Below the pieces are notes generated by a model that saw only the letters and a program-made list of their open reading frames with translations, did no database searches and was not told the DNA's origin. Positions 1-64,000 of a stretch of DNA of 64,000 bases are shown piece by piece (the first letter of the stretch is position 1; each line of letters opens with the position of its first letter). The DNA lies in the NCBI GenBank assembly GCA_038087875.1, contig JAXLNO010001347.1, positions 124,001-188,000 on the forward strand, written 5' to 3'. Both the position numbers and the translations under genes were made by a program. Source of the DNA: Malacoraja senta (Eukaryota).

Positions 1-29
1 GAATGGGGGGGGGGGGGGGGGGTAGGGAG

Positions 30-530
30 AGTAAGAGCGGAGCATCGAGGAAACCCTAGTGAGTGCCTCATCTATAATGGAAGAAGGGAACCCCAGTTTC
101 CTAAAGAATGAGGACATCTCCGATGCCCTGGAAAAGAAAACCTCATCCTGGGCGCAGATGCTGCGTAGACGGAGGAAGTGGTAGTCGGGATACAGTCTTT
201 ACAGGAAGCAGGGTGGGAAGAAGTGTAGTCCAGATAGCTATGGGAGTCAGTAGGTTTGTAGTAGATGTCGGTCAATAGTATGTTTCCTGTTATGGAGATG
301 GTGAGATCTAGAAACGGTAGGGAGATGTCCGAGATGGTCCAAGTGAATTGGAGTGCAGGATGGAAATTGGTGGTGAAGTTGATGAAGTCAGTGAGTTCTG
401 CATGGGAGCAGGAAGTAGCATCAATGCAGTCGTCAATGTAGCGGAGATAGAGTTCGGGGATCGGGCCAGTGTACCTCTGGAACAGTGATTGTTCGATGTT
501 CCCTACAAGGGCAGCCACAGCCCTTTCCCG
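30..530 (-). mobile_element. Penelope-like retroelement fragment (reverse transcriptase)
   Basis: ORF 72..578 encodes YLRYIDD, LPFLDL and YYKPTDSHSYLDYTSSHP, which are typical PLE RT motifs. The frame breaks after the SSHP motif. Confidence 0.9.
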
Positions 531-882
531 CCTCTCCCACATTGTATTCCCATTCTTACAATAACAACTTGAAATCAAAGATGTTTTTGTTTCAAACCGC
601 GTCGCTCCTGTTTGTTTTACACAAGTTTAAATCAGTTTAAACCAATATCTGCAGTTCCTTCTTCCACAAAGGAAACGATGCATTGTGCAAATCAATGCAG
701 AAATTCCAGTCTGGATTGTACTGAAACAGTGAAAATTAAACCCTTTTAACGTCCGCATGAACCATGAACCAGATTGAATGTGTATTGCGCGCTTTTTTAA
801 ACGCAGTCGCCTCCGGTCAAGATTGAGATAAAGCCAAGACGCTTTTAGCCAGTAGCGAATTAAATGAGAATCATTAACTTAC

Positions 883-934
883 CTGCTTGAGCCCCTTGTA
901 TGCGGAAGAAACTCAACAAGATGAACAGCATCAT
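883..934 (-). CDS. Signal-peptide exon 1 (MMLFILLSFFRIQGAQA) of a second, probably class I-like, gene continuing left of the window
   Basis: ATG at 934, 17 codons plus 1 nt, then a G|GTAAGT phase-1 donor at 882. Hydrophobic core with an A-x-A cleavage site. Same length (52 bp) and phase as the class I leader at 35799-35850. Confidence 0.65.
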
Positions 935-1008
935 TTCACGCACAACCTCTCGCATCAACAGCAGCAACTGAGCCAAACTTCACCAACATCAAAGCAGGAT
1001 CTCATCAT

Positions 1009-1052
1009 GCAATCAGAATAAAAATACCACGGGTCGTCACCAGTTGTCGAGC
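1009..1052 (-). promoter_or_regulatory. SXY-like promoter module (X1/X2/Y boxes)
   Basis: Minus strand reads GACAACTGGTGACG, then about 20 nt, then CTGATTGC, about 75-115 bp upstream of the ATG at 934. TGACG is a CRE half-site; the Y box has one mismatch to CTGATTGG. Confidence 0.4.
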
Positions 1053-1789
1053 GATGTCATTGAACCAGCAGGAAACAATTGACTGTAATGGAGACACGAG
1101 GAGGTGCTGATGCCGATTTACAACAACAAAAGACACAAAGTGCTGGTGTAACTCAGCAGGTCAGATCGCAACTCTGGAGGGCATAGATAGGTGACGATAG
1201 ACACAAAGCGCTGGAGTAACTCAACGGGTCGAGCAGCATCTTTGGAGAAAAAGGATAGGTGACTATTGTCAGTCTGAAGTAGGGTCCCAATCTGAAACAG
1301 CGCCTGTCAATGTCCTCCAGAGATGTTGCCCGACCTGCTGAGTTACTCCAGCACTTTGGTTTTATCGCACTCTATAGCAAATGGAATGGAAAGGCAGGGC
1401 GTAGTTGCCTGGAACTGTAATTGCGTTTCAGATAATGCTCCATTCTTGTGCTGCTAACTGCTCCTTATGTTATGATTCAGGAGACCCATAAATCCAATGC
1501 CTATCCTGACTTGAATCATTACAATGCAGAACAAAAAGGAGGAAACCAAACACTGTCCACAGCTGGTAGAGCTGCTGCCTCACAGCACCAGAGACCAGCG
1601 TTAGATCCTGACCTCTGGTATTGTCTGTGTAGATTTTCTTTAAGAAAGAACTGCAGATGCTGGAAAAATCGAAGGTAGACCTGTTTCAATGCAATAAACT
1701 CCATATTAATGTACCATATAAAGAATGCATGTGCTTGTATGTTTGGTGATGAGCCCAAAATATTGCTTTTGTAATTCAAGATATCCTCA

Positions 1790-2085
1790 GTGTTGCAACG
1801 GTAGAGTTGCTGCCTATAGCAGCAGAGACTCGGGTCGATTCTGACTAACGGTGCTGTCTATACAGTGTTTGTACATTCTCCCTGCATCTCCATGCGTGAC
1901 GGCATTGTTTTTCTCTGGGTGCTCCAGTTTCCTCCCACATCTCAAAGAAGTACAGGTTTTTAGGTTAACTTGCTTTGGTAAAATTGTAAATTGTCACCTG
2001 TCGTTGTATAGTACTATTGTACGGGGAATTAGCGAGGACTCGGTGGGCCGAAGGGCCTGCTTCCGTGATGTGCCTCTGAAGTCTA
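1790..2085 (+). mobile_element. HE1-type tRNA-derived SINE
   Basis: Head GGTAGAGTTGCTGCC...GGGTCGATTCTGAC, central body, and a GGGCCGAAGGGCCTG tail shared with the CR1 3' ends. Confidence 0.8.
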
Positions 2086-2634
2086 ATGTCAAAATGTTAA
2101 TTTCTATTCATTTTAATTTTCAGCTCTTAATCAAAATCATTTCAATCAACCCAAAGATGTCTGTGTTTCTCCCTCACTACACCAGATTTAAGTCTGCATT
2201 TTTAAAAATGCTTTTAATTTTGCTCAGATAGTGCTGAACTAATTTGCTGAACAAAGAAAAATGAAGTATTTGTTGGCCATGAGTAAAGTCTGTTCTGCAG
2301 CTCAATTAGGTCATGACTGATCTACTCATGACCAGAAGAGTCTGTAGCCAGTAACCCACAACTTCCCAAAGAAACAAATCCATCCTTCTCAGTAACGTAA
2401 TGAATTTACAATCTGCAGTTCAAAATTCCCACCATTCGTTATCATCTGGGAGAAAAATAAAACAATTTTCTCCTCAGTTTGAAACCTTGGCCTCCAAGGT
2501 CTAGTTTCCTCCATGAGGGGAACTATCAAGAACAGGAGGAAATAGAACAGTAGTTGGCTATCAGCCCCTGAGAATAGTCACCAAACTTGTCCCACCATTC
2601 AATAAAATGATCACTGTTCAGTTGGCCTCAGCTC

Positions 2635-2925
2635 CTTAGATTAATTTGGTTTAGAGGTACAGCCTTGAAACAGGCCCTTAGGCCCACTGAGTCTGTGCTG
2701 ACCAGTGACCCCCCCACAGTAACACTATCCTACACACACCTGGGGCCAAATAACCTGCAAACCGGCATGTCTTTGGAGAGTGGGAGGAAGCTGGAACCCC
2801 CAGAGAAAACCCACACAGGTCACGGGGAGAACGTTAAAAAATCCATACATACAGCACCCATGGTCAGGATCAAACCTGGGTCTCTGCCACTGCAAGGTAG
2901 CAACTCTACCGCTGCTACTCCGTGC
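2635..2925 (-). mobile_element. HE1-type SINE
   Basis: Reverse complement of the same SINE family. A second partial copy follows at about 2990-3165. Confidence 0.8.
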
Positions 2926-4049
2926 CACCCCTTTGCATCACCGTGCTGCCTACACAGTTCTATCCTATACACATGGGACAATTTACAGATGCCAATTAAC
3001 CTATAAACCTGCAGGTCTTTGGAACTGGGAGGAAACCGAAGCACCAGGGGAAAACCCATGCAGTCACAGAGAGAATATACAAAGTTGATACAGACAGCAC
3101 CCTTAGTCAGGATCAAACCTGAGTCACAGGTACTGCAAGGAAGTAACTCTACTGCTGAGCCACTCTGAGGCCCCTCTGATTGAAATGTTGGTTGCACGTT
3201 CTAACTTTATTCATGAGGGTAATCGTCAACAACACAAGTAAAAATAGCAGGAGTGGACTACTCCTCCTCTGTTCCATTACCCCAAAACCCTCAATTGCCT
3301 GAATCATTCAAAGCTTTCTCTATCTGTTCATAAGCATATCTAATGCCTTAGCCACCACCACCTCTGGGCACAGAATTCCAGCGATTCACACCCTTCTGAA
3401 AGAAGTAATTTTTATGTACCTCAGTTTTAAACAACTGGTCCCTTATTCTGTAGTTGTTTCCCATTGTTTTTAGACTTTCCCACCAGTGAAACATCTCAAC
3501 ATCTATCATGAAAAGCCCCTTAAGATATTGCATGTGTGAATAAGGTCACTCATCACTTTCTACACTCCAAGGAATGCAGACCTAAAGTGTTTACCGCTCT
3601 TGGTGGGACAACCTTTTCATCTCTTGCTTTGTTTGGTGAATTTCACCTGGTCTGCATCCAATGCTCCTATACCCTTTTTAATGTTAAACTGTGTGCGGTT
3701 TTCCAGTTATTGACTCACTATCATCCTGCATAATTCCAATATAACTTCCCTGTTCTTAAATTCCATCCCCTTTGCAGTAAAGACTGCATTTTTTCCATTG
3801 GTTACTGGGCCTGCTACTAACTTAATTTGATGCATGCACTTGAATACCAAGATCCCATCTGAACTTCACTCAGTTACAGTCTCTCTCCATTTAGACAATA
3901 ATCCACCATTTAAGGTTTAGCTTTAGGTTTGGTATTGTGATGTGTATCAAGGTACGGTGAAAAGCATTGTGTTTGCTGTTGTATACATAAATACTATCAA
4001 GCGAAACGCCAGTACAATAGGCAGACTGAAGGATAAGATACAGAGTAAA

Positions 4050-4560
4050 GAATACAGCTCTCAACATTATTGTACAATAGTTCCAGAGACAAAATCCAAT
4101 GGCCATATTGAGGTAAAGGGGAATTGGGAATGGGTCCTAGCACATGGAACATTCAAAAGCCTGATAACAGAGGAGAAGAAGCTGTTCCTGTGTCTGGTGC
4201 TCTACACCTTTAAGCTCTGCATCTTCTGCCTGATGGAAGTGGAGAAAAAAGGAATCACTAGTGTGAGAAAGGTCTTTGACTATGTTGGCTGTCTTCCTGA
4301 AGAGGCAGGAAGTGTAAATGGAGACAATGATGGGCAGTCTGGTCTGTGTGATGGACTGTGCTACATCCACACCTCTCTGCAATACCTTGTGGTCTTGGGA
4401 AAAGCTATTCTGAAAATAAGCTGTGACGTAACCTGATAATATGCTTTCTATGGTGCATCTATGGAAGTTGGTGAGAGTCATTGGACACATACCAAATTTC
4501 CTCAGTCGTCTGAGGAAATGGAGGCATTGGTGTGCCTTCTTGGCTGTTCCTTCAATGTGG
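4050..4560 (-). mobile_element. Degraded Rex1/Babar LINE fragment, interrupted by a CR1 and resuming at about 5200-5340
   Basis: ORF 4137..4490 has TNFHRCTIESILSGYVTAYF, resembling the C-terminal part of the Rex1 ORF at 11453. Confidence 0.65.
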
Positions 4561-4569
4561 TTGGTCCAT

Positions 4570-5200
4570 CATAGCAAAAGGATTTGAGTATAGGAGCAGG
4601 GAGGTTCTACTGCAGTTGTACAGGGTCTTGGTGAGACCACATCTGGAGTATTGCGTACAGTTTTGGTCTCCAAATCTGAGGAAGGACATTATAGCCATAG
4701 AGGGAGTGCAGAGAAGGTTCACCAGACTGATTCCTGGGATGTCAGGACTATCATATGAAGAAAGACTGGATAGACTTGGCTTATACTCGCTAGAATTTTG
4801 GAGATTGAGAGGGGATCTTATAGAAACGTACAAAATTCTTATGGGGTTGGACAGGCTAGATGCAGGAAGATTGTTCCCGATGTTGGGGAAGTCCAGGACA
4901 AGGGGTCACAGCTTAAGGATAAGGGGGAAATCCTTTAAGACCGAGATGAGGAAAAACGTTTTCACACAGAGAGTGGTGAATCTCAGGAACTCTTTGCCAC
5001 AGAGGGTAGTTGAGGCCAGTTCATTGGCTATATTTAAGAGGGAGTTAGATGGGGCCCTTGTGGCTAAAGGGATCAGGGGGTATGGAGAGAAGGCAGGTAC
5101 GGGATACTGAGTTGGATGATCAGCCATGATCATATTGAATGGTGGTGCAGGCTCGAAGGGCCGAATGGCCTACTCCTGCACCTATTTTCTATGTATCTAT
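4570..5200 (+). mobile_element. CR1/HER1 LINE 3' fragment
   Basis: LVRPHLEYCVQFWSP...LRGDLIETYKI...TRGHSL, followed by a 3' UTR ending in (CTATGT)-like repeats. Confidence 0.9.
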
Positions 5201-6109
5201 GTATCAAGGTTCGTTGGTAATATTTACACCAAAGATTTTGAAGCTCTCAACCATTTCTACTTTGGCACCATTGATACTGATTGGGGCAAGGTGACTTGAT
5301 TCCTCATGCCAAAGAGCATGACTCGAAGCATCACCAATTCTACCTAGAGATGCTGCTTGTCCTGCTAAGTTACTCCAGCATTTTGTGTCTATCTTCAGTG
5401 TGAAGCAGCATCTGCAGTTCCTTCCTACACAATTTGGCTGCTCCACTGAGAAATCTCCTCAAGGTATGCCTACTTTGAAGAAGTTCTCCTCCTCTCTCCA
5501 ACGAGAGTTCTGCAGTCTGAAAATGGGTCTCGACCTGAAACGTCACCCATTCCTTCTATCTAGAGATGCTGCCTGTCCCGCTGAGTTACCCCAGCATTTT
5601 GTATCTATCTTCAGCATGACCTCACAGTTTCCCACATTAAACACATTAGCCAGGTTTTGACTAATCACTCAAGCTATCTATATCCTGTTGTAAAATCATA
5701 CTTTCCTCATTAAACCGTGCCATTTCATCTATTTTTGTATCATTGCCAAAACTGAGTCCTTACATTGGTTCCCTGCTCCAATTAGTTGAGGGGAGCCCTG
5801 ATAGAAGTATGTAAAATTATGAAAGGCATGGATGGGTTTGGCTCCCGTCTGGCAGAAGGTGCAGAAGATTGAAGGCACATACCACCAGCCTCAGCGACAG
5901 CTTCTTCCCCTCTGTTATCTGGCTTCTGAACAGTTTTTCTGTAGGTTATGGTAAGTATGATTTATGTCTATCCACCGAGATCATTGGTCTTTCTCACTGG
6001 AACTGATGCGCTACAATGCTGAGATCGTTATTCTGCACGATATTATTCCCCTTTTAATTGATTATATCTGTGTATAGTATATCTAATCTGTTTGGATAGC
6101 ATGGCATGC

Positions 6110-7120
6110 CTAGGTCCTTGGATGGAGTCAAGGGGGGAGGTAAAGCGACAAGTGTAGCATTTCCTGCGGTGGCAAGGGAAAATACCAGGGGAGGGAGTGG
6201 TTTGGGTGGGAAGGGACAAATTGAGCAGGGAGTTACAGAGGGAGCAGTCTCTGCAGAAAGCTGAAAGGGGAGAAGATGAGAAGATGTGGCCAGTGATGGG
6301 ATCCCGTTGGAGGTGGCGAATATGTCAGAGGATTATCTGTTGTATGTGACGGCTGGTAGGGTGTAATGTGAGGACAAGGGGGACTTGTCACGATTGGGGG
6401 GATGGGGAGTGAGAGCGGAGCAACGAGATATAGAAGAGACCCTGGTGAGAGCCTCATCTATAGTCGAAGAGAAGAAGCCCCGTTCTCTAACCTTCCCCTC
6501 CCCTGGCACTTTCACTTGCAACTGCAGGAAATGCTACACTTGTCGCTTTATCTCCCCCCTTGACTCCATCCAAGGATCTAAGCAGTCTTTCCAAGTGAGG
6601 CAGAGGTTCACCTGCCCCTCCTCCAACCTCATCTAGGTCTCAACTGCTCTACATCGGTGAGACCAAGCTCAGGCTTGGCGATCGCTTCGCCCAACACCTC
6701 CGCTCAGTCCGCATTAACCAACCTGATCTCCCGGTGGCTCAGCACTTCAACTCCCCCTCCCATTCAGAATCCGACCTTTCTGTCCTGCGTCTCCTCCACA
6801 GCCAGAGTAAGACCCTCTGCAAATTGGAGGGGCAGCATATCATTTTTCGCTTGAGTAGTTTACACCCCAGCGGTATGAACATTGACCTCCATTTTCAGGT
6901 AGTCTTTGCTTTCTCCCTCCTTCCCCTCCCCTTCGAAGCTCTCCCACAGCCTACTATCTCCACCTCTTCCTTTCTTCTTCCCGCCCCCCACCCCCATATC
7001 AGTCTGAAGAAGGGTCTCGACCCAAAACGTCACCTATTCCTTTGCTCCATAGATGCTGCCTCACCACTGAGTTTCTCCACCATTTTTGTCTACCTTGGAT
7101 TTTTCCAGCATCTGCAGTTC
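6110..7120. mobile_element. Penelope-like element 3' part (GIY-YIG endonuclease) with an inverted 5' segment
   Basis: Plus strand 6490-7120 encodes CNCRKCYTC...QRFTC...YIGET...RFAQHLRSV and ends in the short repeat found throughout the window. 6110-6490 is the upstream part in minus orientation and overlaps it by about 80 bp. Confidence 0.85.
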
Positions 7121-7544
7121 TTTCTTAAACATGTACTTGTTCCTTGTACTTTTCCTGAGTGTATGGTGCGGGTAATATGGAGAGAGCTTTACCCAAAATC
7201 AAATGTGAGGTAAGAGTCGTTTAATTGTCATATGTATCAACAATAGAACAACAAAATTCTGACTTGCTGCAGCTTCACCTGCATGTAACTGCAATAACAC
7301 AGAGATAATATAAAACAACCAATAAAACATTAAATTAATAACTGTAATACTGGACTATCATAATAGTGCAAAAAACTACATTCATAGTACATTCAAAGAC
7401 AGTCCGTAGATGATCATAGATGCTGAAGTTAGTTTTGTGTGATGTTGAAGAGCCTGATGATTGCTGAGAAGAGACTATTCTTGAATCTGGTTGTCACGGT
7501 TTTCAGGCTGCTGTATCTTTCCCAAAATCTATACTTGGGGGCGG

Positions 7545-7845
7545 CAGGGTGGCGCAGCGGTAGAGTTGCTGCCTTATAGCACCAGACACCAGGGTTCGAT
7601 CCTGACTATGGGTGCGGTCTGCACGGAGTTTGTATGTTGGGTGAACGCATGGGTTTTCTCCGGGTCCTCCAGTTTCCTCCCACACTCCAAAGACGTACAG
7701 GTTTGTAGGTTAATTGGTTTGTAAATTGTAATTTGTACCTAGTGTGTGTAGGATAGTGCCAATGTAAAGGGATCATTGGTCTTCGCAAACTTGGTAGGCC
7801 GGAAGGCCTGTTTCCACGCTGTATCTCTAAACTAAACTAAACTAA
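7545..7845 (+). mobile_element. HE1-type SINE, near full length
   Basis: GGTGGCGCAGCGGTAGAG A-box, GGTTCGATCC B-box, and a (CTAAA)n tail. Confidence 0.88.
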
Positions 7846-7890
7846 TTCTGCCCTGAGAGTGTGTGCATGGACAACGCAGACACAGTTTAA

Positions 7891-8207
7891 AGGCCCTGTC
7901 CCACTGTACGAGCTAATTCAAGAGTTCTCCCGAGTTTCCCCTGATTCGAACTCGGAGAATTACGGTAATTGCCGGTCGTAGGTACTTGGGGCTCTCGTGG
8001 ACTTTTTTCAACATGTTGAAAAATCTTCACGAGTCTTCACGAGCTTACCGCGTTTCCCGAGTACCTGCCGTTAGCGTTACGAGCCGCTAGGAGACTTCCC
8101 GAGCTCCGACGTACCCGCTACATACATTCTACGTGCTTACCACGAGTTTAATTTTTTTTTAAACTCGGGAGAGCTCTTGAATTACCTCGTACAGTGGGAC
8201 AGGCTTT
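7891..8207. mobile_element. MITE with long TIRs (PIF/Harbinger-like)
   Basis: TIRs of more than 40 bp, CTGTCCCACTGTACGAG(C/G)TAATTCAAGAG(T/C)TCTCCCGAGTTT. Flanks are TAA and GAA (imperfect 3-bp TSD). A related end, GGGCCTGTCCCACT, occurs at about 52029. Confidence 0.8.
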
Positions 8208-8449
8208 GAATTTTCTTATTAAAAGGCAGTACATTGAGGCAACTGGCAGAATTGGTGCCCCTCTGCTACAGCAACTTGGATTCAATCCTGATCCGGGTAC
8301 AACGTGTATCATTTTCTTGTTCTCCCTATGACACGTGGATCTCAACCAAATGCTCCGTTCCTCCTATATCTCAAAGACATGCGAGTTGGTTGGTTAATTG
8401 AATTTTGTAAATTGCCCAGTGTGTGATTGGATGACAGATGTTGTCTATG

Positions 8450-8760
8450 TTTAGTTTAGTTTAGAGATACAGTGAGGAAACAGACCCTACAGCCCACAGG
8501 GCCTGCACCGACCAGCGATCCCCGCATTTTAACGCTACCCTACACACACTAGGGGTAATTTTACCTTTTATACCAAGCCAATTAACGTACACACCTGTAC
8601 GTCTTTGGAGTGTGGGAGGAAACCGAAGATCTTGGAGAAAAGCTACGCAGGTCACAGGGAGAACGTACAAACTCCATATAGAAAAGCACTTGTAGTCAGG
8701 ATTGAACCCAGGTCTCTGGCACTGTAAAGCAGTAGCCTTATGACTATGCCACCATGCCAT
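8450..8760 (-). mobile_element. HE1-type SINE
   Basis: Reverse-complement copy with the TTTAG tail at about 8450. Confidence 0.85.
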
Positions 8761-8999
8761 CCTTCAGCAAGGCCCCACATGGGTGGCTGGTCCATTAGGT
8801 TGGAAAACATGGGATCCAGGGTGAGCTAGTCAATTGGACGCAAAGTTGGCTTGGTGGTAGGAGTCAGAGAATGGTAGTGCAGGGTTGTTGTTTTTTACAT
8901 AGGAAGCCTGTGACCAGTTGTATGCCTCAGGGACTGATGCTCTCATGTCATTCAGTCACACACAGTGCTCTCAGACTGATTAATGATTTCAATTTGCAG

Positions 9000-9140
9000 A
9001 AATGAAAGAGATGAAGGAAAGAGAGATAGAGCTGAGGGATGAGAGATGGAGAGAGATAGGGAGATAGAGAGAGAGATATATAGTGAGATGGAGAGAGATG
9101 ATAGATAGAGAGAGGGATAATGTGATTGATACTTGTTGAG
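9000..9140. repeat. GA-rich degenerate microsatellite
   Basis: GAGAGAT/GATAGA low-complexity run. Confidence 0.8.
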
Positions 9141-9729
9141 AGCAGAGCTGAAAATAGGTGAGGTGACCTTGGGAAACAGTGTGGACACAGGATGTCTGGG
9201 GATGGCCAGTTTATAAATGGACTACACAATGAAGGAAAATAGATCAATGTTAAGAGTTCTCAAGCCAGATAAGCAAAACAAAGATGTGTTTTGTTATTCA
9301 GTCCATGGATGAGTGGCAACTTGAATTTCTTGATTTTCTTTTCAGAGTTCAGACCTTGGATTAGAGTCTATTGTGCAACAAATTAGCTGAGCCCCTGGAC
9401 AGATTAATGGTTGCCTGTTCAACGTTCTGTACAACTGTAACATGACACCCCAACTCTAGTCCTCAGTACCATGGCTGAGGTAACAAGGCATAACATATAC
9501 TCTGTGTAGGAATGAACAGCAGATGCTAATTTAAACCGAAGATAGACACAAGGTGTCCCTCAGGGTTCAGTGCTGGGCCCATTGCTGATTGTAGTTTATA
9601 TAAGCGACTTTGATGAAAATGTGCGGCATGATTAGAAACTTTGCAGATGACATTGACATAGTTGGTATCATAAACAGTGAACGTAGTTATCAAAAATTAC
9701 AGCTAGATCTTGATCAGTGAGGCAGGTGG

Positions 9730-10260
9730 CCTGAAGAATGGTTAATGGAGCTTCCAGGCCTGACCTACTGACACTGTTGATCATGCCACCATCGGCCCAC
9801 AAAGCTTCCAGGCCATGTTTGCCGCAAACCTTTACCTGTACTCTAGCCACTCGTGGGCCCATTGACTCCGCCGATCCTCGCCTCTTCACCGGCCACCAGC
9901 CGGCCAAAGACATCAACTCACATGGTTTGCAGGCCCCTTTTCCGGCCTTGGGCCTCTACGCTGCTGGCCCCGACAATATACAGTAAAGCTCTCCGACGTC
10001 CTTCTGATACAGAAGTCAGTCTTCAACAGAGGCCTTATCTTTGTATCCCTACGCCCCACCTCAACAAATTCAGGGCTCACCATGAGGTAGAGATCTTCTT
10101 CAGGTGCCTCCGCCTCCAAGCCTTTTTCTACGGGAAGGAGTCCTCACCTCCCGGTGAAAACACAGTCCTCCTTATCCTACAAACCCCACCCTCTTTGACC
10201 CCCTGTGCCAGCCTTCCACCCTCTCTGTTTATTTCGAACTGCCGGCATGACATATCTCTA
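9730..10260 (+). mobile_element. Penelope-like element fragment (N-terminal ORF region), directly after a CR1 remnant at about 9560-9720
   Basis: FRAHHEVEIFFRCLRLQAFFYGKE resembles the F-x-R-x-L-R-L N-terminal motif of vertebrate PLE ORFs. Confidence 0.6.
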
Positions 10261-11469
10261 AACCAAACTCAATTATGAACAAATGGTGATTCATTTCTAA
10301 GTCAGGATGGATCCCAGGTCAGGTTCCCACACATCTGCTGACCTTGTTGTTCTTGTGCTTGAGATGTTGAGTTTGGAATGTTCTGATGGACTAGACGACA
10401 CGTATCTGCAGTGTGTTTTGTCACTGGTTGAAGCTTGTGGTGCAGTGAATAAACGAGGAAATGAAATCGAGCATTGTGCAATCAACAACAGACAATCACT
10501 TTTGACTTTATAATGGAAGGATGGTCACTAAAGTACCAGATCTTGATTATTGAGTACTCCACATCTTCCAGGCACCTAACATTGATTTACCTTAATCGGG
10601 TTACTTGGATCTGCATAAGGAATGGGAACAGCTTCAAACAATCTACTTGATTGTCGTTAATTAATTTTATTAATAATATCATAGAGTCATAGAGTGATAC
10701 AGTTTGGAAACAGGTCCTTCGGCCCAACTCGCCCACACCGGCCACCAATGTCCCAGCTACACTGGTCCCACTTGCCTGCGATTGTCTAACTGTTTCTTAA
10801 AAGATAGAATAGTCCCAGCCTCAACTCCCTCCTCTGGCAGCTTGTTCCATACACCTACCACCCTTTGTGTGAAAATGTTAACCCTCGGATTCCTATTAAA
10901 TCTTTTTCCCCTTCACCTTGAACCTATGTCCTCTGGTCCTCGATTCCCCTACTCTGGGCAAAGTCTCTGTGCATTGAATAACAGTTGATTGCGTTATCAT
11001 TTCAATGTGTGCTGATCTTTCAGGAAACTTTCCAAGTCAATCCATGTTCATCACACTCAGTCACTTTGAGGTAACATTGGCTGGGCAGGTTGTCCCTTAT
11101 GGTAATCTTGATAAGGAATGTCTGGCCAAGTGTACAATGGCCAATTAATTCATGAAATCAGATTCAAGTTGGGGCTGTGGACCAGTGTCTGTTCCATGCA
11201 AGATTAATCCTGATATTGTGAACTTTACACTAATACCAAATAATGTGGGCTAAACCCTGCAGCTCCAAACCAGTGCTGCCACCAAAGCAATAGGTTATAA
11301 GGTCAAGTTAAATCTCTACATTGTTTACAACTTTGGAGTTTTGATTTATGCAAAATGTTAGTGGAAATGTGGTAACTCTTGTGTATTGTCTCAATGTAAT
11401 CTATATTTCCTGTAGTCTTGTACTAAAGTATGATTGTCCTTGTGTATTGTAAATGTTTGACAGAACTGT

Positions 11470-12415
11470 AGGGGCGTCAGGGCGGCGTCAGGGCTACGTC
11501 TTGTCACCCTGGTTATTCTCACTCTACACAATTCAACTCGCATCCCAGTATAGTTCAGTTAAAATATATAAATACGCAGATGACACAACCATCATAGGTC
11601 TCATCTCTAACAACAACGAAACAGAATACCGCACTCAAACAAACAAAGCAGTCACTTGGTGCACAGATAATAACCTCTTACTCAACACATCAAAAACACA
11701 TGAACTTATCATTGATCTCAGACGTAAGGCACAACCCAAGACCCCCCTACTCATCTCTGGCAAACCCATATCCACCACTGACTCATTCAAATTTCTTGGC
11801 ACTCACATAAGCAATAACCTCAAATGGAAAATCAATTCAGATCACATTTATAAAAAAGCCAACCAAAGACTTTTCTTTCTCCGTCAGCTCAAGAAGTTCA
11901 GAGTGAGGAAACATCTCCTAATCCGATTTTACACAGCCATCATCCAAAGCATGCTCACTTCATCAATAACAGTTTGGTACAGCAGTCTAGACACTCACTC
12001 CCGTAATAAACTACAGCGCATTGTCAACAAAGCATCCAAAATCATCAGCACTTCCCTCCCATCAATAGATTCACTCAATCTCAAACGGTCCGTGTCAAGG
12101 GTGAAGAAAATCATTTCTGATCCCTCCCACCCAGCTCACCACATCTTCCACCCGCTGCCGTCAGGAAGGCGCTACAGCTCACTGCCCGCCAAAACATCAC
12201 GATTTAAAAACAGTTTCTACCCATATGCAATTCGAACTCTGAACACTCTATGACAACATCACACAGCCACCTCGTGCATGTACTGTATACTGTATGTTGT
12301 GTTTTATGTTATGTTTGATGGGAATCAGCCTAATCAGCCTATTGTGTAACATCCTGAACATGAATTCCACCAGCTTGACTGTGTGGTTATTAAATAATCT
12401 GAATCTGAATCTGTA
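11470..12415 (+). mobile_element. Rex1/Babar-clade LINE 3' fragment
   Basis: 266-aa ORF with LSPWLFSLYT, KYADDTTIIGLI, FKFLGTHISNNLKW and ANQRLFFLRQLKKF, followed by a 3' UTR with an (ATCTGA)n tail. Confidence 0.88.
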
Positions 12416-12687
12416 TGCAAAAAGAAATTTCACTGAACCCAGGTATATGCGACAATAAAGTACCATTGAACCATTGGATCAATGTACCCACTGTCACTTG
12501 AATACATAAGCAGGTTATAGTCAAGAATTATTTTAAAATTTATTTGCCCAGGTTTATGCACAGGTATGAAGTATTAATAGTCTCAGTTCAGTTTAGTTTA
12601 TTGTGAAACAGTGAAAGCTGTTTACAGTGAAAAGCTTTTGTTGTGTGCTAACCAGTCAGCAGAAAGTCAATACATGATTGTAATTGA

Positions 12688-12880
12688 TCTGAAGATAGAC
12701 ACAAAAAGCTGGAGTAACTCAGCAGGACAGGCAGCATCTCTGGAGAGAAGGAATGGGTGACGTTTCGGGTTGAGACCCTTCTTCAATTCTTCTCTCCAGA
12801 GATGCTGCCTGCCCCGCTGAGTTACTCCAGCTTTTTTGTGTCTATCTTCAGTTTAAACCAGTATCTGCAGTTCCTTCGTA
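12688..12880. repeat. Inverted dimer (hairpin) of the short Penelope-derived repeat
   Basis: GAAGATAGACACAAAAAGCTGGAGTAACTCAGC...CTCTGGAGAGAAG is mirrored by CTTCTCTCCAGAG...GCTGAGTTACTCCAGCTTTTTTGTGTCTATCTTC. Confidence 0.9.
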
Positions 12881-13059
12881 CACATTACAATCGATCCATT
12901 TACAATGTATCACAGCAACTGGAGAAAGAATCTCATCCTTTAATCCCATTTTTTTTCCTCAGTCCAACACACTGAACACAATGGAAATTAGCTGACTGAC
13001 CGGAGATGTGTTCTCCATGACTTTGCACAACTCAAGCTGTGGAAGCTCTACAGAGCTGT

Positions 13060-14270
13060 AGATGTTGTGTACATGGATTTCAGAAAGGTATTCGAAAAGG
13101 CTCCGCATGGCAGGCTGCTCTGGAAGATTTGATCACATGAGATCCAAGGAGAGATACCGGAATGGATAACAAATGGCTCCATGGAAGGAAGCAGAGGGTG
13201 ATGGTGGAAGGTTGCTTCACTGATTGGAGGCGTGTGACTAGTGGTGTGACTCGGGGTTCGGTGTTGGGCACGTTACTGTTTGTCATCTACATAATTGATT
13301 TGGATGATATAATGTGGGGCAAGATTAGCAAGGTTGCTGATGATACAAAAGGGAGTGGTTTTGCAGATAGTGAAGATGGTTGTGAACGATTGCAGGTAGA
13401 CAATGGTTGTGAACGATTGCAGCAGGATCTGGATCGATTGGCCAGTGGGCTGAGGAATGGTTGATGGAATTTAATACAGAGAAGTGTGATGTGTTGCTTT
13501 TTGGGACGTCTAACACAGTACATGGTCGGTCTCTGGGGAGTGTTGAGAGGAGAGGGATCTAGGAGTACAAGTTCAAGGTTCCTTAAAGGTCGAGTCACAG
13601 GTAGATAAGGTGGTCAAAAAGGCTTTTGGCACATTGGCCTTCATCAGTCAGAATAATGAGTACAGAAGTTGGGAGGTCATGTTGCAGTGGTATAAGACGT
13701 TGGTGAGAACGCATTGAGAATATTGTGTTCAGTTCTGGGCACCATGTTATAGGAAGTATATTGTCAAGCTTGAAACTGGTCAGAAAATATTTACAAGGAT
13801 GTTGCCAGGACTAGAGGGTGTGAGCTACAGGGAGAGGTTGAGTAGGCTGGGTCTCTATTCCTTGGAGCGCAGGAGGATGAGGGGTGATTTTGTAAGAGGT
13901 ATACAAAACCATGAGAGGAATAGTTCGGGTAGATGCACAGTCTTTTGCCCAGAGTAGGGGTATCGAGGACCAGATGACATAGTTTCAAGGTCAATGGGAT
14001 AAGATTTAATAGGAATCCGAAGGGTAACGTTTTCACACAAAGTGTGGTGGGTGTATGGAACAAGCTCCCAGAGGAGGTAATTGAGGCTGGGACTATCCCC
14101 TCGTTTAAGAAACAGTTAGACATGTACATTAATATGACAGGTTTGGAGGGATATGGACCAAAGGCAGGCAGGTGGGACTAGTGTAGCTGGGACATGTTGG
14201 CCGGTGTGGATTAGTTGGGCCGAAGGGCCTGTTCCCAAACTGTATCACTCTATGACTCCATAACTAAAAG
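13060..14270 (+). mobile_element. Degraded CR1 LINE (RT to 3' end)
   Basis: GSVLGTLLFVIYIIDLD and VADDTK RT motifs, with frameshifts and a (CTATGA)n-like tail. Confidence 0.88.
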
Positions 14271-14808
14271 TCATGGAAGGAAGGAGATAAGTTTCATTGG
14301 AGATGGGTAGTATGATGTGAAAGTGTTCATCGAATGTAAAATTTCTGTTTGCATTCGACTAGGTCAGTTTATCTTGGCATTACATTCGGCATATACATTG
14401 TGGGCCAAAGGGTGAGTTCCTGACCTGTAATATTCTGTATATGATAGACTACAAAGCACACATTCACCCTGCCTGTTCCTGTACCTCTTCTGACTGATCT
14501 GTTGGGCTGAAACTCCAGCCCCAACCTCTTACACAATGTGAGACTTGTGGAATGACAAATACATTTCCATCACTTAGTGACTGGAGTACCTCGGGCACTG
14601 GGCCAAGTGTTTGCTGATAAACTGTCCACTATTGTCTGGGGTCTTGAGTGAACAAGGCACTCTTTCAATACCTTCTCAACTATCTAAAAGATCAAGTAAC
14701 AGGGTGGAACGTAATTAATTCAATTTGAAGTTCATATTTATGTTATAAAATTAAATATGATAAATTTAGATTAATTGCATAAATGTATCTGTCATTGATA
14801 AACTTGAT

Positions 14809-14970
14809 CTGTTCACACCATTTTGAATCACATGCCCCGTTCAAAAATTCCTCCATTCACACCATTCTGAATCACATACCCCATTCAAAAATGTATCCAC
14901 CAGCACCATTCTGAAGCATATACCCATTCAAAAAATTATCCATTCACACAATACTGATTCACATACCAAA
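14809..14970. repeat. 44-bp minisatellite, about 3.7 copies
   Basis: Unit CATTCACACCATTCTGAATCACATACCCCATTCAAAAATGTATC. Confidence 0.85.
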
Positions 14971-16399
14971 TGTGTAGGAAGGAACTGCAGATGCCAGTTT
15001 ACACGGGAGACAGACACAAAATGCTGGAGTAACTCACAGGCAGCATCTCTGGAGAGAAGGAATGGGTGAAATTGTGGGTCGAGATCCTACTTCAGACCAA
15101 GATGTGTTCAGATCCAATAGACTACTTTTAAATTCTGTGCATTCACATTTCCATCCAAATCCCACTGACTCACATTTCAGTCAACATCTCCATTCTCATT
15201 GACAAGCGATTTACACATAGGCCATGATGATTTTTTCCCCAAAGGATCTCAACCCAAAACATCACCCATTCCTTCCATCCAGAGCTGCTGCCTGTGCCTC
15301 TGAGTTACTACGACATTTTGTGTCTATCTTCGGCTGAAACCAGCATCTGCAGTTCCTTTGTTTACATTAAGAATACCTTGGACTTGTTTAGCATGGTTTG
15401 AACTCATTGTTTGAAAGCAGAATTCATTAACATTGTCCAATAGGGAGTATGAGTATTTCTTTAAGTAAATGCCACAATTTGTTTGCTTTTCCTTGTGAAA
15501 GGCTGTGCTTGGTATTGGGTTTCCTGAATTCAACTGTAATCAATATCAGACTGACAGACAAAAAGCCTTGATCTCACCATTAACTATGGAGTAGCATGCA
15601 GTCTAGTTCAGGCTAGGCTGTGATGTCTCCCGGTAAATGGAAATAGCTCTCAAACATACCATGTGCAAACTGATCCTCAAAGTTCGGTCGTGTGAGAAAG
15701 GTATTGTAGAGAGTGTGTCTACTTACAGCTAAAGCAGAACAAGAGGTCAGTGCACTTGTATCAGAGAAATTGATTAAAACATTTTTTAATAACCTACGCC
15801 TTTCCAGAGAATGCCATCTTGTAACAAAAGGCCTGTTATCAATAGATTATGAGAGGTGGCTGTTGATTGAATTGAATTGAATACTTTATTGTCACATGTG
15901 ACAAGTCTCAGTGACATTCTTTGCTTGCACACACAAGGTATGGAAATATTTGCTCATAAAGGGCGTTTACAAAGTTACAAATTCCCGTCCTCCATGCCGG
16001 GTCCTCCTTTGCTCCTTCCCTCAGCAGCGGCGTCCTCAATTCCACGAGTCCGTTCTCATCCATCAGTCGGCACCATCATTGACCGCCACACTGGCCTTTT
16101 CATTAACGCTGCCGGTTCCTCTCCGGACGCCTTCGTGGCACCGACCCAGGCCCCAGCTGCGGGCTCCATTCACTCAGGCAAGAAGTAACTGAGTTATGTG
16201 CAAAGCTATTTTTTTTTCCATATCTCCATTCTCAGTCAGAGAGCCATGGGTCAATATCCCACCAAAGAAACATCAGTGGAATCTAGTGGAATACAGGGTG
16301 TTCTGCAGAGTTTGTGATGCAATTTTACTACCACATGTTAAACCAAAATACTACCAGGCCGGCACAATGGCACAACTGGCAGAGCTGCTCCCTCAGTGC

Positions 16400-16950
16400 T
16401 AGAGAATATTGTGAGCAATTCTGGGCACTATATCTGAGAAAGGATGTGCTGGCTCTGGAGAGGGTCCAGAGGAGGTTTATAACAATGATCCCAGAAATGA
16501 GTAGGTTAACCTATCATGAACATTTGTTAGCACTGGGCCTGTACTCTTTGGAGTTTAATAGAATGAGGGGGGGACCTCATTAAAACCTACAGAATAGTGA
16601 ATGGTTTGGATAGAGTGGATGTGGAGAGGATGTATCCACTAGTGAGAGAGTCTAGGACTGGAGGTCATAGCCTCAGAATTGTAGGACATTTTTTTAGGAA
16701 GATGAGGAGAAATTTCTTAAGGCAGAGGGTGGCAAATCCATGGAATTTGTTGCCACAGAAGGCTGTGGAGGCCGTCAGTGGATATTTTAAAGTCAGAGAT
16801 AGATTCTTGATTGGTACAAGTGTCCGAGGTTATGGGGAGAAGGCAGGAGAATGGGGTGAGGAGGGAGAGATAGATCAGTAATGATTGAATGGTGGAGTGG
16901 ACTAGATGGGCCGAATGGCCTAATTCTACACCCATTCCTTATGACCTGGC
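16400..16950 (+). mobile_element. CR1 LINE 3' fragment
   Basis: EYCEQFWALYLRKDVLALERVQRRF and DRVDVERMYPLV. Confidence 0.85.
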
Positions 16951-18769
16951 CTTGATCCTGCCCTCAAGTACTGTCCGTGTGGAGTTTGCACCTTCCCCCT
17001 GTGACTGCGCTGGCTTCCTCCAGGTGCTCCAGCTTCCTCGTACACCACGTGGTGGCTTGTTGCTTAATCGTCCTCCGTGAAGTCAAAATATGATGCATAA
17101 ATGTGATAACACTCAACTGGTGTGAACGGATGGTCAATGACTGGTGTGGATTCGGTGGGCTGAATGGCCTGATATATATTTCAGCCCTCTAAAAATAATC
17201 CCAAAACGTTATTTAAGGAATACAGGTTAACCCCAGAATCCTCATTGATATTTATCTTGCAGTTGATACCACCGAAGAACACAGATCATCTGTCGCTCAT
17301 CACATTTCCCTTTGAATGAAAATTTAAAGCAGTGTTTGAGAGTGTCAGCTGTGAGGACAGGTTGGACAAACTTAGATCATTTGCTCTTGTGGAGTTGGAA
17401 TATTGTGGAGTTGGAATATATAATTATGAGAGACACAGAGTACAGAGGAGTAAATCTTAAATGATTTTTTACACAGAGAGTGGTGGGTGCTTGGAGCATG
17501 CTGTCAGAGGAAGTAGTGGAAACAGATATGATAGCAATGTTTAAAGGCATTTAAACAGGCATATATGTGGTACTGCTCTATGTTTTATGTTAATTAATAA
17601 ATTGATTTTGACTGTCGCGCCACAGTGGCTCTTTTATTTTTGTGTAAATTATTATCTTTTTTATCAATTTATACTCTGTTTATGGGCCTGTTAGACTGCT
17701 GCATGTAATAATGTAATTGTTCTGTTGTTGGAACATTTAATTAGACATTTCATTAAAGAAGCCTAACTCTCTTGTCTCTTTTGGGTCCTGACATGTGAAC
17801 AGAGAGGAAATGAAGGGGTGTGTGGAAAGGAACAGCAGATCCTGGTTTAAACCAAAGGTAGACACAAAAATCTTGAGTAACTCAGCGGGAAAGGCAGCAG
17901 CTCAGGAGAGAAGGACTGGGTGATGTTTTGGGTCGAGACCCTTCTTCAGTCTGGATAGACCATGTGCAGGAAGATGGGATTAGTTTGTAAAGGCAACATA
18001 GCCAGCACAGACATTGTGATGCTAGGGCTTATCCCTGTGTCATCCTGCTCAATGTTCTTTGTTTATTCATTCAATAGTGTTTACATTTCAAGAAATACTC
18101 AGTGGTTCTAAATGTTTTTGAAATGTTGTGAAAGGTTTTGCAAGAATGAATCTATATATTTTACTTTTTTCTCCTTTTTTCATATTCTGATTTACATTGT
18201 AAAGAATCTCATTGTGTACGCACACAGAAACCAACCAAACAGTATCATACTTCAAGGCCAGAGTTTATGTTGCACTTGAACCTGCAAACACCCTTGTTGG
18301 TATAACTTTATCAGTGTAACCATCTGTTGGCTTGTTACTTATTTGTTTATCGAAGCAGCTTGCTGTTAAATAAAGGTGTTATATTTACCCCAGCTTCTCA
18401 CGATGCAGCAGAGCCCCCCCTTGTCAATCTTTTCCGAGAGTCTCCCTTCTTTATCTCTCTTTCCTTTGCTGCTACATTTGCCTTGATCTCCATTCCCTTT
18501 GTCCTGTTTTCACATCTCACACTTCCTTATCTATACACTTCCTTATCTATCGACCTCCCATTCCCCTGACATCAGCCTGAAGAAGGGTCTCGACCCAAAA
18601 TGTCACCCATTCCTTCTCTTCAGAGATGCTGCCTGTCCCGACGAGTTACTCCAGCATTTTGTGTCTATGTTCTGATTGGATCTCTTGTTGTTTCCTTGCA
18701 TTCTTATTTTGATTTTGTTTATCCATGTGTCATTAAAGTTGTTGGCCTTGCTTGTACTGGATCCCACCC

Positions 18770-20002
18770 CTGGCCCAAGACAAGCAACAAGGCACAATGA
18801 CATAAAAGTTAACATAAACATCCACCACGGCAGATTCCCACATTCCTCACTGTGATGGAAGGCAATAAAGTCCAATCTTCTTTCTTTTTATTCTCCCGCG
18901 GTCGGGGCAGTAGAACCATTGTCGGGGTGATCGAAGCTCCTGCAGCGGGCGGTTGAAGCACCTGTGTCAGGGTGATTGAAGCTCCTGTGTTGGGGTGGTC
19001 AAAGCACCTGCGGCTTGGAGCTCCCGAGGTCGGTCTCTGACCAGAGACCGCGAGCTCCATGATGTTAAATCCGCAAGCACCCACAGTTGGAGCTCCGCGG
19101 TCAATCTCTGGCAAAGGGATCGTGAGCTGCGTGATGGTAACTCCGCAGGCACCCGTGGTGGAGCTGTCAAAAGCCGGTCTCCACCAAAGGCCGCCAACTC
19201 CTGGATGTTAGGCTGCAGTGCGGACCGAGATACGATACAGAAAAAAATCGCATCTCCGTTGAGGTAAGATATTAGAAAAAGTTTCCCCCAACCCCACACC
19301 CCACCCCTCCCCACGTAAAACAAGCTAAAGAACACTGAAAAACATAATTTAATAAAGGGATTGACAACCTTGTTCTGCATAGGAGCCAGGACCCATGTCT
19401 GTGAGTGGATGGAGGGCCACATCTGTCACCATAGTTAATAATTAATCAATTATAGTTTTAAAAAATCGCAACAAAAAGACAATTACCCCTGCGACAAATA
19501 CGACTAAAGTGCAACACTGTGGCCGGAGCGGAATTACTCACCGACCTCGCTGATGCTTTGTTTTCCTCCAGCCCGTCCGCCGCTGGGCTCCCGAAGAAAC
19601 CGCTCCAGCACCGCCTTGTCGAAGCCGCTCTCATCCCGCTGCAGTTTCACACAAGCCGCAGCACCGAGGTGGGGGGGGGGGGGGGGGGTGCTTTCACTCT
19701 GGGTGGTCGGGAGGATGGAAGAGGGGGTGGGAGGGTAGGGACGGAGAGAGAGAGTGTGTCGACAGGTGTTGTGATATGGAATTGGCTGTGTGTGTGTGTG
19801 TGTGTGTGAGAACTACTCTCGGATAAGTGTTGTGTGTGTTTTGTGTTACGCCTGCGTGCCGGATGATTTCGGGTTACAGGCCGGATCCGGCCCGTGGGCC
19901 GTAGGTTGCAAACCCGTGATTTAACACATACTATTAAAACACAAAGAAGGAAGGGACAGACAGACTGTTGGAGAGGCAGCCATTGCTGGCGCCACCCAGT
20001 GG
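18770..20002 (-). mobile_element. Non-autonomous GC-rich retroelement-like repeat, same family as 25380-26231, split by a DNA-transposon fragment
   Basis: Shares AACATCC(A/C)CCAC, GAAGGCA..AAAGTCCA, AAAAGTTTCCCCC and GGACAGACAG blocks with 25380-26231. Confidence 0.55.
19470..19917 (-). mobile_element. hAT/Charlie-like terminal fragment
   Basis: Minus-strand end CACGGGTTTGCAACCTACGGCCCACGGGCCGGATCCGGCC resembles hAT-Charlie termini. The second TIR was not found. Confidence 0.5.
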
Positions 20003-20529
20003 TTGGGTTGGTTAGTTAGTTTGCAGGCGCCACCAACATTGATGGAGTTGCGAACAGTGAAGAAGGCTGTAGTGTACAATGGGAAATACATCAGATACAG
20101 AAATGGGCAGAAAATTGCAAATGGAGTTCATTTTGAGCAAGTATGTTACACTTAGAGTGGTCGAATGTAAAGGAAAAGTATACAGTTATTGGCATGACCC
20201 TTAACAGCATTAATCTACAGAGCGATCTTGGGGTTGAATCTTGGGTTTCTAGAGACAGGAAGTCATAATACAGTTTTATAGGGCTGTGTAGTCCACATTT
20301 GGAGTATTATGTGCAGTTTTTGTTGACCCATTACATTAAGGATGTAGAGGCATTGGAAAGGGTGTAGAGGTTTACAAGAATGATGCCTCAACTAGGGTGT
20401 GTTGGCTACATGAAACAGATGGTCAGATATGGATTGCTTCCGCTAGAATGCCGGAGTTTGATGGGACACCTGATAGAAGTACATAAAACTATGAGAGGTA
20501 TAGATTGGATAGATAGTCAGAACAGGAGC

Positions 20530-20850
20530 AGTCACTGTGGCGCAGCGGTAGAGTTGCTGCTTTACAGCGCTTGCAGCGTGGGAGACCCAGGTTCGATCCC
20601 AACCACGGGTGCTGTATGTATGGAGTTTGTACGTTCTCTCCATGACAGCATGGGTTTTCTCCGAGATCTTCGGTTTCCTCCCACACTCCAAAGATGTACA
20701 GGTATGTAGATTAATTGGCTTGGTGTATGTGTAAATCATCCCTAGTGTGTGTAGGGTAGTGCTAATGCCCAGGGATCACTAGTCAGTGCGGACTCGGTGG
20801 GCCGAAGGGCCTGTTTCCGCGCTGTATCTCTAAACTAAAATAAACTAAAC
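20530..20850 (+). mobile_element. HE1-type SINE inserted in a CR1 remnant
   Basis: A-box, GGTTCGATCC B-box and (CTAAA)n tail; CR1 3' sequence on both sides (about 20030-20525 and 20850-20960). Confidence 0.85.
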
Positions 20851-21869
20851 TTAACATGGAAGGAAACATTGAATACAAGAGGGCATAGCTTTAAGATGAG
20901 AGTTTAAAGGAAATGTGCAGGGCATGTTTTTTCACAGACAGTGATGAATGCCTTGAGGTGTTGGGTCAAAATCTTGCAAAACCCCTAAGCAATAAATTCA
21001 GGGTCACCCAGATTGCAAACACTGATGGAAACAAGCCAATTACCATTTGGTGTAACATTAAACTCACAGTTAAATATTAACAGAAAATAAATATATCAGT
21101 ACATCAAGAAAGTTAATGTTTCATGCTGAATGGGGTGTGGGAATTAGATGACTCGGGAATGGAATTTAGTTTTGTCTGAATATTTAATGTACCAAGTAAA
21201 TACACTTAAGATATCAGCAATCAAGTAATTATTATGTGTTTTCACAATCACCACAATCAGTACAGCACAGGACAGGCCCTTTGGCCCACAATGTCTGTGT
21301 TGAACATGATGCCAAGACCAACTCCTATCTGCCTGCACATAATATACCTCCATTCCCTGCACATCCTACAACAATAAGGGCAACATGGTGATGCAGCACT
21401 GGAGTTGCTGCCTTAAGTGCCACACAGCCGGGTTTGATCTTGACTATGGGTATGTAGGTTAATTGGGTTGGTATAAATGTAAACCTGTTCCAAGTGTGTG
21501 TAGGATAGTGTTAGTGTGCGGGAATTGGTGCGGACCCTGTTTCCACCCTGTATCTCTAAACTAAATAAACTAAATGTGCTAACCAGTCAGTGGAAAGACA
21601 ATACATGATTACAATCGAGCCATCCATAGTGTACAGATATATGATAAAGGGAATAATGTGAATAACGTTTGGTGCAAGATAATGGCAGTAAAGTCCGATT
21701 AAAGATTGTCCGAGGATCTCCAATGCAGGAGACAGTAGTTCAAGACTGCACCCTGGTTGTTGGTAGGATGGTTTCAGTTACCTGATAACAATTGGGAAGA
21801 GACTGTCCCTGAATGTGGAGGTGTGAGTTTTGACAATTGGTTATATGAAGAGTAAAGTTGTTGTTATTC

Positions 21870-22310
21870 CGTTCTGATGAGCGTTTGACGACACTAGGCC
21901 TCTACTCGCTGGAGTTTAGAAGGATGAGGGGGTTACCTCATTGAAACTTACCGAATAGTGAAAGGCCTGGATAGAGTGGATGTTGAGAGGATGTTTCCAC
22001 TAGTGGGAGCATCTCAGCAGAGGGCAAAGCCTCACAATTAAAGCACACTCCTTTAGGAAGGAGATGAGGAGGAATTTCTTTATTCAGAGGGTGGTGAATC
22101 TGTGGAATTCTGCCACAGAAGGCTGTGGAGGCTATCAATGGATATTTTTTTAAGGCAGAGATAGATAGATTCTTGAATAGTACGGGTGTCAGGGGTTATG
22201 GGGAGAAGGCAGGAAAATGGGGTTTGGAGGATAGGATAGATCAGCCATGATAGATGGGACGAATGGCCTAATTCTGTTCCTATCACTTATGATCTTATGA
22301 ACTTATGATA
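21870..22310 (+). mobile_element. CR1 LINE 3' fragment
   Basis: GGCCTCTACTCGCTGGAGTTTAGAAGGATGAGGGG through an (CTTATGA)n tail. Confidence 0.85.
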
Positions 22311-23077
22311 GAGTAAATAGCTGTCTGTAGTATTAACAATGACAAAACAAGTATATAGCTCAGATGTAGCATGCTAACGTCTTGGTAAAACTCATTCAAA
22401 GGTATTTTATTAAATGCTCATAATTCAGAAATGACACTGGTGGATATACAATGAAATTCTCGGTCTGTTGCACATAAAACACTTCCACAGCTATTACACC
22501 ACAGCTTCGATAATGAGTATTGTTACCAGTGATCTGTCGGGTCAACAAAACACAGCCCCCATACATTACCGTGTTCCATAAATATTCACTGGACATGGTA
22601 CTGGGATGTTGTCTATGTGGAGTTTGCATGTTCTCCCTGTGACCACGTGGGATTTCTCCCGGTGCTCCGGTTTCCTCGCACATCTCAATGATGTACAGGT
22701 TTGTAGGTGAGTTGGCCTTTGTAAAATTGCCCTAGTGTATCGAAAGAGGATGTGAAAGAGGGATAACATAGAACTGGTGTGCAAGATGGATGGTATCAAC
22801 TCGATGAGCTGAAGGCTCTGCATCCATGCTCTATCACTCAACTAAACTAAGCAATATTATGTAAGCTGTGGTGTAGAGCATGGTTCGTATTGAAAACAAA
22901 GATCCTTGTTGACTTGCCCATCAAATACTTGAAGCACTGAGTGAAGCAGTAAATGCAAAGTCAATTACTTCTCCACTACACCATCAGGTATGTGAACAAG
23001 GAATGCAGCTTACAGTATGTGACAAAGAGAAGTGGCAAAATAACTAGGAAGAAACTGCAGATGCAGGTTTAAACCGA

Positions 23078-23225
23078 AGATAGGCTCAAAAAGCTGGAGT
23101 AACTCAGTGGGTCAAACAGCATTTCTGGAGTCTGAAGAAGGATCTCGACCCGAAATGTCACCTATGTCTTGTATCCAGAGATGCTGTCTGATCCGGTGAG
23201 TTTCTCCAGCTTTTTGTGTCTATCT
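23078..23225 (+). repeat. Hairpin element with a hammerhead-like core between complementary arms
   Basis: Left arm 23078-23130 pairs with right arm 23175-23225. The core CTGAAGA-A-GGATCTCGACCC-GAAAT-GTC lies at 23132-23159. Confidence 0.7.
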
Positions 23226-23675
23226 CTGGCAAGATATGTATATGATGTTTGAGAGGCTTTTAGATTGACAAACTGATCTGCAGGAAATAGAGGGATATGT
23301 ATCATGTTGCAGCTGGATGGGATCAGTTTAGCATCTCATCATGTTCACCACAGACATTGTGGGCCAAAGGGCCTCTTCCTGAGATGAACATTTTAATGTT
23401 TTATATAAAATAAGATTAGTAATCAGCTGTAAGCCCCCTTGAACAGACTGCATCATTCAATAACATTACGTCCAATCTGATTTCGATCAGTTTACTGCAT
23501 TATTTCTGCAATCTTTGATTCATTTCTGATCTAAAAGTCTCTATATCTCAACCTGGAAAATACTCAATGACCATGTCTTCACAGCTGGAATAGAAAGTTC
23601 AGGCAAATCATACACCTCCTGGAAAATAAATCTTCTTCGTAGCTATTTTAATGAAGAACCTGGCAAGGGAGGACT

Positions 23676-23835
23676 GCCGAGAACAAAGAGGGTCTCGGGG
23701 TTGGGGGGGGCTGATAATACAGGTGAACCCAACATGGAGCGGCTGCCGAGAACAAAGATGGTCCCGGGGTTGGGGGGCCGTTGATAACACAGGTGAACCC
23801 AACATGGAGGTACTGCCGAGAACAAAGAGGGACCA
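23676..23835. repeat. Tandem repeat of about 68-70 bp (2.3 copies)
   Basis: CTGCCGAGAACAAAGA recurs at about 23676, 23743 and 23813, with CAGGTGAACCCAACATGGAG twice. Confidence 0.85.
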
Positions 23836-23900
23836 TTGGGGACTGTAATGATTACTTTGTAACTGTGTCGACACCCTATACACGGCGACTCTTTGTATAC

Positions 23901-24230
23901 CAGGACGACAGATGGCGCAATGGGCTAAGTGTTCGGCTGGCAACCGGAAGGTAGCCGGTTCGAATCCCGCTTGGAGTGCATACTGTTGTTGTGTCCTTGG
24001 GCAAGACACTTCACCCACCTTTGCCTGTGTGTGAGTGATTGGTGGTGGTTGGAGGGGCCGTAGGCGCAAATTAGCAGCCACGCTTCCGTCAGTCTGCCCC
24101 AGGGCAGCTGTGGCTACAGAAGTAGCTTACCACCACCGAGTGTGACTGAGGAGTGAATGAATAATGCGATGTAAAGCGCCTTGGATATTAGAAAGGCGCT
24201 ATATAAATCCAATCCATTATTATTATTATT
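23901..24230 (+). mobile_element. tRNA-derived SINE of a second family (CORE-like body, L2-type tail)
   Basis: A-box TGGCGCAATGG at 23913, B-box GGTTCGAATCC at 23957, GTGTCCTTGGGCAAGACACTT, and a tail TGTAAAGCGCCTTGG...AAAGGCGCTATATAAAT plus (ATT)n. Confidence 0.85.
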
Positions 24231-24439
24231 ACCTTGTGTATGTTATGCAAAACAAAGAATTTCACTGTGACATGACACATATGGTAATAAAGTATCAATC
24301 AATCAAATGGGCGACCTTTTATTCCAAAATGTGGCGCAATGTATGACTTTGGAATCACAGGGTAACTGCAGCTAAGACAGCACTTAAAAAATTAATGGCT
24401 GAATGTAAAGCCATCAGTCAGCATTGATACAATAAAGAG

Positions 24440-24925
24440 CATAGAACATAGAACAGTACAGCACAAGAACAGGCCCTTTGACCCACAATGTTTGTGCCGA
24501 ACATGATGCCAAGACCAATTGTTATCTGCTTGAACATAATCCATATCCATGCATTCCCTGCATATACATGTGCCTATCTAAAAGTCTCTTAAATGCCACT
24601 ATCATATCTGCTTCCACCACCACCCCCGGCAGCACATTCCAGTCACTCACCACCCTTGGCGTAAAACACTTGTCCTGCACATCTTTTTTAAACTTTGCCA
24701 CTCATTGTAAAGCTATACCTGCTCTTGTTTGATATTTCCTTCCTGGGTAAAAAGTCTGATGGTCTACCCTATCTCTACTCCTCCCAGTTTGATATATTAC
24801 TGTCAGGTCTCCCCTCAATCCCCGACATTCCAGAGAAAACAATCCAACTGTCCAGTCTGTCCAACTTCTCCCTGTGGCTAATACCCCACTAATCCAGGCA
24901 TCATTCCGGTAGACCTCTGCATCCC
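24440..24925 (-). mobile_element. Old CR1 3' fragment overlapping the class I stop codon
   Basis: Minus strand GCAGAGGTCTACCGGAATGATGCCTGGATTAG...TTGTTTTCTCTGGAATGTCGG matches the CR1 3' region; compare GTAGAGGTTTACAAGAATGATGCC at about 20364. Confidence 0.75.
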
Positions 24926-25127
24926 AATGGAAGTTGATTGTGCTTCATGGTCACTGCAGTCGTCTCCTGGTCTCTGCTGTTGTCAGCTGGTCCCTGTTCA
25001 TTGAAAGGTTTTATCTTTTTCCTCTTCTTCCAGCAACCAATTCCAAGGATGATCCCCAGGAGAATGAGAGGAACGATTACAGCTCCAGTCACGATCCTAA
25101 TCTTTATATCTTCTTTCGCTGCCATCT
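24901..25127 (-). CDS. Class I exon 5: connecting peptide, transmembrane segment and cytoplasmic tail
   Basis: CCAACAG acceptor; EMAAKEDIKIR-IVTGAVIVPLILLGIILGIGCW-KKRKK...GLPE*. The TM segment is followed by a basic stop-transfer stretch. Confidence 0.85.
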
Positions 25128-28100
25128 CTGTTGGCATATATAGTTCATTTTAAACATTTATTGATCAATTACGACTTTGAAATGATTTTATTATCTACAT
25201 TAAACTAGCATTGTTCACATCTAAATAAAAAGTAACAAAGTCTTAGATTTATGTAATTGTCCAGACGATGGATGTTTAAATAGATCAATGAAAAATCTTT
25301 GAAGTTCATATTAGCGTTGAGATTTTATCTGCAGCATTTAATTATGAATTTAAAGAATCAAACATATGTCAGAAATAAAGATTCAAGATACAAGATATTT
25401 TATTAGTCACATTCACATACACCCGGGTGTAGTGAAGTGAAATGCTTTTTGCCATTATGCAGCACACAAAAAAGAGAGAGAATACAGACACAACACCAAG
25501 ATAGTCTTAACACTGAACATCCCCCCACAATGGGTCCCACCATGAGGGAAGGCACAAAGTCCAGTCCCCAACCCCAGTTCACCCATAGTCGGGCCCATTG
25601 AGGCCTCCACAGTTGCCTCTACGGAGGCCCGATGTTCCAGGCCGTTCTCGCCGGGTGATGTTGTTCCGGCGTCGGGAGAGTCCTCCCAGCGGCCTGGGAA
25701 CCCTGGAACGGCCGCTTCCGCACTGGAGGCCGCGGCTTCCGAAGCCAACAAGGCCGCGCCGGTTGGAGCTCCACAACTGGCGCTCTCATCTAGAGATCCC
25801 AGGCTCCCGGTGTAAAGTTCAGCGCCGCTGCCCGCGGCTGGTCGCTCCACAGTCCCGCAGCTCCGCGATGTTTTCTCCAGCGATCCTCAGCTCACCGGAG
25901 CTCCAGCGTGGAGACCCGGGCAAGGCACCGCCCGCTCCGCGATAGCGCTCCAGCGCTGTGCCGAAGCCGAGGCTCTGGGCGGTACCCGACAGGAAACGCC
26001 GCTCCAGGCCCGCTGGTAGGCCGCGAGGACGGGTCGAAGCTGCAGCCCGGAGAAAAGCTGCCTCTCCGGCCAGGTAGGGACCCTGAAAGGTAGTTTCCCC
26101 CCTTCCCCCCCCACACAAAAAAGTCTAGAACTCCAAAACAATACACTTTACTGACTAAAATAAAAAATAAAGGTGAAAGGACAGACAGCTGCTGGCTGGG
26201 CAGCTGCACACAGGTCAGCGCCCCCTGGTGGTCTATTTGCAGTGTAGAGGTCAACAAGGCTATTTTCTTATGTTGACCATTGTTATTTTAGCAAATAAAA
26301 GTGAACCCATTTATAGTTGATAAAACTTCAAAGGTTTTAAACTTTGCTGATATTTCAATATCTGAGAGTTTGATATTCTCACACACACACACACTCTCTT
26401 TCTCTCCCTCCCCCTCCCCCTCTCTCTGTCTCACACGCATGAGCGCACACACACACACACACACACGCACACTCAGACATTAACACTACTGTCTATTTGT
26501 ACTGACCAGCAATTTTAACCATGTCATCTTGGCCCTGGTGTGAAGATATTTGCAGAGGTCTTGACTGGAACAAATAAGTCAGCTACAGAACAGGTGCTGC
26601 TACTTCAGACTGATAATGGGGTTGGATGTGGCACCACTATTGGCCTTTTGTGCAACTAACTACTATTAAAAAATTAGCTAGATGCCCAAGAAATAAGATA
26701 AGAGACCTTGGCCAGGATCAGCCTATCTTGCTTCCTACATTTGGATGTGTGAGTTAAGGGTGACATAAGAATAATTTTTACCATTGGAGCAGAAGTAGGC
26801 CTTTCAGTCCATTGAGTCTACTCCATCATTCAGTCATGGCAGATCTATTTTTACCTCTGAATCCCATTCTCCAGACTTCTCCCTGTAACTTTTGGCACCC
26901 GTACTAATCAAGAACCTATCATTCTCTGCTTTAAAATATGCAATGACTTGACCCACACAGCTGTCTGTATCAATGAATTCCACAGATTCACCACCCTGTG
27001 ACTAAAGAAATTCCTCCTCATCTCCATTTTGCAAGTACGTATTTTTATTGTGAGGCTGTGCTAGACTCTCCCATTACTGAAAACATCCTATCCACATCCA
27101 CTAACTGGGACTTTCATTAACTGGTAGGTTTCAGAGATTTTCCCCTCATCCTTCTAAATTCCCACGAGTAGAAGCCCAGAGACTTCAAACGTTCCTCATA
27201 CGTTAAACCAGGACATACTTCCTCTGGACCCTCTCCAAAGCCAGCACATCCTTTCTAATATGGAGCCCAAAACTGCTCACAATATTCCAAATGTGTCTTC
27301 ACCAGTGCCTGATAAATCCTCAGCATTATATCATTGTTTTTATATTCTAGTCCCCCCGAAATGAATGCTGGCATTGCATTTGCCTTACTTACCACTGACT
27401 CAATCTGCAAATGAACTATTTGGGAATCCTGCACTACTACTCCCACTTTGTAGCTCAGATTTCTGAATTCTCTCCCCATTTAGTAAATAGTCTATGTCTT
27501 TATTCCGACTGCCAAAATGTAAAACCAGACACTTGCTACACTGTATTCCATTTGGCTCTGCTTTGCCCACTTAGTGGAACTGCTGCCTTACAGCGCCAGA
27601 GACCCGGTTCAATTCTAACTACGGGTCCCGTCTGTACAGAGTTTTGTACCTTCTCCCCCGGACCTGCATGGGTTTTGCCTGGATCTCCGGTTTCCTCCCT
27701 CAGTCCAAAGACATACAGGTTTGTAGGTTAATTGGCTTGGTATAATTGTAAATTGTCCCCTAATAAGTAAGATAATGTAAGTGTGCAGGGATCGCTGGTT
27801 GACGCAGACTCGTGGGCCAAAGGGCCGGTTTCTGCGCTGTATCTCTTAAATTAAACCACATTCCATTGACTATCAATAATTCTGGGCAATTAGATAACCA
27901 CAAATTAATAATGGGTGGCACAGTGGCGTAGCGGTAGAGCTGCTGCCTTACTGCACCAGAGACCTGGGTTTGATCCCGACTACAGGTGCTGTCTGCAAGG
28001 ACATTGTATGTTCTCCCTGTGACTGCGTGGGTTTTCTCCGGGTGCTCCGGTTTCCTCCCACACTACAAAGGCATACAGGCTTGAAGGTTACTTGGCTTAG

Positions 28101-31100
28101 GTAAAATTGTAAATTGTCCCCAGTGTGTTGGTTAGTGTAAATGTACGGGATGATCACTGTTCAGCGAGGACTCAGTGAGCTGAGGGGCCTGTATCTGCAC
28201 CATATCTCTAAAGTCTAAAATCTAAATGCACAGCTTAGTTAAGAGTGTGTTGAGGCTGTTATCTCAGTCCAGGAGGTTTATTCTCTCAAGTGATCAGCCT
28301 CATTGACTTGCCACTTACCCTGTGGAACATTGACTCCCTGCAGCAGAGTTGCATGTTCAATGTAACAGGAGAATTTTGCCACATCTTCTCTACTCAGTTG
28401 AATTGTATTCTTCAGCTGGTAAGTCCCATCCCAATTGGGCAACAGATCACTGGATTCAGACTCGTGGTCTCCCTCACCATCCCTCAGCCACGTTACATCG
28501 ATGGCCCGTGGGTAGAAGCCTGTGACAAGGCAGGAGAGTCTCAGTGATTGTGACCCATCACGTTTAATCCCAATAAACACCTCAGGGGTTTCTGCAAGTG
28601 TAGGAAGCGTCAGAATCAGTGAAGACATGAACAAAAGCCTTCAATTGTAAGATCACTGCAACTCACCTCTTTCCCAATCAGTTTTTTCTCCAGCTGAACA
28701 AAGTTTCCAGCCTAGACCCAAAATGCTGGAATAACTCAGCAGGTCAGGCAGCATCTCTGGAGAGAAGGAATGCCCAGAGATGCTATCTGACCCACTGAGT
28801 TACTCCAACATCTTCTATCTTCGGTGTAAACCATCATCTGCAGTTCTATCTTGCACAAAGTTTACAGCCTTTTCTCTTTTCATTTTGCATTTCTGGCAAA
28901 ACAACAAAACATTTAGTTTCAATATCACTGACATGCTCCTTATCTTAGCACCAGACTTGAACTGACAGCGCAGATGTAAGGGGAATGCAGGCCCAATGGA
29001 GGAGTATAACTCACCATTGGGATTGATACTGTAGACATGATTGCTTCTACTTGTTCATGAATCTCAGCTGAATAATAACACTAAATATTCCAAGAGGGAA
29101 TGGGAGGAAGAAGTTCTTCAACCAGAGAACTGTTGGAAATTGGATGTCACCATCCCAAGGAGTAATAGAGGCAAATAGAGAATCTGATTGGGTTTCTGAT
29201 CAGCACAGCAACAGACACTTCAGGCACAAGGTCAATGCTAAACATAAGACCAAGATACATATCCCTCCATTTCCTGAATATCTATATGACTGTGGATAGA
29301 GGACACTGGTACAATATTTATCTTTCACTTGCACTTCCTACCCACTGGCTCCATCTAAGAGGCACGTTGCCAGACAATTTACTGATACCCACGTCGTAGA
29401 ACAGGGTGGCGAAGCGGTCGAGCTACTGCCTTACAGCGCCAGAGACCTGGGTTTGTTACTACCTACGGGTGCTTGTCTTTACAGAGTTTGTACGTTCTCC
29501 CTGTGACCTGCATGGGTTTTATCCGAGATCTTCGGTTTCCCCTCACACTCGAAAGACGTACAAATTTGTAGGTTAATTGGATTGGTATAAATGCAAATTG
29601 TCCCTAGTGTGTGTAGGATAGTGTTAGTGTGCGGGCAAGGCTGCTCGGTGCAGTCTCGGTGGGTTTCCGCGCTGTATCACTAAACTAAACTAAATAATTA
29701 CTCAAGTGACAGCCTGAAGTGCATGATATTTCCCACCTGATCTATCCAGGGGATATCCTCTGGCCCATCAGTCAGAGTGCCTACGTCGTGTACCTCTCCT
29801 CTGTAGTGCTTCTTGTCCACACTCCAGATATATCCGCAGCCACTTCACACAGTCCTTCTCCAGGAGATCTTTAAAATACTTCTTCATGAAGGTGTTGACG
29901 TTCCACCGATCTGCTAGCATCTGGAAATCTGGACGTAGTGCAATCCAGCGCATTCTGTCCTTGTCAAAAGCACAGGCATCCTCCCCATCATAACCCAGTC
30001 TGACAAACCCATCAGTGGAATTGTCACTGTCCACTTCACAGCCGCAGAAACCCTGCACAAAGCAAACAGCTGGGGCTGAGGTAGGGGTGGAGGATTTGTG
30101 TTGGGGAGAGTGGATGGAAGGGAGAGGCAATTTACAAATCAGTTCTCAGCATGGTACAAACAGGCATAACAGAACACAACATGGAGCTGTACAGCATAGG
30201 AGCAGGTTTAGCTCAGAGATACAGTGCGGAAACAGGCCCTTCGGCCCACCGAGTCCGCACTGACCAGTGATCCCCGCACATTAACAGTATCCTACACAGA
30301 CTACTTTTATTTTCCAGCTTTCTCCACCCTACTCCATCACTCTAAATGGTCCTGGTCTCATATGTTTTCTGTCCATTTTTCCACAGCATGCTGCCTGACT
30401 CGTTGAGTTCCTCCTGTTTGTTTTTAATTCAGATTGGCAGCATCTGCAGTTTGCTGTGACTCCATCTTAGTACAAATGATGATCAATGTGGATTCAGTGA
30501 GCAGAAGGGCCGGTTTCCATGATGTGTGACTCAATGACCCATGGTCTATATACTGAGGGCATGGACTAACCTCAAGTGTTGAGGGGGGAAGCTTTACTGT
30601 TGCGGATGTAACACTAAAGAAGTTTTGCTGTGTCAGAAGGGTAGAACTCAGATTCTGCACTTTCGTACATAAAGAACAGAGGAAGGAGTGCATTGTCAGA
30701 TGGGCAATGTTATACAGTGAACAGGTCAGTCTGAAGGTTAAGGCAATGCAGATGGGTAGTACATCAAGGCTGTTGCACTGTGTGGGATTGCTACACTCTC
30801 TGTGGATTGTTGCCAATATTGAGGGAATGCTGGATTAACAGAATATTATTGTTGAGGGAATACATCATAGTCACCATCAACCAGCTTAATCAAGGTCCCA
30901 TCTCTAGGTGATCAGGCTATAAATAAACTATGGTTTCTCCCTCATTCTAGCCCAATAAAACAGATGATCCAATCCATCCACTTTTTACTGGTGTTAAATA
31001 TCAAATGCTTAACCCATAAAGAGACTATCACCAGCCAACTGTTATCAATGGGTGTTCAGCAGTTAGGATACATTAAATATAGACGATGGGCCGTGTCTCT

Positions 31101-34100
31101 ATCAAAATGTGATGGAGTAAATGTCTGAAACAGCATCAATGGTGCTGAAGTGAAAAAGGTTGAGAGTTTCTGGTTCCCCTACTGCCTCAGGAGACTAAGG
31201 AAATGCGGCATCTCCAATGACTCTTACAAACTTCTACAAATGTGCCATAGAAAGCACACTGACAGGTTGCATCACAACTTAGTTTGGAAAGAGTTCTGCC
31301 CAATACCGCTGGAAATGGCAGGGAGGTGGAGATGTAGCACAGTCGATCACACAAACATGATTCCCCACCAGTGAATCCATCTGTATTTCAACTGGCTCAG
31401 GAAAGCAGACAACATAATCAAAGATTCATCCCGCTCTGGTCATTCCTTCTTCTTCCTGCAGAAGGTACGTAAGCATTAAAGCGTGCACCACCAGACTCAG
31501 TAACTGTTTCCTCCCCTATGTTATCAGGTTTCTGAACAGTCCTCCCTTATGCTAGGGTTCACCTCAACCCCATTGTAGACACTGGACTTTGTCTCTGGCA
31601 CTGGTGCCTTACAATGCTGAGAACTACATTCTGCACTCTTTGCTCTACCTATTGTACGAGTTTGGTTTGATTGTATTTATGAATAGTTTTCTTTGATGTG
31701 ATTGACTAACATGCAAAAAAAGTGTATCAGAGAATCATGTGACAGCAACAAAACTAAAACAAAATCCATTTGTGCCATCACTGGGTGTCTACCCCAGGTC
31801 CGGTCACGACACTTACTCGAGATACCATGTTGCTGTTGGTAGACTATCTCAGCATTTCCTCTGACAATCCCATGAAAACCTGCAACTGTGATGGCCATTG
31901 AAGCCCAGTGATCCTGCGGGAAAGACTGGGCCATCCATCGCTGTCTGGGAATAGCCCGCTCTAGTGTGCCGTCAAAATATGCTATCTGGAGGTCATCCAA
32001 CATTGCTACCATACTGTACTCAGGCAGCTCACTCAATCCATGGTTCAACAGGTAGTAAAATGCAAGATGGTGAAAATCTGCAATGCATAAACAAAAATAA
32101 GTATGATTGTATCATTCACTGAAAATAACTAAGTTATTAATGCTAAAACTGATAACAATACAATAACTTTGAATAAGGGAGTCACAAGGACCTGCAGATG
32201 CAAGTGCTGGAGGAACTCAGTGGGGCAGGCAGCATCAATGATCAGGTGACAATTTGGGTCAGGAGCCTTTAGTTTAGTTTTTAGCTTAGAGATACAGCAT
32301 GGAAACAGGCCCTTCGGGCCACTGAGTCCACACTGACCAGCAACCCCCACACAATAACACTATCCTACACACACTAGGGACAATTTACATTCTACACCAA
32401 GCCAATTAACCTACAAACCTGTACGTCTTTGGAATGTGGGAAGAATCCGAACATCTCGGGAAAAACCCACACGGTAATGGGGTGAATGGACAAACTCCGT
32501 ACAGACAGCATCCGTAATCAGGATCCAACCTGGGTCTATGGTGCTGTAATCGAGATAAGGGAGCAAGTCTACTGCTGCACCACTGAGCCTTCTTCAAGAG
32601 TTGGCATGATGGGCTCTGATACCTACTCCACCAATTATGGTCGAGGTATTGAATGATCCTATTGGATTGTTTCCCATCTTCAAAGATCTATTATTGTCTA
32701 TCATGTCGATAGGTTCTACTAGTTACAATATTCCAAAATGTGAAGAATATTTTATTATATTAAGAAACTGGACAATGTCAAGGAGAATTTATAGAATCAT
32801 AGAGAGGTAAAGTCAAAGAGTCATACAGCAGGGAATCAGGGCCTATGGCTCAACTTGCCACACCAACCAACATGCCCCATCTACACTGCCTGTATTTCAT
32901 CAGTACATAAGGTCTAGGAGAATAATTAGGCCAGTCAGCCCATCGGCCATTCAATCATGGCTGATCTATCTCTCCCTATCAACCACATTCTCCTGCCTGC
33001 ACCCCATAACCCTTGAAACCTGTACTGATCAAGAATCTGTTAATCTCCACCTGAGAAATATCCATTGACATGGGCTCTACAGCTGACTGAGGCCCATATC
33101 CTTATAAGCCTATCTGATTAAATGCTTCTTAAATGTCGTGACAGTACGTGCCTGAACTACCTTCTCCGGCAGTTCATTCAGTACACCCACCACCTTTTGT
33201 GTAACACAGCTACGCCTCAGGTTCCTATTAAATCATTCCCCCCTCATCTTAAACTTATGTCCTCTGGGTACAGCACATTAAAAGGCCCTTTAGCCCACCA
33301 AGTTCGTGGTAACCATCAAACACCTATTTGTACTTGTAGTACGCTAACCCATTTAATATTTGCCAATCTCCCATTAACACCTCCCTCATCCCCTCCACCA
33401 ATTCTAATACATATGCATGATCAATTCACACTGGCCAACTTACCTTTCAGCCCGGCATTTTTGGGACGTGCGGGGAAACTGGAATAACCATAGGAAATAA
33501 CCATGGGGGGGAGGGTGGAGGTGGAGGGTGGAGACTGTAATAAACAGGGCCTAAATACTGGAGTAACTCAGTGGGTCAGGCAGCATCTCCAGAGAAAAGG
33601 AAAAGGTGACGTTTCGTGTCGAGACCCTTCTTCAGACTGAGAGTCAGGGGACAGAGAACCGAGAGATATGAAAAAGTACAATGAAATATATGCACCCCCG
33701 ACTCTGTCTGATGCAGTGTCTTGACCTGAAACTCCACCTATTCCTTTTCTCCAGCGATGCTGCCTGACTTGCTGAGTTACTCCAGCCTTTTGTATCTATC
33801 TTCGGTGTAAACCAGCATCTGCATCAGCAGTCAGAAGAAGGGTCTCGACCCGAAACGTCACCCATTCCTTCTCTCTAGGGATGCTGCCTGTACTGCTGAG
33901 TTACTCCAGCTTTATTGTCTATCTTCGGTTTAAATCAGCTTCTGCAGTTCCTTCTTACACATCTGCATTCCTTCCTACACTTGTCTCAACTGAAACATCA
34001 TCTAACCATGTTCTCCAGACATACTGCCTGACCTGCTGAATTACTCCAGTATTTTATGTGTATTAACCAGCATGTGCAGTTTCTTGTTTCCACACGAACA

Positions 34101-35850
34101 AGCAGTATTTGTTCTGTGATAAAGATTACACGCAGCACACCAGACAGTGCCAAAGTTCATGTGTTTAAGTGAAGTGAGAAGGGGCCCCGAGGGCAGAGTT
34201 AGAAGTGTCTGTTTCAGTGTTACCAGGAGAAACATAAGAAGGCTAAGAGTGCAATAGTAACGATAAAATCCATGTGGCTTCGCAAAACACTCCACAGCCA
34301 AGGAGTTTTGTTTTATATGTTATTATTTCAACACGGCCATCACCATTATATTTACTTCCATCTGATAAGAATGGGATTAAACTTTCAGGACGAGCATCCG
34401 ATTACAGGTTTGTAATCTCTAAGCCTTGACGAATGTCAGAATAGTTAGAAAGGTACCATTGTGTGGGAAGAAATTGCTCATCAGATTCCCATTAAATCTT
34501 TCCCCCCTCAATTTAAACCTATGTCCTCTGGTTCTCGATTCTGTAATCTGTTGAACATCTTGCCCACTTGCAAATTTCCAGATTGAGATTGATAGATTTT
34601 AGTTCATTAAGGGTGTAATGGGCTGGAGTTCGGCCACAATGTCTGTGCCGATCATGATGTCAAGTTAAACTAAACTCTTCATGCTTGTACATGATTCATA
34701 TCCCTCAATTCCCTGCATATCCACGTGCCTATCCTCAAGCGTCTTAAATCTCATTATCGTCTTCTGGGGAAGTGGTGGTGGGGTAATGGATAGGGTCTGC
34801 AGGACAGGAAGCATGCAACAAACAACAAGATGGCAACAACATTAACACAACATTGATTGGTCATTTAATGCAGGCTGAATTTTACCATCATGTGGGTGCC
34901 TAACACCAGCTGAGGAAATCTTGGAGAGGTGGGACACCTACTAATGCAGAAGTCCCTTCTTTATTTAAAGTGCACATCACCGGTTTACCTGAATTCTGTC
35001 TGAGGCATTAGTGCAAGGACAGATTGGACAAACATGGATTGTTTTCTCTTGTATACTGGAGGTTGAAGGGAGACCTGATGAAAGTGCATAACATGGTGAG
35101 AGGCACAGACAGAGTGGACAGCCAGAACCTTTTTCCCAGGGTGGAAATGTTGAAGACCAGAGAACATCACTTTAAGGTTGGAGAAGCAATGTTCAAAGGA
35201 GATGAGCGGAGCAAGTTGTTTTATGTGGAGGGTGGTGGACATCTGTAACGCGCTGCCAGTGGTGGTGGTGATGGTGGCAGATATAACAGTTACATTTCAG
35301 AGGCTTTTGGATAGGTACATAGTTAGGCAGGGAATGGCCAGATACAGATCACATACAGGTAGAGGAGATTAGTTTATTTTGTTCGGCACAGACATTGTGG
35401 GCCGAAGGTAGACACAAAATGCTGAGGTAACAGCGGGTCAGGCAGCATCTCTGGAGAAAAGGAATGGGTGACGTTTTGGGTCGAGACCCTTCTTCAGACT
35501 GAAGGACTGAAGGACCTGCTCCTATGCTGTATTGTACTATGCTCTATGTTCATTATTTACATGTATTCAGTTCTTCTCTTCAATGGATTACCAAGGTAAC
35601 CATAGTATATATAACCTCACAGGAACCTTCACAACTCAGGAATGACCGTTACCCAAAATTATTAATACATTCAATTCAATCATTCAATTAATACATCCAA
35701 GACAATGAACCCAGGGCAAACACAGGGACTGTGCAACAGTAAATAGAATCAGTTTTGTTGTTTCCTCAAAGTTCACAAGTAGAAAGAGCATTGCTTACCA
35801 GACGAGACAGTGGCCACACCGTAAGTGTTGAGTAAGGTAAAAAGAAGCAT
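24901..35850 (-). CDS. Nonclassical MHC class I-like heavy chain gene, 5 coding exons, 362 aa
   Basis: Exons 35850-35799 (52 bp), 32077-31817 (261), 30069-29794 (276), 28591-28319 (273) and 25127-24901 (227) total 1089 bp. They join in one open frame with phase-1 GT-AG introns and give the order leader, alpha1, alpha2, alpha3, TM/cytoplasmic. Confidence 0.93.
25380..26231 (-). mobile_element. Non-autonomous GC-rich retroelement-like repeat with a CTCF consensus at its 5' end
   Basis: Minus-strand 3' tail AATAAAAATATCTTGTATCTTGAATC; 5' end CCACCAGGGGGCGC. Similar to 18770-20002. Confidence 0.6.
26790..27540 (-). mobile_element. Degraded CR1 3' fragment
   Basis: ALVKTHLEYCEQFWAPY in ORF 27255..27479. 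Confidence 0.8.
27915..28225 (+). mobile_element. HE1-type SINE, preceded by another copy at about 27570-27855
   Basis: GGGTGGCACAGTGGCGTAGCGGTAGAG head with the family body and tail. Confidence 0.85.
28319..28591 (-). CDS. Class I exon 4: alpha3 (Ig C1-set) domain
   Basis: ETPEVF...LSCLVTGFYPRAIDVTWLRDG...LLPNWDGTYQ...FSCYIEH. TTGCAG acceptor, G|GTAAGT donor. Confidence 0.95.
29400..29695 (+). mobile_element. HE1-type SINE in class I intron 3
   Basis: Family head, body and (CTAAA)n tail. Confidence 0.85.
29794..30069 (-). CDS. Class I exon 3: alpha2 domain
   Basis: TVCFVQGFCGCEVD...GYDGED...RWIA...DRWN...DCVKWLRIYL...EALQRR. 276 bp using the CCCCAG acceptor; an in-frame alternative acceptor 6 nt upstream would start the exon at 30075. 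G|GTAC donor. Confidence 0.95.
31120..31530 (+). mobile_element. Degraded Rex1/Babar fragment in class I intron 2
   Basis: YCLRRLRKCGIS and, in a shifted frame, YKCAIESTLTGCIT. Confidence 0.7.
31817..32077 (-). CDS. Class I exon 2: alpha1 domain
   Basis: DFHHLAFYYLLNHGLSELPEYSMVAMLDDLQIAYFD...AIPRQRWM...DHWASMAITVAGFHGIVRGNAEIVYQQQHGIS. TTGCAG acceptor, A|GTAAGT donor, 261 bp. Confidence 0.93.
32270..32590 (-). mobile_element. HE1-type SINE in class I intron 1
   Basis: Reverse-complement family copy. Confidence 0.85.
33545..34085. repeat. Cluster of inverted and tandem short Penelope-derived repeats
   Basis: One minus copy (33550-33700) followed by three plus copies with GATGCTGCCTG...GAGTTACTCCAG. 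Hammerhead-like cores at about 33608-33635 (minus) and 33832-33859 (plus). Confidence 0.85.
35799..35850 (-). CDS. Class I exon 1: signal peptide MLLFTLLNTYGVATVSS
   Basis: ATG at 35850, 52 bp, G|GTAAGC phase-1 donor that joins exon 2 to give Asp1. A TTAAATA TATA-like element lies at about 35873-35879. Confidence 0.8.
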
Positions 35851-35949
35851 GTTTAACAGCCGCTTACAGCACTATTTAACCAGCAGAGTAAATGCAGCAA
35901 CAGTAACATAATCTCTTGTACTTTTTTAACAGAACTCTGGTGTGAAGCT

Positions 35950-36022
35950 AATTATTGGTCCATGTGTACACAAACCTGATAACCAGATCCAATGGGAATG
36001 AGACCACTTGTCACTAATTGCC
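35950..36022 (-). promoter_or_regulatory. Class I proximal promoter with X-like and Y/CCAAT boxes
   Basis: Minus strand GGCAATTAGTGAC (36022-36010), then TCTCATTCCCATTGG, then a CCAAT box at 35958-35954. Confidence 0.4.
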
Positions 36023-37269
36023 AGTGAATATAGTTTAAGGATCAGGTTTTATGGTAGGGATTATATTGGTGTTTTAAGGACAACAATTACAAAATCATAT
36101 TTCACATAGCATCTTACAACCGAATAGATGTTTCTCAGAGTATAACTATTTTACAATTCAGAATGCAGTCAATTCCACAAACTAAAGTTTTAGATAAACC
36201 AGATAGTCTACTTTACTGTGTAGGAAGGAACTGCAGATGCTTGTTTTACTGTAGGCAGATGCAAAAAGCTGGAGTAACTCAGCGGGTCAGGCAGCATCTC
36301 TGGGGAAAAGGAGTAGGTGACATTTCGGGAAGGGTCTCGACACAAATCGTCACCTTTTCCTTTTTCCCAGAAGTGCTGTCTGACCTGCTGAGTTACTCCA
36401 GCTTTTTAGAATCATAGAAAATAGGTGCAGGAGGAGGCCATTCGGCCCTTCGAGCCAGCACTGCCATCCATTGTGAACATGGCTGATCGTCCCCTATCAA
36501 TAAGCCGTACATGCCTTCTCCCCATATCCCCTTGATTGCACCAGCCCCTAGAGCTCTATCTAACATTTTTGTGTCTGTCTTTATTCCACTTTACTGTTAT
36601 TGCTTAAGTAATAATAATTGGACAATGCACGTGTAATGATTTCCCTGTCCTTATTCTGTCAAACCACCTCTGCACTAATTCCATGCTTCCAAATTCATCC
36701 TACGTTGGGGCAACCAGAAATGCCCATAATATTCTAAAAGTAGCCTATCTGAAGTTCTATTTTCCGACCAGTCTGACTGTCCCCGATAAAAAATTATCTC
36801 TGCGTGCCTCGTTCCACCTTCTCCTAGCTAACAATGATCTATTCTACATTTTCTTTGAACTACATCTCCTTTGATGTTATTCATTCATACCTTACACTTC
36901 CTTATCTCCGTGTCTCCCTTTCCTCTTCAGCCTGAAGGGACTCAACCAGAAACGTCACCCATTCCTTCTACCCAGAGATGCTGCCTGTCCCGCTGAGTTA
37001 CTCCAGCATTTTGTGTCTATCTTTGAAGTTCCATAAAGCAGCATATAACTTCCTGACTCTTATACTCAATGCTATGAATAGTGTCTTTACCACTCTGGCT
37101 TTCAATTGATTGAAGGCAGAAAGGAGCCAAAGAATTATATAGCAAAAAATCTCTGTGGTGGGACTGGAACAGAATGTTTTTTTTTAAAGCAATAAAATCA
37201 AGGATATTGTTCAATAAAAAAGTAAAATATTTCTTTTCCCGGTATTGTGGGACTGACATATGAGGAAAG

Positions 37270-37690
37270 AATGGACTGACTGGGCTTATATTCACTGGAA
37301 TTTAGGATGAGATGGGATCTTATAGATGCATATAAAATTCTTAAGGGATTAGACAGTTAGATGCAGGAAAAATGTTCCCGATATTGGGGAATCCAGAACC
37401 AGGGGTCACAGTTTACGAGTAAAGGGTAGGCCATTTAGGAATGAGATGAAGAAAAACGCTTTCACCCAGATAGTTGTGAATCTGTGGAATTCTCTGCCAC
37501 AGAAGGCAGTGGAGGCCAATGCACTGGATGTATTCAAGGGAGAGTTAGATCTTAGGGCTACAGAATCAAGGGATATGGGGAGAAAGCAGGAACAGGGTAT
37601 TGATTCTGGATGCTCAGCCATTATCATATTGAATGACAGTGCTGGCTTGAAGGGCCTAATGGCCTACTCCTGCACCTGCTTTCTCTGTTT
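37270..37690 (+). mobile_element. CR1 LINE 3' fragment
   Basis: KNAFTQIVVNLWNSLPQKAVEA and the conserved 3' UTR. Confidence 0.85.
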
Positions 37691-37859
37691 CTAATTAGTG
37701 CTGCAGATGGATTGTTAAACGTCCATTATTTTCAAAGTTCTGCGCCAGTGACTAAAATGCAACAGGTTGTTCATGCCGAGGAATTTGAAGTTCTTAACCA
37801 TTCCCACTTCAGCACTCGCACTTCCGCATTATTGATTCTGACTTCAATGTTTCAATGGT

Positions 37860-38460
37860 TCTTTGTTGTCACTTGTGCACTGCACAGTGAAATTCTTGCT
37901 CCCGTCGCCATAATTTGGCAGTATTTACAAAAGAAAAAGTCCAATGTCCGGTCCGTATGTTGGATTTACTGGAGCGCCCCCGATCCAGGTAAGCTCAGTT
38001 AAACCCCGGGCTATTGCCAGGGGGGCCTCCTCCGTCACCCTCGACCAGCTCGGCCAGCCATCTGACGTCCCTCTCGTCGCCCAACTGGCTCTGTGTCCCG
38101 GGAGGCAACCCCTATCCTGGAGGTAATACCTCAGTCCCTCTCTTGGCGGCCCACTCCTTGCGCCCAGCGGCGGCAGCGGCTCCCTCCTCCACGACTCTCC
38201 GGGTTTCTGGGCCAAGCTCAGCAGCTTCCACCGGGTTGCTCTTGACACCGGTGAACCAAACCTGCCGGCACATATGGCTGCAGGCGACCGGCCGAGTCTA
38301 GCTTTGTTCTCGGCGGCTGCCGGGTCAGTCCTTGATTTCACTGGCCCGCCGGTATGTTCTCGGCGGCCGCCTGTTCGATCCGTGGTCATTTGCTTCTGTC
38401 ACTGTGGTGCATCCCAGAAGCTTATGGCTAGTACACCATCTTCCTTCCAGCAGTCGATAA
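37860..38460. other. GC/CpG-rich block, unclassified (repeat 5' region or CpG-island-like)
   Basis: Sharp rise in GC and CpG content; abuts the poly-A end of the L1-like fragment; no convincing ORF. Confidence 0.35.
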
Positions 38461-38489
38461 CTTTTTTTAAATTTTTTCAATTTTTTTTT

Positions 38490-40040
38490 AAATTATTTTT
38501 TTTTTTAATTTTTATTTATTAGAAGTACATTACATTACAACCACATACATTAGTACTCGTCATTTATATCTTCTTACAATTAATGTACTCCATTTATTTT
38601 TTTACACTAGAAAAGGAAAAGATTAAAAGAAAGAAGAAAGTGAAGGAAAAAGTGAAAGTGTAGAAAATGTGACAACAAAAAAGGACGAAGACCCTATAAG
38701 AGCAAAATTAAAAACAAAAGAAAAAGAGTTAAGGAATAGGCCCTAGAAAAGAAAGAGAAAGAGAAAGAGGAAAAAGAGAGAAACAAATATTTTTATGAGC
38801 ATTACGTAAATGGGACATACCAACTCTTCAACTATCATCCCCCCTTACCTGACCTGAATTTTTTTTAAAGTACTTTTGCACCCTATATTTGTAATAATTC
38901 TATAAATGCAGACCACGTCAGGTGGAAGTGATCTGGTTTACCTGCTAGGAGGAGTCTTATCTCTTCTAGGTGTAATGTTTCAAACATATTTGAAATCCAC
39001 ATATTTATAGTTGGTATTGGAGCCTTCTTCCAACATTTTAGAATTAGCTTTTTTCCAGTTATTAACCCATAGTCCATTAGTTTCTTTTGAAACACATTTC
39101 GTTCTGGACCACCTTCCGTTATTCCGAAGATAATCCATTCTGCTTTGGGTATCAGTCTTGTTTTAAATAACTTTGTAAAGATTTCAAAAATTTAATTCCA
39201 AAATTTTTGAATTTTTGTACAGAAAACGAATGAGTGCGCTATAGTAGCTTCTTGGGATTGACATTTATCACAAATAGATGAAACATTTGGGAAAATTTTA
39301 TGAATTTTAGTTTTCGAATAATATAATCTATGTAAAATTTTAAATTGTATTAAAGTGTGTCTTACATTAATCGAGCATTTATGCACGTTTAATAAGTGTT
39401 CATTCCAACTTTCCTTTGAAATTTTAATAGCTAACTCTTGTTCCCAGTCTCTTCTGATACCCTCCGTAGATGGTATTTGTACATTTAAGATAATATTATA
39501 CAAATATGATATTAAGTTTGCTGATTCAGCTTTTATTTGCATTGCCTCGTCCAATACATCTACTGGGTTATTATAATGATCTTTTGTATATTTTTTCAAA
39601 TAGTCGCATATTTGAAAATATTTAAAATATTGATTATTTCCGAGTTTATATTTTATTTGTAATTGTTGAAATGAAAGTAATTTTCCAGTTTCATACAAGT
39701 CACCAAGCGTTTTAATTCCTAGTCTATCCCAATGTGTAAAAGCTTTATCTATAATAGAAGGACTAAACGAAGGGTTATTAACTATAGGTAATAAAAGTGA
39801 TAAATTTCTTAATTTTAAATTTTGTTTTATTTGTTTCCAAATTCGGATTGTACTATGAATAATTGGGTTCTTATTATAATTTATGTTATTCAATTTCATT
39901 GGAGAAAGGAGAATCGCTCCAATGTTTCTAGAGGAGCAATCCTCTTTCTCCATTACAATCCAGTCCACTTGCTGGGCGGAGTTATCCATCAGTTGAATCA
40001 TATTTTTACAGTCGATAACTACCTCCTTCAAATTCACCTT
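38490..40040 (-). mobile_element. L1/Tx1-clade LINE 3' fragment (ORF2 C-terminus, 3' UTR, poly-A)
   Basis: 281-aa ORF with IQFKILHRLY...CDKC...HSFVFC Cys-rich domain. A T-rich tract at about 38490-38520 is the poly-A tail. Confidence 0.88.
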
Positions 40041-40094
40041 GCTGACATTGAGGGAGAGATTGGAGATTCTGCAATAGAATAGTGAACATATTTA

Positions 40095-40400
40095 GGGGTG
40101 GCACAATGGCGCAGTGGTGGAGCTGCTGCCTTACAGCGCCAGAGACCCGGGTTCGACCCTGACAACGGGTGCTGTCAGTAAGGAGTTTGTACGTTGTCCC
40201 CGTGATCACATGGGATTTCTCCGGGAGCTCTGATTTCCTCCCACACTCCAAAGACATACAGGTTTGTAAGTTATTGTCCTTCGGTAAAAACAATGGTAAA
40301 TTGTCTCACCTGTGTCGGATGGTGCTGGTTTATGGGGATCGCTGGTCGGCACGGACTCAGTAGGACTATTTCAGCGCTGTATCTCTAAAACTAAACAAAA
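40095..40400 (+). mobile_element. HE1-type SINE
   Basis: Family head with GGTTCGACCC B-box, body and tail. Confidence 0.85.
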
Positions 40401-40917
40401 TGAAATTAAATTTAGAATAGAACAATATGGCCCTTTGGCCCACAATGTTTGTGCCAACATGATGCCAACTTAAACTGATCTTATCTGCCTGTACATGACC
40501 CATATCCCTCTATTCCCCGCACTTCCATGTGCCTATCTGAAAGTCTCTTAAATCCTACTATCATATCTGCACTACCACCACCCATACAGTGCGTTCCAGC
40601 CCCCCCCCCCCCCCCCACTGTATAAAGAAACATGCCCTCTACTTCTCCATTAAACCTTCCCCCTTTCACTTTCTAGCTCTGGTCTCTAAAGTTCAGCATT
40701 TCCAAACTGGTGAAATGGTTCTGACTGTCTACGCCTCTCATAATCTGGAGCAACAAACAAACTGCTGGAGCCTAGGGGAACTCAGCGGTCGAGCAGCATC
40801 TGTGGGGAGGGAGGAAATTATTGACATTCCGGGATGAGACCCAGCATCAGTTTTGTTTGTTCCAAATTTGTAATAAAATATCTGTGGACAGCAACCGCCA
40901 GATTACTGTCACTTTGA

Positions 40918-40931
40918 CCACAAGAGGGCAC
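40918..40931 (+). promoter_or_regulatory. CTCF-like motif
   Basis: CCACAAGAGGGCAC, one mismatch to CCACYAGRKGGCRS, in apparently non-repeat sequence. Confidence 0.35.
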
Positions 40932-42229
40932 CAGATGCTACAGGGGAAGTGACAACATTGTTATGCACCTCCAGAACAAAGGAGATATTTTACAAAAAGT
41001 TTTGCTTCCTGTCAGTTACGCATCAATTATCGACATTGTTTAATCCCACTGCAGCATTCACATAATATTTATTAACCACCCTTTTGCAAGCTATAGCTTA
41101 CACTGAAGATAGACACAAAAAGCTGGAGTAACTCACCGGGTCAGATAGCATCTCTGGAGAAAAGGTGACATTTCGGGTTGAGACCCTTCTTCAGACTGGG
41201 GAAAGGGAAACGGGAGATATAGACGATGATGTAGAGAGCTATAGATCAAATCAATAAAAGATATGCACAAAAGTAATGATGATAAAGAAAACAGGCCATT
41301 GTTAGCTGTTTGTTAGGTGAGAAGGGCCTTTGAAGCTGGTACGACTTGGGTGGGGGAGGGATGGAGAGAGAGGGAATGCAGGGATTATGAAGTCAGAGAA
41401 CTCGATATTCATACCACTGGTTGTAATCTGCCCAAGTGAAATATGAGATGCTGTTCCTCTAATTTGCGTTTGGCCTCACTCTGACAGTACACACTGCTGT
41501 GCCAGGACTAAACTGTACTCACCAGTACCATCTCCCAGTACTACACAGTGGCTGATGACCTGTAAAGCACCAACATGCCTTCCTAACTCAGGCCCGTACG
41601 AAGCTTTTCAAAAAGGGGGGTGGCATGACAGGATCACAAAAAGATTGTAATGTGAAATAATGTGCGCGCTGTGCACATCACGAGCATGAAGTGTGAAGTC
41701 CCTCGATGCCAGGGTCCAGGGCCCGCTTAAGGGCCCTGGAAGCTCAGGGGTTTTAGATGCTCTCTGATGCATTCTGAGCCTTATTTTGGAGCATTTTCGC
41801 ATCAAATTCATGACCAATATTTCAGAAATCAACAGGAATCTGAGAGATAGCTTTTTCACACAAAGGGTGGTGGGTGTATGGAACAAGCTGCCAGAGGAGG
41901 TAGTTAAGGCTGGGACTATCCTAATGTTTAAGAGACATTTGGACACGTACATGGATAGGACAGGTTTACATGGATATGGGCCAAACGCATGTGAGTGGGA
42001 CTAGTGTAGATGGGACATGTTGGTTGGTGTGGGCAAGTTGGGCTGAAGGGCCTGTTTCCACACTGTATCATTCTATGACTAAAAAGTTAAGAAGAAAAAT
42101 GCATGTAGATAAGTAGAGCAGATTTGAAAGAGGAGTGAAATGTAAAGGTAGAGATAGGTTTATGGGTGGAAAGGAACATAGGAAAGGAGAGGGGAGAGTG
42201 GGCTTGGGCAGATGGATGAAGGGAAAATA

Positions 42230-42450
42230 GACACAAAGTGCTGGAGTAACTCAGCGGGTCAGGCAGCAACTGTGGAGAACATGGATAGGTGACATGTCAC
42301 AGAGTGCTGGAGTAACTCACTGGGTCAGGCAGCATCCGCGGAGAACATGGATAGGTGACATTTCACAGAGTGCTGGAGTAACTCACTGGGTCAGGCAGCA
42401 TCTCTGGAGAAAAGGTATAGATTATATTTTGGGTCAAGACCCTTCTTCAG
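42230..42450 (-). repeat. 66-bp tandem triplication within a short Penelope-derived repeat
   Basis: AGAGTGCTGGAGTAACTCA at 42301 and 42367, with a similar unit at about 42235. Confidence 0.85.
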
Positions 42451-43744
42451 TAATATTCATGATGTGACATGTTACCCAAACAATCGTGAGCTACTTTGTT
42501 ATGGTGCTTGCCCTCTCCTATAACGTCTCTGCTGCCTGGGTGATGCAGGACAGGAAACAAGCTTTGGGACACGGTGTGAAGCTGTTGCCGTCTGTCCCAG
42601 CCTGGTAAAAACCTGGATGGAGTGGATGTGGAGAGGATGTTTCCACTAGTGGGAGAGTCTAGGACCAGTGGCCACAGCCTCAGAATTAAAATACATTCCT
42701 TTAGGAAGGAGATGAGCAGGAATTTCTTAAGTCAGAGGGTGGTGAACTGTGGAATTCATTGCCACAGACAGCTGTGGAGGCCAAGTCAATGGACATTTTT
42801 CAGGAGGAGATTGATAGAATCTTGATTGATACAGGTGTCAGAGGTAATGGGGAGAAGGCAGGAGAATGGGTTTGGGAGGGAAAGATAGATAGAGTCATAG
42901 AGAGATACAGTGTGGAAACAGGCCCTTCGGCTCAGTATGTCCCATCTACACTAGTCCCTCCTGTCCACATTTGATCCATATCCCTCCGAACCTGTCCTAT
43001 CGATATACCTGTCTAAGTATTTCTTAAATTTTGCGATAGTCCCTGCCTGAACCTCCTCTGGCAGCTTGTTCCATACACCTACCACCCTTTGTGTGAAAAA
43101 TATATCCGTCAGATTCCTATTAAATCTTTTGCCCTTCACCTTGAACTTATGTCCTCTGCTCCTCGATTCACCTACTCTGGGCAAAAGACTCAACCATATC
43201 TATTCAAATCATGATTTTATACACCTCTATTAGATCATCCCTCATCCTCCTGAGCTCCATGAAATAGAGTCCCAGCCTACTCAACCTCTACCTATAGCTC
43301 TGGCCCTCTAGTCCTGAGGCAACATCCTCATAAATCTTCACTGTACCCTTTCCAATTTGATGACATCTTTCCTATTACATGGTGCCCAGAACTGAATACA
43401 ATACTCTGAATGCGGCCTCATCAACTACTTCTACAACTGCAACATGACCTCCCAACTTCTGTACTCAGCCTGGCCCGCTGAGTTACTCCAGCACTCTGTG
43501 AAACGTCACAGAACAGGGCAAGATTAGCAAGTTTGCTGATGATACAGAAGTGAGTGGATTTGCAAATAGTGAAGATGGTTGTGAAAGATTGCAGCAGGAT
43601 CTCGATCAATTAGCCAGGTGGGCAGAGGAATGGTTGATGGTTGCATGGTTCCTTGAAGGTTGAGTCGCTGGTATATCAGGTGGTCAAAAAGTATTTTGGC
43701 ACTTTGTCCTTCATCAGTCAGAGTATTGAGTAAAGAAGCTTAAA

Positions 43745-46700
43745 GATGTTAAGGGAAAAAGAGTAGCAAAGTCAAAAGTGGGTCCCTTGAAGGCAGACAC
43801 GGGTGAAATTATTATGGGCTACAAGGAAATGGCAGAAGAGTTGAATAGGTACTTCGGATCTGTCTTCACTAAGGAAGACACAAACAATCTCCCAGATGTA
43901 CTGGAGGACAGAGGATCTAAGGGGGTAGAGGAACTGAAAGAAATTTTCATTAGGCGAGAAATAGTATTGGGTAGGCTAATGGGACTGAAGGATGATAAAT
44001 CCCCTGGACCTGATGGTCTGCATCCCAGGGTCCTCGGGGATGTGGCTCTAGAAATAGTGGATGCATTGGTGATCATTTTCGAATGTTGAATAGATTCAGG
44101 AACAGTTCCTGTGGATTGGAGGATAGCTAATGTTATCCCACTTTTCAAGAAAGGAGCGAGAGAGAAAACGGGGAATTACAGACCAGTTAGCCTGACTTCG
44201 GTGGTGGGAAAGATGCTGGAGTCAATTATTAAAGAGGTAATAATGGGGCATTAGGATAGCAGTAAAAGGATTAGTCCAAGTCAACATGGATTTATGAAAG
44301 GGAAATCATGCTTGACTAATCTTCTGGAATTTTTTGAGGATGTGACAAGTCAAATGGATGAAGGGGTGCCAGTGGATGTAGTGTACCTGGACTTTCAGAA
44401 AGCATTTGATAAGGTCCCGCACGGGACACTGGTGACAAAAATTAGAGCACATGCTATCGGGGGTAGGGTGTTGACATGGATAGAAAATTGGTTTGCAGAC
44501 CGGAAGCAAAGAGTAGGAGTGAACGGGTCCTTTTCAGAATGGCAGGAAGTGGCGAGTGCAGTGCCGCAAGCTGTGGCGGACTGGGACTAAAAATATTGGT
44601 TGCCAGGAGACAAAGGGGGCCCACCCACAACTACAATGCTATCATTTAATTTTCATAACGAATAAATACAATTTTCAAAAAATACATATGGAGAAAAGGG
44701 TACAATTTAAAATATTTGTGAAAAAAATGGTTCTTAGTAATTACAGTGTACATGTATTGTACATATTACTGGCAGTAGATACCGAATGTAAATACACAAT
44801 GTTATAATTGTGTTTTTTTAAAATTTTAAGTAATCGGTTGATATTTTTAAATAGTTTACTGCACAATTTACACATTAACAGATAGTTCAAAAGCACAATA
44901 GAGCATTGCATGCAATCCACTATATTAAGAGCAATCGTTTGTATTCGCTAGATGATTGTGCGAATCTGCCAATAATTGCTTCTGCATCCAATTCATCTAA
45001 CAATTCCTTTTCAATGGTTAGTAACATGTATGATTCAAAATTCTCCTCAGACAGCGAATTTCTTAACCTTGTCTTTATGATCTTTAGCTTTGAAAATGTC
45101 CTCTCACATTGGACTTGAGTAACTGATAGTGTGCAGATGACTTTATAAAGTTGATAAAGGTTATCATATGCCTTGTCATGAAGTCTGTTGGATGCCAGAA
45201 TTTATAGTACACACGATGGGCAAGTGCTGCAAATTGTACAATTGTTGCAACTGGAATCCATATTCTCACCATCATTAAGCAACTTTAATACATCAAAGTT
45301 TGAAGCAAAAGAAAACAATTCCAATATTACTTGATCTTTGCCGATTTGTGGAAACAGCTTAATAATACCTTCCAATGCTTCATCTTCAAGGCCCTTCTCT
45401 GCAATAGTTTTAAACTTTGCTGGGTCCAAGCAGGACAAATCTTTATACAACTGTTTGTGTTGTATAAAGCGTGATTCTAGTGACTGGACAATGCGATCCA
45501 TTATTGGGTTAAACATATTTACTGGAAAATCAGCTAGAGAATCTGAGGAATTTCTTTCATCATCAATAAGCTCATCTGCCATTCTTTTCTTCTTCCTCTG
45601 CCTCTTAACTGGCAATGCTGTTTCCAACGCATCAATTTCCAATGTTTGATTTTCATCCATATTCATCTGTGAAATCCTGTCATTACATTTATTTACAAAT
45701 TCCAAAGCCTTGCTGTGAACATTATTAAATGTTCTTGTCTGTTCTTTCAACTTTGTTTTAGCTGAATCTACCAAACTCCATGCAGTAAACATATCTAAAC
45801 CACTTGTCTAGATAACTTGATAACGGGGTTGTAGTTTCAAATATATACAAGTAAAGAAATGCTGTCAATATGGTTTCAAACTTTAGAAGACTTTGAAGTA
45901 AAACAGTTGCTTCATGTTTTGTTTTTGCATCAAACTTTTCTGAATCTCGTATCATTGATAATCATGTCAATAGATTTACAAAAGTACTGGCAGCGGCATC
46001 ATCAAAACATCCAAATATAGTTGTTGCTGCATTGGATTTTCCTGACCATCTGGTCTCACCAATTAGCTTTAATCGTTTCATTTTTTCTTGTCCTAGATGT
46101 TTTTCAACAACTTCTATCCATACAGCCATTCTCTTGTATGATGCTTTCACAAAAGTTCGTCTTTCTGGAGCAAATTGAAAAAAGAAACTGCAGGCACACA
46201 ACATTTAGTTGTTTCAGTTATCACCAAATTCAAGACATGGGCATAGCACCATTTCACTTGCACTTTATGTGCAATGTGACGAATAAAACCGTATTGTATT
46301 GTATATGAACATGTTGATCAGCCACATCAGCAATTTTACTTTGTAAACCATTATACTGGCCATAGTAGCTTGCAGCGCCATCTGTGCTATGAGATAAACA
46401 TTTTTGGGGGTCAATTTTAAGATGCTGTAATGTTTCAATCAATAGATCAAAAAGTCCCTGTCCTGTACCATCATTACTTGGCACAACTGAAAGTAGTCGC
46501 TCACAGATAATACCTTTAAGCACATACCCAATAATAATTGTGGACATTTTATACATTTAGCATCAATGAGACTTCTGCTGCTGCATCGTTGATGACAAAT
46601 ATTTTATATCCGGTTTATATTTGTTAACCTTGAGAGATATGCAAGCACTACTAGTTCCATCTGTAAGGCTACTACTGTTACGTTACTTAATGTTCATCAC

Positions 46701-48605
46701 TGAGAACAATGATTCACAAGAATATGTATATGAAAAAATCCTGAATATTGATAATACCTCTCACATAGCTTTAACAATAACTTATGTTTAAGCACATATG
46801 CTGAAGAACAGGCTTCATTAACTTTTCATATAATATTTTCAATGCAGTCACTGATAACCAGATAATTACTACGGATAACTGGAGCCTACCCTGGTGTAAC
46901 AATTATGTTTTTCTAATATCTAAATTTGAACTCTCATGTAGCTGAATTTGGATATTGTTTACCGATAAAAAGTTTTTACGAAACTTGAAAAACTATATAA
47001 AAAGAATGGTAAAGGAGCCACGCCACGTCTGGCCGCCTGGTGAATGATGCAACAAGAAGTTATATGCAACAATGATCTTTTATACATATACAAAAACTCA
47101 AAATTAAAACAATCTCTTCAATAAGAGGGGGGGCAGGCTGAGGCTTTTCAAGTGTGTGTGACAAAAATACGGACAAATCTTTGATACAACATTTTCTCAC
47201 TTGCCAACCGAAATTTTTTGGGAGTATATTATTATTTGGTGTCTTTTAAGTATTGGGAGAACCTTTTCAAAGAATTAAAAATCACACTGGAGCGGTAAAA
47301 TCAGAGAATATTGTAAGTAATTATTATAAGATAAGTCCTGTGAGATTGAATGAATGTAAATTTTTGTGACTAATTTTAACTCAAAAGTAGTTCATCCCTG
47401 TTGATACCGTGGATATTTTTTAAAATTAAACTTTCAGTGTAATCCTAGCTGCCAGATACATCTTATTCATTTTTATTACTAAAACAGTTGTCTGTGTTTG
47501 TTTGTTTATTGCATTTGTATTTGATATAGGGGGGGGGGGCACTTCATCAGGGGCCCACTTGCCATCGGGCAAGCTGACACCCTGGCCAGTCCGCCACTGG
47601 CCGCAAGGCTCGGTGTTGGGGCCACAATTGTTTACCATATATATTAATGATTTGGAAGAGGGAATTAGGAGCAACACTAGCAAGTTTGCGGATGACACAT
47701 AGCTGGGTGGCAGTGTGAACTGCGAAGAGGATGTTAGGAGGTTGCAGGTTGACCTGGACTGGTTGAGTGAGTGGGCAGATGCATGGCAGATGCAGTATAA
47801 TATAGATAAATGTGAGGTTATCCACTTTGGCAGCAAAAACAAGGGGGCAGATTATTATCTCAATGGGGTTAGGTTAGGTAAGGGGGAGGTGCAGCGAGAC
47901 CTGGGCGTCCTTGTACACCGGTCACTGAAAGTTGGCTTACAGGTACAGCAGGCAGTGAAGAAAACTAATGGAATGTTGGCCTTCATAACAAGAGGATTTC
48001 AGTATAGGAGTAGAGAGGTTCTTCTGCAGTTGTATAGGGCTCTGGTGAGACCACATCTGGAGTATTGTGTACAGTTTTGGTCTCCTAATTTGAGGAAGGA
48101 CATCCTTGTGATTGAGGCAGTGCAGCGTAGGTTCAAGAGATTGATCCCTGGGATGGTGGGATTGTCATATGAGGAAAGATTGAAAAGACTAGGCTTGTAT
48201 TCACTAGAGTTTAGAATGATGAGGGGGAATCTTATAGAAACATATAAAATTATAAAAAGACTGGACAAGCAAGATGCAGGAAAAATATTCCCAATGTTGG
48301 GCGGGTCCAGAACCAGGGGCCACAGTCTTAGAATAAAGGGAAGGTCATTTAAGACTGAGGTGAGAAAAAAGTTTTCACCCAGAGAGTTGTGAATTTGTGG
48401 AATTCCCTGCCACAGAGGGCAGTGGAGACCAAGTCACTAGATGGATTTAAGAGAGAGTTAGATAGAGCTCTAGGGGCTAGTGGAGTCAAGGGATATGGGG
48501 AGAAGGCAGGCACGGGTTATTGATAGGGGACATGATCACAATGAATGGTGGTGCTGGCTCGAAGGGCCGAATGGCCTCCTCCTGTACCTATTTTCTATGT
48601 TTCTA
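43745..48605 (+). mobile_element. 5'-truncated CR1/HER1 LINE interrupted by a hAT transposon
   Basis: KSPGPDGLHPRVL, KSCLTNLLEFFE and LDFQKAFDKVPH up to VPQ at 44570; resumes at 47600 with [16 protein letters not shown] and KFADDT through the 3' tail. Confidence 0.93.
44571..47599 (-). mobile_element. hAT-superfamily DNA transposon, defective, 3029 bp
   Basis: 14-bp TIR C(A/T)GTGGCGGACTGG and 8-bp TSD GCCGCAAG (44563-44570 and 47600-47607). Frameshifted transposase remnants: STDGAASYYG, ETRWSGK, LLKFETILTAFL. Confidence 0.95.
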
Positions 48606-48607
48606 TG

Positions 48608-49545
48608 TCTAACATTAGCAAATTTGCAGATGACACAAAGATGGGTGGCAGTGTGAACTGTGAGGAGGATGCTATGAGAATGCAGGGTGACTTGGACAGG
48701 TTGGGGGAGTGGGCAGATGCATGGCAGATGAAGTTTAATGTGGATAAATGTGAGGTTACCCACTTTGGTAGCAAAACAGGAAAGCAGATTACCTTCTAAA
48801 TGGCGTCAAGTTGGGAAAAGGAAGTACAACGGGATCTGGGGGTCCTTGTACATCAGTCTATGAAAGTATGTATGCAGGTACAGCAGGCAGTGAAGAAAGC
48901 AAATGGCATGTTGGCCTTTATAACAAGAGGAATCGAATATAGGAGCAAAGAGGTCCTTCTGCAGTTGTACAGAGCCCTAGTGAGACCACACCTGGAATAT
49001 TGTGTGCAGTTTTGGTCCCTTAATTTGAGGAAGGACATTCTTGCTATTGAGGGAGTGCAGCGTTGGTTTACAAGGTTATTTCCTGGGATGGCGGGACTGT
49101 CATATGCTGAGAGAATGGAGCAGCTGGGCTTGTACACTCTGGGGTTTAGAAGCATGAGAGGGGATCTCATTGAAACATATAAGATTGTTAAGGGCTTGGA
49201 CATGCTAGAGGCAGGAAACATGTTCCCGATGTTGGGGGAGTCCAGAAGCCACAGTTTAAGAATAAGGAGTTAGCCATTTGAACGGAGACGAGGAAACACT
49301 ATTTCTCACAGAGTGGTGAGCCTGTGGAATTCTCTGACTCAGAGGGCGGTGGAGGCAGTTTCTCTGGATGCTTTCAAGAGAGAGCTAGATAGGGCTCTTA
49401 AAAATAGCGGAGTCAAGGGATATGGGGAGAAGGCAGGAACGGGGTACTGATTGGGGATGATCAGCCATGATCACATTGAATGGCGGTGCTGGCTCGAAGG
49501 GCCAAATGGCCTACTCCTGCACCTATTGTCTCTTGTCTATTGGCT
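48608..49545 (+). mobile_element. Second CR1 3' fragment directly after the tail of the first
   Basis: Starts at NISKFADDT and runs to the 3' tail. Its sequence differs from the upstream copy. Confidence 0.9.
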
Positions 49546-49550
49546 ATTGA

Positions 49551-51325
49551 CTTTAGCGTTTTGAAACCAAAGGCAGCTTTAGCGGGGTTTTTTATTTTTG
49601 AATTTCTTTTATTAGAAGCGATTGTACAAGGATAAGGCAATCGACATAACACTTATACAATTATTGCACAGCTTCATTTTTAACGTTAGAACCTAAATCG
49701 AAAAAAAAGAGAGAAAAAAAGAAAAGAATGATGAAAGAGAAGTAAAATAAGAACAAGCTAGAAAATAGACCCCTAAGCTACCAAAGAAGTGCAAGAGAAA
49801 AGAAAAGAAATAAGAAAAAAAAGATGGAAATATACCTTCCCCCCTCACCTATCCCTGGCATCAGGTTTAAATTTGTGTTTAACCATTCTGTTGTTGCAGA
49901 AATTCAGTAAAAGGGAACCATGTCTTAAGAAATTGATCTGCTTTCCCCGCCAAGACAAGCCTAATATTTTCCAAATGTAATGTATCGGACTTATCAGTAA
50001 TCCACATCTTCACTGTAGGGACTGTTATCTGTTTCCAGAATTTGAGTATTAATTTTTTTGCCGTTATTAGGCCATAGTTGAGGAAACGTCTTTGGAATAT
50101 CGTTAATTTAGAGCAGGCATCTGACAAACCTAAAGTGATCCGTTTTATATCTGGTTCCAATTTAATGTTAAGTATTTTGGAGAAGATATCAAATATTCCC
50201 CTCCAGAAGTTTTGTAACTTTATACAGGAGGCAAATGAATGGGTTATAGTCGCTGTTTGGAGGAGACATTTATCACAAATAGGAGAGACATTTGGGAAGA
50301 TCTTGTTTAATTTGGTCTTTGAATAGTAGAGTCTATGCAGTATTTTAAATTGTATCAGGGTGTGCCGAACATTGAGAGAGCAGTAGTGTATGTATAGAAG
50401 GCTTTCCTCTCAGCTATCGTTTGAAATTAATAAACCCAATTTGTCTTCCCATGTTCGCCTATGCCTCTCAGAAGATGGGATGTATGCAGTTAAAAGAGTA
50501 TTGTAAATGTAGGATATTAACTTGCTTGTATCAACATGTCTATTCATGCAGTCATCTAGTAAATCTGGACCCATAGAGTGACAGTCTTGAGTATATGTTT
50601 TCACATAGTCTCGGATTTGAAGATATCTGAAAGAATTACTTGCTTTCAAGTGATATTTCTCCTGTAATTCTTGAAACGAGAGGAAAATCCCCTTCTCGTA
50701 AAGATCTCCCACCGTTTTAATTCCTGAGTTTTTCCATTGTGCAAACGCCTTATCTAAAGTAGACGGTTTAAACAAGGGTTTATTAGCGATTGGTAAAAGG
50801 AGAGAGAAATTTCTCAGTTTGAGGTTTGATTTCAACTGTTTCCAAATGCGTAGGCTACTGTGTATTATCGGATTTTGCTCATACATTGATTTATTCAGAT
50901 GTGTTGGAGAAAGAAGAATTGCCCCTATATTAAAAGGCAAACAATCTTCCCTCTCCATTTTTAACCAGTTTACCTGTTGGCATGTGTCATCCATCCAGTA
51001 GATTAAGTTTTTGATATTAGTCGCCCAGTAATAGAAAAGGGTTTAGCGTTTCGAAACCAAAGGCAACTTTAGCGTTTTCAAACCTTAGGCAACGATAGCG
51101 TTTTGAAACGTTGCCCATTTTCTTCGCTCCATAGATGCTGCTGCACCCGCTGAGTTTCTCCAGCACTTTTGTCTACATAGCGTTTTCAAACCTTAGGCAA
51201 CTTTAGCGTTTGCAAACCATAGGCAGCATTAGCGTTTTCAAACGAGACAGCTTTAGCGTTTTCAAACCAAAGACAGCTTTAGCTGTTTTCAAACCAAAGG
51301 CAGCTTTAGCGTTTTCATACCAAAG
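49551..51325. repeat. 26-bp tandem repeat array split by an L1-like fragment and a short repeat
   Basis: Unit TTTAGCGTTTTCAAACCAAAGGCAGC: about 1.3 copies at 49551-49584 and about 9 degenerate copies at 51041-51325. Confidence 0.85.
49585..51040 (-). mobile_element. L1/Tx1-clade LINE 3' fragment
   Basis: NPIIHSSLRIWKQLK...YLQIRDYV, similar to 38490-40040. T-rich tail at about 49588. Confidence 0.88.
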
Positions 51326-51911
51326 CCGGAGCACCTGGAGAATGTCCACGCAGGTCACGGGGATAATGTACAAACTCCGTACAGATAGCACCCGTAGTCG
51401 GGATCGAACCTGGGCCTCTGTTTCCACCATGCTGCCCCTCAGCTGCTCTGCCTTTCAGTCAGACCATTTATCTCGGCACCATTTAAGGCCATACTCTCAA
51501 TTCCGTAATATTAAGGCCAGTCATCTCGGTGTTGAACTGGTCTCAAGTCTGGTCTCCGTAGCCACTTGGGCAGAGAATTCCCTGCATTTCCCATCCTCTG
51601 GGTGTTAAGCTGCTACAGTTCAGTGACGTTTGCTTTCAATTGAATGGTGAATTCTGCAGGCAATTGATGGGAATTTGTGAGGAACTAGTTTCAAGGAGAA
51701 TTTGTGAAGGAGTGGGATTCTCTGAGAGCTGGCATTGATTTGCTGGTCTGAAATGGCCTATGTCATAAGGAAATATGAAGTATGGAAAAGTGACTTTTCT
51801 GCATTACATATTTGTAAATTTGACGTGTATGTTGTGAAATAACTAGCTGCGAGTAGAATTAAAAAGCCTCCCAACTTGAAAATAAACGTTGTTTTTAATT
51901 TATATTCCTAG

Positions 51912-51955
51912 ATGTTGTTGCAGAAGGTGAAGGAAATGGAATCTGCTGTGGAAAG
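51912..51955 (+). CDS. SUN gene coiled-coil exon (MLLQKVKEMESAVER)
   Basis: TTCCTAG acceptor and AG|GTGCAG phase-2 donor, which matches the next exon. Confidence 0.6.
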
Positions 51956-54900
51956 GTGCAGAGCTGCGCTGCGGCAGTTTCCAGACTGCATCAACTGCTC
52001 ACAACGATAGAGATAAATAACGCATTTAAGGGCCTGTCCCACTTGGCAATTTTTTCGGTGACTGCCGGCATCATATCAGTGTCATCACGCCACAAATGTT
52101 TTGGTGTTGATGTTGTCAGCCACAGTATCTGCAGATGCATCAAGATGCCCCTGTGGTGTGGCATGGCAGCAGGTTTGCCTGTGGCTGAGCTGTGAGCAGT
52201 ATAACGCTGATGCTGTGTGTTTCCAGACAGGAGTGGAGTAGCAGTAGACCTGGGGAGGGGGGCTTCGTCGGTTGCTGTGTGAAACAGGTCAACGTCATTT
52301 TTAGTTTGGAGGTACAGTGTGGAAACACGCCCTTCGGCCCACCAAGTTCGTGCAGACCAACGATCACCCTTACACCGGTAGTCAGCAAAGCATCAAGGCA
52401 AGTTCTTGTATGTATACATACTTGGCTAATAAATTATATGGATTATTATTAATATAGGTTGACAGATGAACAGAAACAGCTACTGACTGCACTGGTGCTG
52501 CTGGAGGAGCAGCTCAGCCAGACACGGCTGGAGCTGCAGGCTGCACGTGCAGCACAGAAGGACATGGACTCCAACATGCAAGCTCTGGAAAGCAGAATTA
52601 AAAGTATGACTGATGTAAGTTTTCCCAAATAGTTTTTTATTTAACTGTGAAAGGCCAAAACTTAGCAAAACTTGCCTTAGAGATGATGAAAGAGATTGAG
52701 GTGAAGAGGAAAGTGTGGAAAGTATCTTGCCCTCTTCCCTCCCCTTCTTTAACACTCAACTCCCACTCTCCCCCTCCCTCTCTACCGTGTTCTTCCCTTC
52801 TCTCACTGTCTCTCCTTTCCCCCCTCTGCTCCTTTCCCTGTGTTCACGATGTGGTCTCCTCTACATTGGAGAAACCAAACAGGCGTTGTGTTTCCACTTT
52901 GTGGATCACCTGTGTTGGATCCATGGGGCACTCCTGAGCTTCCTGTTATCTCATTCTGACTCTTGGATGTGGGAGTGACTGAACAGTCTGTGACTTCCTG
53001 CACTGTTGCAATGAGGCTCAAAGCAATCTTGAGGAATGGCATCTCACCTTCCATTTGGGCTCATGGCAGTCCTCTGGGCTTGAACGGAATTCAATAATCT
53101 TGGGTAACTTGATTCCTCTGTTAGTATCAGTTGTCCATTTGTGATAATTGGGTTGGCTTGTTTTTAAAAATCTCTATCCAAAAGTGGAGGGCATGTCCAT
53201 GCTGACCTGCCAGACATGTCTTGTCTGAATAGCGTCTCCACCTGAAACGTCACCCATTCCTTCTCTCCAGAGATGCAGCCTGTCCCGTTGTCTATCTTCG
53301 GTTTAAACCAGCATCTGCCATTCCTTCCTAGACATGTCTTCTTGCTCTGCATTTTGCAACTGCTACGATCTTTGTCTATTTGTCTTATCACCTTACCGCT
53401 CCTATTCACTCCTTGACCAGATAACTTTGTGTGCAGCTTATCCCCATGGCCACCTGGTTTTACACTATCAGAGTCATCCACCCACCTGTGCAGCTTTACA
53501 AGTTTCTTTTGTCACCTCCCCAGTTCTGACGAAGGGTCTTTGACTTGAAACATGAATTCTGTTTCTCTGGCTACAGATGCAGCCTGACCCGAGTGCTCCC
53601 AGCATTTTGTTTTTCAGATTTATCCCATCTGCAGTTTTCACGCATTTATTCTAACTTGTTTTTCTATATGACTGCTACCTTTCAGTCCATGTTAGCACAT
53701 TTGCCCTCATATGTGGCAAATGCCTTTTGGAGATCTAAATACACACTATATTTACAGGAGATAGACACAAAAAGCTGGAGTAACTCAGCGGGTCAGACAG
53801 CATCTCTGGAGAAAACAAATAGAAAAGTCCTTTTCCCCAGAGATGCTATCTGAGCCGCTAAGTTACACCAGCTTATTGTGTCTATCTTTGGTTTAAACCA
53901 GCATTTGCAGTTCCTTCCTCCTACATTTACAGGTTTCCCTTATCAACTCCCTATCACATCCTGTCAAGTTTTATCACACATGATTTTCATTAAACCATGT
54001 CGGCTACGTTTGATTAGATGCAGTTTACCAAATGATTAGTTATTTCCTCTTGTGAACTATGAGTGCTGGATGAATTAGAATCATAGAGTGAAACAGTGTG
54101 GAAACAGACCCTTCGGCCCAACTCGCCCACACCCACCAACATGTCCCAGCTACACTAGTCCCACCTGCCTGCGTTTGGTCCATATCCCTCCAAACCTGTC
54201 CTATCCATGTACCTGTCAATTGACCTATAGTTCCCACCTTCTGTTTTACATGCTGGGAGGCCAGGTGAATCTCACTCACAGCCTCTTCTACTGCTGGTCC
54301 AGGTGCCCAGTAAATGTGAGTTCTGCTTCCAACAACCATTCAGGCAGTGAACCCTTGGCCCACTGTACTAATTGCATCAAACCCTTGTGCTAATTGAATG
54401 ACATTTCCAACTTTGTGCAGTAAAGATGGTTACCTTGTTTACTCTGAATGGACCAGTCAGAATATCATCACCTTATGTGTAGGAAGGAACTGCAGATGCT
54501 GGTTTACACCGCAGATAGACATCAGCGAGACAGGCAGCATCTCTGGGGGAGGGGGGGGGGATGGATGACATTTCGGGTCGAGACGTCTGAAGAAGGGTCT
54601 CAATCCGAAACATGATCCATTCTTTCTCTCCAGAGATGCTGCCTGTCCCGCTGAGTTACTCCAGCATTTTGTCTTTTTTTCTATAATATTATAACCACTC
54701 AAACAATCTACCTGCTGCAGTTCCTGACGACTCTCTCCTTGCAACCTTTCTTCTCCAGTCCTGCCAATGTCGTAAACCTTTATTGTGCCTCTCTAGTGAA
54801 CTCCCATCAATCCTGTAGGGAGGCAACCAGAATCCACACAATGTTACAGGTACGGCTGAGCTAACATTTTCCACAGTTCCAAGATGACTGTCCCACTACC

Positions 54901-57900
54901 TTCAAAGATCCCACAACAAGATAGACACAACATGCTGGAGTAACTCAGCGGGATGGACAGGATCTCTGGAGCATTAGATGCTGCCTGGTCTGCTGAGTAA
55001 CTCCAGCATTTTGTGTCTATCTTCAGTGTAAACCAGCATCTGCATTTCCTTCCTACACAACAATCTCTCCAAGATCTTTCTGTTCCCCACCACGGTTCAG
55101 TATCCTTTCAGCTATAATGTATTCCCTTGCCTTGTCTCCCTCGCCAAAGGATCAACAATTGTAAAATAATATATTTTTTAAGATGACAAAGATACTGCTT
55201 TGCATTGATTTCAATGTCTACAAGGAGGAGCACTGACTATCCAGCTCTTGTGTGTTTAGAAGGAGACGGCGTTGCTCCCACTTGTCCACAAGCTGCTCTT
55301 CGGTTCATCACAAGACAGCACAGGGGAACCACTGACAGCACAGCTGGTGCATCACAAGGAACTCGAGGCCCTCCTTGCTGGCTTGGAGAAGAAGATCCTC
55401 TCAGATGCATCACTTTATCCTGGTCCGGCAATGGAGACACACTCGGCAGCTGTCAGAGCGGGGATTATTAAGGTACAAGCATGCAAGCAGCCAGTGGCTC
55501 TAACTCTGGAACACACTATTGTATTTCAGAAATGTAATTTATTGATAATACTAGACTAAGTGGGACCCGTTGGGTCCCATGTTCCCACGGGAGGGCTGGT
55601 CCCCCAACGCAATATTCCACCTCTCCACCAATTCCAATATTGTTGGGGGGGGGGGGGCTTTCTGGGTGTTGTGGGCTGAAGGGACTGGTTTCCAGAGGGC
55701 TAGTATGGACATTGTGGGCCGAATGGATTATTGGGCTGGCAGCTCAGTCACTCAAGCCTGGTGTGCTGGCAGCTCACTCACTCACGGCTGGTGGACTGGC
55801 AGTTGACTCGAGGCTATTCCTTTAAATTCCATTTCAAGCAGAGTGCAGGCAACCAAATTCAAATGAAGTTTCCTACCATTTCAAGCAGAGAGCAAGGCCA
55901 CCAAATTCAAATGCAGTTTCCTACCATTTCAAGCAGGGTGCAAGGCCACCAAATTCAAAAGCAGTTTCATACCATTTCAAGCAGGGTGCAAGGCCACCAA
56001 ATTGAAAAGCAGTTCCTAGGGCCGAGATGGCCTGTTTCCGTGCTGTTATGGTTATATGGTTACCATTTCAAGCAGGGTGCAAGGCCACCAAGGTGACCTC
56101 TCCCTCCCCCATCTTGCAGACCCTGAGCCACTCCCACAGTTCCGGGTTTTATAGTCCCTCCCCCTCCCACCAGAAGGGGCGTGGCCTTCATGGCAGTGAT
56201 TGACAGGAGAGAGAATCTCAACATTTTTAAAACACAAATAACTCTTTTATTTTTCATCGATGGGAAAAATCCTCTTGCCCTGTGCAGCGGAGGGGGACTC
56301 TGAGTAAGAAGACTAAAAATCACAACCGTAAGTGGTAGCGTTTTTTCTAAAATCAATATGCAGTGCAAACAGGAAGTGGTCAAGATGAGACTTTTAATTA
56401 TATAGATATATAGTAATGAAATTGGGGCATGTCTTGCTCTACGTTCCATCAATTCAGCACTTTCACTTGCAATGTGTCAATAAACACCACATCCATAAAC
56501 AGTGCTCCTATGAAGTGTCTGAGTGTCCCTCAGTGTCTAGTGGTGGCCGGACCTTAGACCAAGGCCACTCCCCCACAGCCTCTGTGGTGACTACACTGAG
56601 CTTCAGTGTGTCCCTCACACCACATACTCTCGCACCCTGGAATGTGCCAGTCGGCAGCAATTCATTTACCCACATCTTATGCAGGAAGATCAATTTTTGG
56701 GCAGACGAAACGTGAGTCTTCCGCTGAGATAATGATCTTCCAGCAGCAGTTGACATTTATCTTGTTGTGCGTCCCTGTGAACAGCTCCTAGATCACTGAT
56801 GCACAACTGCTCAGGGTGAACCATGACAAGAGCCCTTTCATTCTTCTTCTGACCTTCCTGTCAAACACCCAGTGCATAAGGAGGTGAATGTTGTCCACAC
56901 CACAACCATCTCAATGGCAGCGTGCAGTGGGGTGCTTTTCTGACAGAGCAGGCAGGGTCTGACTGGGAGGGCTCCTCACACTACTGTTGGCGAGTTCCTC
57001 TGTCTGCTTGGGGAGCCATCTAATGGGATCCATCGAGTCCTTCTCCCACAGTGCCTTTAGCTCGTTCTACCTTGATCACGTGGTCACAGGTAGTTTTCTT
57101 CAGGAACCTTTCTGTGAAGGACAGGTAGTAAGGCAATGTCAAACTGAATGGAACAATGCATAAGTCTACACCGGCCAACATGTCCCAGCTACACTTGTCC
57201 CACCTGCCTGCGTTTGCCCCAGATCCCTCCAAACCTGTCCTATCCATGACAATGTACTGTAATAATTATTGACCTGATCACATAATCCTGCTACCTTCTA
57301 TGCAGTAAACTTGGGCTCTCCATTGCTCACTTTTATTACACCTTGCTAATTCCAGATTATGGGAATGGATAACATAGAAACATAGAAACATAGAAATTAG
57401 GTGCAGGAGTAGGCCATTCGGCCCTTCGAGCCTGCACCGCCATTCAATATGATCATGGCTGATCATCCAACTCAGTATCCTGTACCTGCCTTCTCTCCAT
57501 ACCCTCTGATCCCTTTAGCCACAAGGGCCACATCTAGCTCCCTCTTAAATATAGCCAATGAACTGGCCTCGACTACCCTCTGTGGCAGAGAGTTCCAGAG
57601 ATTCACCACTCTCTGTGTGAAAAAAGTTCTTCTCATCTCGGTTTTAAAGGATTTCCCCCTTATCCTTAAGCTGTGACCCCTTGTCCTGGACTTCCCCAAC
57701 ATCGGGAGCAATCTTCCTGCATCTAGCCTGTCCAAAACTTAAAGACATGGGCATGGGGGTTCAGTATTGATGTGGATAAGAACTGGCTGGCAAACAGAAG
57801 CAAAGAGTAGGAGTAAAACGGGCCCTTTCACATGGCAGCAGTGACTAGTGGGGTACCGCACAGGCTCAGTGCTGGGACCCCACGCTATTTACAATATATA

Positions 57901-60900
57901 TTAAAGACCTGGATGAGGGAATGAAGGCAATATTCTCCAAGTTTGCGGATGACACTAAGCTGGGGGCAGTGTTAGCTGTTGAGGAGGAAATGCTATGGAG
58001 ACTGCAAGGTGACTTGGATAGGCTGCATTCGCTTTCTTCACTGCCTGCTGCACCTGCATGCCTACTTTCAATGACTGGTGTACCATGACACCCAGGTCTC
58101 GCTGCATCTCCCCTTTTCCTAGTCGGCCACCATTTAGAAAATAGTCTGCTTTCCTGTTTTTGCCACCAAAATGGATAACCTCACATTTATCCACATTATA
58201 CTGCATCTGCCAAACATTTGCCCACTCACCCAGCCTATCCAAGTCACCTTGCAGTCTCCTAGCATTCTCCTCACAGCTAACACTGCCCCCCAGCTTAGTG
58301 TCATCCGCAAACTTGGAGATATTGCCTTCAATTCCCTCATCCAGGTCATTAATATATATTGTAAATAGCTGGGGTCCCAGCACTGAGCCTTGCGGTACCC
58401 CACTAGTCACTGCCTGCCATTGTGAAAAGGGCCCGTTTACTCCTACTCTTTGCTTCCTGTTTGCCAGCCAGTTCTCTATCCACATCAATACTGAACCCCC
58501 AATGCCATGTGCTTTAAGTTTGTATACTAATCTCTTATGTGGGACCTTGTCGAAAGCCTTCTGGAAGTCCAGATACACCACATCCACTGGTTCTCCCCTA
58601 TCCACGCTACTAGTTACATCCTCGAAAAATTCTATAAGATTCGTCAGACATGATTTACCTTTCGTAAATCCATGCTGACTTTGTCCAATGATTTCACCAC
58701 TTTCCAAATGTGCTGCTATCCCATCTTTAATAACTGACTCTAGCAGTTTCCCCACTACCGATGTTAGACTAACTGGTCTGTAATTCCCCGTTTTCTCTCT
58801 CCCTCCCTTCTTAAAAAGTGGGGTTACGTTTGCTACCCGCCAATCCTCAGGAACTACTCCAGAGGGATCATTTTGTGGGAACTGTTGAAGGGATCATTGC
58901 CCGTCTGGTTTCTGTATGTGTGTGGGCTCTGCACTCTATTGCACTCTACTGCCCCCTTCTTATCCCAGATTATTGTTGTTTTATCCTTTGGTAGGATGTG
59001 AAAAGCATTGTGGACCAAGCCCTGAAACTGTACAGCGCTGACAGGGTTGGATTGGTGGATTATGCACTGGAATCTGCTGGTAAGTATCAGACAAAAGCCC
59101 AGGCCAAGTAAAACTCTGAAGGTAACAGACTGAAAGGGTGTTGTGTGGGCTGGCACTTTAGTCATGTTTGACTTGCTCCTGTGGAATGGGGTCTCTTTCA
59201 CACTGGGCAATATGTCCTGAATAGACAAGTACAAATCTATGTTGACAGTACAGGTTTTCCCAGAGCTGCTGAGGTTCACACTGCTGAATGTTAATTTAAC
59301 TTGTAACTGCTTGATGTTGCGCCAGCCACAACTCATTTAAAGGCCGAGCCATCGATGGGATGGACTTGCCCTGGGGCACCATCGGCCATCTTCATTCTGT
59401 CCACTGCTCCACCATCCCTGCAAACACATTGGTTACTCTCTTGTGCACTCTCTCTGAAGCTTCATGCCTTTCTGAGGGCAAGGCAGCCAGGACTGGATGC
59501 ACCACTCCAGCTGTGGCCAAGCCTGTGTTTTACAAAGTTCCCCATCACTTCTTTGCTCTTGTACCCAGAGCCGTTATTTATAAAGTACAGACGTTTTTAA
59601 ACAACATCCTAAACTTCCTTCTTTCAGTAAACTAGGCACATATATCACCCACGTGTGTCAGAAGGATGTGAAGGTCTGATGAAGGGTCTCGACCTGAAAC
59701 GTCACCCATTCCAGAGACACTGTTGTTTCTTCACTCCTTTTAGAATTGTGCCCTCTAGTTTACATTGCCTTATCACTCCTCCCAAAATGAAATATTTCAC
59801 ATTTGAATTACAGCTGTTCAAACCCTATTCTGTATTTGCCTCCAATTCCATGAATATCCCCAGTTCACAGTATCATCTACAAATCTGGAACTCCAAGTCA
59901 TTTAATGCGTATGAAGAAAAGATGGGTCTTATTCTGCCCTCTGGCCAATTTTACAACTTACAATTAACCTACAAACCTGTACATCTTTGGAGTGTGGGAG
60001 GAAACCAGAGCACCCGGAGAAAACCCATGCGGTCACAGGGAGAATGTACAAACTCCGTACAGACAGCACCCGTAGTCAGGATCAAACCCAAGTCTCTGGT
60101 GCTGTCAGGCATGAGGTCTACCGAACGGTCACTGTGCTGCCCTGATTTAATTGCTCCCCTCTTCTGTTGGTTAGCCAGTTTTATTCCTTGAAGCAAAGTT
60201 TACATTGCAGAGAAAGTGAGAACAAAATAGATAGACTGGAGACCAGGAGACATTTGAGATCAATGTCGATACCAGCTGGATCGGTGAGGATGCAACAAGT
60301 GGCAGACGAATGAAATCTTAAACACCTGTAGAAGTGCAAGAAAAGAAAACAAGCTCATGGTTTGAAATGTGGATAGAAGCTTGGTTCTTCTCAAGCTAAC
60401 ATTGGACAATTGGAATTGTGTAGAAAGCTGAAGATCTACTTTAGGTTTCAGCCATCTTGCAGAATGACCAGGATGCTGCCTGGATTAGACAGAATGCTAG
60501 AATAGAATATTAGCTATAAGGGGAGGGTGGACAAACGGAGCGTCAGAGGCTGAGACAAGACCTGATAGAAGTATATAAAATTATGAGAGATATATAGATA
60601 GAGTAGGCAGTCTTTCCCCAGGTTGGAAATGTCAAATGCGCGAGGGCATAGAGTTAAGGTGAGAGGGGGGATGTTTAAAGGAGATGTGTGAGGCAAGTTT
60701 TTCTTGCACAACTGTAGGTGTGTTGTCAGGGGAGGTGGTGGAAGCAGATATAATAGTAATCTTTAAAAGGCATTTGGACAGATACATGTACAGACAGGGA
60801 GTAGAGGGATGTAGACCATGTCCAGTCAGATGGGATGAGTTAGGCTGACATCATGGTTGGTGCAGACACAGTGGGACAAAAGGGCCTGTTCCTGCGATGT

Positions 60901-61896
60901 AAATATATGTTCTACAATATTAAAAAAATATATGTTCTACAAGATAAATTGTCCTTCCTGGTTAGTCTCTAAACTAGGTCAGATGTAATGCTAAATGGCT
61001 TTGTAGCAGCCTGGACGAGGTCGGGAAAAGGCCAGAGGTCAGTCAGGTTCAACAGTAGTTTTTAATGTCGCAGCGAGAACACACACACCCTGAGAAGGAC
61101 CTCGGGAAACCCCGTGGCAGACCAACGCCCCTGTCCCTCAATAGCCGAGGGGTATGACCCAAGGAGTGGCCTAACCCTCAGGGATCGCCACAGCTTTATA
61201 TAATTGAGAAAAAGAACCTATGCAGACAGCAGTCATTTGTTGCACATGTTCCCAGCTAACTGCCTACGAATAACAATATTTTTATATCTTGGTCAGCGGA
61301 TAGAAGTTTTGCTTCCATTTTAAGTCACAGAAATCTTTCTCATTGTACTTAATTTTTTGCAAAAATAGCTCCTAGTTTATTATAGTTGTGTTCAATGGAA
61401 ATATGATGAGAGCAAGTAAATGGTTGAGATTTGGGAGGGTACTTAACCAACCACTGCCACCTGGTGGCCATTCAGCTGTGCATTGAAAGTTTCAGCTGGA
61501 TTCTGTGCTCCAACCTGTTGGACATTGTATGAAAATTAGCTTTCAAATTTACTTAAACAATTGCGATTGTAACATTAAATTATTGCTGCAGTTGTGCAGG
61601 ATGTGTTGAGTTATTGGACAAATTGGAAAGTTCTTCTTAGTGGTCCGCACTCAAGCAAAAACTTTCCAATGCCTCTGCCAGAGTTTTGCAGTTCTCTGCA
61701 AACCTGCATATTTCTTGAAGGATTCATGATTAACTTTGTCCATTCAGTGATATGATAATGATTCTGTTTTCTCTTGTTAGGTGGCAGTGTGATCCACACT
61801 CACTGTACAGAGACGTTAGAGAGCAAGACTGCTCTTCTTACTCTGTTTGGCATTCCATTGTGGTACCAATCTCACTCACCCACAGCTGTCATTCAG
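51912..61896 (+). CDS. SUN-domain protein gene (SUN1/SUN2-like), partial: five consecutive in-frame exons
   Basis: Exons 51912-51955, 52458-52614, 55260-55472, 58995-59079 and 61781-61896 splice in frame with GT-AG sites (phases 2, 0, 0, 1, 0). The product ends in ...ALKLYSADRVGLVDYALESAGGSVIHTHCTETLESKTALLTLFGIPLWYQSHSPTAVIQ. Confidence 0.9.
52458..52614 (+). CDS. SUN gene coiled-coil exon
   Basis: LTDEQKQLLTALVLLEEQLSQTRLELQAARAAQKDMDSNMQALESRIKSMTD; GAT|GTAAGT donor. Confidence 0.8.
52800..53110 (+). mobile_element. Old Penelope GIY-YIG remnant
   Basis: CSRCGLLYIGETK. Confidence 0.7.
55260..55472 (+). CDS. SUN gene pre-SUN coiled-coil exon
   Basis: KETALLPLVHKLLFGSS...HKELEALLAGLEKKILS...AGIIK; 213 bp, phase 0-0; resembles the SUN1/2 segment just before the SUN domain. 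Confidence 0.8.
55551..56406 (-). mobile_element. Non-autonomous Helitron
   Basis: Minus strand begins A|TCTATATAATT and ends GGGACCC-AAC-GGGTCCC hairpin, ACTTAGT, CTAG|T. Inserted in an AT target with no TSD. Confidence 0.85.
57375..58862 (-). mobile_element. CR1/HER1 LINE fragment with an anomalous internal inverted segment
   Basis: 266-aa RT ORF 57955..58755 and a 3' end at 57375-57735. 57736-58025 is an inverted copy of 58231-58521. Confidence 0.9.
58995..59079 (+). CDS. SUN gene exon: alpha3 helix and start of the SUN domain
   Basis: DVKSIVDQALKLYSADRVGLVDYALESA; G|GTAAGT donor. Confidence 0.95.
61454..61467 (-). promoter_or_regulatory. CTCF consensus motif
   Basis: CCACCAGGTGGCAG, an exact match to the core consensus, in intronic sequence. 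Confidence 0.45.
61781..61896 (+). CDS. SUN gene exon including the KASH-lid region
   Basis: GGSVIHTHCTETLESKTALLTLFGIPLWYQSHSPTAVIQ; TTGTTAG acceptor, CAG|GTATAT donor. Confidence 0.95.
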
Positions 61897-62178
61897 GTAT
61901 ATAATCCTTGTACTGCTGCTCCCTTCTGTCTTGAAAGCAGTCACCTTCGAATACTCTCCTAGAGGCAGCAAGGTACAGGGACGCTATAGGTCCACAACTT
62001 CAAGATTTACTATTGGGGGCACCACAACTAGTGTGTGTCTTCTGCTTTCCCCAGGTTTATGTGAAACATAATCTGTCTGCATAACAGTTCTTCCCAGTCG
62101 GAAGAATGCAAGGTATTGATATATATGTCGAAAAAATCATGCATTGGCCCACCATGCGTCCTTGTTCAGTACCACAGT

Positions 62179-62423
62179 TGTGGGATATGGAATAGAAACA
62201 TGGAAATTATGAACATGAGTGTAAAGAATCTATAACAAGGCATCGTTACTTTACTATCTTTATTCATACTGGAGCATTACATATTGCACTAGCTGTACGT
62301 GGTCTGTCACAGGAACTAGAGAGCGATCTGTGGGTGGGGAGGTTGTAGTTATACTTGTGATATGGGGAGTGGTTAATAGGTATGAGGTCACTATGTTAAA
62401 GGCACATGCATATATCATCTACA
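62179..62423 (-). repeat. 3' LTR of the Gypsy element (distal end approximate)
   Basis: Begins TGTAGA immediately after the polypurine tract AAGGGGAAGGA (62434-62424). AATAAA at 62264-62259; candidate CA end near 62179. Confidence 0.7.
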
Positions 62424-62492
62424 TCCTTCCCCTTCGAAACGACAGGCAAATACAATGGTGACAGGGCGACCACGGCTCATGCGCTAGGACAG

Positions 62493-64000
62493 TTAAACAA
62501 AATCGCTATAGCGGACAGGTGGTTTGACAAGACGTCCCGACCGGGTTCGCATCTCGCCATCCTCCCTTCCGGCAGGAGGAAGAGGCACCGATGGGGGCAG
62601 ACGAGCCTGAAAGGGGGAAACGGGAGGAGACGGAGGAGACCGCGGCACCAAACCCGGAGGTGATGCGGGATCAGGAGCGGGCAGAGCGCGGGCAGGCGAG
62701 CGAGGACTAGTCGGAGCAGGGTGGGACGGAAGGAGTTGAGGAGGCGGAGAACGTTGCATGTTAGGAAGGACGGGCAGATCAACGCCCGGACGCGAAGTCG
62801 GCAGTGGGGGAGCAAACGGATCCGCGGCAGGAGGACGCGGCTCGTTGACGAGCCGAAGGTGCTGGCGGGAACGACGGTAAATGGCTCCCGCATGGTCGAC
62901 GAGATAGGACCTGGGCGACCCAGCTAAGCCGACGACAGTAGCGAGCTTGGAGTGACCGGAAGTGGTCTGCATACGGACACCTTGACCGGGGAAGAGGCGC
63001 GGCAGCGGGTGGCAGGACCTGTCATGGGAACGCTTTTGGACATCGTGCCTGAAGGCAATGCGTTTCTGAACCGCCACAGGTGGGAGGACGGAGGGTATGA
63101 GGGAGCGCTGGGCCACCGGGAGCGGGAGCCTGGTAGCGCGAGACATGAGCCGCTGAGCAGGAGAACCCATGGCGGAGTCGCGGGAAATGTTGCGGAGGTT
63201 GAGGAGGGCCAGATGGAAGTCGGAGTTAATGCCACCACACTGTTCCAGCAGGTGCTTCGTGCTGCGGATGGCACGCTCGGCCAGACCGTTGCTTTGCGGG
63301 TACTCCGGGCTGCTGGTGAAATGGCGGAAGTTCCATCTGGAAGCGAACGCTTTAAACTCGGCGCTCGTGAACTGGCTGCCATTGTCCGACTGCAGGCTTG
63401 CCGGGGGGCCAAAAGTGCCAAAATGAGGGTATAACCTGTCGATGATGGCCGAAGAGGTTAGGGAGTGCAGCCGGTCGACCACAAACCAGCTGGAGTAGGA
63501 GTCAACGAGAACCAGGAAGTGTTTGCCTCGCCACTCGAAAATGTCGGCGGCAAGCGCCATCCAGGGCAGTTCGGGCGCGGGCTGCTGCAGAAGCGGCTGA
63601 CGCTGCTGGTGGGGGGCGAGGCTGTTGCAGGTGGAACACGAGGAGACCCTCTCCCGGATGTATTTGGCCATACCCGGCCAATAGAACTGGCACCGGGCGA
63701 GAGACACGGTGGCTTCGGCCCCAGGATGACCGCGGTGAGCGACTTGAAAATAGTGGTCGTGCAACGCCGCGGGCACCACCACCTTGTGACCCTTCACCAC
63801 CACGCCGTCGTGTAGTACGAGCTCATCACGGACCAGGAAGTAGGGCACGGCGCCAGCCGGCAGTGCGGAACGACGGTCGGGCCAGCCCCGCTGGATGACG
63901 GCAGACAGCTGTTGCAGGGCAGGGTCATTGGTAGTGTGTTCAACCAGGGACTTCATCTGCTGTGAAGGGACGATGTTCATTTGGAGCACCATTAGATCAG
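62493..64000 (-). mobile_element. Ty3/Gypsy LTR retrotransposon pol C-terminus (integrase), open at the window edge
   Basis: Uninterrupted frame of at least 499 aa with H-x-x-H/C-x-x-C zinc finger (AHRGH...CSTC), ADIF, SDNG and SNGLAE catalytic motifs, GSPAQRLM, and a C-terminal RTRSGRLVKPP. Confidence 0.95.

Follow-up and report, generated by a model that had tools for sequence, protein, structure and literature searches.

A stretch of 64,000 nucleotides from the skate Malacoraja senta, here called the window, contains an MHC class I gene that we read from its sequence as an intact, probably functional nonclassical (MHC-Ib) orthologue of a lineage that is sister to UGA, predates the split of sharks and rays and would present a conserved hydrophobic ligand; to this reading as a whole we give a probability of roughly 0.6. 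We refer to the skate gene and its orthologues, which carry the RefSeq name "MR1-like", as lineage X. It is an old shark-and-ray lineage beside the described UGA and, because it adjoins these already described lipid-binding genes, constitutes a lead worth following but no novel type of molecule.

The gene lies on the minus strand at 24901-35850 and was rebuilt from the sequence as five exons encoding 362 aa (CDS 1089 nt), with all four introns of the GT..AG type and in phase 1:

Exon 1, 35799..35850, minus strand: ATG and signal peptide MLLFTLLNTYGVATVSS, 52 nt, phase-1 GT donor
Exon 2, 31817..32077, minus strand: alpha1 domain, 87 codons, AG acceptor and GT donor
Exon 3, 29794..30069, minus strand: alpha2 domain, 92 codons, with C101, C164, an invariant extra C99 and an NST sequon
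Exon 4, 28319..28591, minus strand: alpha3 Ig C1-set domain, 91 codons
Exon 5, 24901..25127, minus strand: connecting peptide, transmembrane helix, 42-residue cytoplasmic tail and stop codon

A spliced frame of 362 aa with exactly these ATG and stop positions had been proposed in an earlier note on this DNA, which spoke of five splice junctions; there are four, as the CDS consists of five exons. Pfam assigned MHC_I to alpha2 (1.9e-16) and the C1-set to alpha3 (4.9e-15), while the MHC_I match of alpha1 was weak. The top PDB sequence match of the alpha1 exon was the UGA structure 9ch4 (E 1e-21), which was also the top single-domain PDB sequence match of the alpha3 exon (74 bits). The protein shows the marks of the MHC class I superfamily, namely an alpha1-alpha2 platform, a membrane-proximal Ig C1-set domain and a transmembrane anchor, together with one domain per exon, phase-1 introns and the cysteines of the C101-C164 and Ig-domain disulfides. 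The NST sequon, located in the first alpha2 loop, is the only N-glycosylation sequon conserved in lineage X.

The little skate Leucoraja erinacea carries the same gene (locus L001) with an identical five-exon layout, identical splice sites and an unbroken frame of 362 aa, which excludes a chance ORF. Connecting peptide, transmembrane helix and tail are likewise contained in a single last exon, and the leader exon (L001:100-151, 98% identical) is omitted from the RefSeq model, which is partial and keeps 36 nt of intron. Nucleotide identity between the two species amounts to 98/97.7/96.4/93.4/92% over the five exons and about 90% over the introns, and the ectodomains are 87% identical. The dN/dS ratio between the two skates is 0.50, a value based on only 54 substitutions and indicating moderate constraint only.

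At least 11 further species of rays and sharks have orthologues, which are intact from skates to sharks. Ectodomain identity is 59-78% to the ray and shark orthologues, 34-43% to UGA, 26-34% to UFA and 31-37% to other shark class I proteins. To call the gene highly divergent, as had been done at the outset, is therefore an overstatement, since RefSeq annotates orthologues in many elasmobranchs and the gene is well conserved among them. In the phylogenetic tree the X clade received a support of 100/100 and X together with UGA 98/91, whereas the addition of UFA to these two is weakly supported (86/78). A domain-wise phylogeny, suggested in the earlier note as a check, gave a monophyletic X in every single-domain tree (support 99, 99 and 91). 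X and UGA form separate clades of 100/100, each with sharks and rays, and are thus paralogues older than the shark-ray split. The UGA clade is marked by Stegostoma P0236, which is near-identical to 9ch4 (568 bits over 268 aa); zebra shark X scores 214 bits against 9ch4 as compared to 568 bits for zebra shark UGA, so that 9ch4 was rejected as an X orthologue, and X stands outside the clade holding the 9ch4 orthologues, as its sister. Membership in UFA was rejected as well, because the clade with the nurse shark 8gm8 sequence (P0249, 100/100) leaves X out. Of the question to which described lineage the gene belongs, the tree thus settles that it is the sister of UGA, and that it is neither UGA nor UFA itself. 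All Callorhinchus relatives found (P0160/169/175) fall outside X; a forced clade of X and Callorhinchus, as would be expected if X were UDA and UDA occurred in all cartilaginous fish, costs 9.4 lnL with a p-AU of 0.077, and is therefore not favoured but lies above formal rejection. A relationship to MR1, to which the RefSeq name and the alpha2 scores pointed, was set aside on account of the missing K43 and not by the tree: Lys43 of MR1 forms a Schiff base with the ligand, and the corresponding position is occupied by Ala in the skate and by Cys in zebra shark. Furthermore, the MR1 groove is an aromatic and basic cradle, whereas that of X is apolar. The sequence-cluster names of the relatives are RefSeq-style only and include no U-lineage names, and the sawfish orthologue is already marked "MHC-Ib", without lineage names, in the supplements of Verissimo et al. 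2023.

The window holds one X gene and, 24 kb downstream of it, a UGA leader exon at 883-955 on the minus strand. This tandem X-UGA order equals that of sawfish, where three "F10-like" genes of the UGA type follow X and all four lie between B2M/BRD2 and COL11A2/RXRB; the single sawfish X gene is located on chr34 at 13.956 Mb, between B2M (13.08) and COL11A2 (15.13). Heptranchias is an exception in copy number, with 11 near-identical X entries. UDA, which is reportedly present as a single copy in the main MHC-Ib cluster, agrees with X in low copy number and Ib-cluster location, the two traits on which they were compared. A second single-copy candidate in the same sawfish Ib cluster is the "Q10-like" gene LOC127585849. 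The region of the window is rich in transposon debris.

Residues of the groove were put on HLA-A2 numbering by a sequence alignment via the classical Triakis UAA (P0063), in which the placement of one indel, at positions 150-152 of the alpha2 helix, is ambiguous. In this alignment Triakis UAA retains all eight of the classical anchors tested (Y7, Y59, Y/R84, T143, K146, W147, Y159, Y171) and the window protein only two, W147 and Y171; the others are replaced by F7, H59, Q84, L143, R146 and L159, K146R being a conservative change. The residues at all eight anchor positions are invariant among the lineage X orthologues. Of the 46 groove positions in the window protein, 30 are apolar and 2 charged, with a mean Kyte-Doolittle hydropathy (KD) of 1.13 (lineage X: 27-31 apolar, 2-3 charged, KD 0.98-1.39), in contrast to 20-22 apolar and 5-8 charged residues and a KD of -0.20 to 0.16 in classical shark, sturgeon and lungfish class I. 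At the same positions KD is 0.27-0.94 in UGA, 0.48-1.49 in UFA and 1.17 in one CD1b sequence, so that by median the groove of lineage X is the most apolar of X, UGA and UFA, with single UFA members equally high. The residues listed in the earlier note were all recovered, both in the groove (F7, H59, Q84, A123, L143, R146, W147, L159, Y171) and on the apolar alpha1 helix (M63, V67, F70, I73, V74, I80, V81), and Q96, D122 and P235, named there as beta2-microglobulin contacts, are present. Its conclusions that the set for classical peptide-terminus anchoring is not kept, and that the groove is hydrophobic, hold as well; by our numbers the groove is far more apolar than in classical class I and about as apolar as in the CD1b sequence.

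A groove of this kind might still serve non-canonical peptide presentation, in which a few hydrophobic or lipidated peptides are held without the usual hydrogen-bond network at the N- and C-terminus, comparable to chicken YF1*7.1 with N-acylated peptides or HLA-E/Qa-1 with leader peptides. We consider this unlikely, as six of eight terminus-binding residues are replaced, the replacements having been invariant over about 300 My as inferred from the shark-ray split, as only two charged residues line the groove and as the N86 glycosylation sequon, a mark of classical class I, is absent from the skate protein. In addition, the closest relatives are reported lipid binders (PMC12562908). The unusually apolar and unusually conserved groove rather suggests a class I molecule of non-peptide type, which would show a lipid-like ligand to immune cells.

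Groove and helix tops are far more conserved in lineage X than in UGA. Among 12 orthologues of lineage X, 26/46 groove positions are invariant as compared to 9/46 in UGA, and for the helix tops the numbers are 11/23 and 0/23. The skate protein and its shark and ray counterparts agree in 70-91% of groove residues, in 67-77% of the remaining alpha1-alpha2 residues and in 52-73% of those in alpha3, whereas UFA grooves share only 26-44% between species. For structural comparison the platform of the Leucoraja orthologue (P0001:1-181), not that of the window protein, was modelled with AlphaFold2 (AF2); the two proteins are identical in 46/46 groove residues. The predicted platform is nearest to UGA, MR1 and classical class I. 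CD1 structures were not among the best 50 structural matches of the model, and the CD1-type Pfam model MHC_I_3 reached 23.5 bits, under its cutoff of 35 bits. The modelled platform resembles CD1 no more closely than it does class I molecules that bind peptides or metabolites, and the parallel to a CD1/EPCR/ZAG architecture drawn earlier was, in view of the structural matches, not borne out.

The hydrophobic lining could equally pack shut, in which case the protein would hold no groove ligand and would itself be a surface ligand or receptor like MIC, HFE, FcRn or ZAG-type molecules; an apolar groove together with conserved helix tops also fits a protein-protein interface. This, too, appears improbable to us, because groove positions are more conserved than the remaining alpha1-alpha2, because the small residues G97, C99 and A123, invariant in the groove floor of lineage X, enlarge the cavity and do not fill it, because the helices of the AF2 model match those of UGA and MR1, both ligand-bearing, at 1.8-2.0 A, and because lipid has been reported in UGA, the sister lineage.

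Searches of sequencing runs with the alpha1-alpha3 stretch and with the alpha2 exon alone returned matches to genomic DNA runs only; run contigs aligned to the window span the introns and contain no exon-exon joints, and the reported joints sit in repeats. An unexpressed or decaying copy that only looks intact would agree with this result, with the failure to retrieve the gene among the annotated proteins of this genome and with the dense transposon debris around it, but is very improbable given that two skate species have kept all 362 codons in frame and all four introns canonical, that the alpha1 and alpha2 exons are 96-98% identical next to introns of about 90%, and that orthologues with near-invariant groove residues are intact from skates to sharks.

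The closest match in both sequence and structure is UGA (PDB 9ch4, "Crystal structure of shark nonclassical MHC class I, UGA", released 2026-03-18), which like X occurs in sharks and rays and is its tandem neighbour in skate and sawfish. The two share the groove face of the alpha2 helix (M152, Y155, F156, L159, L160, D163) as well as G97, G69, F70 and W133, with a groove identity of 21-23/46. They differ in that X has C99 for F99, V/F81 for W81, H59 for Y59, W167 for L167 and I/V80 for E/R80, and 2-3 charged groove residues as compared to 3-7 in UGA. Most UGA tails examined carry a YxxPhi motif (YNVI, YQTI, YENI and similar), which was found in no X tail; neither YxxPhi nor dileucine motifs are present in the 42 residues of the skate tail. 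UFA (PDB 8gm8, "Crystal structure of shark nonclassical MHC class I, UFA", released 2024-11-27) belongs to the weakly supported super-clade of X and resembles it in the apolar groove and the shared sawfish MHC-Ib cluster, but has lost W147 and Y171, has Cys in place of W133 in most members and possesses almost no cytoplasmic tail. UFA was reported to be CD1-like (PMC10751288, PMC12562908), and for UFA and UGA crystal structures and mass spectrometry suggest lipid binding according to a 2025 review (PMC12562908). CD1 itself, a nonpolymorphic class I-like molecule, parallels X in its apolar groove (KD 1.17 for CD1b, 1.13 for X), and its function of lipid presentation is the one proposed for the X/UGA/UFA group; CD1b, however, forms a very long branch in the tree, and the endosomal sorting motif of CD1 is absent from X. 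Chicken YF1*7.1 (PDB 3p73/3p77, 9eb2-9eb6), from a bird and of a classical-derived lineage, is 26% identical and serves as an analogy only.

Under our preferred reading of a ligand-presenting MHC-Ib molecule, the protein would pair with beta2-microglobulin and reside at the cell surface, where it would bind one conserved hydrophobic ligand, such as an acyl chain, a lipid or another apolar small molecule. The groove would be as wide as a classical one, like the grooves of shark UGA or chicken YF1*7.1, and deepened in its centre by G97 and C99, and a polar head group could be contacted at one end by R146, Q84 and N77 and at the opposite end by D163 and H59. Given a tail that lacks a tyrosine sorting motif, the ligand would be loaded at the cell surface or along the secretory route and not in late endosomes, closer to CD1a than to CD1b-d or UGA. 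The receptor to which the ligand is then shown would itself be conserved, being either of the NK type or a semi-invariant T-cell receptor. A more far-reaching version, which we put forward tentatively and with clear doubt, adds X, as yet without a name, to UFA and UGA as a third member of their shark "CD1-like" group: a monomorphic MR1/CD1d-like presenter with groove and receptor face near-frozen since before the shark-ray split, whose one hydrophobic ligand, possibly tethered via the invariant free Cys99, would be displayed to invariant T cells of cartilaginous fish.

For database labelling, the finding means a correction, as X lacks the lysine that defines MR1 and so gives the RefSeq name "MR1-like" no support. 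Structures of UFA and UGA were deposited only recently, and the skate gene adds a third, sister lineage. Its apolar groove, the strongest conservation of groove and top face and the tail free of endosomal sorting motifs make it a good candidate for a system of conserved ligand and conserved receptor. The gene bears on the question whether lipids or small molecules were already presented to innate-like T cells in the first jawed vertebrates, and lends itself to studies of expression, lipidomics and tetramers.

The MHC class I gene of the window, called X here together with its elasmobranch orthologues, runs from an ATG at 35850 to a stop codon ending at 24901. Its five exons and the other features of the window are:

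35799-35850, minus: leader exon
31817-32077, minus: alpha1 exon
29794-30069, minus: alpha2 exon
28319-28591, minus: alpha3 exon
24901-25127, minus: connecting peptide, transmembrane helix and tail in a single exon
883-955, minus: UGA-type leader exon MREVVREMMLFILLSFFRIQGAQA with a phase-1 GT donor, matching the N-terminus of Leucoraja UGA (P0010)
62493-63992, 57955-58755 and 39192-40037, minus: retroelement ORFs
11453-12253, plus: retroelement ORF

Each of the four introns has GT..AG ends and phase 1, a hallmark of MHC and Ig-superfamily genes. The rebuilt model confirms the 362-residue product claimed in the earlier note, with four splice junctions instead of the five given there. Pfam recognized MHC_I at alpha2 (1.9e-16) and weakly at alpha1, and C1-set at alpha3 (4.9e-15). 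No second class I gene body was found by tblastn with the X protein in the 64-kb window. Outside X lies retroelement debris, the ordinary transposon content around the gene, including reverse-transcriptase fragments and one ORF of 499 aa that carries integrase zinc-binding and rve core domains. Upstream of exon 1 no clear ISRE was seen by eye; a CCAAT box and an inverted ATTGG of Y-box type (35954-35958 and 35989-35993, minus) were noted about 105 and 140 bp from the ATG. Sequencing-run contigs matching X came from the window's own group and from three related species; all were genomic, with introns covered. One of two contigs of run X6 (organism D, a related species) lacks 2 bases at window position 28345 in the alpha3 exon, which suggests a frameshifted allele or a paralogue in that organism.

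With the alpha1 exon as query, an exhaustive HMMER search gave 128 representatives, the best being a protein of the little skate Leucoraja erinacea, 94% identical over the exon. A second search from this orthologue (P0001, XP_055486430) found relatives in rays and sharks (Pristis, Mobula, Hypanus, Pristiophorus, Heptranchias, Scyliorhinus, Stegostoma, Hemiscyllium, Chiloscyllium, Mustelus and Cetorhinus); matches from these eleven genera share 54-72% identity, and the next ones no more than 36%. X is a conserved gene rather than an orphan. In the Leucoraja locus L001 (JAMYXN010000384.1) the five exons are all present, their splice sites match those of the window and the 362-codon frame is intact. 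Exon nucleotide identity to the window is 98, 97.7, 96.4, 93.4 and 92%, against about 90% in the introns, and dN/dS is 0.50 (54 substitutions), a moderate and noisy constraint. The RefSeq protein is partial: the leader exon was missed, though present at L001 100-151 (98% identical), and the model runs 36 nt into intron 3 (L001 12983-13020), adding GTRPRHSDWWNG. The same read-through meets a stop in the window, therefore the canonical donor must be used. A second X-like locus, P0142 (XP_055486496), lies on a separate 122-kb Leucoraja erinacea contig; its model comprises only part of alpha2 plus alpha3, with intron read-through and SPC in place of FSC around the Ig cysteine, and it could be a pseudogene, duplicate or haplotig. 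In Heptranchias perlo the P0133 cluster groups eleven entries sharing ≥90% identity, which come from at least seven contigs; the lineage may be expanded in this sevengill shark or duplicated by assembly, and looks single-copy elsewhere.

Two related nonclassical lineages have solved structures. The nurse shark entry PDB 9ch4 bears the title 'Crystal structure of shark nonclassical MHC class I, UGA', and the nearly identical zebra shark protein P0236 (568 bits) defines lineage A; PDB 8gm8, whose title ends 'UFA', is nurse shark protein P0249 and defines lineage B. Over the ectodomain the window's X is 87% identical to Leucoraja and 59-78% to the other ray and shark orthologues; the values fall to 34-43% for lineage A, 31-37% for other shark class I and 26-34% for lineage B. 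In a maximum likelihood tree of 70 sequences X, UGA and UFA each form a 100/100 clade with sharks and rays, and X is therefore neither UFA nor UGA; within X the separation of rays and sharks follows the species tree. The earlier note had left the lineage unassigned by eye: the tree places X outside both lineages, as sister of UGA (98/91), and X is thus a paralogue of UGA older than the shark-ray split, separate from both solved structures. UFA joins the pair more weakly (86/78), and a three-copy elephant shark clade lies outside (83/72). The domain-wise phylogeny proposed earlier as a check recovered X as monophyletic in each domain (99, 99, 91); the pairing with UGA appears in alpha1 (91) and alpha2, while alpha3 does not resolve the placement. 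Grouping X with the elephant shark clade is disfavoured, not rejected (delta lnL 9.4, p-AU 0.077). UDA is reportedly a published single-copy lineage, and the odds are roughly even that X is UDA as against unnamed or lumped with UGA.

Synteny agrees with this placement. The sawfish cluster runs BRD2, B2M, one 'Q10-like' Ib gene, three UFA-type genes (named 'RLA 11/11-like' and 'HFE homolog'), the GPR139 array, TRIM39, X (LOC127585976), three 'F10-like' genes, COL11A2 and RXRB, with flanking genes assigned to UFA or UGA by RefSeq name; the three 'F10-like' genes correspond to three sawfish UGA proteins. The class I genes of the cluster including X, except 'HFE homolog', are flagged 'MHC-Ib' (Verissimo et al. 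2023). The cluster thus holds two single-copy UDA candidates, X and the 'Q10-like' gene. The latter (LOC127585849, 'Q10 alpha chain-like', NC_067438.1 at 13.17 Mb), a single-copy MHC-Ib gene beside B2M and an alternative candidate for the published UDA, was absent from the matches of the homology searches made for X. In the window the UGA leader exon lies about 24 kb downstream and is oriented like X, and the remainder of that gene extends left beyond the window edge. X and UGA are therefore same-strand tandem neighbours, which matches the sawfish arrangement.

HLA-A2 numbering was carried over via conserved anchors in an alignment of X, the classical houndshark UAA (P0063) and sturgeon and lungfish class I. 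The alignment to P0063 reproduced the residues read earlier: F7, H59, Q84, L143, R146, W147, L159 and Y171 at the eight peptide-terminus positions, A123, the groove face of the alpha1 helix (M63, V67, F70, I73, V74, I80, V81), and the retained Q96, D122 and P235. T66 and N77 also belong to that groove face. The groove lining is strongly apolar and nearly uncharged, and its residues are highly conserved.

Groove composition over 46 groove-lining positions (apolar; charged; mean Kyte-Doolittle hydropathy)
Window X: 30; 2 (R146, D163); 1.13
Lineage X overall: 27-31; 2-3; 0.98-1.39
Classical class I: 20-22; 5-8; -0.20 to 0.16
Lemur CD1b: 28; 4; 1.17

Where classical molecules carry R97, Y99 and a mostly aromatic residue 123, lineage X has small invariant G97, C99 and A123 in the floor; H59, R146 and D163 are likewise invariant. 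C99 has no conserved partner, the canonical pair being C101 and C164, and other extra cysteines are not conserved. A single invariant NST sequon lies in the first alpha2 loop, and the N86 sequon is absent.

The fold was modelled on Leucoraja alpha1-alpha2 (P0001:1-181, 50-sequence alignment) as a stand-in, its groove residues being identical to those of the window (46/46). The model (pLDDT 93.5, pTM 0.87) has the canonical eight-strand floor and two helices. Its top Foldseek match is 9ch4 (TM 0.90, rmsd 1.7 A), followed about 1.5 Z below by a tie of MR1, grass carp, chicken and duck classical class I and chicken YF1*7.1; no CD1 structure is among the top 50 structural matches. By these matches the predicted platform resembles a groove of classical width, like that of UGA, rather than the CD1-type raised helix. 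Unconventional peptide binding is unlikely.

Among 12 X orthologues 26 of the 46 groove positions are invariant, against 9/46 among 15 UGA sequences; of the 23 receptor-facing positions on the helix tops, 11 are invariant in X and none in UGA. Invariance was counted in these two lineages, and UFA was compared by groove identity, which from skate to sharks and other rays is 70-91% in X, 63-83% in UGA and 26-44% in UFA. Within X the rest of alpha1-alpha2 reaches 67-77% and alpha3 52-73%. A ligand-free molecule acting as a receptor ligand is as unlikely as unconventional peptide binding. A YxxPhi motif (YQTI, YNVI, YENI, YNTV, YESI) closes most of the UGA tails examined, and the UFA cytoplasmic tail is almost absent; the X orthologue tails are longer, variable and polar, with neither YxxPhi nor dileucine. 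Of the three lineages X is conserved most strongly, and it lacks the sorting tail.

X is an intact nonclassical class I gene that has lost the peptide-terminus anchors, and that it is a silent gene is very improbable. It is sister to UGA and physically adjacent to it, and belongs to a known kind, being an elasmobranch MHC-Ib gene of the 'CD1-like' UFA/UGA group. UFA and UGA have been described as CD1-like (PMC12562908; PMC10751288 for UFA). According to PMC12562908, which cites a personal communication, crystallography and mass spectrometry suggest lipids similar to the CD1d ones. To the extent that sequence alone can show it, the hydrophobic-ligand interpretation first offered for X is supported. 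X would pair with beta2m and reach the cell surface without endosomal targeting, its groove would hold one conserved hydrophobic ligand, and a conserved receptor may read it.
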